Shown piece after piece: positions 1-64,000 of a DNA stretch of 64,000 nucleotides (positions within the stretch are counted from its first letter, which is position 1; each line of letters begins with the position of its first letter). A program made the translations under genes and the position numbers. Below the pieces are notes generated by a model. It was not told the DNA's origin, did no database searches, and saw nothing but the letters and a program-made list of their open reading frames with translations. Origin of the DNA: Candidatus Omnitrophota bacterium (GTDB taxonomy: Bacteria; Omnitrophota; Gorgyraeia; VGKH01; JBHPFN01); the NCBI GenBank assembly GCA_042571725.1, contig JBHPFN010000001.1, positions 5,048 to 69,047 on the forward strand. The letters run 5' to 3'.

Positions 1-966
1 TTACGTAAGTATCTTTGACAAACCATATAACTCATCAAGCAGATGAACTCTTCTTTCGCAGGCAGTTTTAAAATCTACGACATTTATTTTATCGGCCACT
101 ACCCCTACCACTTTGCCGGATTCTCCTTTTATGAGCAGCTCTACCGCAGCCGCACCCAATCGAGTTGCCAAAATCCTATCGTTCGCAGTCGGGCTTCCAC
201 CCCGCTGCACATGCCCCAAGACGGCAACACGGGTCTCAAGCTTGGTTTGAACAGTAACATCCTTAGCGATATCTTCTGCCTTGCCAACTCCTTCGGCAAT
301 AATAATAATCCAGCTGTTTTTACCACGCTTATTTCCTTCGACTACGTCGCGGTACATGCTTGAGATATCAAACTTTCTCTCCGGGATCAACACATCTTCT
401 GCGCCCCCGCCTAAGGCAACCTGCATTGCGATATAACCTGATTTATTCCCCATAACCTCTACCACAAAAATTCTTTCCATGCTCGTTGCGGTATCGCGGA
501 TTTTATCGATCGCCTCAAGCGCGGTGTTAACCGCAGTATCAGAGCCGATGGTAAAATCTGTCCCGCAGATATCATTATCAATGGTTCCGGGAACTCCAAT
601 ACAGGGAATGCCCCATTTCATGGTAAGCGCGCCACCGCCTTCATACGTACCGTCACCGCCGATTAACACTAACGCATCTATATTATTTTTCTTAATAACC
701 TCAACGGCTTTCTTCTGACCTGCTTCTGTTTTGAATTCTTCAGAACGATCAGTCTTTAAAATGGTGCCACCACGATTAAGAATATTAGAAACAGAGCGAT
801 GATCCATCTCTTTTATTTCTTCATTCAGTAATCCGGCATATCCTCTACAGATACCTTTTACTTCCAATTTGTTATAGAGTGCACAGCGCACGACACTGCG
901 TATCGCTGCATTCATTCCCGGGGCGTCGCCGCCGCTGGTAAGTACTCCAATTTTCTTAATACTCAT
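1..966 (-). CDS. pfkA: ATP-dependent 6-phosphofructokinase
   Basis: Complete 321-aa ORF (stop at 1-3). GVLTSGGDAPGMNAAIR, LIGGDGT and PGTIDND motifs of the PfkA family. Confidence 0.9.
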   Translation of the reverse strand: MSIKKIGVLTSGGDAPGMNAAIRSVVRCALYNKLEVKGICRGYAGLLNEEIKEMDHRSVSNILNRGGTILKTDRSEEFKTEAGQKKAVEVIKKNNIDALVLIGGDGTYEGGGALTMKWGIPCIGVPGTIDNDICGTDFTIGSDTAVNTALEAIDKIRDTATSMERIFVVEVMGNKSGYIAMQVALGGGAEDVLIPERKFDISSMYRDVVEGNKRGKNSWIIIIAEGVGKAEDIAKDVTVQTKLETRVAVLGHVQRGGSPTANDRILATRLGAAAVELLIKGESGKVVGVVADKINVVDFKTACERRVHLLDELYGLSKILT

Positions 967-967
967 A

Positions 968-2674
968 CTATAGTCCTTGTACGTTTAGGCTTCTAGGATG
1001 TTCGATAGTATAGGAAAGAGTAATCTCTTTAGTCTTTTTTGGTTTAAGCTCGAACTCCCAACGCATTACGCCTTTTCTATCTAAATAGTCTTTTATGGTC
1101 GGTTCTTGGCTAAATTTAACCTTCTTTACTACGATTTTTTCATTCTCAGATACAGGTATCTGATCATAGAGATTTACCTTAATCTTTTTTGACTTATAAT
1201 TTTCAACAATCAACTTATATTCAAAGGTGATTGCCCTAGTCCTTGAAGGAAGCCCTGCTATGAGCGTCTCATCAGTCTTTTCCTTGAGCTTCTTACGCTT
1301 GACCGTAATGCCCTCATCAATACCGAGGTACAAATCAAATTCCTCTTCAGCACCAATAGCTTTTGGGATAGATGAGATACCGACAAAATCACCCTCTAAG
1401 AAAATATTGACTCTTCCGGGAAGAAGATTTCCTTCTTTAGAATTCTTAACCTTAGACATCAAGTACGCATAGCTAGAAAGTTTCGGTGTTGCTGCATATT
1501 CAAATTTGGCGCTTAAGTCTTGTGATGAAATCGGTACCTTGTGATCGGTGCCGTCTGATTTTATGGTTGCTTTCCGCGTTACCGCATACACTACCGCAGT
1601 GCCTTTTTCTTCAGCTTGTGCGAAAGCTATTGTAGCTTTCTCTGGCTCCTCTGCCAACATATATCCTTCGTCGTCTGCCCCTCCGATACCTGGTGCCATC
1701 ATAGTCTGCGTCCCTACATAATCCATTTCCATTCTCATATTACCTGATTTAGCGCCGAGCATCCCGCTTCGCCTTTTTCTAACTTCATACGGCCTTAAAA
1801 ACCAAGGATGCAACTCCTGCATCTTGCCACCTATAGAGGGCTTGGCAGTAGAAAGGATTAACTCGACATCTTCCCAGGGCTCACCGGTAGTCTGTCTAAT
1901 TGAGCCATACATTATCAACTCTACATTGTTTTTTTCAAATGATGCGCGCGCATCATAAATCGGTCCCCAACTGACACCGCGGACAAGATATGAGATGGTT
2001 AAATCTAGACTTCCTGCTTTTGTGGCTTCCAACTCAACCACGATTGAACGCTGCATCTTTCTTACGCCTACATTGATTTCCTGTAATTGTCTATTTAATG
2101 CATTTCTCTTGTCGTTGAGCTCTCTTATCTTTAGCCCAATTGCTTCTTTAGCGCTTTGATTCTCTTGTAGTTTTGTGCTTAAAAAAGTTGCTAAGCTATC
2201 TAGCTCTGTGACCGTAGGAAACTTGGTAATTAAATCTTTAGGAATCTGAGTACCGGCTGAAAGCTTAATCGAGTTTAAGAATTCTCTTTCTTCATTAAGA
2301 ACGCCGAAGCGATTATTTAAACTATTAATCTGATCATCTATTGCTAGAATTTGCGCCTGCAGATCCTTTACCTGCTCAGAAGGTGCTTTTTCCAAATATT
2401 CCCTTTTTATTTGAGCGCCGTAGATCTTGACCTCAGCACTGCCTTTTCCGGAGACAGAGAGCGAATTCTGATCAACCTCAGGAATAATCTCGGGAAATAC
2501 GATTTTGTGTTCCCCTGCTGAGAGATCTAAATTTGCAACGCGTGCAATCAGGGCTGAACCAGGATACACCGTAACCTGAGCGATCTTTGAATCGGTTTCC
2601 ACTACTTCAGCGAAACAAACAGATACGTTGAGCGCCAAGAACAATACTAAACAAATTCTTGTAATCGTTCTCAT
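968..2674 (-). CDS. Secreted DUF4139/DUF4140-type protein (TIGR02231-like family)
   Basis: 568-aa ORF with signal peptide MRTITRICLVLFLALNVSVCFA, a central coiled-coil segment and a C-terminal beta-rich domain. GGAGG RBS. Family assignment is from remembered architecture only. Confidence 0.5.
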   Translation of the reverse strand: MRTITRICLVLFLALNVSVCFAEVVETDSKIAQVTVYPGSALIARVANLDLSAGEHKIVFPEIIPEVDQNSLSVSGKGSAEVKIYGAQIKREYLEKAPSEQVKDLQAQILAIDDQINSLNNRFGVLNEEREFLNSIKLSAGTQIPKDLITKFPTVTELDSLATFLSTKLQENQSAKEAIGLKIRELNDKRNALNRQLQEINVGVRKMQRSIVVELEATKAGSLDLTISYLVRGVSWGPIYDARASFEKNNVELIMYGSIRQTTGEPWEDVELILSTAKPSIGGKMQELHPWFLRPYEVRKRRSGMLGAKSGNMRMEMDYVGTQTMMAPGIGGADDEGYMLAEEPEKATIAFAQAEEKGTAVVYAVTRKATIKSDGTDHKVPISSQDLSAKFEYAATPKLSSYAYLMSKVKNSKEGNLLPGRVNIFLEGDFVGISSIPKAIGAEEEFDLYLGIDEGITVKRKKLKEKTDETLIAGLPSRTRAITFEYKLIVENYKSKKIKVNLYDQIPVSENEKIVVKKVKFSQEPTIKDYLDRKGVMRWEFELKPKKTKEITLSYTIEHPRSLNVQGL

Positions 2675-2689
2675 TTCTGCCTCCCGTTT

Positions 2690-3946
2690 TTAAGTTCCCA
2701 TCTCCCAGCTGGCAAGATACTTTTCTTGCTGTTTGGTTAATGTATCTATCTTAATGCCTAAAGATTTCAATTTTAGCGCAGCGATTCTTTTATCAAGCAC
2801 TGCGGGAACACTGTATACTTTATTCTCTAACTTTTTATGGTGCTTTGCCACGTATTCGGCCGAAAGCGCCTGATTGGCAAAACTCATGTCCATAACCGAT
2901 GCGGGATGTCCCTCGGCAGCGGCTAAATTGATCAGCCGGCCGTCTCCTAAAAGATAAATTCTTCTACCGCTACGCAATGTATATTCTTTTACAAATTCGC
3001 GAATCTGACGAGTAGCTTTGCTTAACGATTGCAATGCAGGAATATCAATTTCTACATTGAAATGTCCTGCGTTAGCAACAATTGCGCCGTCTTTCATCTT
3101 AGCAAAGTGTTCTTTGCGAAGCACGGCGATATCACCGGAAACGGTTACAAAGAAATCCCCGATCGCTGCAGCACGTGCAATCGGCATAACCGCGTATCCG
3201 TCCATGGCTGCCTCGAGTGCGCGCAGAGGATCAACCTCAACGATAACAACCTTTGCACCCATGCCTTGCGCACGCATAGCAACTCCTCTTCCGCACCAAC
3301 CGTAGCCGCAGACGACAAATGTGGTACCTGCAAGTAACCGATTGGTCGCCCTGATAATTCCATCTATGGTTGATTGACCCGTACCGTAACGATTGTCAAA
3401 AAAATGCTTGGTGCACGCATCGTTAACGGCAATTACAGGAAACAACAATTTGCCATTTTCCTCCAACGCCTTAAGACGGATAACACCAGTAGTGGTCTCT
3501 TCTGTTCCGGCAAGGATATTTTTTACCAGGTTTTTTCTTTTACCATGAAGCGTTGAAACCAAATCTGCACCGTCATCCATGGTAATATGCGGTTTTATAT
3601 CAAGCACTGCGTCAACATGCTTGTAGTACGTTTTAGTATCTTCTCCTTTTATAGAAAAAGTACTAATCCCATAATCTTTTACTAAAGATGCGGCCACGTC
3701 ATCCTGGGTCGAGAGAGGATTCGATGCGCAGAGTGCTAATTGCGCACCACCAGCTTGTAATGCCCGCATCAGATTCGCGGTCTCAGTAGTTACATGCAAA
3801 CAAGCAGCCAGTCGGACGCCTTTAAGCGGTTTTTGTTTGCGAAAGCGCTCTTCAATAAGACGCAAGACGGGCATATTTTTACGCGCCCACTCAATTCGTA
3901 GCTTTCCTTTCTTTGCTAACTGTATATTTTTTACGTCATATTTCAT
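2690..3946 (-). CDS. ahcY: Adenosylhomocysteinase
   Basis: 418-aa ORF. NAD-binding [10 protein letters not shown] motif and an AhcY-type N-terminus. Its start overlaps the metK stop (ATGA). Confidence 0.9.
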
Positions 3947-5103
3947 CGCACGGCCTTTCGTAACGCATTCACTTTGTCGGTTCTCTCCCAGGTAAAATTC
4001 TTTTCATTCCTTCCAAAATGACCGTAGCTTGCGGTAGCCTGGTAAATCGGCCGGCGCAGATCCAAATGCTTGATAATCCCCTGCGGCGTTAAATCAAAGA
4101 CCTTGCGCACCGCTTTTTCTAAAACTTGAGGAGTAGCGTCTGAAGTGCCGAGTGTATCAACCATAACGCTTACCGGGTCTACTCTTCCGATAACGTAGGC
4201 GAGCTGCACGACGCATTTTCTTGCTAAGCCGCTGGCGACAATATTTTTTGCAACATATCGTGCCATGTACGTAGCTGATCGGTCAACCTTGGTCGGGTCT
4301 TTTCCAGAAAAAGCCCCACCGCCATGCGATATAATCCCTCCGTAGGTATCGACCACTATCTTTCTTCCTGTCATACCCGTATCTGACTGAGGACCGCCGA
4401 CCACGAATTTACCCGTTTCATTGACGTAAAATTTTGTTCTCCTATCGATATACTCTCCTACTATTGGCTTTGCGATAGTATCGATTATTTCCTGCCGTGC
4501 TTTCTTCGTAATCCTCTTACCAGTAAAATCAAGGATGTCTTCGGTGTGCTGACAGGCTAACACAACTGCATCAACTCTCTTGGGTTCATCATCATGATAT
4601 TCGACGGTGACCTGCGATTTACAATCAGGGCCGAGATATTTTAGCACATTGCTCTTTCTTATATCTGCCGCTCGCTTAACCAATTTATGAGAAAGCATAA
4701 TAGGAAGCGGCATTAATTCTTTCGTTTCGGAACATGCGTATCCTACCATCAAACCTTGATCTCCGGCACCGCCAGCATCGACTCCTTGCGCGATATCCGG
4801 GGATTGACTATTAATGGAATCAATAATTGCGCATGTGTCGGCACAAAATCCATACTTATGATGAGTATAGCCTATTCTATTTAATGTTTTTCTTACAAGT
4901 TTATGTGTATCGACAAAACCTTTTGTGGTGATTTCTCCTCCCACGATAACGAGGCCCATGGTAACATATGTCTCACATGCAACTCGTCCTTTTGAATCTT
5001 GTCGTAGTACATCATCTAATACCGCATCCGAAATCTGATCACATACTTTATCCGGATGACCTTCACCAACCGACTCAGAAGTAACACAATACTTTCCCTT
5101 CAA
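3943..5103 (-). CDS. metK: S-adenosylmethionine synthase
   Basis: 386-aa [19 protein letters not shown] and [16 protein letters not shown] signatures. Confidence 0.92.
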
Positions 5104-5130
5104 CGCAACCCTCCTTTTTTGACACTCCTG

Positions 5131-5883
5131 TTAAAAATAGTTCTGCACCTCGTTATACGACTCGATATGACCAATATCATACCACCGTCCCTGAAACACA
5201 AATCCGAATACATCTTCTTTTTTATAAAGCCACTTTATATACGTGCCGGAAGTATCCTTTTCTGAATGATTCTTAGCACACTTCTCAATATACTCCGAGA
5301 TTAGCGCAAGACCTTCCTGAGGTAAATAGTATAAGCACATGGCCACTAAACTTGATTTCGGCTCGCGCGGCTTCTCTTCAAAAGAAATTATTTTTTTATC
5401 GGCATCTAACGCAACAACTCCGAAGCGCTGTGCGTCTGCAATTTTTTGTATGTCAACTAGCCCGATTGATTTTCGAGGCCGCACTGATTGCGCAAATTGC
5501 ACAAACTCATTCAACTCAAAATCAAAAATATTATCTCCTCCGATAACAAGGGTATCTTCTGCAATATGCTTTTCTTTTATGGCAAAATAAATATCGCCAA
5601 TCGCCCCCAACCTATCTTCGGGAGATGTAGTTCCGTCGTTGACAATGTTTATAGGAATTTTTGTTAGCGCTGCGTCGTTTTGTGCTTGCCAATCCTTAAA
5701 TGTTGCAAAAAATTTATCATTTGTAATTACCACTATTTCTGTAAGACCCTCGAGGCTAGTAAGTTTCTGAACCAAATGATTTATCATCGGCTGCTTACCT
5801 ACTGTCAAAAGAGGCTTGGGCATATTTTTTGTTAGAGGGTAGAGCCGTGTTCCGTACCCTGCTGCAAGAATAAGTGCTTTCAT
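5131..5883 (-). CDS. Sugar-phosphate nucleotidyltransferase family protein
   Basis: 250-aa ORF. N-terminal LILAAGYGTRLYPLTKNMPKPLL (GxGTRL) signature. Substrate cannot be determined. Confidence 0.7.
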   Translation of the reverse strand: MKALILAAGYGTRLYPLTKNMPKPLLTVGKQPMINHLVQKLTSLEGLTEIVVITNDKFFATFKDWQAQNDAALTKIPINIVNDGTTSPEDRLGAIGDIYFAIKEKHIAEDTLVIGGDNIFDFELNEFVQFAQSVRPRKSIGLVDIQKIADAQRFGVVALDADKKIISFEEKPREPKSSLVAMCLYYLPQEGLALISEYIEKCAKNHSEKDTSGTYIKWLYKKEDVFGFVFQGRWYDIGHIESYNEVQNYF

Positions 5884-5884
5884 A

Positions 5885-7660
5885 TTACTGTTTTTTGTCT
5901 ACCCTCTCCTGCTCACCGAGTATCTCAGGAGCTAGCTTCCTTAATTGACTGTCGCTAAACTCTTCAACTTCCTTGCCGGTTGAAAGAGTAAGCGCCTTCT
6001 GCGCCACCTTCTGCGCCTGCTTATAGCTGACAGTTCTAACCATCTGTTTTATCTGCGGCACAATCACCGAAGGCATGCTAAATTCATCTAATCCTAACCC
6101 TAACAACAAAAGCGCTAACGCAGGCTCTCCGGTCATCTCACCGCACATCCCCACCCAGATGTTAGCGGCATGTCCTGCATCAATAATAGCTTTTACGAGC
6201 TTTAGCACTGCAGGGTGAGCGGGTTCATAAAGATAGGCGATTTTTTCGTTTGTTCTGTCAATCGCCAATGCATATTGGATCAAGTCATTGGTTCCGATGC
6301 TAAAGAAATCCGCCTCTTTCGCTAAGATATCAGCGGTGAGAGCTGCCGATGGCACCTCGATCATAGCCCCTACCTTCATATCTTCATCAAAAGGAATTCC
6401 CTCGTTGCGTAATTCACGTTGCGCATCATTTAAAATAATATTCGCCTGACGCAACTCCTCGATTCCGGAAATCATGGGATACATCATTTTTAACTTACCA
6501 TGAGCCGAAGCCCTTAAAATCGCCCTCAATTGCACCTTGAAGATATCAGGCCGGGCTAAACAAAAACGAATTGCCCGCCAGCCCAAAAATGGATTCATGT
6601 CTTTTGGCACTTGCAGTTTCGATACAAATTTATCACCGCCTAAATCCAGCGTTCTAACCACCACGCTATGTGGCAGCATTGCTTCTGCAACATGTTTATA
6701 GGCTTCGAACTGCTCCTCTTCCGTGGGTAAATCTATCCTATTCATATAGAAATACTCTGTTCTATAGAGCCCAATCCCAAACGCACCATGTTCAATAATC
6801 GCAGGGATTTCTTCGGGCAACTCAATATTTGCCACTACTTCCACTGTTCTTCCGTCAGTTGTCTCAGCGGGTAAGTCTTTTAATTGATAAAATCTCCCTT
6901 TTTGACTGTCGAATCTCTGACGTGCCGTCTTATATTTATCGAGAGTGTCTTTAGAAGGGTCAGCGATTACTAACCCACCTCTTCCATCAATAATCAGAAT
7001 ATCTCCGTCTCGAATCTTAAGCGTTGCTACCTCCAGACCTACTACCGCGGGGATTTCCAGAGATTTTGCCATAATCGCAGTATGCGAGGTACGCGATCCG
7101 ATATCGGTAACAAACCCGATAACGTTCTTCCTATGCATCATGGCGGTATCCGACGGAGACAAGTCATGTGCGACAATGATGTACTGATCCTGAAGGTCGC
7201 TAACAACCTGGCGCGTCTTACCCAAAAGGTTTCTTAAGATTCTTTTGCCTACGTCATTGATATCACTAATCCTCTCGCGCAGATATTCATCCTCGATTCG
7301 GGAGAATACATTAATATATTTCTTGAGTACTTCAGAAAATACATACTCAACGCAGAGTTTTCCCTTCTTGACATGAGAAATAACGTCTTCAATCAACATG
7401 CGGTCTTCAAGAACCAAAAGGTGCGCATCGAAAATCTCCGCATGCTCAGTGCCCATCTGCTCTTCGATTTTTCTTTGAATCTCAATAATCTCATGACGCG
7501 TCTTAATCAGCGCTTCCTCAAAGCGTACGATCTCAGAAGAAACTTCTGCTTCGGTAATCCCTCGGGGGGAAATTACAAATTCTTCTTTACCGAATAGATA
7601 CGCCGGTCCAATCGCTACACCAGGTGCAGCCGGTATTCCTTTTATTACTTTCTCACTCAT
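5885..7660 (-). CDS. ptsI: Phosphoenolpyruvate-protein phosphotransferase (PTS enzyme I)
   Basis: 591-aa ORF. Phosphohistidine region GSRTSHTAIMAKSLEIPAVVG and PEP-utilizer motif FFSIGTNDLIQY. Confidence 0.9.
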   Translation of the reverse strand: MSEKVIKGIPAAPGVAIGPAYLFGKEEFVISPRGITEAEVSSEIVRFEEALIKTRHEIIEIQRKIEEQMGTEHAEIFDAHLLVLEDRMLIEDVISHVKKGKLCVEYVFSEVLKKYINVFSRIEDEYLRERISDINDVGKRILRNLLGKTRQVVSDLQDQYIIVAHDLSPSDTAMMHRKNVIGFVTDIGSRTSHTAIMAKSLEIPAVVGLEVATLKIRDGDILIIDGRGGLVIADPSKDTLDKYKTARQRFDSQKGRFYQLKDLPAETTDGRTVEVVANIELPEEIPAIIEHGAFGIGLYRTEYFYMNRIDLPTEEEQFEAYKHVAEAMLPHSVVVRTLDLGGDKFVSKLQVPKDMNPFLGWRAIRFCLARPDIFKVQLRAILRASAHGKLKMMYPMISGIEELRQANIILNDAQRELRNEGIPFDEDMKVGAMIEVPSAALTADILAKEADFFSIGTNDLIQYALAIDRTNEKIAYLYEPAHPAVLKLVKAIIDAGHAANIWVGMCGEMTGEPALALLLLGLGLDEFSMPSVIVPQIKQMVRTVSYKQAQKVAQKALTLSTGKEVEEFSDSQLRKLAPEILGEQERVDKKQ

Positions 7661-7916
7661 CTTTATTCACCAATGCCTCTAATTCTGCAACTGCCTCTTG
7701 AGCGTCAGCGCCGTCGGCCTCAATTACAATCTCGCTACCTTTTTCCGCAGCGAGCATCAAAATCCCCATGATCGATTTTCCGCTTACCGCGTCTCCGTCT
7801 TTCTTAAGTACAATCTTTGATTCAAATTTGTTGGCCAATTGAACAAAGGTCGCTGCCGGACGAGCATGGAGCCCTTGTTTATTATTTATAATTAGCTTCT
7901 TTTTTATTTTTGGCAT
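7653..7916 (-). CDS. ptsH: Phosphocarrier protein HPr
   Basis: 87-aa ORF. His15 motif GLHARPA and Ser46 region GKSIMG. Overlaps the ptsI start by 8 nt. Confidence 0.85.
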   Translation of the reverse strand: MPKIKKKLIINNKQGLHARPAATFVQLANKFESKIVLKKDGDAVSGKSIMGILMLAAEKGSEIVIEADGADAQEAVAELEALVNKDE

Positions 7917-7918
7917 AG

Positions 7919-9958
7919 CTATGTATTGATATCTATCAAAATCCGTGAATCCCAGGTTTTGTTCTTTTCAACAGTGATATCCCACCACAATAACAAGCAT
8001 AAGTTTTGGTACGTTTTGTCTATGCCTGTTTCTGTTTGAGAAACTGTTTCAATTGGAAAATGCCACAGATTAAACGGCTGCTCAGCAGTAAAGGCTATCT
8101 GCAATTTATTCCATACATCATTAATATTCACATTGTGCATGCTTAATGTTTCACCGGGTACTGCCAATACCGAATCGTACACTGAAAGATTAAACTCGAT
8201 GCCGAACCGAGCAGAAAAGTCATTTTGCCCAAGGTTTTTGATTGCATAATGAACATTTGCGCATGACTTCTCGATTTCAATCGTTTTCTTCAACCCTACT
8301 GCCAGAACTCCTGAGCCGCATCGACGAGAAAAAGCTACCCTACATTTTTTCTTAGCTTGTGTTACGTGTGTCTCAAAAGGCATACCAATAAAGTCTAATC
8401 TTTCTACATAGGAAGACTTTATAAAATCTTCCAGGTGCACAGAAGGATCTAAAAAATGATCCTGCAAACAGTATCGGTTGTGCTTATCGTAAAAAAGCAT
8501 CTGCTTTAAATTATCCTGTTTAATGGGTGCTGCATCATGGATGCTAGCCGGTTGTTTGCCTGCCGCAGGCTGTTGGCTAGGCTTTTTCGTCAACTTATCA
8601 TGATACGGTTCATAACGACGAACTAACGTATTGATCAATGTTGCCGGGGTTTCACGATAGTCCCAGCTTGAGAGCGCTGCACCTTGGGCAGGCTTTATAA
8701 TCATATTCATTTTTTCGGTATTTACGATAACCTCGTCGTTTCCGTCGCAATCATAGTCTACTACTTCTACAGTCTGTTTTGTCTTATCACGTAGAATCCT
8801 ATCAACAATCTTTTCTGCCTCAACTAAATGCCTTGATATCGCCAGCCTAAGATGATTAAGATACAATCCGCCAAAAACACCGTGCCAATAAATATCATTG
8901 GCTTGTCCCATATAGAGATGGTGTCGCGCTTTTGTTAATTCTTTGGCAATTGTTTTTTTCGAAACCTTGCATTTCTTTCCGTTGCTACAGGCTGATTGGG
9001 TCTGCGCAATCTTATTGCTGACATAGATCATTTTCTTATGCAGTGAATTTGCCTCAGGGTACTTTACCAAAAAATTACGGAAAAATCCTCCTGACCACTC
9101 CAACATCTCACGATAGCTTGCGCAGGAAAGATAAATTCTCCCTGTGGGGGTAGAATGCTTAAGGTGCTCGCTAAAGGTAGTTAGGTTAATCCACTCGCGG
9201 TTTGCTTCCAAGCAAGTGAAAAATGTATCTAACCATTTCTCTTGGTATACCCACTTGTGCGTACCTGGCCAGAGCCCAAACTTTTCTCCGTCGTCTGCAA
9301 AGGTTATCGTAGGATTAGTTTTGCGCTGGCTTCGCTCTTTTAAATAATCAATTGTCTCCTGCGGCAACTTAAACGGCATAAGGTATCGTAATTTTTCCGA
9401 ACCAGGAAAAATACAAAGCCTGTTTCCCAGCTCTTCTGTCAGGTAATACCCGTTGAGCTCCTTGGGTTGAAACTTGACAAATTTGCCATTATCGGTAAGC
9501 TCGCTCACCGCAGAAAAATGTGAATCATCCACCATCGTATACGTAATTCCTGCTTGAGAAAGAATCGAGGGAATCTTAGGTTCCCAGATTCTCTCGGCCA
9601 ACCATGCACCCTGAGCAGAATAGCTAAATTCATCTTTTATTTTATTTTTAAGCATCTTAATCTGGCCCCAAGCATCCCGCTCGGGAATCATTGATAAGAT
9701 CGGCTCAAAATACCCTCCTGCGATAATCTCTACTTGAGACGCATCGACTAATTTCTTTATTCGCGTCAAAAACTCAGGTTGATTGCTTTTAAACCAGTCG
9801 ATGAGATTGCCGGAATAGTGCAAGGAAAGCTTAACCTTCGGATGCCGTTCCAATACTGTAATAAAAGGAAGGTACGATTTCTCATACGCTTCCTGAATCA
9901 CGCCGTCAAAATTTCCTACCGGCTGATGACAATGTATTGCGATAAGAAAATTAATCAT
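7919..9958 (-). CDS. Glycoside hydrolase family 57 protein (alpha-glucan-active)
   Basis: 679-aa ORF. N-terminal IAIHCHQPVGNF and WLAERIWEP motifs typical of GH57. Its start overlaps the upstream stop (ATGA). Confidence 0.72.
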   Translation of the reverse strand: MINFLIAIHCHQPVGNFDGVIQEAYEKSYLPFITVLERHPKVKLSLHYSGNLIDWFKSNQPEFLTRIKKLVDASQVEIIAGGYFEPILSMIPERDAWGQIKMLKNKIKDEFSYSAQGAWLAERIWEPKIPSILSQAGITYTMVDDSHFSAVSELTDNGKFVKFQPKELNGYYLTEELGNRLCIFPGSEKLRYLMPFKLPQETIDYLKERSQRKTNPTITFADDGEKFGLWPGTHKWVYQEKWLDTFFTCLEANREWINLTTFSEHLKHSTPTGRIYLSCASYREMLEWSGGFFRNFLVKYPEANSLHKKMIYVSNKIAQTQSACSNGKKCKVSKKTIAKELTKARHHLYMGQANDIYWHGVFGGLYLNHLRLAISRHLVEAEKIVDRILRDKTKQTVEVVDYDCDGNDEVIVNTEKMNMIIKPAQGAALSSWDYRETPATLINTLVRRYEPYHDKLTKKPSQQPAAGKQPASIHDAAPIKQDNLKQMLFYDKHNRYCLQDHFLDPSVHLEDFIKSSYVERLDFIGMPFETHVTQAKKKCRVAFSRRCGSGVLAVGLKKTIEIEKSCANVHYAIKNLGQNDFSARFGIEFNLSVYDSVLAVPGETLSMHNVNINDVWNKLQIAFTAEQPFNLWHFPIETVSQTETGIDKTYQNLCLLLWWDITVEKNKTWDSRILIDINT

Positions 9959-11226
9959 TTCTTTTTTGCGTTCTTGTTACGCGTCGCAAGATCTACGATT
10001 GTTTTTGCAAGACGCGCTGAATCGTGCCGTACGAAATCGGCTAAGTTAATAACGCGTTCCTCAATCACTTTATACCCGAGCTTACGTATTTTATCTGTAT
10101 CTGCTACAACGGGAAAAGCATCCTCTTCCTTATATCGAGCAAGTAATTCATCAGAGGCTCGCGCGGTATTTACCACGCAATAATCCATAATTGTCAAATG
10201 AGAATGCGCAATAATTGTTTCTGCGTGTCGCGAAGCAGTGTATCCATCGGTCTCTCCGGGCTGGGTCATCACATTACACACATACACCTTAACGGCGGAA
10301 GAATTTACTATAGTTTCAGTTACTCCTTTAACAAGCAAATTAGGGATAATGCTTGTATAAAGGCTTCCTGGCCCTAAAATAACTATGTCTGCTTCTTTAA
10401 TTGCCTTTAACGCCTCTTCTGTCGCTGCGGGTGCCGCGGGTTTTAAAAATACTCTTTTTATGGGCAGATTTTTCTTAGGAATCCGATCCTCACCTTCTAC
10501 AATTGAACCATCCTCATATTCTGCCACGAGTGAAACCTTCTCTAACGTCGAAGGAATAACCTGGCCGCGTATCGCTAAGACTTTACTTGACTCTTTTACC
10601 GCCAGTTCAAAATCTCCAGTTACCTCTGTCATAGCGGTGATAAAAAGATTGCCAAAATTATGGCCCTGTAACTCACCGCCTTTATCAAAGCGGAGTTGAA
10701 ATAATTTCTGCATAAGCGGTTCGGCATCAGCCAAAGCTACAAGGCAGTTTCTGATATCTCCAGGAGGCAAAACATCAAACTGCTCACGTAATCTTCCGGA
10801 ACTACCGCCGCTATCGGCAACAGTGACAACAGCTGAAATATTATTAGTATAGCTCTTTAGACCATGAAGTATCATCGCTAAACCAGTACCTCCACCAACG
10901 GTGACAATCTTTGGGCCTCGGGCAAGATGCACCTTCTGGTAGAGAATATCGACGATATCCTTCTCTTTCCGTGGAATAAATGCCATGACAAATGATTTAA
11001 TGAGTTTCACGATACCAAGTATCGTAAGAAATACTCCACAGAAAACAGTAGCCAAACCAACCGTTCGTAAAACCTGGACAATCTCAGATGAAAAAAGCGC
11101 ACTCCCGGCAATCGTCATGAATACTCCAAAGAGGGACACCATAATCCAGCGCTTGATTTTCATGCCCGGATAGAGCCATTTAAAAAGTGAATTGATATTA
11201 AATCGGAATCTAGATCTTTTTTTCAT
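9955..11226 (-). CDS. YvcK/CofD-like (UPF0052, gluconeogenesis factor family) protein with an N-terminal two-TM extension
   Basis: 423-aa ORF. The UPF0052 core starts at GPKIVTVGGGTGL and includes GPGSLYTSIIPNLL. Residues ~25-80 form two hydrophobic helices. The start is uncertain (an alternative Met at 11163). Confidence 0.7.
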   Translation of the reverse strand: MKKRSRFRFNINSLFKWLYPGMKIKRWIMVSLFGVFMTIAGSALFSSEIVQVLRTVGLATVFCGVFLTILGIVKLIKSFVMAFIPRKEKDIVDILYQKVHLARGPKIVTVGGGTGLAMILHGLKSYTNNISAVVTVADSGGSSGRLREQFDVLPPGDIRNCLVALADAEPLMQKLFQLRFDKGGELQGHNFGNLFITAMTEVTGDFELAVKESSKVLAIRGQVIPSTLEKVSLVAEYEDGSIVEGEDRIPKKNLPIKRVFLKPAAPAATEEALKAIKEADIVILGPGSLYTSIIPNLLVKGVTETIVNSSAVKVYVCNVMTQPGETDGYTASRHAETIIAHSHLTIMDYCVVNTARASDELLARYKEEDAFPVVADTDKIRKLGYKVIEERVINLADFVRHDSARLAKTIVDLATRNKNAKKK

Positions 11227-11680
11227 CTTCCCGTAAAATAATCTTTACCACCTCTTTAGAATCCTTTGCTTGTTTCAGTTGTTCTCTTAAATACTTATCT
11301 TTTAAAAGCCTCGATATCCTGGCTAATGCCTTTAAGTGAGGACCAGTGGTATCTTGAGGCGCAACGAGCAAAAAGAAAATGTGCACAGAGTCCCCATCGA
11401 GTGAATCAAAATCAACGCCTTGCCGAGAAAGCCCGAATGCTGCAACGAGCCTTCCTACACAGTCTGTTTTACCGTGAGGGATACCGATTCCCTGACCTAT
11501 CGCAGTAGAACCCAGTGCTTCCCTGGCCATTAATATCTCTAGGAGTTTCTTTTTATCCCGAGACTCAATCTCTCCGGCACCAGCGAGTAGATTCACGAGC
11601 TCCTTTAAAAGGCTTTCCTTATCGGTTGATTTCAAATCGGTAGTGATAGCCTTCTTACTTAAGAAATCCATTACCTTCAT
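11210..11680 (-). CDS. ptsN: PTS EIIA-Ntr type regulatory protein
   Basis: EIIA(Fru/Ntr)-type fold with active-site GIGIPHGK. Start placed at MKVMDF (ATG 11680) behind a GGAGGA RBS, not at the longer ORF start 11716. Confidence 0.75.
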   Translation of the reverse strand: MKVMDFLSKKAITTDLKSTDKESLLKELVNLLAGAGEIESRDKKKLLEILMAREALGSTAIGQGIGIPHGKTDCVGRLVAAFGLSRQGVDFDSLDGDSVHIFFLLVAPQDTTGPHLKALARISRLLKDKYLREQLKQAKDSKEVVKIILREDEKKI

Positions 11681-11738
11681 GTTAGTATCCTCCCGGACTA
11701 TTAATCTATTAAACATTAAGGACGAGCAAATTCCGTAA

Positions 11739-11811
11739 AGCGGGAGACGGGGGTCGAACCCGCGACATCAACGTTGGCAACGTTGCACTCTACCAACTGA
11801 GTTACTCCCGC
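11739..11811 (-). tRNA. tRNA-Gly (anticodon GCC)
   Basis: Reverse complement folds as a cloverleaf: acceptor GCGGGAG/CTCCCGC, anticodon arm CAACG-TTGCCAA-CGTTG, T-loop TTCGACC. No encoded CCA. Confidence 0.88.
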
Positions 11812-11835
11812 AGATAATTATGTAGAACTGATATA

Positions 11836-11917
11836 TGGGCGGAAGAGGACTTGAACCTCCACGCCTTGCGGCACATGGTCCTAAGCCATGCGCGTATGCC
11901 AATTCCGCCATCCGCCC
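11836..11917 (-). tRNA. tRNA-Leu (anticodon TAG)
   Basis: Acceptor GGGCGGA/TCCGCCC, anticodon arm CATGG-CTTAGGA-CCATG, long variable arm, T arm GGAGG-TTCAAGT-CCTCT. Confidence 0.85.
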
Positions 11918-11976
11918 TTTATGAAGCTTCTTTGGCGGCAGTCCTGCGCAACAGGACCATCCTCCCGAGGATTTTG

Positions 11977-12053
11977 TGGTGAGCCACCCGCGACTCGAAC
12001 GCGGCACACCCGCCTTAAAAGGGCGGTGCTCTACCAAGATGAGCTAGTGGCTC
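11977..12053 (-). tRNA. tRNA-Lys (anticodon TTT)
   Basis: Acceptor GAGCCAC/GTGGCTC, anticodon arm CCGCC-CTTTTAA-GGCGG, T-loop TTCGAGT, encoded 3' CCA. Confidence 0.88.
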
Positions 12054-12054
12054 A

Positions 12055-12615
12055 CTAAAATTCCGTCAATTCTTTCTCTTTATCCTGTAGAATATTATCT
12101 ATCTGCTGTATATATTTATCTATAAGCTTTTGAATTTGTTCCTGGGCTTTAAAACGATCATCCTCTGGAATCTTTTTATCGTGCTCTAATTTTTTAATGG
12201 CCTCGTTTGCGTCTCTTCGTATTGTACGAAGCGATATCCTGCCCTCCTCAGCCATATCTTTGACCACCTTCGCCAATTCCTCTCTCCTCTCTTTAGAAAG
12301 AGGCGGAAGGCCTAAGCGAATAATCTTTCCGTCGTTAGAAGGCGTAATGCCTAAGTTGGATTTCAAAATTGATTTTTCTATCTCCCCGATAATTGAAGGA
12401 TCCCACGGCTGAATCACAATAAGCCGTGCATCAGGAATTGAAATAGACGCGATTTGCTTTAAGAGCATTGGTGTGCCAAGGTAGTCGACATGTAAACCCT
12501 CTACGAGTGAAGGGCTGGCGCGTCCCGTGCGGATTTCAGAAAATTCTCTCCTGCACGCATCAATTGATTTCTTCATTTTTGCTTCGGCTTCATTCATGGT
12601 CTCTTTTACTGACAT
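12055..12615 (-). CDS. frr: Ribosome recycling factor
   Basis: 186-aa ORF. FSEIRTGRASPSLVEGL and LSKERREELAK patterns. Conserved rpsB-tsf-pyrH-frr order. Confidence 0.9.
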   Translation of the reverse strand: MSVKETMNEAEAKMKKSIDACRREFSEIRTGRASPSLVEGLHVDYLGTPMLLKQIASISIPDARLIVIQPWDPSIIGEIEKSILKSNLGITPSNDGKIIRLGLPPLSKERREELAKVVKDMAEEGRISLRTIRRDANEAIKKLEHDKKIPEDDRFKAQEQIQKLIDKYIQQIDNILQDKEKELTEF

Positions 12616-12629
12616 TGCACACCTACCTT

Positions 12630-13349
12630 TTAATGTACTGTTGTTCCTATTTTTTCTCCAGTAATAACACGCTTCATATTGCCATCTTTGGTAAAGTTAA
12701 AAACTACAATAGGCAGCTGATTATCCATGCAAAGGCTGATTGCGGTAGCATCCATTACCTTAAGCTTCTTTCTTAAAACATCCATATATTTAAGGTGAGA
12801 AAATTTTTTCGCCGACTTTACTTTTTTAGGATCGTCGGAATACACGCCATCAACCTTAGTTGCTTTAAGAATCACATCAGCGTTAATCTCCATTGCCCGA
12901 AGTGCTGCGGCGGTATCGGTAGTGAAATAAGGATTCCCTGTTCCTGCAACAAAAACAACCACGCGTCCTCTTTCCAGATGCCGTATCGCTCGCAGGCGAA
13001 TATAGGGCTCTGCTATTTCGTGCATTTCAATCGCTGTCATCACGCGAGTAGGTACCCCGGCTTTCTCCAGCGCCTCCTGCAGTGCCATCCCATTGAGAAC
13101 CGTTGCCAACATACCCATATAGTCGGCAACAGAACGATCCATATCGAAAGTATCAACGTTGCTTTGTCCACGGAAGATATTGCCTCCGCCGACAACTAAG
13201 GCAACTTGCGTGCTTAAAGACTTTATCGCTTTGATCTGCTTTGCCAGAGAAACGCATATCTTAGGATCAATGCCATGTTGCTTATTCCCTAAAAATGCCT
13301 CTCCGCTTAATTTTATGACGACGCGTTTATAGACGGGCTTTTTGCTCAC
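12630..13349 (-). CDS. pyrH: UMP kinase
   Basis: 239-aa [25 protein letters not shown] and [17 protein letters not shown] motifs. Confidence 0.9.
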
Positions 13350-13873
13350 TGCTCACCTAGCTTAAACCTAACAAAGCGGCTGATTGAAACATTTTCTCCT
13401 GTCTTTGAAATAACAGAATTAAGATACTCTTGAACGGTGGTACGCTGGTCTTTGACGAAGGGCTGATCGAGCAAACAGTTGGTTTTATAATAGTCATCAG
13501 GATTTTTTTCATCCTTGATAATATCTTTAGACACATCGTCTCTCTTAAGATGCGCAGGGTCTGAGGCTGCAATGTGCATTGCGATGTCTTTTGTGAATTG
13601 CTTGAATTCTTCGTTTCTCGCCACAAAATCTGTCTCGCAATTTACTTCAACCAGTACGCCGATTTTATTTCCCAAATGCACGTAGGCCTCGATACGGCCT
13701 TCATTCGTAGCGCGCATCGCTTTTTTTGCAGCGATCTCTAAACCTTTCTTGCGTAAAATCACCTTTGCCTTCTCCACGTCTCCCTTGGATTCCTGAAGGG
13801 CTCGGCGACAATCCATTATACCCGAGGATGTCATCTCTCGTAATTCCTTCACCTTTTCTGCTGATATCTTCAT
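13346..13873 (-). CDS. tsf: Translation elongation factor Ts (short form)
   Basis: 175-aa ORF. N-terminal UBA-like [19 protein letters not shown] and [11 protein letters not shown] core. Markedly shorter than the ~280-aa E. coli type. Confidence 0.8.
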
Positions 13874-13888
13874 AATTTTGAAACTCCT

Positions 13889-14716
13889 TTAGCTGGTAGT
13901 TTTTTGTTTCTTCTCTTCTGTGGTTTTTGTTTTTTTGGGACGGCTGCTTTTTTCTTTACCTTCTTCAGGAACAGGCGGTGCTGCTTCTGACTCCTTCCGC
14001 TCCTCCGCGATAGGCGTTGCCATATCTTTTAAGAACTTCTCTCTTCCTGCAATAATACTTTCAGAAAGCAGATGGGTAACTAAATGAATGGACTTTAACG
14101 CGTCATCGTTTCCTGGAATAGGAAAATCTATTAAATCTGGGTCGCAGTTGGTGTCAATAAGACCAACAACTGGAATTGAGAGCTTTCTGGCTTCCCGTAC
14201 TGCCGTTTCTTCTTTCTTAGAATCTACCACGAACACGGCTCCTGGAAGCTGCTCCATGTCTCTTACTCCCAAAAGGTTTCGTCCTAGCTTTTCTTTTTCT
14301 TTAGTGAGCGATGCTATTTCCTTCTTGGTAATCTTTTCAAAGAGTCCTTTGTTTTCCATGCTTTCAATTTCCATCATTCGTGCGACAGACTTGCGTATGG
14401 TTTGAAAGTTGGTAAGCAGCCCGCCGAGCCAACGCTTGTTCACATAAAACATCTTACAGCGCAGGGCTTCTTCCTTGATTACCTCTTGAGCCTGTTTCTT
14501 AGTCCCGGCAAAAAGCACGGTCTGGCCTTTTGAAGCAATATCTTTCAAAAACTCGCGGGCTTGATTTAATGCCTCCAAAGTCTTCTCAAGGTCAATTATA
14601 TAGATTCCTTTTCGCTCGCCAAAAATAAATTTGGCCATCTTAGGGTTCCATCTCTTAGCTTGGTGCCCGAAATGAACCCCTGCTTCAAGTAATTGTCTAA
14701 TCAGTTCTTCAGTCAT
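13889..14716 (-). CDS. rpsB: 30S ribosomal protein S2
   Basis: 275-aa ORF. LLEAGVHFGHQAKRWNPKM signature. Lys/Glu-rich C-terminal extension. Confidence 0.92.
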   Translation of the reverse strand: MTEELIRQLLEAGVHFGHQAKRWNPKMAKFIFGERKGIYIIDLEKTLEALNQAREFLKDIASKGQTVLFAGTKKQAQEVIKEEALRCKMFYVNKRWLGGLLTNFQTIRKSVARMMEIESMENKGLFEKITKKEIASLTKEKEKLGRNLLGVRDMEQLPGAVFVVDSKKEETAVREARKLSIPVVGLIDTNCDPDLIDFPIPGNDDALKSIHLVTHLLSESIIAGREKFLKDMATPIAEERKESEAAPPVPEEGKEKSSRPKKTKTTEEKKQKTTS

Positions 14717-14797
14717 ACTCCTCCTTAGTTGGCAAATTGTGCCGATTTTTGCGTTAAATGGTTAGTTTTTGGTATGTTACCACAGATATTGAAGTTT

Positions 14798-14825
14798 AGT
14801 ATAGCAAAAAATGTGTTTTTTGCAA
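14798..14825 (-). promoter_or_regulatory. sigma70-type promoter of the rpsB operon (TTGCAA-N16-TATACT)
   Basis: On the minus strand, TTGCAA (14825-14820), a 16-nt spacer, then TATACT (14803-14798). About 80 nt upstream of the rpsB ATG. Confidence 0.55.
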
Positions 14826-14842
14826 GGTTTTTTATTGGATTC

Positions 14843-16639
14843 TTACATCTTGAATTGTGTCTCGTAAAGTCGCTTGTAGAGACCGCTTTTGGAGAGCAAT
14901 TCTTGGTGTTTTCCTATATCAACGATTTTTCCTTCATCTAATACAATAATCTTATTGGCCTTTCTAATGGTAGAAAGCCGATGGGCAATACAAAAAACAG
15001 TGCGATTTTTAACCAAATGGTCTAGCGCCTCTTGGACATACCTTTCAGATTCTGAGTCTAATTGTGAAGTTGCTTCATCAAGAATCAGGATAGGCGGATT
15101 TTTCAAGATTGCCCGTGCGATGGTTAACCTCTGCTTTTCTCCGCCAGAAAGCTTAAAACCTCTGTCGCCAACAATGGTATTGTATTCTTCAGGCATTTTC
15201 ATAATAAAATTATGCGCAAATGCCATTACTGCAGCATGCCTAACCTTTTCATCGCTCACCGCTCCGCTACCGTAAGAAATATTTGCCTTAACCGTATCAT
15301 TAAACAATATTGTTTCCTGTGTTACTACAGCAACTTGTGAACGTAACGACTTTATATTCATATCTTTTACATCAATCCCGTCGATGTTGATCTTCCCTTT
15401 CGTAGGATCATAAAATCGTGGGATGAGATTTACCAATGTAGTCTTACCGGCCCCTGTAGGCCCGACAATAGCTATTAATTCTCCTGCATGTATGGTAAGA
15501 TTAATGTCTCTTAATACTTCCGCGGTTTCTTCTTCGTATCGAAACCAAACATCTTTAAATTCAATGAGTTTCTCAACGCCCCCTATCACCAACGCATCTG
15601 TTTTTTCTCTTACGGTTGGTTGGGCCTCAAGCACATCATGTATTCTCTCGCTAGCAGCAAGGGCTTTTTGAATAATGGCGTTTACTTGAGAAAGTTTTTT
15701 GCAAGGCCGAATGAGAGAAAATAACCCGCCTAAAAATAATCCAAAGACGCCGAAAGAAATTGTCTCATTGATTACTTCGCGCACCCCGAAAAAAAATATT
15801 CCCACTCCACAAAATGCACCAATAAATTCCGTTAATGGCCCTAAAATCAAATTGCGCCTTATTGACTTCATGGTTATCTTATAAAAGTCTTTATTCTGGG
15901 CTGCAAATCTTTTTGTCTCATATTCTTCCATGCAAAAGGCCTTTACAATACGCACTCCAGAGATCGTTTCATATAATAATGAATTAATATCCGCCATTTT
16001 CTCTTGAGAGCTCTTTGCAAGCTTCTTGAGCATCCTACCTATACTTACCATAGGACCCGCAACAAGAGGAAATAATACAAAAGAAATCAAGGCAAATTTC
16101 CAATGAATAAAGAAGATTAAACATGTAAAGAAAACTACTTGCAGGGATTGATAAATAAGGTCTGTAACCCCATAGGAGACAGCATTTTCCACAAGCATTA
16201 CATCATTAGTAATGCGGGAAATCAACTCGCCGCTGCGTTTTTTGCTATAATAATCTAAGGAAAGATCTTGAAATTTCTTATATAAGGCTAGGCGCATATC
16301 CCGCACGACTCTCTGCCCGATATTCGACATAAGATACGACTGCCAAAAGAAGAAAAACCCCTTAAGCAGAAAAAGTATTAAGATTGTAACCGCAATGGTG
16401 GTCAAGAGTTCTGCCCGAGGGATATTGTTTATTTTCTCTATGACACTGCTTAATCCAAGCGGTAGGTTATCAAACGGGACAATAATCTTGCCATCACTTA
16501 ACACCCTGTCAGTAAACGGGGCTACCATTGTGATGGTCACGCCATCAAAGAGTGCGGAGAACCCCATGCATACGATCGCAGGGACAAAAAAAATGACGTG
16601 GGGTTTAAGATATTTGAGGAGCTTAATATAGTTTTTCAT
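14843..16639 (-). CDS. msbA: ABC transporter permease/ATPase, MsbA-like lipid exporter family
   Basis: Six N-terminal TM helices. Walker A GPTGAGKTT, signature LSGGEKQR, Walker B ILILDEATS. Start moved to MKNYIKLLKYL (16639), because the longer ORF would overlap the divergent gene. Confidence 0.78.
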   Translation of the reverse strand: MKNYIKLLKYLKPHVIFFVPAIVCMGFSALFDGVTITMVAPFTDRVLSDGKIIVPFDNLPLGLSSVIEKINNIPRAELLTTIAVTILILFLLKGFFFFWQSYLMSNIGQRVVRDMRLALYKKFQDLSLDYYSKKRSGELISRITNDVMLVENAVSYGVTDLIYQSLQVVFFTCLIFFIHWKFALISFVLFPLVAGPMVSIGRMLKKLAKSSQEKMADINSLLYETISGVRIVKAFCMEEYETKRFAAQNKDFYKITMKSIRRNLILGPLTEFIGAFCGVGIFFFGVREVINETISFGVFGLFLGGLFSLIRPCKKLSQVNAIIQKALAASERIHDVLEAQPTVREKTDALVIGGVEKLIEFKDVWFRYEEETAEVLRDINLTIHAGELIAIVGPTGAGKTTLVNLIPRFYDPTKGKINIDGIDVKDMNIKSLRSQVAVVTQETILFNDTVKANISYGSGAVSDEKVRHAAVMAFAHNFIMKMPEEYNTIVGDRGFKLSGGEKQRLTIARAILKNPPILILDEATSQLDSESERYVQEALDHLVKNRTVFCIAHRLSTIRKANKIIVLDEGKIVDIGKHQELLSKSGLYKRLYETQFKM

Positions 16640-16655
16640 AATAACGTAAGCGTTT

Positions 16656-16699
16656 ATTGTAGCATCTCGATTGACTTTTGTCGAGTTATTTGTTATATT
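16656..16699. promoter_or_regulatory. Back-to-back divergent promoters (msbA-like gene on minus, oxidoreductase on plus)
   Basis: Plus strand: TTGACT (16671-76), N17, TATATT (16694-99), which ends 6 nt before ATG 16706. Minus strand: TCGACA (16684-79), N17, TACAAT (16661-56). Confidence 0.45.
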
Positions 16700-16705
16700 G
16701 AGTGC

Positions 16706-17632
16706 ATGCGCAAAGTCAATATTGCGGTAATCGGCACAGGACATCTCGGCTCCAAACATACAAAGGTATATGCAGCACTTCCTAGTAAGGTAAACCTTGT
16801 TGCTGCCTGCGATTGCCAGCCTTCAAAGGCACAGCCTATCTCCCAACAATACAACATCCAGCCTTTTCTCGATTATAAAAAGATTCCTTTAAAAACCCTT
16901 GATGCAGTAAGTATTTGCGTTCCAACAAAACTTCATTATACAGTTGCAAACTACTTTCTCTCTCATAAAATCCACTGCCTTATTGAAAAACCAATTACTA
17001 CGACCCTACAACAGGCAAAGCACCTTACGGCGTTAAGTCAGAAGAAACGTATAACGCTACAGGTAGGCCATGTAGAAAGGTTTAATTCAGCGTTTCAAGC
17101 CATCAAAAACATTGCACGCAATGCCCGTTTTATAGAATGCCACCGTTTAAGCCCTTTCTCCGGAAGATCTACTGATATAGGAGTAGTATTGGATTTGATG
17201 ATTCACGATATAGATATTATCTTAGGGTTGGCTAAGTCAAAACTTAAAAACGTCCAGGCCGTAGGGGTCAATATACTCACTCCTCGAGAAGATATTGCAA
17301 ATGCGCGCATTGCGTTTCAAAACGGTTGTGTATGCAACCTTACCGCGAGCCGAGTTTCACCTGAAGCAATGCGTAAAATTCGGCTGTTCTTAAAAGATAC
17401 CTATATTTCTCTGGATTACGTAACGCAAGAAGCCTTTATGTACAAGAAAAAGAATAATCTCATCGTAAAACACGCCCTTCCCATTGAACGGGAAGAACCT
17501 CTCAAAAAGGAAATCGAGTCATTCATTGACTGCATACTCCGCAGAAAAAAACCCGTTGTCTCCGGCAAAGAGGCGACCGATGCACTTTCGCTCGCATTAA
17601 AAATCCAACGCCTGATATGGAAGAAAAAATAA
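16706..17632 (+). CDS. Gfo/Idh/MocA family oxidoreductase
   Basis: Rossmann N-terminus VNIAVIGTGHLGSKH and the LIEKP motif. Start placed at MRKVNIAV (16706). Adjacent to lpxB, as in many lipid A loci. Confidence 0.7.
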   Translation: MRKVNIAVIGTGHLGSKHTKVYAALPSKVNLVAACDCQPSKAQPISQQYNIQPFLDYKKIPLKTLDAVSICVPTKLHYTVANYFLSHKIHCLIEKPITTTLQQAKHLTALSQKKRITLQVGHVERFNSAFQAIKNIARNARFIECHRLSPFSGRSTDIGVVLDLMIHDIDIILGLAKSKLKNVQAVGVNILTPREDIANARIAFQNGCVCNLTASRVSPEAMRKIRLFLKDTYISLDYVTQEAFMYKKKNNLIVKHALPIEREEPLKKEIESFIDCILRRKKPVVSGKEATDALSLALKIQRLIWKKK

Positions 17633-18756
17633 AGAAGATAGCGATAGTGGCAGGTGAAGCATCCAGCGATATGCACGCTGCCCACTTAGTAGAGGCACTC
17701 AAGAAACAGTCGCCTCATATAGAATTCTTTGGCCTCGGTGGAAAAAAAATGCAAGCGGCCGGCGTACTTATTTTTTATAACCTTGTTGATCTAGCGGTAG
17801 TGGGATTCTTTGAGGTGTTAAAGAATTATTCTACCTTTAAGAAAATTTTTAATGATTTCCTCAAAGAAATCGATGAAATTAAACCCGATTGCGTCATACT
17901 CATCGACTATCCTGGATTCAATATGAGACTGGCTAAAGAGCTAAAAAAAAGAGAAATACGCGTTATCTACTACATAAGCCCTCAAGTATGGGCATGGGGT
18001 AAAGAAAGAATTGCACTCATCAAGAAATACGTCGATAAGATGATCGTGATTTTTAAATTCGAAGAGGAGCTCTATCAACAGCACGGAATAAATGTTTCGT
18101 TTGTAGGACATCCTCTTATGGAAAGCATAAAAGTTACCACTGAAAAAGAGCAATTCTTAAAGAGGGCCGGGCTTTCCGAAAAGAACATCACTATCGGACT
18201 CCTGCCTGGTTCTCGTCAGCGAGAAATTAAGGCCCTGTTGCCAGCAATGCTTAAGGCAGCAAGTATCATTTCTCAAAAAATGAAGAATGCGCAGTTTATT
18301 GTCTTACAATCTCCCACTCTACCTGATGAACTGGTTAAAATACATACTTCTGGCTACAACCTCCCTCTAAGGATTATTCGTGATGATACCTACAACGGCA
18401 TTAATGCCTCTGACATCGTCATCAGCGCTTCAGGAACCGCAACACTGGAAACTGCAATTTTAAAAAAGCCCCTCATTGTTGTCTATAAAGTCTCATTTCT
18501 TACCTGGCTCATTGCCAAATCAATAATTAAGCTTCCCTACATTGGTTTGGTGAATGTGGTCGCGCAAAAAAAGCTCATGCCTGAATTAATTCAATATCAG
18601 GCAACCGCAGAAAATATTGCCGATGAAGCGATGCGTCTTATTTCTGATAAGCATGGAATTAAGACGATAAAAAAAGAATTGGATTCGCTGCAAGATTCGC
18701 TGGGAAAACCCGGGGCAAGTCAACGTGCGGCGCAGATTATTGCGGGCCTCGTATAG
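17617..18756 (+). CDS. lpxB: Lipid-A-disaccharide synthase
   Basis: 379-aa ORF. IAIVAGEASSDMHAAHL N-terminus and YISPQVWAWG motif. Confidence 0.85.
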   Translation: MEEKIKKIAIVAGEASSDMHAAHLVEALKKQSPHIEFFGLGGKKMQAAGVLIFYNLVDLAVVGFFEVLKNYSTFKKIFNDFLKEIDEIKPDCVILIDYPGFNMRLAKELKKREIRVIYYISPQVWAWGKERIALIKKYVDKMIVIFKFEEELYQQHGINVSFVGHPLMESIKVTTEKEQFLKRAGLSEKNITIGLLPGSRQREIKALLPAMLKAASIISQKMKNAQFIVLQSPTLPDELVKIHTSGYNLPLRIIRDDTYNGINASDIVISASGTATLETAILKKPLIVVYKVSFLTWLIAKSIIKLPYIGLVNVVAQKKLMPELIQYQATAENIADEAMRLISDKHGIKTIKKELDSLQDSLGKPGASQRAAQIIAGLV

Positions 18757-18760
18757 AATG

Positions 18761-19528
18761 TTAGTGCGGTTTACGTTCACTCCTGAATAAATTATAATAT
18801 CCGGAAAGTTTCATCCAAAAAGTAATTGCAGTATCATTATCATCGGGCTTGATCCTCTGAAGACTGTAGACATCCCAGTTGAAACGGTTAGGCCCTCTAT
18901 TTGTCGTGTAGGCGCTCTTGTAGCCGGCTGCATGTACCAATGCTTTTGCCCGAGAAGTATAACCACCTATCGGGTAGCAGAAATGCCGAATCTCGATTCC
19001 CAGTTTTTCCTCAAGCATGCGTTTACTTTCGAAGATTTCTTTTCGCATTGTCTCAATATCTTCATCGGGTAAATACAGCTGCCTCACTCCGTGAGAACCA
19101 AAATCAATACCACTATCAATCATCTCTACAATCTGCTCAAGAGACATAAACCCTCCATCGATAGTTTCTGCGCCGATAAACATCAGTGCAGGAAAATCAT
19201 ACTTCTTTAATATAGGAAACGCTTTGGTGTAGTTATCAACATAGCCATCGTCGAAAGTAAGTACTACGGTATTGCGCGGAAATTCTCTCTCAGAGCGAAT
19301 TCCCTCAACCAATTCATCTAACGAAATCACATTATATCCGCGCTTCTTAAGAAAGGCCATCTGCCACTCCAGCGTCTCTGGCGTCACGGTAGGACAGTCG
19401 GGAAAACTCGTGTCATTAACATGGTGGTAGGTAAGTATCGGCACAACGTATACCTGCGGCAGAAACAATAGAAACCCGCCAGCACAGAGAATAAAAATGA
19501 GCGCGCTAATCGTAATATATTTTTTCAT
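18761..19528 (-). CDS. Polysaccharide deacetylase (NodB/CE4-type) with N-terminal membrane anchor
   Basis: LTFDDGY and HG-containing motifs of NodB homology domains. An N-terminal hydrophobic helix. ATG 19528 is preferred over TTG 19552. No clear RBS. Confidence 0.62.
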   Translation of the reverse strand: MKKYITISALIFILCAGGFLLFLPQVYVVPILTYHHVNDTSFPDCPTVTPETLEWQMAFLKKRGYNVISLDELVEGIRSEREFPRNTVVLTFDDGYVDNYTKAFPILKKYDFPALMFIGAETIDGGFMSLEQIVEMIDSGIDFGSHGVRQLYLPDEDIETMRKEIFESKRMLEEKLGIEIRHFCYPIGGYTSRAKALVHAAGYKSAYTTNRGPNRFNWDVYSLQRIKPDDNDTAITFWMKLSGYYNLFRSERKPH

Positions 19529-19626
19529 AGTGTTTGATATTACTTTCAACAAATTTGAAAAGTATTATACCAGAAATATATAAGGATGTCTAACAAGGAG
19601 AGGACTTTTTGAAGTGAATGCTACAG

Positions 19627-20340
19627 CTACAATCCCAAAAACTTAATTGCTCCGCCGCAGAGAAAAATAACCAGCCCCGCAAGCGCATGGGAATATCTCT
19701 CCAATCGGGCGAGTGGTAACTTTGCCAACCCAAAAGAAAAAACCATAACCATCCCTAGCATGGTTGCAATAGTAGTGACGCAAAATACCGTAGCCACCAT
19801 CGCAACTGAAAGCATGTTGCCTTTTGCCGCAGGATACATTAAAAGAGGAATAAGGGGCTCGCAAGGACCAAATACAAAAATGGTAAAGAGGATCCAAGGC
19901 GTAATGTTTGTTTTTTCCTTCACCCCATGAGGATGTACGTGCTCACTGAAATGTTCATGAAGATGTTCATGATCATCGCCGTCGTGATGATGGTGAGCAT
20001 GACTGTGCGGCTTATTGCGAATTGCTCGACGAAGCCCCCAAATAAAATACATAAATCCAAAACCAAGCAATAGCCATCCGGCGATATCCCCGCGAAAAGA
20101 CTCAATAGCTTCCAACCTAAAAACAGCTACTCCCAAAGCGATACCTGCAAATCCAAGCACGACCGAACTCAACACATGACCAAAACCACACAGTAAAGTA
20201 ATAACGCTGGTTTTAAACATGCTCCAGCCCCGAGCCTTTGACATTACGATAAACGGCAAATAATGATCGGGTCCGAATAAAGTATGCAAAAAGCCAATAG
20301 TCACAGCAGTGCCTGTTAAAACTAACAATTCGTTTGTCAT
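19627..20340 (-). CDS. Polytopic membrane protein with His-rich loop, putative Ni/Co/Zn-type metal transporter (NicO/RcnA-like)
   Basis: Six hydrophobic segments. FLHTLFGPDH motif. Central loop PHSHAHHHHDGDDHEHLHEHFSEHVHPHG. Start at MTNELL (20340) behind an AAGGGGA RBS. Confidence 0.5.
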   Translation of the reverse strand: MTNELLVLTGTAVTIGFLHTLFGPDHYLPFIVMSKARGWSMFKTSVITLLCGFGHVLSSVVLGFAGIALGVAVFRLEAIESFRGDIAGWLLLGFGFMYFIWGLRRAIRNKPHSHAHHHHDGDDHEHLHEHFSEHVHPHGVKEKTNITPWILFTIFVFGPCEPLIPLLMYPAAKGNMLSVAMVATVFCVTTIATMLGMVMVFSFGLAKLPLARLERYSHALAGLVIFLCGGAIKFLGL

Positions 20341-20376
20341 AATTCCCCTTAATAGGCAGGACAACCTTTTGCTCTG

Positions 20377-20405
20377 ACTTTAAATCATTAAGGTTGGTTT
20401 GTCAA
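20377..20405 (-). promoter_or_regulatory. Candidate promoter of the His-rich transporter gene (TTGACA-N17-TAAAGT)
   Basis: On the minus strand, TTGACA (20405-20400) and TAAAGT (20382-20377). Confidence 0.4.
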
Positions 20406-20418
20406 TAAATTTAACAAT

Positions 20419-20787
20419 TTAATGACAGCGGTGTTCTCTGCAGGCAGTCTGAACGGAAATTTCTTCTAGGGAACCTGCTTTGAATTCTGTGAGCGCATCA
20501 CGCACGGTTTTTGCATCGTCTACTTTGTATACGGTGATACCGGCGGATTGCAATACGTTCAATGCCCGCACGCCTAACCCGACGCAAAGTACAATGTCGA
20601 TTTGCTTATCGCGAAGGAATTTCGCAGGATTACAGGTTCCGTGTTCATGATGTATATTGGTATTTTCGATTGCTTCACAGGTATTTTTTTCGATATCCAC
20701 ATTGAGCAAATAGGGTGCACTGCCAAAGTGCTCACTGAGTAACGAATCTAAACCTTGATCCAGTGTAACTGGTATGCATGCTTTCAC
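20419..20787 (-). CDS. NifB/NifX/NafY-type (dinitrogenase Fe-Mo cofactor biosynthesis domain) small protein
   Basis: 122-aa ORF. SEHFGSAPYLL...VLCVGLGVRALNVLQSAGITVY pattern of the Nitro_FeMo-Co domain. C-terminal CREHRCH. Its GTG start overlaps the DUF134 stop (GTGA). Confidence 0.62.
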   Translation of the reverse strand: MKACIPVTLDQGLDSLLSEHFGSAPYLLNVDIEKNTCEAIENTNIHHEHGTCNPAKFLRDKQIDIVLCVGLGVRALNVLQSAGITVYKVDDAKTVRDALTEFKAGSLEEISVQTACREHRCH

Positions 20788-21269
20788 GACCTACCCCCTC
20801 TCCAACATTTACCCCTGCCGTGTCCAGCGCCGCCGCCGTGGCCTGCTCGGGCCCACCCTTTATCATGAGGAGCCCTGTGGATATTCTGAGTCTTACACTT
20901 CGGACACTCTTCCGGCCTACCAGAACCATAGGGCTGACTCCATTCATGCTTACAATCATGACAGACAAAATGTTTCTCGACCATTTTAACTACACCTCCT
21001 TCAATTTTCAACGCCTTTGAATTAACTAAAGAATCCGCTATTTTTTTGTGGGCAGATGTAACAATATTGCCGAATGTCTGCCTCGAGACGCTCATCTTCT
21101 TAGCCGCCTCTTCCTGATACATGCCTTTTAAATCAGCAAGTCGTACTGCCTCGAGTTCATCCATGGTTAAATTCACTTCGCCCAACATATCAATAGGAAT
21201 ACCTCGAGGTTTAAAATAGTGTGCATCAGGTTCATGACGCACTCTTCTACATCGACAGGGTCTTGACAT
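20784..21269 (-). CDS. DUF134 (UPF0251) HTH protein with C-terminal zinc ribbon
   Basis: 161-aa ORF. N-terminal CRCRRV...YFKPRGIP, a sigma-r4-like HTH (MSVSRQTFGNIVTSAHKKI), a CHDC...CPKC zinc-ribbon pair, and a Gly/His/Arg-rich tail. Confidence 0.62.
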   Translation of the reverse strand: MSRPCRCRRVRHEPDAHYFKPRGIPIDMLGEVNLTMDELEAVRLADLKGMYQEEAAKKMSVSRQTFGNIVTSAHKKIADSLVNSKALKIEGGVVKMVEKHFVCHDCKHEWSQPYGSGRPEECPKCKTQNIHRAPHDKGWARAGHGGGAGHGRGKCWRGGRS

Positions 21270-21290
21270 AACTCGCTCCTTTGCTAGTTA

Positions 21291-21304
21291 TTGGCATATG
21301 CTAA
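21291..21304. promoter_or_regulatory. Near-palindrome TTGGCATATGCTAA between the -10 box and the RBS of the DUF134 gene (candidate operator)
   Basis: 14-bp inverted repeat with one mismatch around a perfect GCATATGC core, just downstream of the TATACT -10 box. Confidence 0.3.
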
Positions 21305-21308
21305 TAAT

Positions 21309-21337
21309 AGTATACAACGTCCTAATAAGCTTGTCAA
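21309..21337 (-). promoter_or_regulatory. sigma70-type promoter of the DUF134 operon (TTGACA-N17-TATACT)
   Basis: On the minus strand, TTGACA (21337-21332) and TATACT (21314-21309). Confidence 0.55.
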
Positions 21338-21355
21338 GGGGTGATCATAAAAAAA

Positions 21356-21577
21356 TTACGAAGTGTCTATTGAGATAACTTTAAGGCGGAATCTCTCTCC
21401 TCTTAAAATAGAGACAGAGTTTTTTCGAACGCTAAAATGATTGGCGAGCAACTTTATGAGTGCCTTGTTTGCTTTTCCTTCAACTGCGGGTGCGCGCACA
21501 TAAACTTTCACAACAGCTGTTTCTTGTTTAACCATTTCCTTTTTCGCACCAGCAACAACCTTTACATTAATAATCAT
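21356..21577 (-). CDS. DUF167 (YggU-like) small protein
   Basis: 73-aa ORF. VRAPAVEGKANKALIKLLA motif typical of DUF167. Its start overlaps the MATE stop. Confidence 0.6.
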   Translation of the reverse strand: MIINVKVVAGAKKEMVKQETAVVKVYVRAPAVEGKANKALIKLLANHFSVRKNSVSILRGERFRLKVISIDTS

Positions 21578-22989
21578 TTTTCCATATCACACAATGAGCT
21601 ACACGCGCCGTCCTTAAGATGCTTTTTCTTCCAATGGCCGGTTAAAAACCACAGCAAGATCCCCCCGCCATTAGCTAAATACGATACTGCGATTGCCCAC
21701 CACACACCCAGAAGACCAAGGCTGGTATACTTTGATAAAAAGAACGCAAGCGGTATTTGGATGACCCACAACGAAACAAACGTAATTATCATAGGAACGA
21801 GCGTATCGCCTGCACCTACGAGTGCACGGTTTAATACAACACCGAATGCAATAAAACAGTAAAACAATACCGTAATGCGAAAGAACGTCTTCCCTATTGC
21901 AATCACTTCGGGAGTACTATCAAAAAAGCGCAAGATGTTTTCTGCAAAAATATAAAACAGTACCCCCAAGACAACCATCATGATTAATCCAATCCCTACT
22001 GCTGTTAATGCGCTACGTTTGGCCTTATCAAGTTGTTTCGCACCAATATTTTGGCCTACCAGTGTCGCTGCGGTAGAGCCTAAGGCAAACAGAGGCATAA
22101 GAATTACCATCTGCACTCTCAATCCTATGCTATAAGCAGCCAGGGCATACGTGCCAAAACCTCCCACGATTGCCATAATCACAATCATCATCGTACTTCT
22201 AAAAAACATCTGCAAAGAACTTGGGACTCCAATCTTAAGCGTATCGATAAAGATCTTCGGCTGAAAACGAAATTCGGAAAATCGAATTTTGACATGCGAA
22301 TAGCCTTTAACCAATACATACATGACCACACCGCATGAAATAAGCTGAGAAAGTACCGATGCCAACGCTGCTCCGGAGGTACCCATCTTAGGAAAACCTA
22401 TGCCAAAAATAAACAAGGGATCAAGGATTATATTAAGGATATTAGCTACAATCATCACTATCATAGGAATAATCATATCACCGGAACCTAGCAGTATGGA
22501 GTTTGAGAGAAACAATACAAACATTACTACGCCGCCGGTTAAGATAATCCGTAGATAGTTGGTGCCAACAGATATTACTTCATTGCTCGCACCTAAAAGC
22601 CTAAGAAGATCTTCAGCAAAGATAAAGCCAACTACCGCTACAATTGCAGAGCCCAAAATCGCTAAAAGCAAAGAATGCATGGCTACCTGACTTGCGGCTT
22701 CTTGCTGCTTTGCACCGATATTTTGCGACACTAAAGAAACAGTTCCCGATGAAACACCGAAGATCAGCGTCACCAACACCATTATGATAGAACCGCTTAT
22801 TCCGACGGCTGCGATAGAAGCTGAACCTAGCCGACCGACCCAAAACATATCAACCAAACTCTGAGTGGTATGCAGTGCAGCGCTGACCATCAACGGAAGA
22901 GCTAAATGAATAATAGTAGGCAAGATTGGGCCGTTGACGACCTCTTTTTTTCGTAAAGATAGAAGTTTTTGCACCAGTGATTTAAACAT
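21574..22989 (-). CDS. MATE family efflux transporter
   Basis: 471-aa ORF with 12 predicted TM helices and an internal duplication. GASNEVISVGTNYLRI and VGQNIGAKQ patterns. Confidence 0.8.
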   Translation of the reverse strand: MFKSLVQKLLSLRKKEVVNGPILPTIIHLALPLMVSAALHTTQSLVDMFWVGRLGSASIAAVGISGSIIMVLVTLIFGVSSGTVSLVSQNIGAKQQEAASQVAMHSLLLAILGSAIVAVVGFIFAEDLLRLLGASNEVISVGTNYLRIILTGGVVMFVLFLSNSILLGSGDMIIPMIVMIVANILNIILDPLFIFGIGFPKMGTSGAALASVLSQLISCGVVMYVLVKGYSHVKIRFSEFRFQPKIFIDTLKIGVPSSLQMFFRSTMMIVIMAIVGGFGTYALAAYSIGLRVQMVILMPLFALGSTAATLVGQNIGAKQLDKAKRSALTAVGIGLIMMVVLGVLFYIFAENILRFFDSTPEVIAIGKTFFRITVLFYCFIAFGVVLNRALVGAGDTLVPMIITFVSLWVIQIPLAFFLSKYTSLGLLGVWWAIAVSYLANGGGILLWFLTGHWKKKHLKDGACSSLCDMEK

Positions 22990-23044
22990 AGGATTATATC
23001 TTATCAGAAAAAGATGTTCGATAAAAGGAATTTAAGATAGGCTG

Positions 23045-24682
<1,638 letters not shown>

Positions 24683-24690
24683 TTACATTG

Positions 24691-26208
24691 TTAGGCCACA
24701 AAGAGATTCGCGCTGGAGAAATTCGGGTCGCTGGTAAGATTGACCCCGAGCTTACGTAGCCCGGCCTCGTCGCCGGGGGTAGGCATATGGGTGATATGAA
24801 CTTCACATCCTTGGAGTTCTTGTAATTTCTCCATTGCCAGTTGCGATGTAGAATTTGTGGCAGCACTAATACTTAAGGCGATCAACGCCTCTTCTAAATC
24901 TAAACTTACGGTTTTACCCTTAAGCGTATTCTTCTTTAGATTTCCTATTGATTTTATGATGCTGGGTGACAGTAGATGAATCTTATCAGGAATATTCGCA
25001 AGTTTCTTAATTGAGTTTAGTACTAAACTTGCGGTTGCATGCATTAGCGTAGAATTTTTTCCCATAATAATCGAACCGTCGCGAAGCTCAATCGCTGCTC
25101 CGCAAAAAATTCCCTTATTACCTTTTCCCTTTTTCTCAGCTTCGCGTGCTGCCTTGCGTGCCGGCTCAACCACTACTCTGTCTTTTGACTCAAGAGAAAG
25201 CTGCTCCATAATAAGCTTTGCTCTATCGACGGTTTCTTGATCAACAAATCCAAGTGCATATTCGCAGCTGTATCTAAAAAACCTACGGATGATTTCCTGT
25301 TTTGCCGCAGCTTTTACGGTATCGTCATCAACAATACCAAACCCTGCTCGATTAACCCCCATATCGGTAGGAGATTGATACACGGATTCGGCACCGGTAA
25401 TTTTCTCCAGGATCCTTTTTAATACAGGAAATACTTCTACATCACGATTATAGTTAATCGAGGTCTCGCCGTATTTTTCTAAATGAAACGGATCAACTAA
25501 ATTAAAATCTCTTAAATCTGCAGTCGCTGCCTCATAGGCAACGTTCACCGGATGTTTTAAAGGAATACTCCAAATCGGAAAAGTTTCGAATTTCGCATAC
25601 CCAGATTTTTTTCCTTGCCTATAATCATGATACAGCTGCGATAAACAGGTGGCTAATTTACCACTGCCCGGACCGGGTGCGGTTACCACAACCAATGGTT
25701 TTTTGGTCTCAATATAGGCATTTGCGCCGTAGCCTTCATCGCTGACAATCGTATCGATATCCGTAGGATACCCTTTGGTAAATTTATGGGTATACACTTT
25801 TATCCGCCGGCGCTCCAGTTTATTTTTGAATATTTTAGCTGCGGGCTGATCATCATAGCGTGTAATCACTACTGCTCGGATTTTTAAATCCCAGTCGCTT
25901 AAATCATCAATGAGCTTGAGCGCATCAACATCGTAAGTAATACCAAAATCAGCGCGCACCTTTCTGCGTTCGATGTCACCGGCATAAATACACAAAATAA
26001 TGTCTGCGCGGTCTTTGAGTTTCTGCAAAAGACGCATCTTCACATTCGGATCAAACCCCGGTAACACGCGTGATGCATGATAATCGAAAAGCAGCTTGCC
26101 ACCAAACTCAAGATATAATTTATCATCAAACTTCTCCACGCGTTGTAAAATTGCCGCAGTTTGTTCTTTCAAGTATTTTTCATTATCAAAACCTTTAATC
26201 TTAGTCAT
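24691..26208 (-). CDS. DUF1846 (UPF0371) family protein
   Basis: Motifs [65 protein letters not shown]. Start set at MTKIKGF (26208) behind a GAGG RBS. Confidence 0.75.
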
Positions 26209-26240
26209 AATTATACCTCGCATGCCTGCACTATTCTTTT

Positions 26241-29200
26241 TTAAGTGCAGTACTCCTGAAGTGATTTAGGCTCCTCTACACTTTTCTTTGCTGCCTCAAT
26301 CCCCTCAACGCTCGCCTCGGCTGCAGCAAGTGTAGTAATATAGGGAATCTTATACTGTATTGCAGATCTGCGTATATAGCTGTCATCGAATTTACTGCTC
26401 TTGCCGACGGGGGTATTGATAATCATATGAATCTCTTTATTCTTAATCGCATCAACGATGTTTGGCCTACCTTCATGCATTTTCTTAATTAAAGTATTTT
26501 TTATCTTTTGTTCGGTTAGAAATTTACTCGTCCCTTCTGTAGCCAGCAGGGAGAATCCTAACTTTTCAAGTTTTTTCGCAATAGGAAGCAACTGTGTCTT
26601 ATCAACACTGCTGACCGTTAACAGAACACTTCCTTCAGTAGGAAGCCGCAGACCCGCTGCTTCTTCTGCTTTGTAAAAAGCCATTCCGAATGAATCCGCA
26701 ATACCCATCACTTCACCAGTTGCCCTCATCTCAGGGCCTAATACCGGATCTACATCCGGAAACATATTAAAGGGAAATACCGCTTCTTTAACCCCTATGT
26801 GAGAAAGTTCACGTTTCTTAAGCTCAGGAAAATCTTTGATCTTCTTACCAAGCATCATTTGGGTAGCAATGTGGGCAACCGGAATGCCTGCAACTTTAGA
26901 AACTAACGGAACCGTTCGAGATGCACGGGGATTAGCTTCAAGGATATATACCTTATCGTCACAAATAGCATATTGAATATTCATCAATCCTACCACCTTA
27001 AGCTCCTTAGCAATCTTGGCAGAATATTCTTCAATAGTCTTTAAGTGTTTTTTCTTAATAGTTCGAGTGGGAATCGCACAGGCAGAATCTCCTGAATGAA
27101 TACCAGCTAATTCAATATGTTCCATAACCGCTGCAACAAAAGTATCTTTTCCATCAGAAAGTGCATCGACCTCTGCTTCGGTTGCCTGTTCAAGAAACCG
27201 ATCGATAAGCATAGGGTGCTCGGGACTAACCCCGATAGCCTCTATTGCATATTGCATAAGCGAGGCCTCATCATAGACTACCTTCATACCTCTTCCACCT
27301 AAAACATACGAAGGCCGCACCATCAAAGGAAAACCAATCTTGGCTGCAATTGAAAACGCCTCGTCCAAAGAACGGGCAGTTCCGCTCTCTGGCTGAGGGA
27401 TACCTAAGGCGATCATCTTTTCCCGAAAACGCTCTCTGTCTTCTGCTAGATGAATACTCTCCGGACTCGTACCTAGAATCTTAACACCGTTGTCTTTTAA
27501 TTCTTGAGCGATATTGAGCGGTGTCTGTCCGCCAAACTGAACAATAACGCCTTCGGGTTTTTCTTTTTCGTAGATGGTCAAAACATCTTCTACGGTCAAT
27601 GGTTCAAAATATAATTTGTTTGAAGTATCATAATCGGTTGAGACGGTCTCAGGATTACAGTTGACCATTATTGATTCAAACCCTTCGTCGCGCAGCGCAA
27701 ATGCCGCATGTACACAGGTATAATCAAACTCAATTCCCTGGCCGATTCGATTTGGCCCGCCGCCTAAAATCATAATTTTCTTATTGGGTGAAACCTTAAC
27801 TTCATCCTCGCCGATATAGGTCGAATAATAGTATGCCGCGTTTTCCACGCCGCTCACCGGTACCACATTAAACCTACCGTATTTGCCAATTTTTATTCTT
27901 CTCTCTCGCACCTCTTTTTCTTTCACGTTAAACAATCCCGATAAGTACCGATCTGAAAAACCCCATTCTTTTGCCTTAGCCAATTTCTCATCAGGCAATT
28001 CATCCCACGAGTAGGTGCATAGCTCTTCCTCGTATTCAACCAACTCTTTCATCTGCGTAATAAACCATCGGCCGATAAAGGTCATTTGATAGAGCTCTTC
28101 TACCTCCATGCCTTTACGCAGGGCTTCATACATTAAAAAGATGCGCTCGCTCGAAGGATGCGCTAATCTCTGCTTCAACTCTTCGAGTGAGAGTTCTTTA
28201 AAATCTTTTGCGCCACCCAAACCGTAACGTTTTATCTCCAGAGAACGAATTGCTTTTTGGAAAGCCTCTTTGTATGTTTTACCGATGCTCATCACTTCGC
28301 CTACGGCCTGCATTTGCGTACCAAGAACATCCTTTGCTTCAGTAAACTTCTCAAACGCCCAGCGCGCGAATTTAATCACCACATAATCGCCCCACGGTTC
28401 GTACTTCTCGAGCGTTCCTTTTCTCCAATAAGGAATTTCATCCATGGTTTTTCCGGCGGCGAGTTTCGTAGAAATCCGAGCAATAGGAAAACCCGTTGCC
28501 TTTGAAGCAAGCGCGGATGACCGCGATGTCCTCGGGTTAATCTCTATGACTACCAATCTATCGTCTTTGAGGTTGTGGGCAAACTGGATATTGGTCCCAC
28601 CAACCACTCCAATTGCATCTACAATTTTATAAGAAAGCTCTTGCATGCGTTTCTGCAGCGGCTCAGGAACGGTCAGCATAGGCGCTGAGCAAAAACTATC
28701 CCCGGTATGCACACCCATCGCATCGATATTCTCAATAAAACAGACAGTAATTTTTTGATCCTTGTCGTCCCGCACAACCTCAAGCTCCAACTCTTCCCAA
28801 CCAAAAACAGATTCTTCCACCAATACCTGATGAACGATGCTGGCTGCAAGTCCTCGCGTGACGATTACCCGCAGTTCTTCAACATTATAGGCCATCCCGC
28901 CTCCGGTTCCTCCTAAAGTATATGCAGGACGCAACACTACCGGGTAACCAAGCTCCTCCGCAATCTTTTCTGCCTCTTCAACAGAATGCGACGGCGCAGA
29001 GCGCGCCATAGAAATACCTAATTTATTCATTGCCGCTTTAAATGCAATACGGTCTTCTCCGCGCTCAATGGCATCTGCCTTTACACCGATAATCTCTACA
29101 CCGTATTTTTTTAATATCCCCGCTTTATGAAGAGCTGAGGCAAGATTAAGTCCGGTCTGGCCCCCTAAATTGGGTAAAAGCCCATCTGGCTTCTCTTTCT

Positions 29201-29435
29201 TAATAATCCTCTCTATGCTTTCGACCGTAAGAGGCTCAATATATGTTTTATCTGCCGTCCCAGGATCAGTCATAATCGTAGCAGGATTCGAATTAACCAG
29301 GATTACTTCATACCCTTCTTCTTTCAATGCCCTGCAGGCCTGCGTTCCGGAATAATCAAATTCGCATGCCTGTCCGATAATAATCGGCCCGGAGCCAATG
29401 ATCAAAACTTTGTGAATGTCTGTTCTCCTTGCCAT
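26241..29435 (-). CDS. carB: Carbamoyl-phosphate synthase large subunit, paralog 1 (full length)
   Basis: 1064-aa ORF with both ATP-grasp halves and the C-terminal MGS-like domain. Own RBS (AAAGGAGAA). 30 nt downstream of paralog 2. Confidence 0.9.
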
Positions 29436-29465
29436 ACGTTCTCCTTTAGGTTTTCTAAGATATGC

Positions 29466-32400
29466 TTATAGCAACACTGTTTTAGAATATTCCTGAATCG
29501 ACTTAACGACAAAATCTGCTTTTGCTACTGATTCGATACCGTTTACCGCTGCCTGTGCACCTTGAATAGTAGTAATGCTCGGGATAGCATGTAATACTGC
29601 GAGGCTGCGTATCGGCCTCATATCAGATTGACCCCGCTTACCCGAAGGCGTATTGATAATAAGCTGGATCTCATCTTTTCTAATTAAATCTAATACACTG
29701 TTTTCCCCCTCTCCGATTTTTCCTACCACCTTACAATCGATATTATTCGACTGAAACACCTTTGCTGTACCTTTGGTGGCAACGATATCAAATCCTAAAT
29801 CCTGTAATTTTTTGGCAATAAACACTATATCTCTTTTATCATCGTTCTTAACACTTATAAATACCGTGCCCTTGCTCGGCAATGCCTGACCAGCGGCAAT
29901 TTGTGATTTATAAAAAGCGACTCCGAATGATGCATCCACTCCCATTACTTCTCCGGTTGATTTCATCTCAGGGCCGAGAATGATATCTACGCCTGAGAAC
30001 CGCGAGAACGGCAAGACCGACTCTTTCACTGAAAAGTGAGCTACGCTTTTCTCTTTTGTCATTCCGAGTTCTTTAAGCCGCTTACCGACCATCGCTTTTG
30101 CGGCCAGCTTTGCTAAGGCAACGTTGGTCGCCTTACTGACAAACGGCACTGTTCTTGATGCCCGAGGATTTACCTCCAATACGTAGACCGCATCCCCCTT
30201 AACAGCAAATTGAATATTTATTAAACCCTTCACACGCAATTCTCTGGATAACGCAAGCGTATATTTTTTAATCGTCGCGATAATCTCGTCGCTTAAGGTA
30301 TGCGGTGGCAATACGCAGGCAGAATCTCCCGAATGAATCCCTGCACCTTCAATGTGTTCCATGATGCCACCGATAATAGTTGCTCTCCCGTCAGAGAGGG
30401 CATCAACGTCAACCTCTACCGCATCTTCCAAGAACTTATCAATGAGAATCGGATGTTCTTCAGAGGCTTCCTGTGCGTAAGCAATAAACTCTTGCAGAGC
30501 TGCCTCATCATACACAATCCTCATCGCCCTACCGCCTAAAACATACGAAGGCCGCACCAATACAGGATACCCGATTCTCTTGGCAATCCTTTTTGCTTCC
30601 TTTGCAGATGTAGCAGACCCGTTTGCAGGCTGGTTAATCCTTAATTTTTTCACCACGCGTGCAAATTTATCTCTATCCTCTGCCCTGTCGATTGAGGCAA
30701 CGCTCGTTCCAATAATAGGTGCTCCGGCCTCTTCGAGTTGTTTCGCTAAATTAAGCGGGGTCTGTCCGCCAAACTGTACGATCACCCCGTCGGGCTTCTC
30801 CTTATCGATTATATTCATTACATCTTCAAAGGTAAGCGGCTCAAAATACAATTTATCTGATGTATCATAATCAGTCGATACTGTCTCAGGGTTTGAATTA
30901 ACCATAATAGTTTCATATCCGAGCTCTTTTAGAGCAAATGAGGCATGGCAACAACAATAATCAAATTCTATTCCTTGCCCAATGCGATTCGGACCACCTC
31001 CTAAAATCATAATCTTCTTTTTCTTGGAGGGGCGAGTTTCATTCTCAGTTTCATAAGTAGAATAGTAATATGGAGTGTACGCCTCGAATTCTGCGGCACA
31101 GGTATCAACTAATTTATAGGTTGCTTCTATCCCCTGTTTTTTTCGTAAGGCGCGCACTGTTACCTCATCAGAATTCATAATCGCTGCCAACTGCCTGTCG
31201 CTAAAACCGTATTGCTTCGCTTCTTTTAATGATTGCGGACTTAATGCTTTGCTTCGGTTGAATTCCGCAGTTAGTTGATTTTCAAACTCTACAATCTGAC
31301 GGATATTATCAACAAACCAAGGATCTATTGAGCTCAACTCTATAATGTCCTCAACGCTGTATCCTTTCTGTAGGGCATATTTCACATAAAAAATGCGCGA
31401 TGCATTCGGCTCTTGCAACCGAAGCCGCATCTTTTCATAAGAAATCTGATTAAACTCTAGCTTATTATCTAATCCGCTATGGCCAATCTCTAAACCGCGT
31501 AATCCTTTCTGGAGCGCCTCTTTAAAGGTCCTGCCGATTGCCATAGTCTCGCCTACGGATTTCATTGAAATTCCCAAGACATCCTTTGCCTCGGGAAACT
31601 TCTCAAACGTAAACCGCGGAATCTTTACCACGCAATAGTCTATTGTCGGCTCAAACGAAGCTGGTGTTTCTTTTGTAATATCGTTTTGAATCTCATCAAG
31701 CGTATAGCCTACGGCAAGCTTGGCTGCAAATTTCGCTATGGGAAATCCGGTTGCCTTACTTGCTAACGCTGAACTTCTGGAGACGCGAGGATTCATCTCA
31801 ATTACCACCATCCGTCCGTCTTTGGGATCGACTGCAAATTGAATATTCGAACCGCCCGTCTCAACTCCGATTTCACGGATTATCGCAAGAGAAGCGTCTC
31901 TCATCTTCTGATATTCTCTATCAGTCAATGTTTGCGCAGGGGCAACGGTAATAGAATCTCCCGTATGGATTCCCATAGGATCAAAATTCTCAATCGAACA
32001 GACAATCACAACATTATCTTTTTTATCACGCATCACTTCGAGCTCATACTCTTTCCAGCCCAAAACCGATTCCTCGATAAGGATTTCGCTCGTCATGCTG
32101 TTTTTTAAACCCAATGCCGCGATGTTTTCAAACTCTTCTTTGGTAGTAGTAATGCCTCCTCCAGTACCACCTAAGGTAAAACTGGGTCGGATAATCACCG
32201 GTAGCCCAATTGTAGTAAGCGCTGCGCGGGCCTCTTCCATAGTATGGGCAAGCGCGCTCTTGGGTAAATCAAGTCCGATCTTTTGCATTGCCTTCTTGAA
32301 ATGTTCTCGGTTTTCTGCTTTTTTAATGACATGATAATCCGCACCGATCATCTTCACGTTGTATTTCTCTAATGTGCCCCGCTCAAAAACTTTTATTGCG

Positions 32401-32693
32401 GTATTAAGACCTGTCTGGCCGCCGAGGGTAGGAAGTAACGCATCAGGACGCTCTTTTTCGATTATTTTTTCAACCGTCTCGGGCGTTATCGGTTCGATGT
32501 AAGTAGCATCAGCTATTTCTGGGTCGGTCATAATCGTTGCAGGATTAGAGTTAACAAGAATTACCTCATACCCCTCTTCCCTTAATGCCTTACAGGCTTG
32601 CGTTCCGGAATAATCAAACTCACAGGCTTGACTAATAATAATTGGGCCTGAACCGATAATAAGTATCTTATGAATATCTGTCCGCTTAGGCAT
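29466..32693 (-). CDS. carB: Carbamoyl-phosphate synthase large subunit, paralog 2 (full length, coupled to carA)
   Basis: 1075-aa ORF with the same domain layout. Starts 2 nt after the carA stop. Confidence 0.92.
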
Positions 32694-32695
32694 GG

Positions 32696-33808
32696 TTATC
32701 GCTTAAATTCTTTTATCATCTTTACAAACGTCCCAAATAAATAGTTGGCATCATGAGGACCGGGGCCAGCCTCGGGATGAAATTGTACTGATGCGATTGG
32801 TAGCTTCTTGTGTCGCATTCCTTCAAGAGTATTATCATTGAGATTCATGTGGGTAATTTCTATATCATCCTTATTCAATGAATCTATATCCACGCAGAAC
32901 CCGTGGTTTTGAACAGTGATATCAATCTTGCCGGTTTTTAAATCCTTTACCGGCTGATTTCCGCCGTGGTGGCCGAATTTAAGTTTATAGGTCTTCCCTC
33001 CCAGAGCGAGTCCGAGTATTTGTTGACCCAGGCAAATGCCAAATATGGGAAGCTTACCAATGAGCTGCTTTACCGTATCTACGACGTAGGGAACGCCTTC
33101 AGGATCTCCCGGACCGTTTGAAAGTAGTATTCCGTCTGGTTTTTGGCTTGCGATAAGCCCCGCTTTTGAACTGGCAGGCATTACAACGACCTCGCAATTA
33201 TTTTCAACCAAATGCCGTAAGATATTGAATTTTACTCCACAATCGAGCACAACTACTCTGTGTTTTTTACTTTTTTTAGCGCTTGCGCTTATTGATTCGT
33301 TCCAGATAAAACTCTGCTTGCAGGCAACGTCTTTCACGCAATCTCTGCCGACTAATCCCTGCGAGAGGCGCGCTTTCTTTACCAAGCTCTCATCATTTAA
33401 ATCTTTCGAAGAGATCACTGCTTTCATCGCGCCTTCAAGCCTTATATGACGGGCGAGGGCACGGGTATCAACGCCAGTAATCCCTACAATGTTATGTTCT
33501 TTGAGATATTCATCCAGGCTCTTCTGTGCCCTCCAATTACTTACTATGGCAGAATTTTCTCTGACCACAAACCCTTCCACAAATGGCTTATGCGATTCAA
33601 CGTCATCAGGATTAATACCGTAATTGCCGATTAACGGATAGGTCATGGTAACGATTTGACCTTTGTAGGAAGGATCGGTAAGGATTTCCTGATACCCGGT
33701 GAGACTGGTGTTGAAGACGACTTCGCCTTCGGTTTCTGTGCTTGCGCCAAAAGAAAAACCTTCAAAAATTGTGCCGTCTTCGAGTGCGATCTTTGCTTTT
33801 AACTTCAT
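32696..33808 (-). CDS. carA: Carbamoyl-phosphate synthase small (glutaminase) subunit
   Basis: 370-aa [10 protein letters not shown] catalytic Cys motif, HGGNQPV, and C-terminal FHPEA. Confidence 0.9.
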
Positions 33809-33831
33809 ATTCTACTATAGGGAGGAACTTT

Positions 33832-35229
33832 CTATCGGTAATGCGGCAACAACAATAGTGCTGCCCATACAAAAATTAGAGTGAAAAACCCTACCACTAT
33901 TCCTATTTTTAACCAGTACCAAAAACTTATTGAGACTTTCTTGTGTCGCTCCAATGTTCCTAAAGCAATAAAATTTGCCGTAGAACCAATAACCGTGATA
34001 TTTCCGCCAAAGCATGCGGCAAAAAGAAGCGCCCACCACAACGCACCATTTGCATGAAGCATCTTTTCTAAGCTCTGTAATATCGGGATGAACCCAACCA
34101 CAACTACTACGTTATCCAAGGCACTTGATACCAACGCACCGCCAAACAAGATCGTGGTAATAAGAAGATTTCTACTATGCGAGACCATCACCAATATTTT
34201 TTGGGCCAGAATCTCTGTGACACCCTGCTCAGCCAAAACTCCTGCCTGCGCAAATAGAAACATAAAGAACAACAGCGTCCACCACTCAACATCCTTTTCT
34301 ATGTAGTCTCTCGCTTTGTGCCTCCTCCAAACCATGATCACCGCAGAAGAAAGCATGGGCGCAATAAGAAGCATAGTATTTGTCTCAAGCCCCAACCAAA
34401 GTTCAATACGATGATGCAGCGCAATCAATCCCAGGGTAAAGCCAAAGATTACAAATCCGATTCTCACATTTTTTTCAGGCGGCACTGACAACAGACGCAC
34501 CAGAAACTCATTAGGACCGAACTCCTTAATCTTCTCATCGAGCTCTTTAAGATGTTCTCTAAACATTACGATAAGTAGACCCGTCAGGATAAACAGCGAG
34601 AAGAACATAAGCGGAAATGAATACTTGATAAAATCTTCAAAGGTAAGACCTGCTTTTGCCGCAATCATTAAACCAATCGGATTACCGATAACCGTACCCG
34701 CCGAACCGATATTGGTAGCTAATACCGCCGCAAGAACATAGGGCACCGGATTAATCTCAAAGTAGTCACAAAATTCAAATATTATCATGATAACAATAAG
34801 AATTGAAGAAACCTCGTCAATAACACAGGCTAAGAGTGCCGATGAAAACACAAGCGAGACCATAAATTTCTTCGCGCTAATCTCCTTCATAACCAATGCG
34901 CGCTGCAGAAGCCAAGAAAATACCCCAATTTCTTTTAGGAAACCAACGATGATCATCATCCCTATTAAAAACAGGATTATCTCCATGGACGAGTATCGGA
35001 TGAAATTCTCTAGATTAGTTACGTGAGTCAACAACACAAGGCTTGCGCCCAAGAATGCAAAACTCAAGCGGAATTGCCAGAAAAGAAGTGTACCCAAAAT
35101 TGAAAGCGAGAATGCCACGAGAGCTACATCTTGACTGAAATTTAAACCAGAACGAGCCCCCAAAACCGCAATAATAATTGTGGCTACCGTTAGAATAATT
35201 CCTTTTTGTGGCAAGAATTTACTTTCCAT
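33832..35229 (-). CDS. ArsB/NhaD-superfamily (CitMHS-like) ion/anion permease
   Basis: 465-aa polytopic ORF with two homologous halves separated by a charged loop (REHLKELDEKIKEFGPNEF). Substrate unknown. Confidence 0.6.
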   Translation of the reverse strand: MESKFLPQKGIILTVATIIIAVLGARSGLNFSQDVALVAFSLSILGTLLFWQFRLSFAFLGASLVLLTHVTNLENFIRYSSMEIILFLIGMMIIVGFLKEIGVFSWLLQRALVMKEISAKKFMVSLVFSSALLACVIDEVSSILIVIMIIFEFCDYFEINPVPYVLAAVLATNIGSAGTVIGNPIGLMIAAKAGLTFEDFIKYSFPLMFFSLFILTGLLIVMFREHLKELDEKIKEFGPNEFLVRLLSVPPEKNVRIGFVIFGFTLGLIALHHRIELWLGLETNTMLLIAPMLSSAVIMVWRRHKARDYIEKDVEWWTLLFFMFLFAQAGVLAEQGVTEILAQKILVMVSHSRNLLITTILFGGALVSSALDNVVVVVGFIPILQSLEKMLHANGALWWALLFAACFGGNITVIGSTANFIALGTLERHKKVSISFWYWLKIGIVVGFFTLIFVWAALLLLPHYR

Positions 35230-35238
35230 GTGTTTTCT

Positions 35239-35394
35239 TTACTTACTTATAAGTGCCTTCTCGATAAGAATTCTTAGCTTATTCACCTGCGGTCTAGGCA
35301 GACGGAATTGAGACCGCAATACTGGAGTGGCAATCGTAAACTCAAAGATATTCGGGTCTTCCGGTATTTTTTTCACGCTTACATTCATCGTCAT
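35239..35394 (-). CDS. Possible 51-aa small ORF immediately upstream of the permease
   Basis: ATG 35394 to TAA 35239-41, translating to MTMNVSVKKIPEDPNIFEFTIATPVLRSQFRLPRPQVNKLRILIEKALISK. It ends 9 nt before the permease ATG. Only a distant AAGAGG. Below the ORF-track length cutoff and unverified. Confidence 0.25.
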   Translation of the reverse strand: MTMNVSVKKIPEDPNIFEFTIATPVLRSQFRLPRPQVNKLRILIEKALISK

Positions 35395-35414
35395 TTTGGA
35401 CATTTATCGCCTCT

Positions 35415-35446
35415 TAATAGAAAAGACAGCTCGACTTCGAGCTGTC
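35415..35446 (-). terminator. Intrinsic terminator-like hairpin downstream of gltD
   Basis: On the minus strand, GACAGCTCG-AAGT-CGAGCTGTC (9-bp stem, 35446-35425) followed by TTTTCTATT. Confidence 0.65.
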
Positions 35447-35500
35447 ACAACCTCTTTTAGTAGCATTGTAGTCAATTTCTTCTTCCGCTGTTTTCATTAT

Positions 35501-35528
35501 ATTATATACATTTCCTTTATCTTTGCAA
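35501..35528 (-). promoter_or_regulatory. sigma70-type promoter (TTGCAA-N16-TATAAT) just after the gltD stop
   Basis: On the minus strand, TTGCAA (35528-35523) and a perfect TATAAT (35506-35501). It lies upstream of the 35415-35446 terminator hairpin. Confidence 0.5.
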
Positions 35529-35557
35529 TGGAAATTTCTAAATTCAATTTTCCAGCT

Positions 35558-37006
35558 TTACATCGTAGGTAGACTGCTATTGCCCATTAGATGTTCATCG
35601 ATTGCGTGCGCGGCGCGCCTGCCTTCTGCTATTGCCCAAACAATAAGTGACTGCCCTCTTCGCATATCACCTGCGCAGAATACATGTTTTTTCGAGGTCA
35701 TATAACGTTCGTCAGTTTTTACATTTCCGCGCGCATCCAACTCTATGCCTAATTGCTCCAGAAGTCCTTTTTGTTCAGGATGAACAAACCCGATTGCCAC
35801 AATGACCAAATCTGCCTCAATTTCGAATTCACTGTTCGGCACTTCTTTCATCAATAGACAATTTTTCGCATCTTTCTCAGGGCCAAATTCAACCTGCGAG
35901 CAATGAAGTTTTCTTACCTTGCCGTTTTCACCGATAAATCGCTTGGTTAAAATACTCCATTTACGCTCTCCTCCTTCTTCATGAGAACTAGATGCCTTAA
36001 GCAACATCGGATACCTCGGCCAGGGAACATCATCCATGCGGCATTCGGGCGGCTTCGATAACACTTCTATCTGAACCACACAACTAGCGCCCTGTCGGTG
36101 TGCAGTTCCTACGCAATCCGAGCCGGTATCGCCCCCGCCGATAACCACAACCTTTTTACCTTTTGCATTGATTGATTGGGATTCCGTAATAGAAACTCCG
36201 GAAGCCCTCTTGTTCGATTGAATCAAATAATCCATTGCAAAATGGATTCCCTGTAGATCTCGTCCTTCAATATTTAAATCCCGCGCTACACGGCTTCCCC
36301 CGGCAAGACATACCGCATCAAAATCTTTAAGAAGTTTTTTAGCCGAATACTCAACACCGACATTTACCGATGTTCTAAACTCAACTCCCTCCTTTTGCCA
36401 CAATGCGATTCGACGATCGATTATGTTTTTTTCTAATTTAAAATCAGGAATACCATAGCGCAAAATCCCGCCGATCTTATCGTCTCTCTCGAATACTACT
36501 ACGTTGTGGCCCGCACGATTAAGCTGCGCTGCACACGAAAGACCTGCAGGGCCAGAGCCCACCACGGCAACTTTTTTACCGGTCCTCTGCGTTGGTGACT
36601 GAGCTTTAATCAATCCCTTTTTGAATGCGTGTTCGATAATGGCTAGCTCATTTTCTCGAATAGTAACCGGATCATCATTAATTCCTAAGACGCACGCATA
36701 CTCACAGGTTGCAGGACACAGGCGTCCGGTAATCTCTGGCATGTTATTGGTAGCATCAAGAAGCTCAAATGCTTTTTCCCAGTGGCCGGAAACCATAAAA
36801 TCATTCCATTCCGGAATATAGTTTCCAACCGGACATCCCCAATGACAAAACGGTGTGCCGCAATCCATGCAGCGTGAAGCCTGCTCCTTAGAATGCTCTG
36901 CGCTGTGTGGCACGTTAACTTCCTTAAAATCCACAATGCGTTCGCACACAGCCCTATAGGCAGCGGTTTTTCTTTTTACTTTTAGAAAACCTTTTGGGTC
37001 ACCCAT
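35558..37006 (-). CDS. gltD: Glutamate synthase (NADPH) small subunit
   Basis: 482-aa ORF. Fe-S Cys clusters CMDCGTPFC and CPATCEYAC. Dinucleotide-binding VAVVGSGPAGL and VVVIGGGDTGSDC. Confidence 0.88.
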   Translation of the reverse strand: MGDPKGFLKVKRKTAAYRAVCERIVDFKEVNVPHSAEHSKEQASRCMDCGTPFCHWGCPVGNYIPEWNDFMVSGHWEKAFELLDATNNMPEITGRLCPATCEYACVLGINDDPVTIRENELAIIEHAFKKGLIKAQSPTQRTGKKVAVVGSGPAGLSCAAQLNRAGHNVVVFERDDKIGGILRYGIPDFKLEKNIIDRRIALWQKEGVEFRTSVNVGVEYSAKKLLKDFDAVCLAGGSRVARDLNIEGRDLQGIHFAMDYLIQSNKRASGVSITESQSINAKGKKVVVIGGGDTGSDCVGTAHRQGASCVVQIEVLSKPPECRMDDVPWPRYPMLLKASSSHEEGGERKWSILTKRFIGENGKVRKLHCSQVEFGPEKDAKNCLLMKEVPNSEFEIEADLVIVAIGFVHPEQKGLLEQLGIELDARGNVKTDERYMTSKKHVFCAGDMRRGQSLIVWAIAEGRRAAHAIDEHLMGNSSLPTM

Positions 37007-40000
37007 CTGAAACCTCGGTTAAATCAAGTTTTTTCTCAAGCCTTACACCCTCTAAAATACGCTTGTACTCAATCGGCATAATCTTAACAAACTTCTTAAG
37101 CTCTTTTTTAATATTATCCAGCACTTTTTTTGCAACAGGGCTTTGTGTACAGTTATAGTGGTTGTACAGAAGATTATAGATTGTAGTTTCATCTTCATCG
37201 ACAAGCTCCTCTAACACAACCATGCCCATATTACACTTCTCTTTAAAGCTACTATCAACATCATACACATAGGCAATACCACCCGACATCCCCGCGGCAA
37301 AATTTCTTCCCGTCTTGCCTAACACTACCACACGTCCTCCAGTCATATATTCACAGCCGTGATCGCCTACGCCCTCAACCACCGCATGCAATCCTGAATT
37401 ACGAATGCAAAACCTTTCTCCCGCAATTCCTCGAATATACGCCTCGCCTGCGATAGCACCGTAAAAGGTAGTATTACCAATAATAATATTTTCCTCTGGG
37501 ATATAGCCTGCTTCTTTTCCCGGATAGATAATAATTTTTCCGCCTGAGATGCCCTTGCCTACATAATCATTGGTCATACCCACAAGCTCAAAGGTAATGC
37601 CTTTTGCCAGCCACGCACCAAAGCTTTGTCCTGCTACACCGGTGAATTTACAATAGATAGTATCTTCAGGAAGTCCCCTTTCACCGTGTCTTTTGCAGAC
37701 CTCTCCGCTAAGCATCGCCCCTGTAGTTCTGTTGACATTATTAATTTCCGTTTCAATTTTGACCGGCTCTGCCTTAACAATGGCAGCCTGCGCTTTTTCG
37801 ATTAGTTCTTTGTCTAATACTGTTTCGATTCCATGAACCTGCTTCTTCTTACAATAGACCCCAATTTTTTTATCGACTTTCGGCTTGTATAAGATTCGAG
37901 AATAGTCAATGCCTTGTGCCTTCCAGGGAACAATAGCGCTATTTACTTCAAGTAAATCTGTTCTTCCAACTAACTCTTCTATCTTTGTTACTCCAAGCTG
38001 CGCCATAATCTCTCGTAGCTCTTGTGCAACAAAATGGAAAAAGTTTACAATATGCTCCGGCCTACCCTTAAAACGCTTCTGCAAGATTTCATCTTGAGTA
38101 GCAACTCCCACCGAACAATTATTGAGATGACAGTGTCTTAGCATTATACAACCACTAATAACTAATGCGGCGGTGCAGAACCCAAACTCCTCGGCGCCCA
38201 AAATAGCAGCAATGGCAACATCTCTGCCGGTACGTAATTGTCCATCGGTCTGAAGACGTACCCTGCTTCTTAAATCATTCAATACAAGCGTCTGATGTGT
38301 CTCAGATAACCCAAGCTCCCAGGGAAGACCGGCATACATAATCGAACTTCGAGGAGAAGCACCGGTTCCGCCGTCTCCACCTGAAATCAAAATCATATCT
38401 GCGTGGCCCTTAGCAACACCTGCGGCAACGGTACCTACACCAATTTCGGATACAAGCTTAACGCTTATGCGTGCTCTTGGATTGGTATTTTTCAAATCAA
38501 AAATAAGCTGGGCTAGATCTTCAATTGAATAAATGTCGTGGTGCGGAGGCGGTGAAATAAGCGTGACCCCCGGCGTAGTGTAACGGGTACGCGCAATAAT
38601 CGCACTTACTTTGTGTCCGGGAAGTTGTCCGCCTTCACCCGGTTTTGCGCCCTGTGCGATCTTAATCTGTAATTCATCGGCATTAACAAGATAATTTGTT
38701 GTCGCGCCAAAACGGCCAGAGGCAACTTGTTTTATTGCGCTGCGCGCTGAATCACCACCAGGCATCTTTACGAAGCGAGCAGGGTCCTCTCCTCCTTCTC
38801 CGGTATTCGATTTGCCGCCGATTCTATTCATGGCAATTGCTAAAGTCTCGTGCGCCCCGCGTGAAATCGAACCAAAGCTCATGGCTCCGGTTGCAAAACG
38901 GGTAAAGATATTTTCAGCTGGTTCAACCTTATCTATTGGAATTGATTTTGTTTTCTTAAACTTTAAAAGGCTTCTTAATGTCGTGGGCTGTGCTGATTGA
39001 TCATTAATACACTGCGCAAACTGCTTATAGCGCTCGTAGTTATTAAACCGTGTTGCATCCTGAAGACTTGCGATGCTCTCAGGATTCCAAAGATGAAATT
39101 CCCCGTCACGCTTCCATTGATACACTCCACCGGCGGAAAGATATGGTGCAGCAATACGTTCTCTTTCCGGAAATGCCTCTTTGTGGCGCATCATAGCCTC
39201 TTGCGCCAGTGTTTTAAGACTTACTCCTCCAATTCTCGAGATTGTTTTCTTAAAGCACTTTTCAATCACCTCTTCGCCTAAGCCGAGCGCTTCAAAAATC
39301 TGAGCGCCCCGGTAACTCTGCAAGGTGGAAATCCCCATTTTCGAGAGAACCTTCAGCACACCTTTGTTAATTGCTTTGATATAATTTTTCTGAGCAGTTT
39401 TAAAATCTATATTGAGTTCTTTTTCATTAATTAGATAATCAAGCGCCTCAAACGCAAGATAAGGATTCACACATCCCACACCGAAACCAAAAAGCACTGC
39501 AAAATGATGCACCTCTCTGGGTTCAGCGCTTTCTAAAATAAGCGCAATCTGAGAACGCGAGGTATCTTTTACCAGATATTGATGCACCGCACCTATTGCT
39601 AGCAGAGCGGGAAGCGCTGCATATTCTCTATTAACTCCACGATCACTTAAGACAACAAAAGAACAACCTTCTTGGATTGCTGCCTTGGCTTCTTTGCACA
39701 CCCTGTCAAGTGCCTCAAAGAAAGCATTTTCCTCAGTTGCTCTAAAAAGCAGCGAAATAGTTCTAGTCTTAAATCCCTTTTCATTGATGTGTTTTAGTTT
39801 TGCAAGCTCCTCATTGGTTAGAATTGGCTGCTTCAACCGTACCTTGTGGCAATGTTGAGCTGTCTCATCCAAAAGGTTCCTGCGCGAACCCATATAACAC
39901 TCCAAACTCATTACTAAGTCTTCACGGATAGGATCGATTGCAGGATTGGTAACCTGGGCGAATAACTGTCTAAAATAGTTGTATAAAAGTTGTGGTTTTT

Positions 40001-41531
40001 TCGACAATACCGCGTACGGAGTATCATTGCCCATTGAGCCTGTAGGTTCCTGGCCGCTTTCAGCCATTGGCTTAATGAGCACTTTTAAATCTTCGCGCGT
40101 GTAGCCAAACGCCCTCATCTGCGAAAGCACATCTTCAAATGGCTTCTCTTTTATGGTGGGACGTGGGAGTTTTTCAATCTCTACTAAATTTTCTTTAAGC
40201 CACTTGCCATAAGGCTGTTGATTGGAGACAGTATTTTTTATCTCTGCATCGTCAACAATGCGACCTTCTTCAGTGTCAATAAAGAACATCTTACCCGGCT
40301 CAAGCCTGCCTGAAGAAATAATGTCTTGCGGTTTGATATCAAGCACCCCTACCTCAGAAGCCATCACCACTAAATCCTGTTTAGTCACCACGTACCTGGC
40401 AGGACGAAGGCCGTTTCGATCAAGTACCGCACCGATTCTGGTTCCGTCAGTAAACGCAATCGCAGCCGGACCATCCCAAGGTTCCATAAGACAGGTGTGA
40501 TACTGATAAAACTTCCTATGCTTTTCATCCATGGAATGATTTTGTTCCCAGGCTGAAGGAATAAGCATCATCATAACGTGTGGCAAAGATCTTCCTGAGA
40601 GCACCAACAACTCAAAGGCATTATCAATACTGGCGGAATCGCTTCCACCCGGCACTACAATTGGTTTAATCTTTTCAATATCTTCTCCGAATAAAGGGCT
40701 AAACAAAAGGTCTTCTTTTGCGCTCATCCAATTGATGTTGCCGCGCAAAGTATTAATCTCTCCGTTGTGCGCTAAAAACCGAAACGGCTGTGATAAATCC
40801 CAGGTGGGAAAGGTGTTGGTGCTATAACGAGAATGCACAAGACATAGCGCACTCTGCAGACTCGTATCTTTCAAATCCACAAAGAAATCCTCAAGTTGAT
40901 TGGGCATAACAAGCCCTTTGTAAGAAAAGGTGCGGGAAGAAATATTGGTGACATAAAAGTATGATTTTTGTTTTAAATTTGAGGCGCGGATTGTGTTTTC
41001 TACCTGACGCCTAATAACATAAAGCCTGCGTTCAAACGCCAGCTGTTCTTTAAAGGCCTCGTTCTTGGCAATGAAGATCTGCTCAATCACCGGCTGAGTT
41101 GCCTTGGCGGTTTCGCCAATATGCGAGTTGTCAACCGGTACCTTGCGCCAGCCTAAGAGCCTTTGATCATCCGCCTCGATTACTTTTTTAAATACGTCTT
41201 TGCAAAACTCCCGTTCTTTCTCGTCAGGAGGTAGAAAAATTAGTCCGGTACCATAGGAGCCTACGTGTGGTAACTCAATCTTTACTTCACCTGCAACCTT
41301 AACAAAGAATTCATGAGGTATCTGAATTAATAGACCAGCCCCGTCACCGGTCTTAGGATCAGCACCTACAGCCCCGCGGTGTGCTAGACGTAGCAGCACC
41401 TTCAAACCCTGCTGGACAATCGTGTTGGATTTATCCCCTTTTACATTACAGACAAATCCAACGCCGCAGGAATCATGCTCAAACCGCGGGTCATAGAGAC
41501 CCTGACTATGAGGAAAATGATGGTAGCTCAT
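36999..41531 (-). CDS. gltB: Glutamate synthase large subunit
   Basis: 1510-aa ORF. Ntn-amidotransferase start FEHDSCGVGF, an FMN/Fe-S domain, and a C-terminal GXGXG beta-helix domain. Overlaps gltD by 8 nt. Confidence 0.93.
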   Translation of the reverse strand: MSYHHFPHSQGLYDPRFEHDSCGVGFVCNVKGDKSNTIVQQGLKVLLRLAHRGAVGADPKTGDGAGLLIQIPHEFFVKVAGEVKIELPHVGSYGTGLIFLPPDEKEREFCKDVFKKVIEADDQRLLGWRKVPVDNSHIGETAKATQPVIEQIFIAKNEAFKEQLAFERRLYVIRRQVENTIRASNLKQKSYFYVTNISSRTFSYKGLVMPNQLEDFFVDLKDTSLQSALCLVHSRYSTNTFPTWDLSQPFRFLAHNGEINTLRGNINWMSAKEDLLFSPLFGEDIEKIKPIVVPGGSDSASIDNAFELLVLSGRSLPHVMMMLIPSAWEQNHSMDEKHRKFYQYHTCLMEPWDGPAAIAFTDGTRIGAVLDRNGLRPARYVVTKQDLVVMASEVGVLDIKPQDIISSGRLEPGKMFFIDTEEGRIVDDAEIKNTVSNQQPYGKWLKENLVEIEKLPRPTIKEKPFEDVLSQMRAFGYTREDLKVLIKPMAESGQEPTGSMGNDTPYAVLSKKPQLLYNYFRQLFAQVTNPAIDPIREDLVMSLECYMGSRRNLLDETAQHCHKVRLKQPILTNEELAKLKHINEKGFKTRTISLLFRATEENAFFEALDRVCKEAKAAIQEGCSFVVLSDRGVNREYAALPALLAIGAVHQYLVKDTSRSQIALILESAEPREVHHFAVLFGFGVGCVNPYLAFEALDYLINEKELNIDFKTAQKNYIKAINKGVLKVLSKMGISTLQSYRGAQIFEALGLGEEVIEKCFKKTISRIGGVSLKTLAQEAMMRHKEAFPERERIAAPYLSAGGVYQWKRDGEFHLWNPESIASLQDATRFNNYERYKQFAQCINDQSAQPTTLRSLLKFKKTKSIPIDKVEPAENIFTRFATGAMSFGSISRGAHETLAIAMNRIGGKSNTGEGGEDPARFVKMPGGDSARSAIKQVASGRFGATTNYLVNADELQIKIAQGAKPGEGGQLPGHKVSAIIARTRYTTPGVTLISPPPHHDIYSIEDLAQLIFDLKNTNPRARISVKLVSEIGVGTVAAGVAKGHADMILISGGDGGTGASPRSSIMYAGLPWELGLSETHQTLVLNDLRSRVRLQTDGQLRTGRDVAIAAILGAEEFGFCTAALVISGCIMLRHCHLNNCSVGVATQDEILQKRFKGRPEHIVNFFHFVAQELREIMAQLGVTKIEELVGRTDLLEVNSAIVPWKAQGIDYSRILYKPKVDKKIGVYCKKKQVHGIETVLDKELIEKAQAAIVKAEPVKIETEINNVNRTTGAMLSGEVCKRHGERGLPEDTIYCKFTGVAGQSFGAWLAKGITFELVGMTNDYVGKGISGGKIIIYPGKEAGYIPEENIIIGNTTFYGAIAGEAYIRGIAGERFCIRNSGLHAVVEGVGDHGCEYMTGGRVVVLGKTGRNFAAGMSGGIAYVYDVDSSFKEKCNMGMVVLEELVDEDETTIYNLLYNHYNCTQSPVAKKVLDNIKKELKKFVKIMPIEYKRILEGVRLEKKLDLTEVSDG

Positions 41532-41556
41532 TTTTTTTACGCCTTTTAGCCGCAGA

Positions 41557-41820
41557 TTAAAACTTCCACTTCTCTACGTCAATACCTAACCTCTTAATCT
41601 TTGCTCGCAAGGTATTGCGATTAATCCCTAGGATTCTGGCGGCTTTTAGCTGATTGCCATCAGTACGCTCAAGCACCCTTTCGATAAGAGGTTTTTCAAC
41701 CATCTCGATAACAAACTTATAGAGCTCATTGCGCTTGCTCTTAATAAAAAAATCATCGAGACCCTTGATACTCTCACCTAAGGTGCATGTCTTATCTTCT
41801 TTTATCAACTCTGCTTGCAT
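41557..41820 (-). CDS. Fis-family small DNA-binding protein
   Basis: 87-aa ORF. Its C-terminal half, LYKFVIEMVEKPLIERVLERTDGNQLKAARILGINRNTLRAKIKRLGI, aligns with the Fis/NtrC-C-terminal HTH_8 pattern. 25 nt upstream of gltB. Confidence 0.65.
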   Translation of the reverse strand: MQAELIKEDKTCTLGESIKGLDDFFIKSKRNELYKFVIEMVEKPLIERVLERTDGNQLKAARILGINRNTLRAKIKRLGIDVEKWKF

Positions 41821-41855
41821 CTTATTATACTCCTGCCTAAAAATTAGGCACGTGA

Positions 41856-41898
41856 ATTTTTAAACGAAGCGCCCACGCATATGCAGAGGCGCTCCGTT
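41856..41898 (-). terminator. Hairpin downstream of glnA (weak U-tract)
   Basis: 11-bp stem AACGGAGCGCC/GGCGCTTCGTT (one G-T pair) with a 14-nt loop, followed only by TTTAAAAATT on the minus strand. Confidence 0.4.
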
Positions 41899-41904
41899 CT
41901 TCTT

Positions 41905-43242
41905 TTACAAAATCGAAAGATACTTATCTAATTCGTACTGAGGAACCTGAATCCGGTAATCATCCCACTCTTTTTTCTTCAGCTCAACAAAGCGAGGGAA
42001 AATATGATCCCCAAGCGTCTTTCTCACTAACTGACTCTCTTCTGTTAACGAAATAGCATATCCCAGGCTATCAGGAAGTGTTTGGATACCTTTCTTCTTT
42101 CTTTCAGTATCGCTTAAATGATACAGGTTCTGTTCCATAGGTGCCGGCACTTTGTATCCTTTTTCAATCCCATCTAAGCCTGCTTGCAGCATTGCCGCAA
42201 AGGTAAGATACGGATTACACGCTGGATCACAGGCTCTAAACTCACAGCGCGTTGCCTTTTCTTGTCCTGGATGATACAGCGGCACTCTTACCAAAGCACT
42301 TCTGTTTCTTCGGCTCCAGGCAATATATACAGGTGCTTCGTATCCAGGCACTAATCTTTTGTAAGAATTAGTGGTCTGCGCAAAGATAGAACAGATTTCT
42401 TTTGCGTGCTTTAAGAGCCCTGCGATATATTTGCGTGCGGTGTCTGATAGATAATCTTTTGACTTGGCTTCAAAAAATGCATTCTTGCTTCCTTTAAAAA
42501 GCGACTGATGCGTATGCATCCCTGAGCCGTTCTCGCCGAATATTGGTTTTGGCATAAACGTAGCATACACGCCAAACTTACTGGCGATCTCTTTTACTAC
42601 AACCCGGTAGGTAATAACGCTATCAGCCATTGCAAGGGCATCTGTATAGCGCATATCAACTTCGTGCTGTGAAGGTGCTACCTCATGATGAGAGTATTCA
42701 ATCTTAATCCCCATCTGCTCCAATGCCAAAACGGTTTCTCTTCTCAGATCACTTGCAACATCCAACGTGGTAAGATCAAAATAGCCGCCCTTATCCAAGA
42801 TCTCTGTTCCGTCATCCTTTTTGAAATAGAAGAATTCAAGCTCAGGTCCAAGATAGAAATGATCGAACCCCATCTTCTGTGCGCGTGCAAGTGCGCGTTT
42901 TAACACATAGCGGGGATCTCCTTCATACGGTGTCCTGTCAGGGTTTAATACATCGCAAATCATACGCGCGACTGCCTTTTCTTTTGGCCTCCAGGGTAAG
43001 ATCGCAAACGTATCCGGGTCAGGCATTGCAATCATATCCGACTCTTCAATATCCTGATAGCCGGTAATAGATGAGCCGTCAAACCCCATGCCGTTTTCTA
43101 ACGCACCTTTTAATTCGCTATCGGTGATTGAAAAACTTTTCACCTGTCCGAGTACATCAGTAAACCACAATCGGATAAACTTAACATCATTATCCTTAAC
43201 CTTTTTCAAGATCTGCTGTGTTTTGTTTAGCTTTTTAGCCAT
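41905..43242 (-). CDS. glnA: Glutamine synthetase, type I-alpha-like
   Basis: 445-aa ORF. HHEVAPSQHEVD, NGSGMHTHQSLF, SYKRLVPGYEAP and RNRSALVRVP motifs. No adenylylation-loop extension. Confidence 0.9.
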   Translation of the reverse strand: MAKKLNKTQQILKKVKDNDVKFIRLWFTDVLGQVKSFSITDSELKGALENGMGFDGSSITGYQDIEESDMIAMPDPDTFAILPWRPKEKAVARMICDVLNPDRTPYEGDPRYVLKRALARAQKMGFDHFYLGPELEFFYFKKDDGTEILDKGGYFDLTTLDVASDLRRETVLALEQMGIKIEYSHHEVAPSQHEVDMRYTDALAMADSVITYRVVVKEIASKFGVYATFMPKPIFGENGSGMHTHQSLFKGSKNAFFEAKSKDYLSDTARKYIAGLLKHAKEICSIFAQTTNSYKRLVPGYEAPVYIAWSRRNRSALVRVPLYHPGQEKATRCEFRACDPACNPYLTFAAMLQAGLDGIEKGYKVPAPMEQNLYHLSDTERKKKGIQTLPDSLGYAISLTEESQLVRKTLGDHIFPRFVELKKKEWDDYRIQVPQYELDKYLSIL

Positions 43243-43261
43243 TTTCCCCTCCTTTTTAATT

Positions 43262-43310
43262 TTCCAAAATAAAAGCCCTTTAAAAGCGTCTCTATGCTTT
43301 CAAAGGGCTT
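43262..43310 (-). terminator. Strong terminator-like hairpin (element A) between glnK and glnA, abutting the glnA RBS
   Basis: On the minus strand, AAGCCCTTTGAAAGC-ATAGAGAC-GCTTTTAAAGGGCTT (15-bp stem including one G-U) followed by TTATTTTGG. The glnA ATG is 30 nt further on. Confidence 0.65.
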
Positions 43311-43327
43311 CTTCGCCTTTTCCAATT

Positions 43328-43342
43328 GCACAAACTTTGTGC
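43328..43342. promoter_or_regulatory. Perfect 7-1-7 palindrome GCACAAA-C-TTTGTGC upstream of glnA
   Basis: Read directly from the sequence. It lies between a TATACT box (minus strand, 43362-43357) and element A. Confidence 0.3.
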
Positions 43343-43395
43343 TTTTTTGCCTTCAAAGTATACAAGTAAGTTTTACCTAATTTTGGTAACCTTTT

Positions 43396-43737
43396 TTACC
43401 CTATAGCCTCTGAGCCACGCTCACCGGTTCTAATACGTATACACTCAGGTAAATCGAGCACAAAGATCTTGCCGTCTCCGATCTTGCCCGTACGCGCACC
43501 CTCGGTGATCGCTTCAATAGTAGGCTCGACAAAATCCTCATTTACCGCAATCTCAAGACGAACCTTCTTCAATAGATTCACCTGATGGATAATACCGCGA
43601 TAGGTCTCGGTATACCCTTTCTGCTGACCGCAGCCTACCGCATTGGTCACCGTCATCTTATATACCTTCCTTAAATATAAGGCTTTCTTTACATCAGGTA
43701 GTTTATGAGGTTGAATCATCGCAATTATTAGTTTCAT
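43396..43737 (-). CDS. glnK: Nitrogen regulatory protein P-II
   Basis: 113-aa ORF. T-loop [12 protein letters not shown] and C-terminal IRIRTGERG. Immediately downstream of amtB. Confidence 0.88.
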
Positions 43738-43751
43738 GATATACCTCCTTT

Positions 43752-45008
43752 TTATTCTGTGGTAAATATCTGGAATCCCGAATACGATTCCATTCCATGT
43801 TCACCAATATCAAGACCTCTCAACTCTTCTTCGCGAGATACTCGTAAACCAACGGTCGATTTAATCAGCTTAAATACAATGCCCATTGCAATCAAGATAA
43901 ACACTATTGTGGCAGATACCCCTAATAGCTGAATACCCAGCTGCGTGAATCCACCGCCGTAAAACAAACCGTTATTGGCAAGACCCAGTGCTTCTTTGCC
44001 AAATAATCCGACAGCAAGTGTGCCCCAAATGCCATTCAATCCGTGAACCGGAACCGCACCCACAGGATCATCAATATGTAGCTTATCGAGTACGATAACG
44101 CCAAGCACTACGATCACACCGCCTACTGCACCGATTACGATTGCTGCCCAAGGAGCTACAAACGCACATGGTGCGGTAATCGCAACAAGGCCTGCCAGTG
44201 CGCCGTTCATGGCCATGGAAAGGTCCGGCTTTCCAAACATCTTCCAAACAGTCAACATAGCAAAAATCCCACCGGTTGCTGCTGCCAGATTCGTATTGAT
44301 TGCTACTCGAGCAATTAGATCTCCGTTTCCTACCCCAAGGGTTGAGCCCGGATTAAAACCAAACCAGCCAAACCATAGAATAAATACCCCGAGCGATGCC
44401 AAAGGAATAGAATGTCCTGCAATTACATTGGAGGTTCTATCCGGATTGTATTTTCCAATCCGTGGACCCAACATTATAGTACCGATTAACGCAGCAAACC
44501 CTCCTACGGCATGCACAACGGTTGAGCCGGCAAAATCAGCAAATCCTAAATTCGCAAGCCATCCTCCACCCCAGATCCAATGGCCTACAATGGGGTAGAT
44601 AAAGGCTGAAATTAGAAACGAATAAATCAGATAGGCTTGAAACTTCATCCGCTCAGCCATTCCACCTGCAACGATGGTTGCTGCTGCTCCACAAAACGCT
44701 GCCTGGAAAAGCCAGAACGCATATAGAGGAATATCCGCGCCTGACTCAGCCCCAACCAGAAACCATCCTTTCAATCCCATAAAGCCATTTCCTGCGCCAA
44801 ACATAATCGCATAGCCAAATAGGAAGAAACCTAGAGAAGCCATACAGAAATCCAGGAAATTTTTCGTAAGGATATTACAGGCGTTCTTTGCACGGATAAA
44901 CCCTGCCTCCACCATGCCAAACCCTGCCTGCATGAAAAACACCAAAAATGCTGCAATCAAAACCCACATTGTATCTAGCCCTACTACTACTGATTGTATC
45001 TCTGTCAT
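43752..45008 (-). CDS. amtB: Ammonium transporter
   Basis: 418-aa ORF with about 11 TM helices. [22 protein letters not shown] and [11 protein letters not shown] motifs. Confidence 0.9.
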
Positions 45009-45073
45009 AACCTCCTCCTTTCAAAAGGGCCTCATTACCCATCTGTATTCCGCCTTATCGCGGGTAAATTATC

Positions 45074-45862
45074 TTAAAATACGTAACTTACTTCTACGCC
45101 ACCCCAGATTTCATCATCACCTGCATTAATTGCATCTTCATAGTTTGCGGTATAGTTAAAACTAGGGGAAATACTCATATCTCCGAACGCATATGATGTA
45201 GAAAGCACATAGTCTGTTGCATAGAGTGCTGATGATTTCAGATCAGCAACGCCATCGTTTCCCCAATTCGTAATCCCAACTGAAAGCGCCTGATCTTCCT
45301 GAAAGATTTCCCATTCAGGAAGCGGGATATCAGTTCCAAATCCCCAGGAATAGTACCAGCCTTCATTTGGTCCGTCAGGATCAACCTTAAAGTCATAACC
45401 TGCAAATACGTTCATAGAAACAGCAATAGGTAGTTTTGGAATCTCATTTAAGCTAACCGAAAGCCACGGTTCCTGCACATCTGCGGTCCTGCTCGTATTA
45501 GGAAAATGGAAAAAGGTATATCCTTCGGAAATGGTGACCGCGCCATCCAAGTAGTCTTTTGTAAATGAAAGGGTATAATCAAGCTCCTCAGTATCTACAT
45601 GGCCGCTACCGGTTGCAAATGAACCCCATATATTTAAGGAAACATCTTTGCCGAAGATAAGATCTGGGGCGGTAATATCAATGCTGGGCTGGTGCGCACC
45701 ATCGTTATCCGGAAATAGATCCTGACCGCGCCAGACATACCGTGAAACGTACGTTTCGCTCACCGTAATATTAACCTCTTGCTCGCCAACCTCAAGCGCA
45801 TGTGCCGTAACTGCACAAAACATGATTCCTAAACCTGTTAACACTACTATCAGTTTTCTCAT
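45074..45862 (-). CDS. Putative outer-membrane beta-barrel porin upstream of amtB
   Basis: Start at MRKLIVVL (45862) behind AAAGGAGG. Signal peptide ending AHA. Alternating beta-strand pattern rich in Y/W/G. C-terminal ...VEVSYVF (terminal Phe). Confidence 0.5.
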   Translation of the reverse strand: MRKLIVVLTGLGIMFCAVTAHALEVGEQEVNITVSETYVSRYVWRGQDLFPDNDGAHQPSIDITAPDLIFGKDVSLNIWGSFATGSGHVDTEELDYTLSFTKDYLDGAVTISEGYTFFHFPNTSRTADVQEPWLSVSLNEIPKLPIAVSMNVFAGYDFKVDPDGPNEGWYYSWGFGTDIPLPEWEIFQEDQALSVGITNWGNDGVADLKSSALYATDYVLSTSYAFGDMSISPSFNYTANYEDAINAGDDEIWGGVEVSYVF

Positions 45863-45881
45863 CTTTGCCTCCTTTTTAACC

Positions 45882-45936
45882 TTTATCTCAAAAATAAAAC
45901 AAGCTGTCAAGCCTTTCTCCGCTTCCTTGACAGCTT
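45882..45936 (-). promoter_or_regulatory. 11-bp inverted repeat AAGCTGTCAAG-N14-CTTGACAGCTT overlapping a candidate porin-amtB-glnK promoter
   Basis: The arms are at 45901-11 and 45926-36. On the minus strand, TTGACA (45910-05), N17, TGAGATAAA (extended -10, 45890-82). As RNA the repeat is followed by GTTTTATTTTTGAG. Confidence 0.4.
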
Positions 45937-45940
45937 TGTC

Positions 45941-45977
45941 TAAAAAATAAAAAGACGTTCAAATAATGAACGTCTTT
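45941..45977 (-). terminator. Intrinsic terminator of the sigma factor gene
   Basis: On the minus strand, AAAGACGTTC-ATTATTT-GAACGTCTTT followed by TTATTTTTTA. Confidence 0.7.
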
Positions 45978-46067
45978 GTCATCACACCTCTATGTGTTTG
46001 TCGCTTCTATGCTACAAGTAAAATTGTGCTATTCTTGGTAACCCTTCGACTCTGCCTACCGGCAGGC

Positions 46068-46637
46068 TCAGGATGGTTCGAAGGGTGGTGAGCTTGTCGA
46101 ACCACCCTTTTTTCCAAACTCATCACGCAGAGCATCGCATTTTACTCTGATTCTTTTTTCTATCTTGACAACCATGACGTGCGATGCCCCTATGCGCGCA
46201 CCTATCTCGCGGGTAGTGAGGCCTTCGAGCCTCAACAAAAATATTTCCTGTTCTCTTGCAGTCAGACGTCTTCGCACTTCATCCGCAAGCAGTGCGGTTT
46301 TATCTTCATCTGACTGAGCACTATGTTCGATGGTATCGGAAATCAAAATCTCCTCCAGAGAGCGCTTCTCATCCAAAGTACCCTCAAGGCTAATCGAACG
46401 GGCATCGATCGACTTGAAGGTCTTTCTGATATAATTTCTTAAATAGAAGTAACAATTCTGTAAGATGTAGCTTTCTGTATGGCCCTCAAGTCCTCCCTCT
46501 TCATACAACCTCCACAGATGTGTGATGGATTCCTGGTAAAGATCATCATCGCTAAACATCGTATACTTCCCATCGAGCTTGTGCGCGATCGCTTTTAACC
46601 GCGGGGTATATGTTTTAATCACTTCGTTAAAGTTCAT
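46068..46637 (-). CDS. ECF-type sigma-70 family RNA polymerase sigma factor
   Basis: Region 2 (DDDLYQESITHLWRLYE) and region 4 HTH (LTAREQEIFLLRLEGLTTREIGARIGASHVMV). ATG 46637 behind GGAG is preferred over the TTG at 46649. Confidence 0.7.
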   Translation of the reverse strand: MNFNEVIKTYTPRLKAIAHKLDGKYTMFSDDDLYQESITHLWRLYEEGGLEGHTESYILQNCYFYLRNYIRKTFKSIDARSISLEGTLDEKRSLEEILISDTIEHSAQSDEDKTALLADEVRRRLTAREQEIFLLRLEGLTTREIGARIGASHVMVVKIEKRIRVKCDALRDEFGKKGGSTSSPPFEPS

Positions 46638-46644
46638 TTTCTTC

Positions 46645-46693
46645 TCCAAAAAAATAAACCCTTTTGCAAGCGTATCATCGCTTTCAAAAGGGC
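46645..46693 (-). terminator. Terminator-like hairpin (element B, paralog of element A) abutting the sigma factor RBS
   Basis: On the minus strand, CCCTTTTGAAAGCG-ATGATA-CGCTTGCAAAAGGG (13 bp plus one mismatch) followed by TTTATTTTTTTGGAGAAGAAAATG. Confidence 0.6.
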
Positions 46694-46707
46694 TACTTTG
46701 CCGTCTA

Positions 46708-46738
46708 TAACAAAAATGCCCTGCATCTCTTGCAGGGC
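46708..46738 (-). terminator. First terminator-like hairpin in the sigma factor leader
   Basis: On the minus strand, GCCCTGCA-AGAGA-TGCAGGGC followed by ATTTTTGTTAT. It lies downstream of the 46772-46799 promoter. Confidence 0.55.
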
Positions 46739-46771
46739 TACATTGCCTCTACCAACTTCATTGTCACCTTA

Positions 46772-46799
46772 AGTATACCCTGAATCCCGTTATTGTCAA
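46772..46799 (-). promoter_or_regulatory. sigma70-type promoter facing the sigma factor gene (TTGACA-N16-TATACT)
   Basis: On the minus strand, TTGACA (46799-46794) and TATACT (46777-46772). Back to back with the plus-strand promoter at 46824. Confidence 0.55.
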
Positions 46800-46823
46800 G
46801 AAAAAATTAAAAAAAGTTTCTAC

Positions 46824-46851
46824 TTGACAAATGTAAAGTTAGTGTTATACT
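46824..46851 (+). promoter_or_regulatory. sigma70-type promoter of the HTH-glutamine synthetase gene (TTGACA-N16-TATACT)
   Basis: TTGACA 46824-29 and TATACT 46846-51. AGGAGG RBS at 46865-70 and ATG at 46875. Confidence 0.6.
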
Positions 46852-46865
46852 TGTCAATTGACAAG
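46850..46865. promoter_or_regulatory. Perfect 16-bp palindrome CTTGTCAATTGACAAG over the -10/TSS region (candidate operator)
   Basis: Read directly from the sequence. It overlaps the last two bases of the -10 box and runs up to the RBS. Confidence 0.45.
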
Positions 46866-46874
46866 GAGGAAACT

Positions 46875-48401
46875 ATGGAAAAAGAGTATTTAAGCCCTAC
46901 TGAGGCAGCAAAGCTTTTAGGAATCTCCAGGCAGGCGGTAAACGATAAGATTAAACACGGCACACTCCCTGCAGAACGCGCTGGACACCAATACATCATC
47001 CCCAAGGCGGCTCTATTGCCTAAGCGCAGTTCTGCAAAGGCACGGCATACAACTTCAACGAAGCTCTCTTCTTCTAAAAAGCGAGCAGCCCGCGATATCC
47101 TTTCAAAGGTTGAGAAAAACAACATAAAGACAATTCAACTCTGGTTTGTGGATATTTTAGGCATATTAAAGTGTGTTTCGATTACCAAGGGAGAACTCAA
47201 AGAAGCGCTTGAGCACGGCAAAGGCTTTGATGGTTCGTCAGTCACCGGCTTTGCCGAGGCTGAGGAAAGTGATATTATTGCCCAGCCAGACCCGTCCACA
47301 TTCAAGATCCTTCCCTGGACAAAAAAGGACGATCCGATTGCGCGCATATTCTGCGATATCCTCAATCCTAATCGAAGCGCCTACGCCGGAGACCCACGCT
47401 ATGCATTAAAGCGTGCAATGGCACGTGCCAACAAATTAGGGCTAAACTTCTTTGTGGGTGCGGAGGTTGAGTATTTTTATTTTAAGTCTGCGCATAAGCC
47501 GGAGATCATTGACGAAGGCTCCTATTTTGAGCTTATTCCCAATGACCTGGCAAATACGCTGCGCAATAAAACCATCCGCGCTCTTGAAGAAATGGGCGTC
47601 GAAATGGAGGCAAGCCATCACGAAGTGGCCCCTAGTCAGCACGAGGTTGACCCAAAGTATTCTGATGCGCTCTCCGCAGCAGACAATGTGATCACCTGTA
47701 AATATGTAATTAAGGAAATCGCCCAACAGGCAGGTGTCTATGCTACCTTTATGCCCAAGCCGATGTTCGGTGTTAATGGCTCCGGTATGCACGTACACCA
47801 GTCTTTATTTAAGGGTAGTAAAAATGTCTTTTTTGACAAAAAAGACAAGCATCATTTATCTCCCATTGCCCACCGCTTCATTGCAGGACAGCTCAAGCAT
47901 GCGCGGGAGATCTGTTCTCTTACCGCACAGTGGGTAAACTCCTACAAGCGCCTGGTATCAGGCTATGAGGCACCGGTGTATGCCTCGTGGGCACAGAGGA
48001 ACCGCACTGCTCTGTTGCGTGTTCCGGTGTACCGACTTGGCAATGAAAAGGCTACCCGTGTCGAACTTAGATGTCCGGATCCTGCGTGCAATCCGTATCT
48101 GGCATTTGCCGTAATGTTAGCAGCCGGATTAGAAGGCATTGAGAAGAAATACAAAATCCCCCCTCCGGTAGAGCCTAATATCTATCATATGGCTATGGAG
48201 GAGCGAGAACGTAGAGGTCTTACCTCTCTTCCAGGAAATCTTTTTGAGGCGATTTTAGAAACAGAGAAAAGCAGCTTTGTGAAGGAAGCCTTGGGAGATC
48301 ATATCTTTGATAGATTCCTTTTTAACAAAAAGAAGGAATGGGAGGATTACCGCATTCAGATCACCCAGCACGAGATAAAAAAGTATCTACCACTACTCTA
48401 A
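46875..48401 (+). CDS. Glutamine synthetase (type I-alpha-like) with N-terminal excisionase/MerR-superfamily HTH domain
   Basis: 508 aa from ATG 46875. Residues 1-45, EYLSPTEAAKLLGISRQAVNDKIKHGTLPAERAGHQYIIPKAAL, read as an HTH_17-type domain. A Ser/Lys-rich linker follows. The complete GS domain retains HHEVAPSQHEVD, NGSGMHVHQSLF, SYKRLVSGYEAP and RNRTALLRVP. One continuous frame, with no internal start codon at the GS boundary. Confidence 0.85.
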   Translation: MEKEYLSPTEAAKLLGISRQAVNDKIKHGTLPAERAGHQYIIPKAALLPKRSSAKARHTTSTKLSSSKKRAARDILSKVEKNNIKTIQLWFVDILGILKCVSITKGELKEALEHGKGFDGSSVTGFAEAEESDIIAQPDPSTFKILPWTKKDDPIARIFCDILNPNRSAYAGDPRYALKRAMARANKLGLNFFVGAEVEYFYFKSAHKPEIIDEGSYFELIPNDLANTLRNKTIRALEEMGVEMEASHHEVAPSQHEVDPKYSDALSAADNVITCKYVIKEIAQQAGVYATFMPKPMFGVNGSGMHVHQSLFKGSKNVFFDKKDKHHLSPIAHRFIAGQLKHAREICSLTAQWVNSYKRLVSGYEAPVYASWAQRNRTALLRVPVYRLGNEKATRVELRCPDPACNPYLAFAVMLAAGLEGIEKKYKIPPPVEPNIYHMAMEERERRGLTSLPGNLFEAILETEKSSFVKEALGDHIFDRFLFNKKKEWEDYRIQITQHEIKKYLPLL

Positions 48402-48424
48402 AACTCTACGCCCGACTTGCAAAA

Positions 48425-48453
48425 TTGACAACGGCAGGGGCATTTGATATACT
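48425..48453 (+). promoter_or_regulatory. sigma70-type promoter (TTGACA-N17-TATACT)
   Basis: TTGACA 48425-30 and TATACT 48448-53. AGGAG RBS and ATG at 48479. Confidence 0.6.
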
Positions 48454-48478
48454 GCTGATAGTTAAAAAGGAGATTACG

Positions 48479-49120
48479 ATGATGACAAGATTAAAACATG
48501 TATTTCTCATTATGCTCGGCGTCTCTCTGCTTTTCTTCTTGGCCAACAGCTTTGCTGATACAAAAAAATCGATTACCTCTTGGAAAGACATCATGATTCA
48601 CAAAACCAAGGAAGCACACGTCATCAAGGGAAACCCCGGAGGTTCGGCTACTCTTTCCACTGAAGACCTACTCACCCTAGCAAAGGGACGAACCGTGTTG
48701 CGCACGCTTAAGTACAGCACAGAGTGCTCATTTACCGAAGAAAAAAGGCGACTGAGAAAACGCAGCGCACCAGCTCTGCTAAAAAACGGGCCGATTGACC
48801 TTGGATGGAATAAGCTTGGTTGTGCAAAATTGGAGGTTCTTTCAAACGGCATTGTCCAAGGTTGGATAATGCGCTACTGGTTTTACAACCCCAATGATTT
48901 GGAAAACAGCGTTCGGGAGAGAATGGAATCGTTTCCTGCTAAAGAAGAAATCTTAAAACTCTTTATCCCAACACTCGGTAAACCAGTCAAAATGCTACAG
49001 CCCAAGCCTAATCATGAAATATTTACATTCGCGTTGGATAAACGCACGTTCGAATTAAAATTGAGCTATTACGAAAAACCTAAAGTCTTTTACGCAGATT
49101 TCAGCGAAAACGGCCATTAG
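48479..49120 (+). CDS. Secreted hypothetical protein
   Basis: Start at MMTRLKHVFLIMLGVSLLFFLANSFA (signal peptide). 213 aa. No family recognised. Confidence 0.45.
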   Translation: MMTRLKHVFLIMLGVSLLFFLANSFADTKKSITSWKDIMIHKTKEAHVIKGNPGGSATLSTEDLLTLAKGRTVLRTLKYSTECSFTEEKRRLRKRSAPALLKNGPIDLGWNKLGCAKLEVLSNGIVQGWIMRYWFYNPNDLENSVRERMESFPAKEEILKLFIPTLGKPVKMLQPKPNHEIFTFALDKRTFELKLSYYEKPKVFYADFSENGH

Positions 49121-49215
49121 AAAATAGATAACAACAAGTACGCGGGGTATCTCAGACGTTTAATGCGGGTAATTCCGAATCTATGCTGTATTGATAGTGC
49201 GCACAACACATCAGA

Positions 49216-49854
49216 TCATCTTACCATCAGTTTCTCGGCGATTTCAATGCAATGCTCTGCGGCTTCTTTAGTAAAATCCAACATATCTAAATAGCGAACC
49301 TTTGCCCATTCATCGCAAATTCCCCGAGCAGATCGCTCAATATGATTAGCTCTATACGTATCCACTAATCTATTTATATTTGTTTTACTTTCTACAATTT
49401 GTTTAGGTAATTCTTGATTGCTCGCTTTCATCGCGTCAATGACATCAGATATAATCTGGTTCACTTTACTGTGTAAATCTTGATATTCCTGCACTGCAGC
49501 TTCGCTAAACAATAATCTTTCCACAATTTTGTATTCGATTCGCTCTGCCAAATCAACGCAACAGTCTCCTATTCTTTCAACAGAACAGATGATATCTACT
49601 AAATCTCCAACGTGCTGTTTGGCCTCGTTTGATATTTTTTGCTTGGAAACCTCTACCGCTTTGGTAGTTAAGTTATTATATATTTTAGTAACTTTCAACT
49701 CGGCAGCGGGTACTTGTTTCAAAATATCGATATCATTTTTAATAAAACCATCGAAGTCGGCTTGGAACATTTGCTGAACCTGCTCAAACATTCCAATAAT
49801 TTTTTGCTTTAACAAAGAGCTCTCTTTAAGCTCAACCTGATTTAGTTCTGGCAT
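49216..49854 (-). CDS. phoU: PhoU-domain protein
   Basis: 212-aa ORF with two PhoU-like repeats (VERIGDCCVDLAERI and LDFTKEAAEHCIEIAEKL). Confidence 0.65.
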   Translation of the reverse strand: MPELNQVELKESSLLKQKIIGMFEQVQQMFQADFDGFIKNDIDILKQVPAAELKVTKIYNNLTTKAVEVSKQKISNEAKQHVGDLVDIICSVERIGDCCVDLAERIEYKIVERLLFSEAAVQEYQDLHSKVNQIISDVIDAMKASNQELPKQIVESKTNINRLVDTYRANHIERSARGICDEWAKVRYLDMLDFTKEAAEHCIEIAEKLMVR

Positions 49855-49885
49855 TGTAGAAACCTCCTTTCAATCTTTATTTCTA

Positions 49886-49919
49886 TACAAAAAATAAGGC
49901 CACCTCTTTTGACGGCGGC
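49886..49919 (-). terminator. Terminator-like hairpin 30 nt upstream of the phoU ATG
   Basis: On the minus strand, GCCGCC-GTCAAAAGA-GGTGGC (6 bp, one G-U) followed by CTTATTTTTTGT. Confidence 0.55.
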
Positions 49920-49976
49920 TTCTTGTTATTTATTTTAGCCTGTTATTGTTTCTCATTGCCACACCTCCGTGGCAAC
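49886..49976 (-). ncRNA. Candidate ~90-nt small RNA or phoU leader (promoter, 5' hairpin, terminator)
   Basis: Bounded by the promoter at 49981-50009 and the terminator at 49886-49919. It contains the hairpin TTGCCAC-GGAGGT-GTGGCAA (49975-49956). No homology evidence. Confidence 0.25.
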
Positions 49977-49980
49977 TTTT

Positions 49981-50009
49981 ATATTACCTCTTTACATCAT
50001 CTTTGTCAA
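49981..50009 (-). promoter_or_regulatory. sigma70-type promoter (TTGACA-N17-TAATAT)
   Basis: On the minus strand, TTGACA (50009-50004) and TAATAT (49986-49981). Confidence 0.5.
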
Positions 50010-50078
50010 CCAACAAACACTTCTTCAATAATTTTTCGATTGTCTTTTCTACCAATAGTCGTCGGTTTTACTATTACG

Positions 50079-50135
50079 AGCTAAATTTTTGAATTTTACC
50101 CTAGTTTACAAATATGTAAAATTCAACACCTCCTC
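50079..50135 (-). repeat. R1: degenerate copy of the RBS/start region of gene 58894-59493
   Basis: On the minus strand, GAGGAGGTGTTGAATTTTACATATTTGTAAACTAGGGTAAAATTCAAAAATTTAGCT, against R2 GAGGGAGTGTTGAATTTTACAGATTTATGAACGAGGATAAAATTCAAAAAATTAGCT. The ATG is lost in R1. Confidence 0.6.
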
Positions 50136-50195
50136 ATTAACACTTTGGGTATCTCGTTTCTCCTCTCAGCCTTTTATGAGTGCTTACGGTTAACT

Positions 50196-51122
50196 TCATT
50201 TGGCTATGCGTTTCTTTAATAACTCTGCAAAATCTCTGTCTTCTTCTTTCACGCAATTTTTGCAATCCGATACTAGCTCAAAGTATTTCTCCATACATCG
50301 CCAAGCTTCTTGCAATGTCTGCTTATCATTATCTGAGGCGGTTTGCGCGTACAGATCAGCTAATCTCCTATGCGCTCTGGAATTATTGGAATCTTGATTT
50401 AAAATTTTCCTATACAGTGCGATCGCCTCCTGGTAATTTCCTAATCCTGACTCTGCTTTGGCAATCTCATGATAAAAATAAATCCTCTTTCTAGTGGATT
50501 TTTCGATAAAGGAAGGATCTAGCTTTAACGCTGTGTTAAACGCCGCAATTGCCTGTGCGTGTTCTCCTGCCGCATTGAATCTCTCTCCTGCCCTATAATA
50601 ACTGACAAACCTTAAAAGCTGCATAATGAATCCTATAGATACCAAAGTAAAAATTAGTGCGATTGCGATAATGAAGATTAGTATCTTTTTCGATATACGA
50701 AGTTCTCTTTCCTTATTACACGGAACCAATAAAACGAATAATAGCAAATCGATAAGAAGCATTGACATAAAAAAACGAAAAGAGAGATTTTCGCTTGGGA
50801 CTGTCAAGCGAACTGCCAACAAAATCAATAGTCCGATAAGTAAACTAATCTTCGCCCAGCGTTTAAAATTGGCCAACCCACAAAAACATATTCCCATAAA
50901 TAAAAAGGAAACTATGCAAACCGATATCCAAAAGGTTTCCTCTTGAAAATTTCCAAAACATCTTAAGCTTTCAGATAAAAATATAATAATACTTGAGGCG
51001 CCGTGACACTTAATGGCTATTATCAAAAAGTAGACATACGAGCACACTGCCCAGGGAATGAAAAATAGAAATGAAGCAATTAAAGCAAATCTTCTAATTA
51101 ATTTCACGTGATTATCTTTCAT
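50196..51122 (-). CDS. Polytopic membrane protein with C-terminal TPR repeats
   Basis: 308-aa ORF with about six N-terminal hydrophobic helices. The C-terminal part carries TPR-like repeats (AGEHAQAIAAFNTALKLDP, GNYQEAIALYRKILNQD). Confidence 0.55.
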   Translation of the reverse strand: MKDNHVKLIRRFALIASFLFFIPWAVCSYVYFLIIAIKCHGASSIIIFLSESLRCFGNFQEETFWISVCIVSFLFMGICFCGLANFKRWAKISLLIGLLILLAVRLTVPSENLSFRFFMSMLLIDLLLFVLLVPCNKERELRISKKILIFIIAIALIFTLVSIGFIMQLLRFVSYYRAGERFNAAGEHAQAIAAFNTALKLDPSFIEKSTRKRIYFYHEIAKAESGLGNYQEAIALYRKILNQDSNNSRAHRRLADLYAQTASDNDKQTLQEAWRCMEKYFELVSDCKNCVKEEDRDFAELLKKRIAK

Positions 51123-51178
51123 TTATCTCTTTTCCTTTTTCTATGTTCTACGCAAATAATGAGTACTATCCTTTATTT

Positions 51179-53047
51179 TCAACCATGAAATTCAAATACT
51201 ACGTACTTAGCGATTTGCCTGCCAGGGTTACGCAGACCGTGCGGTTCTCCTGCTGGGTAAAAAATCACACTGTAAGGACCTACGCACTCACCCAGAGTCT
51301 CAACTTCGCCTTCAAAGACAATAATAGCTACATCATACGGATCGCTGTGGGGCGCATAGCCAGCACCTGGCTCAACCACAGATGTATGACATTGAAGTTT
51401 GTGTAAGTATGCTGTTTTCCCCTCAAATAAAAGTTGTGCTCGAAAATCATCCCTACCCTCTAAAACCTTTGCAGTATCGAATAATTTACGCTGAAGAAAA
51501 CCAAGCGCAGATCCGCTTCTCTGCGAGCGAGCGGCCCACTTAAACATCAAATAATTTGCCGGATAGAGACTAGTTGTCTGTATGGTATGAGCAAAGCCAG
51601 CTGGATAATATACCGCATCGCCGGGCCTTAACGGCATTCGTTCTTTTCCATTTGGGGCATTCGGTAGTACAATATCCACTTCCCCTGAGAGCACCATAAG
51701 AATCTCTTCGTCCTGATGCGCATGCGGCTTGTGCGGACTTTGACCTTGAGTCAGTACCGAAACATGGCAGGATAGCTCTGACAAACCATTAGTAGTGCCG
51801 GTAAATATAGGATAAAACTTCCATCCGCCTTTTTCATCCGGCGGCAGAGGGATCTTTAACGGATACACTTGACCAGCCAATGCGCTATCATCTTTTGTTT
51901 TTGGCCTCATGCGCTTTTTAACTGTGAGTCTAATCCGCTCCTTACGCGAAAGCAGCGCAAGTTTCAATTTTGCTAATCGTCTCTTCAATTCAACTAAAGG
52001 CTTAACCAACGGGCGCATAAGCGCATGCTCGAGCATCCAGACCTTTAACATTGGAAGAAATCTAAATTGCTTCAAGGCTTCTTCGATATCTCTATCTGTA
52101 ACCCAATCGTTTCTTTCTTGTATTGTCTTGTAACGTTTGCACTGAGCGCAGGGGATATCGCTTCTGATTTCTCGCCTGCCCATTAACACCTCTCGGGCGT
52201 AGCTCATTTTTTCATTATTTAAGATTTCTTGCAAGCCGTCTTTAAATACATTTCCGTAGTCGCCCCAGAAATTAACAGAGCAGCCCAAAGCCTTACCGTC
52301 GTAATTAATCTGAGGCTGCGTCCAAAGTTCCAAGCAGCCGCATTTAAGCGAGTAGTCCTGTCCGTACCTCTCTAAAAATTCATCCCTACTGGCAGCGCCC
52401 AGGCCGCTTTCTTTTCTGACTAATTCTGTATTCTTTACCGGAGAAAATGCATCGGTATAAAAATCATCCCAAGAGAGCTTGACATAAAACAACATGTTCA
52501 GCTCATCAGCCATGGCGCGCGCCTTAGCAATCTCGTGTTCGTTGTGACCAAAGGCAATAAACTGCCAGGTCAATATCGGATACCGTGATTTATATTGGGT
52601 TTTAAATTTATTGATCGTTTTAATATTTTCTATAACCTGTTCAAAATTTCCATTGACCCGATACTTAACATATGTCTCTTGGCTTGCCCCATCAATAGAG
52701 CATGTCATTCTGCGAACGCGATATTTAACCAACGCCTCCAGTACTTCAAGGCTAACGTCATTAAGATTTACGCTGTTATCCGCATATAAGGAAATGTTTC
52801 GCTTGTACGCATACTTAATAATTCTTATTAGTTCTTTATTAAGGAATATCTCTCCCCAGTTGGATAGCTCAATAGCGTTTACGCGAGGATTCTTGTCCAC
52901 AAGTTCTTTGAAATCCTTAAATCTAAGGAATCCTGTGCCAATACCTTCTGCTACCTCTCCGCTCGCATTCGGACACGCTGGACACTTAAGCTGACACGCA
53001 GTAGATGCGTCTAAGCGTATCTTTCGAGGTTGGATTATTGTTTTCAT
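51179..53047 (-). CDS. Radical SAM enzyme fused to a C-terminal bicupin domain
   Basis: 622-aa ORF. CQLKCPACPN (CX3CX2C) at residues ~18-25. An auxiliary Cys region CGCLELW...GKALGC...CAQC (partial SPASM/twitch-like). A basic linker follows. Two cupin motifs: HKPHAHQDEEILMVLSGEV...YYPAGFAHT and YAPHSDPYDVAIIVFEGEV...FYPAGEPHG. Confidence 0.72.
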   Translation of the reverse strand: MKTIIQPRKIRLDASTACQLKCPACPNASGEVAEGIGTGFLRFKDFKELVDKNPRVNAIELSNWGEIFLNKELIRIIKYAYKRNISLYADNSVNLNDVSLEVLEALVKYRVRRMTCSIDGASQETYVKYRVNGNFEQVIENIKTINKFKTQYKSRYPILTWQFIAFGHNEHEIAKARAMADELNMLFYVKLSWDDFYTDAFSPVKNTELVRKESGLGAASRDEFLERYGQDYSLKCGCLELWTQPQINYDGKALGCSVNFWGDYGNVFKDGLQEILNNEKMSYAREVLMGRREIRSDIPCAQCKRYKTIQERNDWVTDRDIEEALKQFRFLPMLKVWMLEHALMRPLVKPLVELKRRLAKLKLALLSRKERIRLTVKKRMRPKTKDDSALAGQVYPLKIPLPPDEKGGWKFYPIFTGTTNGLSELSCHVSVLTQGQSPHKPHAHQDEEILMVLSGEVDIVLPNAPNGKERMPLRPGDAVYYPAGFAHTIQTTSLYPANYLMFKWAARSQRSGSALGFLQRKLFDTAKVLEGRDDFRAQLLFEGKTAYLHKLQCHTSVVEPGAGYAPHSDPYDVAIIVFEGEVETLGECVGPYSVIFYPAGEPHGLRNPGRQIAKYVVFEFHG

Positions 53048-53103
53048 ACGGGGCTGCGGTTTTTGTTATTTTCTTTCGAACAGAAACGAATGGGGCAAAA
53101 AAT

Positions 53104-54063
53104 TTATACTTTCTGCGCCTCTTTGGTTAAACGACGGGCTACTTCAAGAGCGGCATCAACAATTAAGGTTGATGCGCTTAGGTTCGTATGATATCCGGAG
53201 GTTTTTGTGGTGCGCTGACGCATCACCAGCACATCCACCCCCTCTGACTTTGTCTGTTCACATAATATCCCTTTGTGGACATTAACAGTGGCATCGCTTC
53301 TCTTTTCAAAAAGCTTAGCCTCTTCTTTGGCAATCAAGACGCAATACAGATATGGATAAGCGTGTCCCTGAACGCTGTTAATTGAAATCTGAATCTGCAT
53401 TCCCAGAAAATAATCCGGGGCGTTGACAAAACGGATCATAACCCGCGCGTCAACCGGCACGCGCCCTTTTTCTTTAGTCTGCTGCGTTGAGAGCATTGGT
53501 AACACCTGAATATCGCTAGGGGCTGCAAGTCTTTGCATAATCTCCTCTAAAAGATTAATCTTGATAATCAATTTATCTTTTGTCAAAAAATTCCGCACGC
53601 CAGTAATCCAGTGAGGAGCAAAAACCACGATGGCATCCCAGGCCCAATACGTAGCAAGCTGCAATTTGTTGTTGAAAATAAGCATATACCACACCATAAA
53701 GCAAAACACAGTCACTACTATAAAAATACCCGAGCCTAAAGGGTTAGTGATATCAAAACAATCTGAATCCCATTTCTTAAGCTGTTTCTGTTTAAGCTTT
53801 ACTTTAGCGTACTCATCAGGCGTAACTTGATTCCACTCTTCTGCGCTGACCACTTCAGGTTTATCTGCGTATCCCCGAATCAGACTTAAGCCCGTAGCAA
53901 TTGCCAAAAGCACAAGCCCAAAAGCAAAATTTAAAAACAACTGTACAATAATTCCAGCGACGAATAACCCTGCAATAAGCTGCATCCTGGTTAGATACGG
54001 CAACTTTTTTGCAAAAATGAATTTGATGTCACCTTGGCGTTGGGGATCAGGAAAAAAACTCAT
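53104..54063 (-). CDS. Membrane protein of unknown function (4 TM plus a soluble C-terminal domain)
   Basis: Start at MSFFPDPQ (ATG 54063), which overlaps the upstream stop in ATGA. Hydrophobic helices at about aa 30-75 and 110-150. No family recognised. Confidence 0.45.
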   Translation of the reverse strand: MSFFPDPQRQGDIKFIFAKKLPYLTRMQLIAGLFVAGIIVQLFLNFAFGLVLLAIATGLSLIRGYADKPEVVSAEEWNQVTPDEYAKVKLKQKQLKKWDSDCFDITNPLGSGIFIVVTVFCFMVWYMLIFNNKLQLATYWAWDAIVVFAPHWITGVRNFLTKDKLIIKINLLEEIMQRLAAPSDIQVLPMLSTQQTKEKGRVPVDARVMIRFVNAPDYFLGMQIQISINSVQGHAYPYLYCVLIAKEEAKLFEKRSDATVNVHKGILCEQTKSEGVDVLVMRQRTTKTSGYHTNLSASTLIVDAALEVARRLTKEAQKV

Positions 54064-55394
54064 ACCAATGCCTCCTTGCAATTATGCAGAATCTCTTTGA
54101 AACCAACCTGCTTCCAATAGAGCGGGCAGCCGCCGTTGCAGACCGCTAGATCCTCACATGCCTGACAGATATCATGGGCAAACCTTTTCTTCTGGAAAAA
54201 TTCAAAATCTGGACTGCGCCACATCTCTCTAAATCGACCTTTTATCTTTAGCATATTACCCATTGGCTGCGGGAAGCTCGAGCAGGGCAAGATGTCTCCG
54301 CTTGGTGAAATGCTTAAAAGTCCATCGCAGGCAGCGCAGCCTTTATTGCCTAATCCGTGGACAATAGGATTAAAAATACACATAGGCGTAGGCGAATACC
54401 ACATAAATTCTAACCCTAACTGCTTGGCATGCTTAGCTACCTGCAGAATAATTCCCCCGATCTCGGTGTAAGTCACCAAAACCTCTTTAAGATTCTCAAC
54501 CGCCGCGCCCTCAGGCATAAGCATATTCATGGAGAATTTACTTAACCCTCGCTTCTTCACCAGCTCAACAATTTTCAATAGGTGGTTTTTATTCAAAGCT
54601 GAAATTGTTGAATTAGTATGCACTCTAATGCCAGCTTCCTGCAGATGTTTCAATCCCTGCAAGGTTAGAGAAAACGCCCCGGGACTTTTGACGATCGAAT
54701 CGTGAACAGTTGCCTCTGCTGCCTCCAGACTGACCTGCGCCGAATCCAAACCGGCGTGCTTTAATTTCGCGGCAAAATCTTTGGTGATTAACGTTGCGTT
54801 GGTAATAAGATTAGTCCACATCCTAAGCGACTTAGCATGTTCAATCAATTCGAATAAGTCATCGCGCAAGGTAGGCTCTCCTCCGGTAAAGCTGACCGAA
54901 GGCACTTCTGCTTCGTGTTTAATAATCGCTAAGATCTTTTTGAACGATTCACTTGAAAGCTCTGGAGAATCATCTACCTTCTTGCATCCGCAGGCAGCAT
55001 AACAAAATCTACAGGCCAGGTTACATCGGTAGGTAAGGGCAATCTCGCTTAATACAGGCAGTGTATTAAACGGCAGGGCAAACGGCACCTTCTCAACTGC
55101 GCGACGCTCATCCTGTTCATGGTAACAACCCTTAAGCACCGCACGCAGGTCGCAGAAAAAATTGTGTATATCATACGCGACCTGTTCTCTTTCAGCATAC
55201 CTATTGATAATTGTATAGATACTCTCGCCCTTCAACAGGTGTTTTAGAAGTGCAACACCCTGCGGATTGAGCTTATACGCCTCGTTAGGAATTTTAATAA
55301 GCAGATTATCTGTCTCTCTGACGTAGATAAACGATGCAACATTACGGATGTATTCATCTACCCATTGTATCTGCGAATAGTAATTCATTTTCAT
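54060..55394 (-). CDS. Radical SAM/SPASM-domain enzyme with N-terminal PqqD-like (RRE-type) domain
   Basis: 444-aa ORF. CNLACRFCYA radical SAM motif. C-terminal GCAACDG...LPC and CQACEDLAVCNGGC (CX2CX5CX3C) SPASM motifs. The first ~95 aa (LLIKIPNEAYKLNPQGVALLKHLLKGESIYTIINRYAERE) resemble PqqD/RRE domains. The ATG is 2 nt after the upstream stop. Confidence 0.8.
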   Translation of the reverse strand: MKMNYYSQIQWVDEYIRNVASFIYVRETDNLLIKIPNEAYKLNPQGVALLKHLLKGESIYTIINRYAEREQVAYDIHNFFCDLRAVLKGCYHEQDERRAVEKVPFALPFNTLPVLSEIALTYRCNLACRFCYAACGCKKVDDSPELSSESFKKILAIIKHEAEVPSVSFTGGEPTLRDDLFELIEHAKSLRMWTNLITNATLITKDFAAKLKHAGLDSAQVSLEAAEATVHDSIVKSPGAFSLTLQGLKHLQEAGIRVHTNSTISALNKNHLLKIVELVKKRGLSKFSMNMLMPEGAAVENLKEVLVTYTEIGGIILQVAKHAKQLGLEFMWYSPTPMCIFNPIVHGLGNKGCAACDGLLSISPSGDILPCSSFPQPMGNMLKIKGRFREMWRSPDFEFFQKKRFAHDICQACEDLAVCNGGCPLYWKQVGFKEILHNCKEALV

Positions 55395-55396
55395 CC

Positions 55397-57112
55397 TTAA
55401 TGGCCGCTACTCACGCACGCCCCGTGACAGGCGCCGTGACAGGCCGAATGACACGCTGAGTGACAGGCCGAGTGACACGCTGAATGACAGGCGTCATGGC
55501 ACATATTTTGGACAAAGGGTCCGTTATAGCATACCGCAGACGACCTAAACGAAGAAAACCCTTCGCTCGTCTGCGGAATCGTCTTAGCAAATTGCTTGCC
55601 TATCGTCTCACTTTTGTCATAGTTCTGCCGGCCGTGATAACTTCTTCCGTAATAATGGTGGTAATATCCTCCCCAGTAATACGCATCCTCGCTCTTTTTA
55701 TCCCCTGAGAGCTCACCTAGGCGACGCTTATAATATTTTTTCGTTGCCTCCAAATCACAATCCCAGGTCTTCTGCTCAAGCCCTGCCCCAATCGAATAGT
55801 ACATGTCGTACAGTGGCTGCTCTGCGATGCTACCGTCGTGCTGAATCGCAGCGTAGAGAGTGTTTTCATACGTGTCGCTGCTCCAATGAGAACCCGGCAG
55901 ACGTTCAACGCGTAATGGTTCAAGGCTTTTTACTTTCAACAATCCCTTGCGCTCCATATTACGCACAATAAATCCTGTAAGTTTTGCAAGTGGAATATCC
56001 AATAATACACCGGCCTCTAAAGCACTTAAGATTTTGCAGATCTTGCCTTTTTTGCGAAACGTCCCGGTCTGCACCTTAGGAGGAACCCATTCAGTACCCT
56101 CCCATTTAACTTGCGAGATTCCGTCTTGCGCAGCCAACATAGAGATGTGCTTGCGCGTCATGATAATAAAAGGTGGCACACCGAAGATTAAAATGACAAT
56201 TACTACTATAAGAAATAAACTCAAGCCGCTTAGCGGCATCTGGGAAAGTACGCTTCCGGGAAAAAACCGATTAAGCGCATAGGCCTCTCTCGCCCGTTTA
56301 AAGCCTTTGGTAGAACCTCCCGGCACCGAAGGCGCCATGGTAGTAAGAGAAAAGTGTTTTGCATCCACATAGGTCTGAATCTGGAAATGGTAACGGGAAT
56401 TCAAATTTTCCCGGTGAAATAAAACCGTAAAGATATTTTCGCTGTTGAGTCCCTTCACGGTCCGATAATCAATGCGGTAGCGCTGATTGACGTATTTTTC
56501 GGTTTTAAACTTTATGCGCTCAAGGTCTTCAGTGTTTACCGTTTCAGTAGCAAGCGTTATAGGATAGTGCACCACTACTGTCTCGTGCTCCAGGCTATCG
56601 TTCCACTGCACAGGGGCCCAGTTAAACACTGCGAGCCTTCCAAATTTACTTTCAGTTTGGGTGACGTTTCCGCTCTTTTCCAAATCAGTGGCGTAGCGGA
56701 AAAAATAGGTTATTTCGCCATTATCAAATGCGCGGCCATCGGAAAGCACGATATCGTATTTCCGAGAAGAGAGCTTTTTTATATCCAGCGCGTATTTATT
56801 GCCCTCCTGGTCCACTGCATATGAATTTGTATAATCAAACTGCGGCTGGCCGGTGAAACCTTCAAAGTAGAATCCATGGAGGTTCGCATTGCTACAGGAC
56901 CACCTCACTGCGTAAGATACCTGGGCCTTAGCGTCTTTATCCAAGATAACATCCACCTCAACCCAGCGCATGCGAAAATTGCCTGCCTCTGCAGAAGACT
57001 GCAATAGCAGGCTCAATATCAACAGAACAGCAAGCAAAACAAACGCTTTCAACGAAAAACACCGGTGGGAGTTGCGAAAAAAACTAAAAGGTTTAAAGAA
57101 GATAGCACCCAT
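55397..57112 (-). CDS. Single-pass membrane protein (DUF2207-like layout) with Tyr/His-rich segment and C-terminal (Cys-His-x-Ala)x7 tail
   Basis: Signal peptide ...LLLQSSAEA, an extracytoplasmic domain of ~260 aa, and the TM segment LSLFLIVVIVILIFGVPPFIIM followed by TRKH. The cytoplasmic region holds YYWGGYYHHYYGRSYHGRQNY and the terminal MCHDACHSACHSACHSACHSACHGACHGACVSSGH. ATG 57112 is preferred. The ORF track extends to GTG 57160. No SD for either start. Confidence 0.6.
   Translation of the reverse strand: MGAIFFKPFSFFRNSHRCFSLKAFVLLAVLLILSLLLQSSAEAGNFRMRWVEVDVILDKDAKAQVSYAVRWSCSNANLHGFYFEGFTGQPQFDYTNSYAVDQEGNKYALDIKKLSSRKYDIVLSDGRAFDNGEITYFFRYATDLEKSGNVTQTESKFGRLAVFNWAPVQWNDSLEHETVVVHYPITLATETVNTEDLERIKFKTEKYVNQRYRIDYRTVKGLNSENIFTVLFHRENLNSRYHFQIQTYVDAKHFSLTTMAPSVPGGSTKGFKRAREAYALNRFFPGSVLSQMPLSGLSLFLIVVIVILIFGVPPFIIMTRKHISMLAAQDGISQVKWEGTEWVPPKVQTGTFRKKGKICKILSALEAGVLLDIPLAKLTGFIVRNMERKGLLKVKSLEPLRVERLPGSHWSSDTYENTLYAAIQHDGSIAEQPLYDMYYSIGAGLEQKTWDCDLEATKKYYKRRLGELSGDKKSEDAYYWGGYYHHYYGRSYHGRQNYDKSETIGKQFAKTIPQTSEGFSSFRSSAVCYNGPFVQNMCHDACHSACHSACHSACHSACHGACHGACVSSGH
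55415..55501 (-). repeat. 12-nt-period coding tandem repeat (7 units) encoding C-H-[DSG]-A
   Basis: Minus-strand units: CAT GAC GCC TGT / CAT TCA GCG TGT / CAC TCG GCC TGT / CAC TCA GCG TGT / CAT TCG GCC TGT / CAC GGC GCC TGT / CAC GGG GCG TGC. Confidence 0.9.
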
Positions 57113-57121
57113 TGTGTTTAT

Positions 57122-57148
57122 TGTATAGCACAATCGTTCTATTTTCAA
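57122..57148 (-). promoter_or_regulatory. Candidate extended -10 promoter giving a (near-)leaderless transcript of the Cys/His-tail gene
   Basis: On the minus strand, TTGAAA (57148-43), N15, TGC-TATACA (57130-22). The -10 box ends 9 nt before ATG 57112. No SD is present. Confidence 0.35.
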
Positions 57149-57178
57149 GAAATGGAACACAGATTATTGTTTTGTGCG

Positions 57179-57604
57179 TTACTTACCTAATGCCTGTTCA
57201 AGGTCCATCGCGTGCTCTTGCTCAACCGCAAGGATATTGCGCAACTGCTGTGCTAGATGAAAAAGATTAAGCTCTTCTGCCTGACGGATACGTGTGATGT
57301 AGCGCTCAATCGCATCATTTTCACCGGCTAAGTCCTGCTTGAGCATTGCGATGTTGTTTTTAGAAACTTTCGGCAGCGGCATCTTAACCGTAGGAAAACC
57401 ACCCAAATAATCTATCTGCGAGGCAAGAGCTGTTGCGTGCGCCAACTCTTCCTGGGCGTGGATGACCAACTCCTTCTGAATACTCTGGTACATCGCACCC
57501 TTTAATACTCCTTGATGCTGGGTATACTGCACACAAGCGGTATATTCCAGACCAAGATCCATGTTTAATAACTCAATTAATTTTTGTTTTGATATCTTTG
57601 CCAT
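57179..57604 (-). CDS. Ferritin-like / bacterioferritin-family di-iron protein
   Basis: 141 aa from MAKISKQ (GGGAGAG RBS). Four-helix pattern with LEY...EELAH...GENDAIERY...EQEH (E, ExxH, E, ExxH) ligand spacing. Confidence 0.68.
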   Translation of the reverse strand: MAKISKQKLIELLNMDLGLEYTACVQYTQHQGVLKGAMYQSIQKELVIHAQEELAHATALASQIDYLGGFPTVKMPLPKVSKNNIAMLKQDLAGENDAIERYITRIRQAEELNLFHLAQQLRNILAVEQEHAMDLEQALGK

Positions 57605-57623
57605 ACGTTCTCTCCCTTCTTTA

Positions 57624-57848
57624 CTATTGAAACATAAGCCCATAGTACTCGGTTAAAACCCGCGCAGCTTGCATCGAAGCGATAGCGAGCCAAAACGTCA
57701 GCGCCGCCACAATAGTAGTGGTAATAATCTTAGAGTTTTTGCTGAAGCGCGGATTGCACCACATCAGTGGCAAGGCAAGCGGTCCCACGCAGAACAAGGC
57801 GATTATCAACACAGACGTCTTTAAGTACCACTTAGTCTGCTTTTCCAT
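57624..57848 (-). CDS. Small two-TM membrane protein
   Basis: 74-aa ORF with two hydrophobic helices. Tightly packed between neighbours (gaps of 10 and 19 nt). Confidence 0.4.
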   Translation of the reverse strand: MEKQTKWYLKTSVLIIALFCVGPLALPLMWCNPRFSKNSKIITTTIVAALTFWLAIASMQAARVLTEYYGLMFQ

Positions 57849-57858
57849 TATTTTTGAT

Positions 57859-58404
57859 TTATTGATCTTTTTGAGAATGCATTAACCCGCCCTTCATCAT
57901 AGAACAATGGCCCTTTGCGCCTTTCTTCATTGGACAGGACGAATCCTCTTTTTTCATTTCCTTGAAAATCTGCTTCATCTTGGCTTTTTGATCTTTCGTA
58001 AGTATGCTTTTAAGCGTGGCGCATGTATTGACTAATGCTTTTGCCTTTTGCTTCTTTAGTTCATATTTCTTATCGATGAGCGCATTGACTGCATCGATAT
58101 CAACCGCATCTTGGTATAACGCTGCTTTTATATCCACAGCGAGTATTTCGATTTCAGCCTTCTTCATGATAAGGTCTTTTTTGGTAGCAACCTTCAAATC
58201 TTTTATTGTCTGCATCTGCTCATCCGAAAGGCCCAACTCTTCCTGTTTCTTCATAAGAAATTTGACCTTATGGGAAAATTTTTCTTCGAGATTCCACTGC
58301 TTACTTTCTTTTTTCCCGTGGTCGCGCGCAAACACCTCAACCGTTACCGCGCCCAACATCAATGCTACAACCAAAACCGCTACTACTGCTAACCGCTTCT
58401 TCAT
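57859..58404 (-). CDS. Periplasmic Spy/CpxP/ZraP-like (LTXXQ-type) protein with Cys/Met/His-rich tail
   Basis: 181-aa ORF with a signal peptide. All-helical and Lys/Glu-rich, with LSDEQMQTIKDL and LTKDQKAKMKQI (LTxxQ-like) repeats. Tail SSCPMKKGAKGHCSMMKGGLMHSQ. Confidence 0.55.
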   Translation of the reverse strand: MKKRLAVVAVLVVALMLGAVTVEVFARDHGKKESKQWNLEEKFSHKVKFLMKKQEELGLSDEQMQTIKDLKVATKKDLIMKKAEIEILAVDIKAALYQDAVDIDAVNALIDKKYELKKQKAKALVNTCATLKSILTKDQKAKMKQIFKEMKKEDSSCPMKKGAKGHCSMMKGGLMHSQKDQ

Positions 58405-58470
58405 AACCCACTCTCCTTTCTTTGTCTTTCTTTAATTTCTTCCCAATTTCATATTTTACTTATCATCCTA

Positions 58471-58872
58471 TTACCTACGACGCAAGTCATTTACTATTTC
58501 ATATATGCTTGCTATTTTATCATTAAATAAGTCTTGGATGTTCATTAAATTACTAGTATTATTTTCTGTTGAATTATTAATAGCGTCTTCTGTCTTTTGT
58601 GCTAAATCGACGATGCTCTTATTCATATCCTTATAGGTTGTTTTAGTAGATTCATTCATATCCTTGTAGATCAATTCAACGGTTTTAGCCAGTGTTGCGT
58701 GCGTAATAAACATGTCTCGGTTTGTACCGTCTAAAGAAATGTCTGCCATCGCAGCGGTGTAACTCAAGCCTCTTCTGGTTTGAAAGATTAAATAGTAACA
58801 AAAGATGTTGGAAATCACTAACGCGGCAATAATAATTCCTAAGGTTCCTGTTGGTTGCTTTTGAGTTTTCAT
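58471..58872 (-). CDS. Membrane-anchored hypothetical protein
   Basis: 133-aa ORF with one N-terminal TM helix and a polar helical C-terminal part. RBS GAGAGGAG. Confidence 0.4.
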   Translation of the reverse strand: MKTQKQPTGTLGIIIAALVISNIFCYYLIFQTRRGLSYTAAMADISLDGTNRDMFITHATLAKTVELIYKDMNESTKTTYKDMNKSIVDLAQKTEDAINNSTENNTSNLMNIQDLFNDKIASIYEIVNDLRRR

Positions 58873-58893
58873 TCTATTGTTCTCCTCTCTTTA

Positions 58894-59493
58894 TCACTCG
58901 TCCTTAGATTTCGGCTGATTTTCGAGAATCCGCTTACCTCTTTTATCAAATAGTGATTTCATCAGAGATAAAATTCCTAACGCCAAAAGCGAATGCGTTA
59001 CAACCTGTAGGCCTGTACAGACCTCGATGTCTGCAAATAACCTTTCCTGATCAATAACACTTAGATGTTTATAGAAAAACGCAAACATCCCCAGCGCAGC
59101 CAATCCCGAAACCACATCGAAAAACCTGGTGTACTTCCGATACACAGAAGACCAGGCGCAGAGTAGCGCAAACAGAGGCAAAAAATACAATAGATATACG
59201 ATATTCCCTGTCTCTTCCTGGAACTCCAAAGGTATCTGATAGCCGCTTAAGGTTAGCTTAAGCTTTTTTCCTGTAAAAAGTGCAGTAAAACCATCAACCA
59301 CTCCCTTGGTTATCGTAACAGTTGTCTTAGCCACACCGGTAAAATCCACATCTTGAATCACCTTAGTAGAATCAGCCAGAGGCTTAATAATACTGCCGCT
59401 GCCAGTCACCCAAGGCATAAAAAAAGCAATAATGATAACTACCGATACGCAAAAGATTAAGAAGCTAATTTTTTGAATTTTATCCTCGTTCAT
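58894..59493 (-). CDS. Polytopic membrane protein of unknown function
   Basis: 199-aa ORF with 4-5 hydrophobic helices. The start region is duplicated (R1, R2, uORF). Confidence 0.45.
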   Translation of the reverse strand: MNEDKIQKISFLIFCVSVVIIIAFFMPWVTGSGSIIKPLADSTKVIQDVDFTGVAKTTVTITKGVVDGFTALFTGKKLKLTLSGYQIPLEFQEETGNIVYLLYFLPLFALLCAWSSVYRKYTRFFDVVSGLAALGMFAFFYKHLSVIDQERLFADIEVCTGLQVVTHSLLALGILSLMKSLFDKRGKRILENQPKSKDE

Positions 59494-59519
59494 AAATCTG
59501 TAAAATTCAACACTCCCTC
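59463..59519 (-). repeat. R2: intact copy of the repeat (RBS plus first 10 codons of gene 58894-59493)
   Basis: See R1. About four-fifths of positions are identical by eye over 57 nt, and similarity stops abruptly on both sides. Confidence 0.6.
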
Positions 59520-59576
59520 TTTTTCAGGCTGGGTGTGAACTTTTTCCTCGTTCATGAAGTCACTCTCTGAATGTCA

Positions 59577-60323
59577 CTACCTACCAAACGGATTCTCTCC
59601 GTCATCGCCTAGGTAACCTTCTACCGCGCCTTCAGAAAAATCACCTACTACCTTACTTGCTTCCCCAAGGGGCTTACCAATAAGATCTTTTACCACATCC
59701 TTAAAACTATTCCATTCCTTCTTTTCTTTTTCAGTGACGGCAACCGGCTCTGCAATCTCGCCGCCTTTGGCAACTTCTGTTCCAGAGCCCTGTTCTATTT
59801 TTTTATCAGTTACCACATTGCCTTGTTCGTCTAACCCTTTCACCGCTACCTCTCCCTCAAAACAACGGACTGAGGTCTGCTTGCCAGACTCCATTGACCA
59901 ACCGGTCCCTCTAACACCTGCGACAGCAGTAGGGGTACGTATTTGAAAGGTTTCTTCCTTGTCCATCCGCTCTATCAATGAAAACACCCTTCCCTTAGGA
60001 AGCTCAAGGTTCCCAGCGTCAATATCCGCTATCTTTATCTGGGAATTCTGCTTGATTGTCATTGCCCTCTCTAACTTTTCGCCAAAACTAAACGTGCACT
60101 CCGCGTTCTTTTTTGTTAATAATTCATAATTTGTATCGAGATGCTCGCCTTCTTTTGCCTTTCTCCAGCGCTGGTCTTCATTTTCTCTTACCATAACGCG
60201 TCCTTTAATCTCAAATATCCTTACGTCCTCCGCGAAGCTGGTGACGGTGAAAATAGAAACAGCTAGTACAGCCAATAATATCTTTCTCACTACATCCTCC
60301 TTACTATGCGCAATTTGAAGCAA
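59577..60323 (-). CDS. Secreted FecR-domain protein
   Basis: 248-aa ORF with a signal-like N-terminus. TPTAVAGVRGTGW motif and preceding beta-rich region typical of the FecR (PF04773-like) domain. Confidence 0.6.
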   Translation of the reverse strand: MLQIAHSKEDVVRKILLAVLAVSIFTVTSFAEDVRIFEIKGRVMVRENEDQRWRKAKEGEHLDTNYELLTKKNAECTFSFGEKLERAMTIKQNSQIKIADIDAGNLELPKGRVFSLIERMDKEETFQIRTPTAVAGVRGTGWSMESGKQTSVRCFEGEVAVKGLDEQGNVVTDKKIEQGSGTEVAKGGEIAEPVAVTEKEKKEWNSFKDVVKDLIGKPLGEASKVVGDFSEGAVEGYLGDDGENPFGR

Positions 60324-60334
60324 TTCCGATATCT

Positions 60335-61687
60335 TTACGTTTCTTTTAAGTACTTTAAGATATTTTCGTATATTGAGGCATACTTATCTCTTGGGGGAGG
60401 GAAGAAGCTGGAATTATGCCATAAAAAGGCAAATACCCCCTTATAACGCCTGACTTTTTCAACAAGAAATTTGATTCTTTGCTCTACCTTCTCTGGAGAT
60501 GCGGCCTGATAGCTCATAAGGCTGCTCTCCATAACAATCAGGGGCCGTTCCTTGAGCTTTAATTTCTTTCGCGTATGGCAATTAAAAACACTATATTCAT
60601 AACAGGTTCCACAGCGGAAGCCCTCTTTCTCTGGGTATCCTAAGGAACTATCGCATATCATATTGTTATCTTCCCAGATCTGCCAGGTGGTAGGCACTTC
60701 AAATCTAAGATAGTGCTGCCTGCCTTCTTTTACCGCAATGTTTAACGTGCGCTCAAGTAAATCTTTTTCATTCTTCCACCGCAGAGGATCAGCACGCGAA
60801 GCATAGCTAGGATGAAAACCTATAATATGACCCCTCTGCTGTATCATCCGGCACAGTTCTCCTATCTTTGGGTCAGCAATATCATAGTGGTTATCATAGC
60901 GCGTGTATCCCTTGCTCATAAAATAAAAACGTGATTGTATATTATTTGATTCTGCCACATCCATTAATAGCTCAAAGGTATCATAGGGATCCTTTGTTTT
61001 GCTTTTCTTTACCTTAGAGTACTGCTGTGCGATACGTAATGCAACCTTGAACCCTACGCCTTTTAATGCTAACTCTGCTGGTTTGATGAATGCATCCTTC
61101 CAATCATTCCAAAACCGAACCTCATCTACGTCGTGAGTGAGCAAAAATTTAAACTGCCTGTTCTTTCTTTGCTGAGCGCATCCAAGAAAGGTAATCATAT
61201 TCCACAACATTTCTACATATTCATTCACTATCGGCCTATCCAAGAAATTATGTTTATATGCCAAGCTTTCTGCTGCGGGGAAACGGTCATGTGCGTCTCG
61301 TGCTGTAAGCACACGTTCCTCCCAGCGGGTAAGCATGAAAAAACACGATGCAAAGATATCAATACCAGAGAGCATCTCATGCTCTTCAACGATGAACTCA
61401 TCATTACCATAGATTATAGGAATACTATTTTCAGAGGTAAATTGATTTTTGGTATACTGCACGCTTTTTGGGATATTATTTGCATTCAAATAACTGACAC
61501 GGCCATCAAATCGAAAAAAGAAATGGTCCCGTATGATAAGCGTGTTGCCATATTCCAAAACGATGCGGTACTCTTTGACATCAGAAGCGTGTATCTCATA
61601 TTCAAGCCCTAAAAATTCGCCAAAAAGTATATCGATTACATAACTACGTTCCTGTAAAGAAGATCGTGGTACATATATGGTAATCAT
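60335..61687 (-). CDS. Polysaccharide deacetylase-like (CE4-related) protein
   Basis: 450-aa ORF. LLTHDVDEV motif, with later HPSY and W..H motifs consistent with a NodB-like fold. The N-terminal ~180 aa are unassigned. Confidence 0.5.
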   Translation of the reverse strand: MITIYVPRSSLQERSYVIDILFGEFLGLEYEIHASDVKEYRIVLEYGNTLIIRDHFFFRFDGRVSYLNANNIPKSVQYTKNQFTSENSIPIIYGNDEFIVEEHEMLSGIDIFASCFFMLTRWEERVLTARDAHDRFPAAESLAYKHNFLDRPIVNEYVEMLWNMITFLGCAQQRKNRQFKFLLTHDVDEVRFWNDWKDAFIKPAELALKGVGFKVALRIAQQYSKVKKSKTKDPYDTFELLMDVAESNNIQSRFYFMSKGYTRYDNHYDIADPKIGELCRMIQQRGHIIGFHPSYASRADPLRWKNEKDLLERTLNIAVKEGRQHYLRFEVPTTWQIWEDNNMICDSSLGYPEKEGFRCGTCYEYSVFNCHTRKKLKLKERPLIVMESSLMSYQAASPEKVEQRIKFLVEKVRRYKGVFAFLWHNSSFFPPPRDKYASIYENILKYLKET

Positions 61688-61712
61688 TTCTATTGGGCCC
61701 TATATCCACTCA

Positions 61713-63017
61713 TTATGAAAGCGATAGTTGTGAAGTGATGATTTTGTTTACTTTCTCGACTTGTTTTTTGTGCGAGAACTGCGCAATAAAATCTTCGTTG
61801 GGATTGATGATGATTTCGTTTTTTTGAAGTTTTAGCATAAAATCTTTGATACGATTAACATCCCTACCGCAAAAAAAACACACCCCTGTTTTATACAAGA
61901 ATTCACCTACGTATGAACCCCTGTCTACACCGATACAGAAGATAGGCTTCCTGGCTGCCATGTATTCGAAAATCTTACCGGTTAAAACACCGTCGTTCTT
62001 CTCGTCGTTCTCAATAAAAAGAAGCGCTGAAGCCTGTTTGTATTTTTCGAGAACAGACGTAAAGGAAAGTAATCCCTTGTACTTGACAATCTTTGCAGCT
62101 GCAGGATGGTGCGCGAGCTGTTCTTTGACTATGCATTCAGTTATGGAGGAACCGTAAAACTCAATCTGTATCTTACCAGCCTCCCCTCTCTTGGTTAATT
62201 CCTCGGCTGCCTGCAGCAGAGAGGTAATGTCGTGCCGAGTCCGATACAGAGTACCAAAATACATAATGCGCTCTACGTCCGTTTTGTGAGAGGTAACATC
62301 TGATTCAAAATCAAATCCGTTCTCTATCACGCTTATTTTTTTGTGTGCAAATTTCTTTTCTAACGTCTTTTTCAAAATCTCTGAGACGGTAATGATTACA
62401 TCTGCTTTTTTTAAGGCATTTTTCTCCGCTTGATTCTCCCAAGCGCTAAAAGGAAACATTCCTCTATAATTAGCATGCTGTGTCCATAAGTCTCTGAAGT
62501 CAGCAATCCAGAAAATATCCGGATGTCTTTTTTTAATCGCAGCTGCAATGCGCACAACCGTAGGGGGAGGTGAGCTAGAAATAATGACATCTACACCCTT
62601 TTCTTTAATAATGTGCTCTACCTTTTTATAGGCGTGCGTGAACCACGGTTCTGAAAATGAGGGGAAACGCGTAAAGCCTAACAGGATGCCCCGTTCTGAT
62701 AACCGGTTAACCACAGCTGTCCCTTTTTCTATACATGCACTGCCAAGGCTCTTTTGTGCCGATATGCTGGGGCTGCTTTTTTTTCTAGCGATTTTTCTTA
62801 TGAGGTTGCGCGCGTCAAAATACGCAAGACGGTAAACTTTCAGAAAAGACTCTTCCATGCAAAAATCCTGTGCATCCCTGACATCAGGAGTATCTGCGGT
62901 TACTACGGTTACATCATGCCCTGCTTCAGTAAGATACTTCGCCCAGGAGTAGATACGGCGGCAGCCAACTGTATTAACAGGCGGGAAAAAATAGGTTATA
63001 AGAAGAATACGTGCCAT
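61713..63017 (-). CDS. Glycosyltransferase, GT4-like (GT-B fold)
   Basis: Start at MARILLITYFFPPVNTVGCRR (ATG 63017). The C-terminal half has the E-x7-E-like region GKIFEYMAARKPIF. Confidence 0.68.
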   Translation of the reverse strand: MARILLITYFFPPVNTVGCRRIYSWAKYLTEAGHDVTVVTADTPDVRDAQDFCMEESFLKVYRLAYFDARNLIRKIARKKSSPSISAQKSLGSACIEKGTAVVNRLSERGILLGFTRFPSFSEPWFTHAYKKVEHIIKEKGVDVIISSSPPPTVVRIAAAIKKRHPDIFWIADFRDLWTQHANYRGMFPFSAWENQAEKNALKKADVIITVSEILKKTLEKKFAHKKISVIENGFDFESDVTSHKTDVERIMYFGTLYRTRHDITSLLQAAEELTKRGEAGKIQIEFYGSSITECIVKEQLAHHPAAAKIVKYKGLLSFTSVLEKYKQASALLFIENDEKNDGVLTGKIFEYMAARKPIFCIGVDRGSYVGEFLYKTGVCFFCGRDVNRIKDFMLKLQKNEIIINPNEDFIAQFSHKKQVEKVNKIITSQLSLS

Positions 63018-63104
63018 AATCAGTGATGTTATTGTATCTCTATTCTCTTTTTTTGACAAGGGTTTAAAGCAACAGAAGGCAAATAAAGCGTAAAAAGCAG
63101 AAAA

Positions 63105-63641
63105 TTATGAATAAAACTGATCTCTTACAGAAGATCGGGTAAGAAATATAATGGCAGCGGCGCTTGCGAAAAGAGTAGGTATCTCTACCACGAGCTGGCT
63201 GAGGATAAAATCTTGCCCGGCAATATTTTGTTCCCAAAGGCCAACCAGCACATAGAAAGAAAATATGGTTATAATGACAATCCATGCTAAAGAAATGCCT
63301 AGCTCCCGAGCCCCGTTTCTTAACTGCAATATCCCCGCACCGCTTACCAGTGCACCGGTAGGAATGGCTAAGCGTTGGATGAAGATAAACACACAATACA
63401 AAGACGTTGGTAGAAAATCCATCTGGAGATCCTTTGACAATGAAAATACCTTACCAAAACCACCGGTCATACCAGGAGTGTTGGCTGTTTGTATTGCAAC
63501 CACGGTTACCCAAATTATGGGAGAAAGCATATATAAACCGTAGCCGATCAGCATCCATCCGATAATCGTTATCCCGGTTGACTTTGGGGACGGCAAGTTT
63601 ACTTGGCCTGAGTCTTCTTGCAGCATTGATTCTTTTTCCAT
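63105..63641 (-). CDS. Polytopic membrane protein of unknown function
   Basis: 178-aa ORF with five hydrophobic helices. Preferred over the overlapping 63064-63396 ORF. Confidence 0.4.
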   Translation of the reverse strand: MEKESMLQEDSGQVNLPSPKSTGITIIGWMLIGYGLYMLSPIIWVTVVAIQTANTPGMTGGFGKVFSLSKDLQMDFLPTSLYCVFIFIQRLAIPTGALVSGAGILQLRNGARELGISLAWIVIITIFSFYVLVGLWEQNIAGQDFILSQLVVEIPTLFASAAAIIFLTRSSVRDQFYS

Positions 63642-63688
63642 AGATTATCTAGCTTGAAACATTAACGCTGACTCGCAGTACGGATTTG

Positions 63689-64000
63689 CTAAACGAGCCC
63701 TTCTTTGTTGGTGTCTCCGCTGGCGTGTTTAATAAGGGCATTAAGAGGCTCGTGTGCCATATTAAGCAGCTTTGCACCGATCATAAAGCTGTTATCTGCC
63801 TGGGGGGTGGCTCTAATGACTTTTGCGGCAGCTGCAACAGGTGCTTCAGAGAGTTTTTTTCCGAGCGATTCAGGCAGGCTTAATTCAAGGGCAATAGTTG
63901 AATAAATCGGTACTTCGTGATCAAGCTTAAATGAAAAACCGTCCCAGCTCACATCCTTTGTTTCAGAGGTAGCAACATGATCATCAACGACAACCTTCGT
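63689..64000 (-). CDS. PilZ-like domain protein (5' end outside the window)
   Basis: The reading frame stays open to position 64000 (…TKVVVDDHVATSETKDVSWDGFSF…). DVSWDG fits the D-x-S-x-x-G half of the PilZ motif. The RxxxR half would lie outside the window. Confidence 0.4.
   Translation of the reverse strand, partial: TKVVVDDHVATSETKDVSWDGFSFKLDHEVPIYSTIALELSLPESLGKKLSEAPVAAAAKVIRATPQADNSFMIGAKLLNMAHEPLNALIKHASGDTNKEGLV

Follow-up and report, generated by a model that had tools for sequence, protein, structure and literature searches.

Glutamine synthetase (GS) is, to our knowledge, among the most studied of all regulated enzymes, and its known links to transcription run via separate partners (GlnR, TnrA and PII-dependent systems). 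In other pathways, metabolic enzymes are known that carry a DNA-binding domain at the N-terminus of the same polypeptide: BirA, PutA, NadR and the archaeal RbkR bind operators at their own promoter or at that of their pathway, and in BirA ligand-induced dimerisation drives DNA binding. In Bacillus subtilis, GS controls the MerR-like regulators GlnR and TnrA (PMC9249791); the DNA binder becomes competent on the GS oligomer, which serves as its platform, and its target is the promoter of GS itself (PMC9249791, PMC11800386). There, the partners are separate proteins which meet via the C-terminal tail of the regulator, and only when GS is feedback-inhibited by glutamine. The closest solved structure to the enzyme described here is Methanosarcina mazei GlnA1 (8tfb, 8ufj, 8s59; 483 bits), which is of the same GSI-alpha class, has no helix-turn-helix (HTH) domain and is governed in its activity by dodecamer assembly.

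Here, a gene was analysed in which an HTH domain and a GS form a single protein. It lies in a window of 64,000 nucleotides (the whole stretch of DNA that was studied), and an NCBI protein (P0001) identical to its product is labelled Candidatus Omnitrophota. Like the Bacillus systems, it couples a GSI-alpha enzyme to a predicted MerR-like winged-helix DNA binder, and like BirA, PutA, NadR and RbkR it carries the DNA-binding domain at the N-terminus, while none of those four is a glutamine synthetase or a 12-mer. It departs from B. subtilis in the covalent N-terminal link, the missing tail, a glutamate (E128) in place of the feedback arginine and a different operator layout; the HTH is followed by a variable linker that runs straight into GS helix alpha1, and there is no free C-tail. 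The features of the coding unit and of the comparator are:

46875..48401, forward strand: HTH-GS fusion gene, an uninterrupted open reading frame of 508 aa plus stop codon
46863..46869, forward strand: ribosome-binding site AAGGAGG, read from the sequence, 5 nt 5' of the ATG
46887..47015, forward strand: HTH_17 / excisionase-type winged helix, residues 5-47 (Pfam, NCBIfam, AF2, Foldseek)
47016..47069, forward strand: Lys/Ser-rich, low-complexity disordered linker, residues 48-65 (AF2)
47070..47117, forward strand: first helix of GS (alpha1), residues 66-81, to which the linker is joined (AF2; aligns with the N-terminus of canonical glnA)
47121..47369, forward strand: Gln-synt_N beta-grasp domain, residues 83-165 (Pfam PF03951, 91.6 bits), with the remodelled 2-oxoglutarate-site positions T86, Q88, C100 and T149 and with E128
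47388..48386, forward strand: Gln-synt_C catalytic domain, residues 172-504 (Pfam PF00120, 419 bits)
41905..43242, reverse strand: canonical unfused glnA paralog, 445 aa, a comparator outside the HTH-GS unit

The sequence-only reading of this DNA had described HTH, linker and GS as one uninterrupted frame without a start codon at the GS boundary, and both statements held. No ATG lies near the HTH/GS boundary of the window gene, the only in-frame alternative starts between residues 2 and 110 are a TTG at residue 48 and a GTG at residue 92. Across 19 fused loci, conservation of an internal start codon was not seen. An HTH-less GS initiated at the TTG, which has a weak SD-like AAGGCGG 5' of it, was dropped as a feature of the family because no comparable start is kept across these loci. 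An Rfam scan of 36-50 kb of the window gave 0 matches.

The enzyme part scored 505 bits against the NCBIfam GlnA model TIGR00653 (cutoff 429) and is 61% identical to the canonical glnA from about residue 64 onward. GSI-alpha structures (M. mazei, B. subtilis and others) matched with 430-483 bits, compared with about 266 bits for GSI-beta of Salmonella and Escherichia coli. Positions invariant in 28 sequences include D119, S122, E197, E199, Y217, E250, E257, N301, G302, H306, H308, R359, E365, R377, R382, E397 and R399. In the fused GS, D119 and R377 are the counterparts of M. mazei D57 and R319, and the other residues named are presumably the classical catalytic, metal, ammonium and Glu-flap positions of GS, going by the motifs familiar for this enzyme. 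Profile scores, class scores and invariant residues thus agree on a full GSI-alpha domain with intact catalytic motifs, as had been claimed, and the best reading is that the fused GS would be catalytically competent, as all catalytic and metal-binding residues are present.

At about 17 aa (residues 48-64), the linker is shorter than the roughly 40 residues first assigned to it; the remainder of that stretch is the GS N-terminal helix. Residues 49-64 were modelled by AF2 with a pLDDT of about 30. Over 120 listed homologs, the linker measures 5-24 aa (median 20), is variable in sequence and carries a net positive charge in two thirds. That a domain may sit at this place is illustrated by MBP-GS fusions engineered as a cryo-EM scaffold, in which the N-terminus of GS proved accessible, the N-terminally fused enzyme was still dodecameric and the folded passenger was shown on the dodecamer surface (PMC4971460). 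Unlike HTH-GS, these constructs are artificial, carry another passenger domain and have no regulatory role.

Assignment of the HTH to the excisionase/MerR-like kind was borne out by scores above the cutoffs for Pfam HTH_17 (PF12728, residues 5-47; 34.3 bits, cutoff 27) and NCBIfam excisionase (TIGR01764; 36.5 bits, cutoff 28.8) and by a winged-helix fold in Foldseek. The AF2 model of the HTH (pLDDT 76-90, overall 79) has the topology beta-alpha-alpha-beta-beta, with a strand at residues 5-6, helices at 8-15 and 19-28 and strands at 34-36 and 39-43; it is followed by the disordered linker and is without the coiled-coil dimerisation helix of MerR. The best structural matches were BldC, Xis and RacA (TM 0.69-0.75, rmsd about 1-1.6 A), among them BldC 6ama (TM 0.74, rmsd 1.1 A) and Pukovnik Xis 4j2n (TM 0.71), the latter being also the top PDB sequence match (E = 1.3e-3). 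The sole MerR-family match among the top 50 folds was HiNmlR at rank 12 (TM 0.69), no Pfam MerR or MerR_1 match to the window protein was found at E <= 0.01, and TnrA or GlnR chains appeared neither among the PDB sequence matches nor among the top 50 fold matches. The domain is thus BldC/Xis-like, unlike TnrA and GlnR. The HTH domains of BirA and RbkR were among its weak sequence and fold matches. BldC is without dimerisation and effector modules of its own (PMC5859096), and the same modules are missing from the fused HTH. Its nearest non-fusion relatives are proteins built from 4-8 tandem copies, which suggests that the domain must be multimerised. Among the homologs, S18-R19-Q20-A21-V22 in the recognition helix shows little or no variation.

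Whether two separate genes had been joined by an assembly or sequencing error, e.g. a frameshift, was a concern raised together with the first description; nothing that speaks for it was found, and we consider the chance of this to be practically nil. The same architecture was found in at least 120 protein clusters of 69-100% identity, obtained from four assembly sources (NCBI, JGI, ENA and Logan, with contigs up to 1.26 Mb), and is carried by 18 independent genomic loci. Query coverage is 97% or more in each of the 120 listed clusters and reaches 100% in 117 of them, and all contain the HTH. No standalone copy of the fused HTH, as expected for a split ancestral state, was found beside unfused sister GS genes. 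The artefact reading is refuted by this conservation across clusters and loci. The fused proteins form one clade, assigned to Omnitrophota in every source that gives a name. The sequence record shows a real, conserved fusion of single origin.

The homologs were obtained with the full-length query; querying a word index with just the N-terminal 87 aa gave no match. A profile of HTH plus beta-grasp domain, run against 1.84 billion representatives, returned no second independent HTH-GS fusion in its best 150 matches; this speaks only weakly against such fusions outside the clade, as the fused clade itself is present among these representatives (clustered at 50%) as N-terminal fragments only. In the searchable literature no description of an HTH-GS architecture was found, in keeping with the sequence-only reading, which knew of none.

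What is new here is a conserved 16-bp palindrome at the promoters of the fused genes. In the window, the upstream region contains:

46824..46851, forward strand: sigma-70-type promoter with TTGACA, a 16-nt spacer and a TG-extended TATACT (11 of 12 consensus matches)
46823..46838, no strand: operator-like palindrome O1, CTTGACAAATGTAAAG, lying on the -35 hexamer plus the 9 bp of spacer next to it (about -35 to -20)
46850..46865, no strand: operator-like palindrome O2, CTTGTCAATTGACAAG, a perfect 16 bp (PWM 20.1 bits)

Related fused loci share this promoter layout. The palindrome, CTTKWCA-N2-TGWMAAG, was found in 18 of 18 fused loci for which 150 nt or more of upstream DNA was present, and in none of the four nearest unfused GS loci. 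It usually occurs twice, once over the -35 box and once over the -10/+1 region of a near-consensus promoter. O1 scored 23.9 bits with the PWM, against a shuffle maximum of 15.7, and its positions ACTTGACA..GT.AA are invariant in 14 of 14 aligned fused-gene promoters. O2 spans the end of the -10 box and the predicted start site (about -8 to +8) and abuts the ribosome-binding site; in most fused loci the second palindrome lies 21-32 bp downstream of O1, while it is degenerate or absent at three (L008, L012 and L017). The exact operator core was counted 21 times in 2,386 nt upstream of fused genes and once in 980,088 nt elsewhere; because these promoters also served to derive the pattern, the first of the two counts is in part circular, which does not apply to the near-zero background or to five held-out loci that had no share in the derivation. 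In the latter (L201, L202, L205, L206 and L208), two sites each, O1 included, were present at -24 to -105. A separate operator scan of metagenomes returned 120 loci, one of which carried the fusion; chance matches from unrelated organisms dominate there, and the scan has no bearing on a regulon.

Two other modes of promoter control were considered. A search for a sigma-54 promoter gave a result at chance level. MerR-activated promoters typically have a spacer of 19-20 nt, and MerR-type activation via spacer distortion was rejected because the spacer here has 16 nt. BldC and Xis multimerise head-to-tail on direct repeats, whereas in HTH-GS the fused enzyme would do the multimerising and the putative sites are inverted repeats.

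An explanation in which the palindrome belongs to another factor or is plain promoter sequence, and the HTH anchors GS to DNA or the nucleoid, raises its concentration there or mediates protein contacts, has some points in its favour. RacA, a relative, is a chromosome-anchoring protein and not a classical regulator, the basic linker would suit non-specific DNA contact, and the left half of O1 matches the -35 context (CTTGACAA) that is general among promoters of the host, so that part of its conservation could be due to promoter strength alone. However, the right half of O1 (TGTAAAG) and the second site fall on spacer and +1 positions, which promoters do not normally conserve, the palindrome strictly co-occurs with the HTH, and the near-invariant recognition helix argues for a specific target. 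Tethering is therefore regarded as improbable, although the palindrome could still be owned by another, unseen regulator. The conserved pair of palindromes on the gene's own core promoter gives backing, at the level of sequence, to the DNA-binding regulatory role that had been proposed.

The explanation towards which we lean is a bifunctional, self-repressing trigger enzyme that combines GSI-alpha, BldC/Xis-type heads and an operator at its own promoter. Every GS subunit would carry a winged helix on its exposed N-terminal helix, joined through about 20 aa of disordered linker, so that as many as 12 DNA-binding heads, six on each face, would stand out from the assembled dodecamer. The heads would recognise the 16-bp sequence in its one or two copies, the O1-type copy blanketing the -35 box and spacer and the O2-type copy the -10 box and transcription start. 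Protein bound to the operator would block RNA polymerase, and the gene would thereby repress itself; since the gene's own promoter always carries the matching palindrome, the most likely outcome is that the enzyme silences the gene encoding it. The GS oligomer would provide the multivalency that a lone HTH_17 domain is missing. We infer that the HTH binds this operator, that repression is the effect and that binding is driven by oligomerisation. Self-repression is supported by the near-invariance of both the recognition helix SRQAV and the operator half-sites. What is supported is autoregulation, which a ligand might or might not modulate. If true, this would be the simplest possible form of an enzyme controlling its own gene, and a natural experiment in which a 12-mer scaffold substitutes for the dimerisation domain of a transcription factor.

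To relate the fused enzyme to known effectors, the sites of GSI-alpha regulation were compared. 2-oxoglutarate is bound in M. mazei GlnA1 by F24, R26, S38, R87, R172, R173 and S189 (PMC11957540), to which T86, Q88, C100, T149 (or E), R230, N231 and S/T247 correspond in the fused clade. Thus, four to five of the seven ligands are replaced (T, Q, C, T/E and N for F24, R26, S38, R87 and R173, with Ser or Thr at the S189 position), while the canonical paralog retains all seven. In GS of the B. subtilis type, glutamine feedback requires Arg62 (Arg66 in M. mazei) of the Asp50' loop, and substitution of this arginine abolishes inhibition by glutamine (PMC10799026). The position is taken by glutamate (E128) in each of the 27 fused sequences and by D in the canonical paralog. 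By these residue correspondences the fused clade is without both known GSI-alpha effector motifs. Two GS paralogs in one genome would then divide the labour: the canonical one keeps the 2-oxoglutarate switch, and the fused one has lost both known effector motifs and carries a putative DNA-binding head. This would give a first handle on nitrogen control in uncultured Omnitrophota.

With both known direct control motifs lost, some other control of the enzyme is expected, and the dependence might run in the reverse direction, so that contact with DNA, or the HTH docking onto GS, governs activity or assembly and not transcription. GlnK1 and 2-oxoglutarate shift the oligomeric state of M. mazei GS, a homolog, and GlnR and TnrA shift that of B. 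subtilis GS. Against this, in the AF2 model, which comes without PAE, the linker is disordered and nothing points to an HTH docked on the enzyme, and reverse control would leave the operator upstream of the fused gene unexplained. We consider such reverse control very unlikely.

Self-repression is also to be set against the original proposal of a one-component nitrogen sensor-regulator, taken here in a form in which GS senses glutamine, ATP or 2-oxoglutarate and the HTH controls a nitrogen regulon (glnA, amtB, gltB and others), which would make it a covalent counterpart of the GS-GlnR/TnrA system. The control of MerR-type regulators by Bacillus GS (PMC9249791), the regulation of M. mazei GlnA1 via its oligomeric state and the position of the fused gene amid nitrogen and glutamine metabolism genes in several genomes are consistent with it. 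Opposed to it are the dismantled 2-oxoglutarate pocket and the invariant E128, which leave a role of the GS moiety as glutamine sensor unsupported, and the distribution of the operator. In about 0.35 Mb of DNA from fusion-bearing genomes, no operator-like site was found at the adjacent glnA, amt, glnB and gltB of this window, so that control of these neighbours finds no support, nor at neighbouring pyrG, carAB, purLQS, gdh, icd and GOGAT in the other fused loci; further targets may lie outside this DNA.

Operator architecture points the same way. The TnrA/GlnR box has the consensus TGTNA-N7-TNACA; the half-sites of the operator described here are opposite in orientation and separated by 2 bp instead of N7. 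The nitrogen-sensor part of the proposal is unsupported, and we judge the sensor-regulator model unlikely.

A broader reading, judged unlikely, makes the GS dodecamer the transcription factor proper: it would act on promoters besides its own, respond to a new effector and serve as a main nitrogen regulator in Omnitrophota. If it were true, the twelve tethered helices would become operator-competent only on subunit assembly or in a particular conformation of the catalytic cycle, the remodelled conserved pocket (T86, Q88, C100, T149, N231) would bind the new effector, and the enzyme would read nitrogen or energy status and write it onto DNA without a partner protein.

Regarding the genomic setting, BLAST synteny against the window's proteins had suggested that no neighbourhood is conserved. 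This result was set aside as misleading because the Pfam-level context shows recurrent glutamine-making and glutamine-using neighbours. In the window the fused gene adjoins glnA, amt, glnB and gltB, and in several genomes it adjoins genes of glutamine-consuming amidotransferases (pyrG, carAB and purLQS).

The gene at 46875-48401 (+), HTH-GS, consists of one open frame of 508 codons whose start ATG sits 5 nt 3' of an AAGGAGG. In agreement with the sequence-only reading, in which a helix-turn-helix (HTH) and a glutamine synthetase (GS) share a single uninterrupted frame, three Pfam domains were obtained:

Residues 5-47: HTH_17 (34.3 bits, cutoff 27)
Residues 83-165: Gln-synt_N
Residues 172-504: Gln-synt_C

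The protein further scores above the NCBIfam GlnA equivalog cutoff (505 vs 429 bits) and matches the NCBIfam excisionase DNA-binding model. The canonical, unfused glnA of the window (41905-43242, minus strand, 445 aa) aligns with it from about residue 64 at 61% identity. As had been noted from the sequence, no ATG is present at the HTH/GS boundary; within the first 110 codons, translation could otherwise begin in frame only from TTG at codon 48 or GTG at codon 92, and a comparison of 19 fused loci showed no conserved internal start. The linker, originally put at ~40 aa, had to be shortened: in the AF2 model the disordered stretch comprises ~17 aa (residues 48-64, pLDDT ~30), while residues 66-81 form the N-terminal helix of GS itself. 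Across the family the linker measures 5-24 aa (median 20), is rich in Lys, Ser, Ala, Glu and Thr and carries a net positive charge in two thirds of the sequences.

Searching with the full-length protein gave at least 120 clusters with 69-100% identity to HTH-GS, drawn from NCBI, JGI, ENA and Logan assemblies with contigs of up to 1.26 Mb; among the matches listed, query coverage was at least 97% in all and 100% in 117, and all contained the HTH sequence. An assembly artefact was rejected, since the same fusion, and not two separate genes, recurs in these clusters from several assembly sources, and we regard it as virtually certain that the fusion is real. Wherever a source name was given in this search it was Candidatus Omnitrophota/Omnitrophica. 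Among one-genome-per-species contigs, the full fusion was found in 13 of the 80 best loci, a few of which are labelled as Planctomycetia or Methanosarcinales MAGs, probably through binning or labelling noise. Neighbour-joining of GS domains resolved the 13 fused genes as a single clade nested within a distinct GS branch, where their nearest members are the unfused loci L013 (Ratteibacteria), L014, L015 and L016; the canonical glnA groups elsewhere in the tree, on a branch shared with further Omnitrophota glnA genes. A search for the HTH_17 plus GS architecture (HTH + beta-grasp profile against 1.84 billion representatives) gave, among the top 150 matches, no second, independent fusion. No standalone copy of the fused-type HTH was found beside any unfused GS. 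One fusion event followed by vertical inheritance is the simplest history.

AF2, run on the full protein (pLDDT 72.6) and on its N-terminal 56 residues (pLDDT 79), in both cases predicted a beta-alpha-alpha-beta-beta winged helix with disordered sequence after it. The top Foldseek PDB match was DNA-bound BldC (TM 0.74, rmsd 1.1 A), with mycobacteriophage Pukovnik Xis, RacA, MerR-family HiNmlR and excisionase RdfS also ranking high; the top 50 included neither TnrA nor GlnR. Pukovnik Xis was the sole PDB sequence match below E = 0.01, and no Pfam MerR model matched HTH-GS. BldC is MerR-like and has neither coiled-coil dimerisation nor effector domains (PMC5859096), and the fused HTH likewise lacks both. 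Its recognition helix (S18-R19-Q20-A21-V22) is near-invariant. The nearest non-GS relatives of the domain are proteins in which it is repeated 4 to 8 times in tandem, which fits an HTH that works only when externally multimerised. These closest profile-search matches outside the GS fusions (proteins P0124, P0125, P0129, P0135 and P0142) have a length of ~240 aa with 4 tandem HTH_17 repeats, or of 563 aa with 7-8.

Upstream of HTH-GS, a strong promoter is overlaid by two operator-like palindromes, O1 and O2:

46824-46851 (+): promoter with TTGACA at 46824, a 16-nt spacer and a TG-extended TATACT ending at 46851, 11/12 consensus
46823-46838: O1, CTTGACAAATGTAAAG, 16-bp palindrome over the -35 box and spacer
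46850-46865: O2, CTTGTCAATTGACAAG, 16-bp palindrome from the -10 box across +1 up to the RBS

The pattern ACTTGACA..GT.AA is invariant in 14 aligned fused-gene promoters from genomes whose fused proteins are only 70-82% identical, and most of these promoters have another palindrome 21-32 bp downstream. Across 2,386 nt of fused-gene upstream sequence, the core TTKWCA-N2-TGWMAA has 21 exact matches, vs one in the 980,088 nt of other sequence analysed, which is a low-complexity stretch from a spirochaete locus. Five later loci, which played no part in deriving the pattern, carry two sites apiece in the range -24 to -105, and no such palindrome is present in the four nearest unfused GS loci. Only the left half, CTTGACAA, recurs in generic promoters of the window; the informative conservation therefore lies in the right half-site and in O2. 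The strict co-occurrence of HTH and palindromes, the near-invariant recognition helix and the core-promoter position point to the fused HTH binding these palindromes and repressing by occlusion.

HTH-GS is divergent from a run of genes that comprises, in order, a sigma-like factor, a putative porin, amt, glnB, glnA, HTH_8 and gltB, none of which has an operator-like site upstream in the window. Control of glnA, amtB and gltB, which had been considered earlier, is thus not supported. In other genomes the neighbours of HTH-GS differ but are glutamine-centred:

L201: pyrG-gltD-gltB-HTH_8-GS
L202: GDH, IDH, GOGAT-like genes, carB, amidotransferase
L205: guaA/nadE-like gene, carB, Glu_synthase-domain gene, GDH
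L206: divergent GAF-ANTAR regulator, pyrG, purLQS, carAB

A more distant subclade is located in an lpx cluster. Since the palindrome was found neither at the neighbours in the window nor at those in L201, L202, L205, L206 and the lpx-cluster subclade, the ~0.35 Mb of DNA from fusion-bearing genomes supports autoregulation only.

The classical catalytic, metal, ammonium-site and Glu-flap residues of GS are invariant in 27 fused sequences, which bears out the earlier description of the catalytic motifs as intact; the D57 and R319 equivalences were checked by mapping, and the others are presumed from the classical GS motifs. The closest solved structures are, as had been proposed, of GSI-alpha type (M. 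mazei GlnA1 483 bits, B. subtilis ~432 bits vs ~266 bits for GSI-beta). In M. mazei GlnA1, 2-oxoglutarate (2-OG) activates by gluing subunits into the active dodecamer, through a site formed by F24, R26, S38, R87, R172', R173' and S189' (PMC11957540). At these seven positions the fused clade has T86, Q88, C100, T149 (or E), R230, N231 and S/T247, substitutes that are themselves nearly invariant; the canonical glnA keeps 7/7. The Q and C of positions 88 and 100 are already present in the unfused sisters L013-L016, and the pocket was therefore remodelled before the fusion. In B. subtilis GS, R62 locks the Glu-flap in the glutamine-feedback-inhibited enzyme and its replacement abolishes glutamine inhibition (PMC10799026); the equivalent in the fused clade is an invariant Glu, E128. 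On motif evidence, the fused GS would have neither known direct GSI-alpha effector mechanism, and its GS half looks fully functional but differently controlled. Of the proposed one-component nitrogen sensor-regulator, the regulatory DNA-binding role is likely, given the palindromes on its own promoter, but nitrogen sensing is not supported. In the canonical glnA (41905-43242, minus strand), the 2-OG residues F, R, S, R, D170, R, R and S are all kept and Asp occupies the glutamine-feedback Arg position, which predicts a bacterial GS of archaeal style, activated by 2-OG and insensitive to glutamine.

The GS N-terminus is sterically accessible and remote from oligomer interfaces, and engineered MBP-GS N-terminal fusions still form D6 dodecamers with the passenger domain displayed on the surface (PMC4971460); the natural fusion should therefore display its HTH heads. 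Up to twelve heads per dodecamer, on ~20-residue tethers, could be presented, of which any two might straddle one palindrome with half-site centres 9 bp apart. Four heads on O1 and O2 together would give high avidity from intrinsically weak monomeric domains, and accumulating HTH-GS would shut its own strong promoter. We lean slightly towards HTH-GS being such an oligomer-driven autorepressor. That assembly state or catalytic conformation in addition gates DNA binding is an attractive idea because the homologues from M. mazei and B. subtilis are under oligomer-based control, but the known effector motifs are gone from the fused GS.

As an oligomer-driven autorepressor, HTH-GS would be functionally closest to the B. 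subtilis glnRA logic, where GS enables a MerR-like DNA binder to act as repressor of the GS gene, and to the enzyme-repressor fusions BirA, PutA, NadR and RbkR. It is placed outside the TnrA/GlnR family because it has no TnrA/GlnR profile or fold match, no C-terminal tail and no matching operator layout. The only database name for these proteins is 'glutamine synthetase (beta-grasp domain-containing protein)'. In line with the sequence-only reading, for which no described HTH-GS fusion was known, full-text literature searches, which also covered a structural study of GS-GlnR from 2022 and a review of GS regulation from 2025, gave no description of a natural HTH-GS fusion.

Other genes and elements were also noted. 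Between glnA and gltB, an order common to the window and L201, lies a small Fis-type HTH_8 protein (87 aa, 41557-41820 (-); 77 aa in L201, 17171-17404 (-)) that looks like a free-standing NtrC-type DNA-binding domain. The second GS beside HTH_8-gltB in L201, a contig of 1.26 Mb (17474-17533 (-)), whose N-terminus is outside the locus examined, was called at 503 aa vs 445 aa for the canonical glnA. ANTAR is an RNA-binding antiterminator domain, and separate GAF-ANTAR genes flank or lie near HTH-GS in other Omnitrophota loci (L206 9162-9866 (-), L202 15216-15917 (-)). In a Nitrospira-like MAG (L021, 26-2119 (+)), a GAF+ANTAR ORF runs stop-free and in frame into glnA (698 aa), with GGAGG-N7-ATG at the GS boundary; the sister contig L024 (1-1422) has an upstream stop and a short flank unlike that of L021, and the L021 arrangement could be a real fusion or an error. 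A DUF1846 protein (~505 aa) is encoded near HTH-GS in L202 (1167-2684), L205 (3133-4650) and L208 (9066-10589), adjoining the gene for the carbamoyl-phosphate synthase large subunit (L202, L205) or an NAD-synthase-like gene (L208), and a link of this uncharacterised family to glutamine metabolism is possible. Directly upstream of amt, a 278-aa ORF (45074-45910 (-)) matched no Pfam family; its N-terminus is hydrophobic and resembles a signal peptide, and the ORF might encode a novel outer-membrane channel co-transcribed with amt-glnB. In the leader region (46650-46800) of the divergent sigma-70-like gene (46068-46649 (-)) there is an 11/12 consensus minus-strand promoter (46799-46772), along with a hairpin resembling a terminator (46738-46718) and two direct copies of AGGGCTAC(T/A)TTGCC, at 46689 and 46734; this region, which had no Rfam match, may act as an attenuator or leader element.
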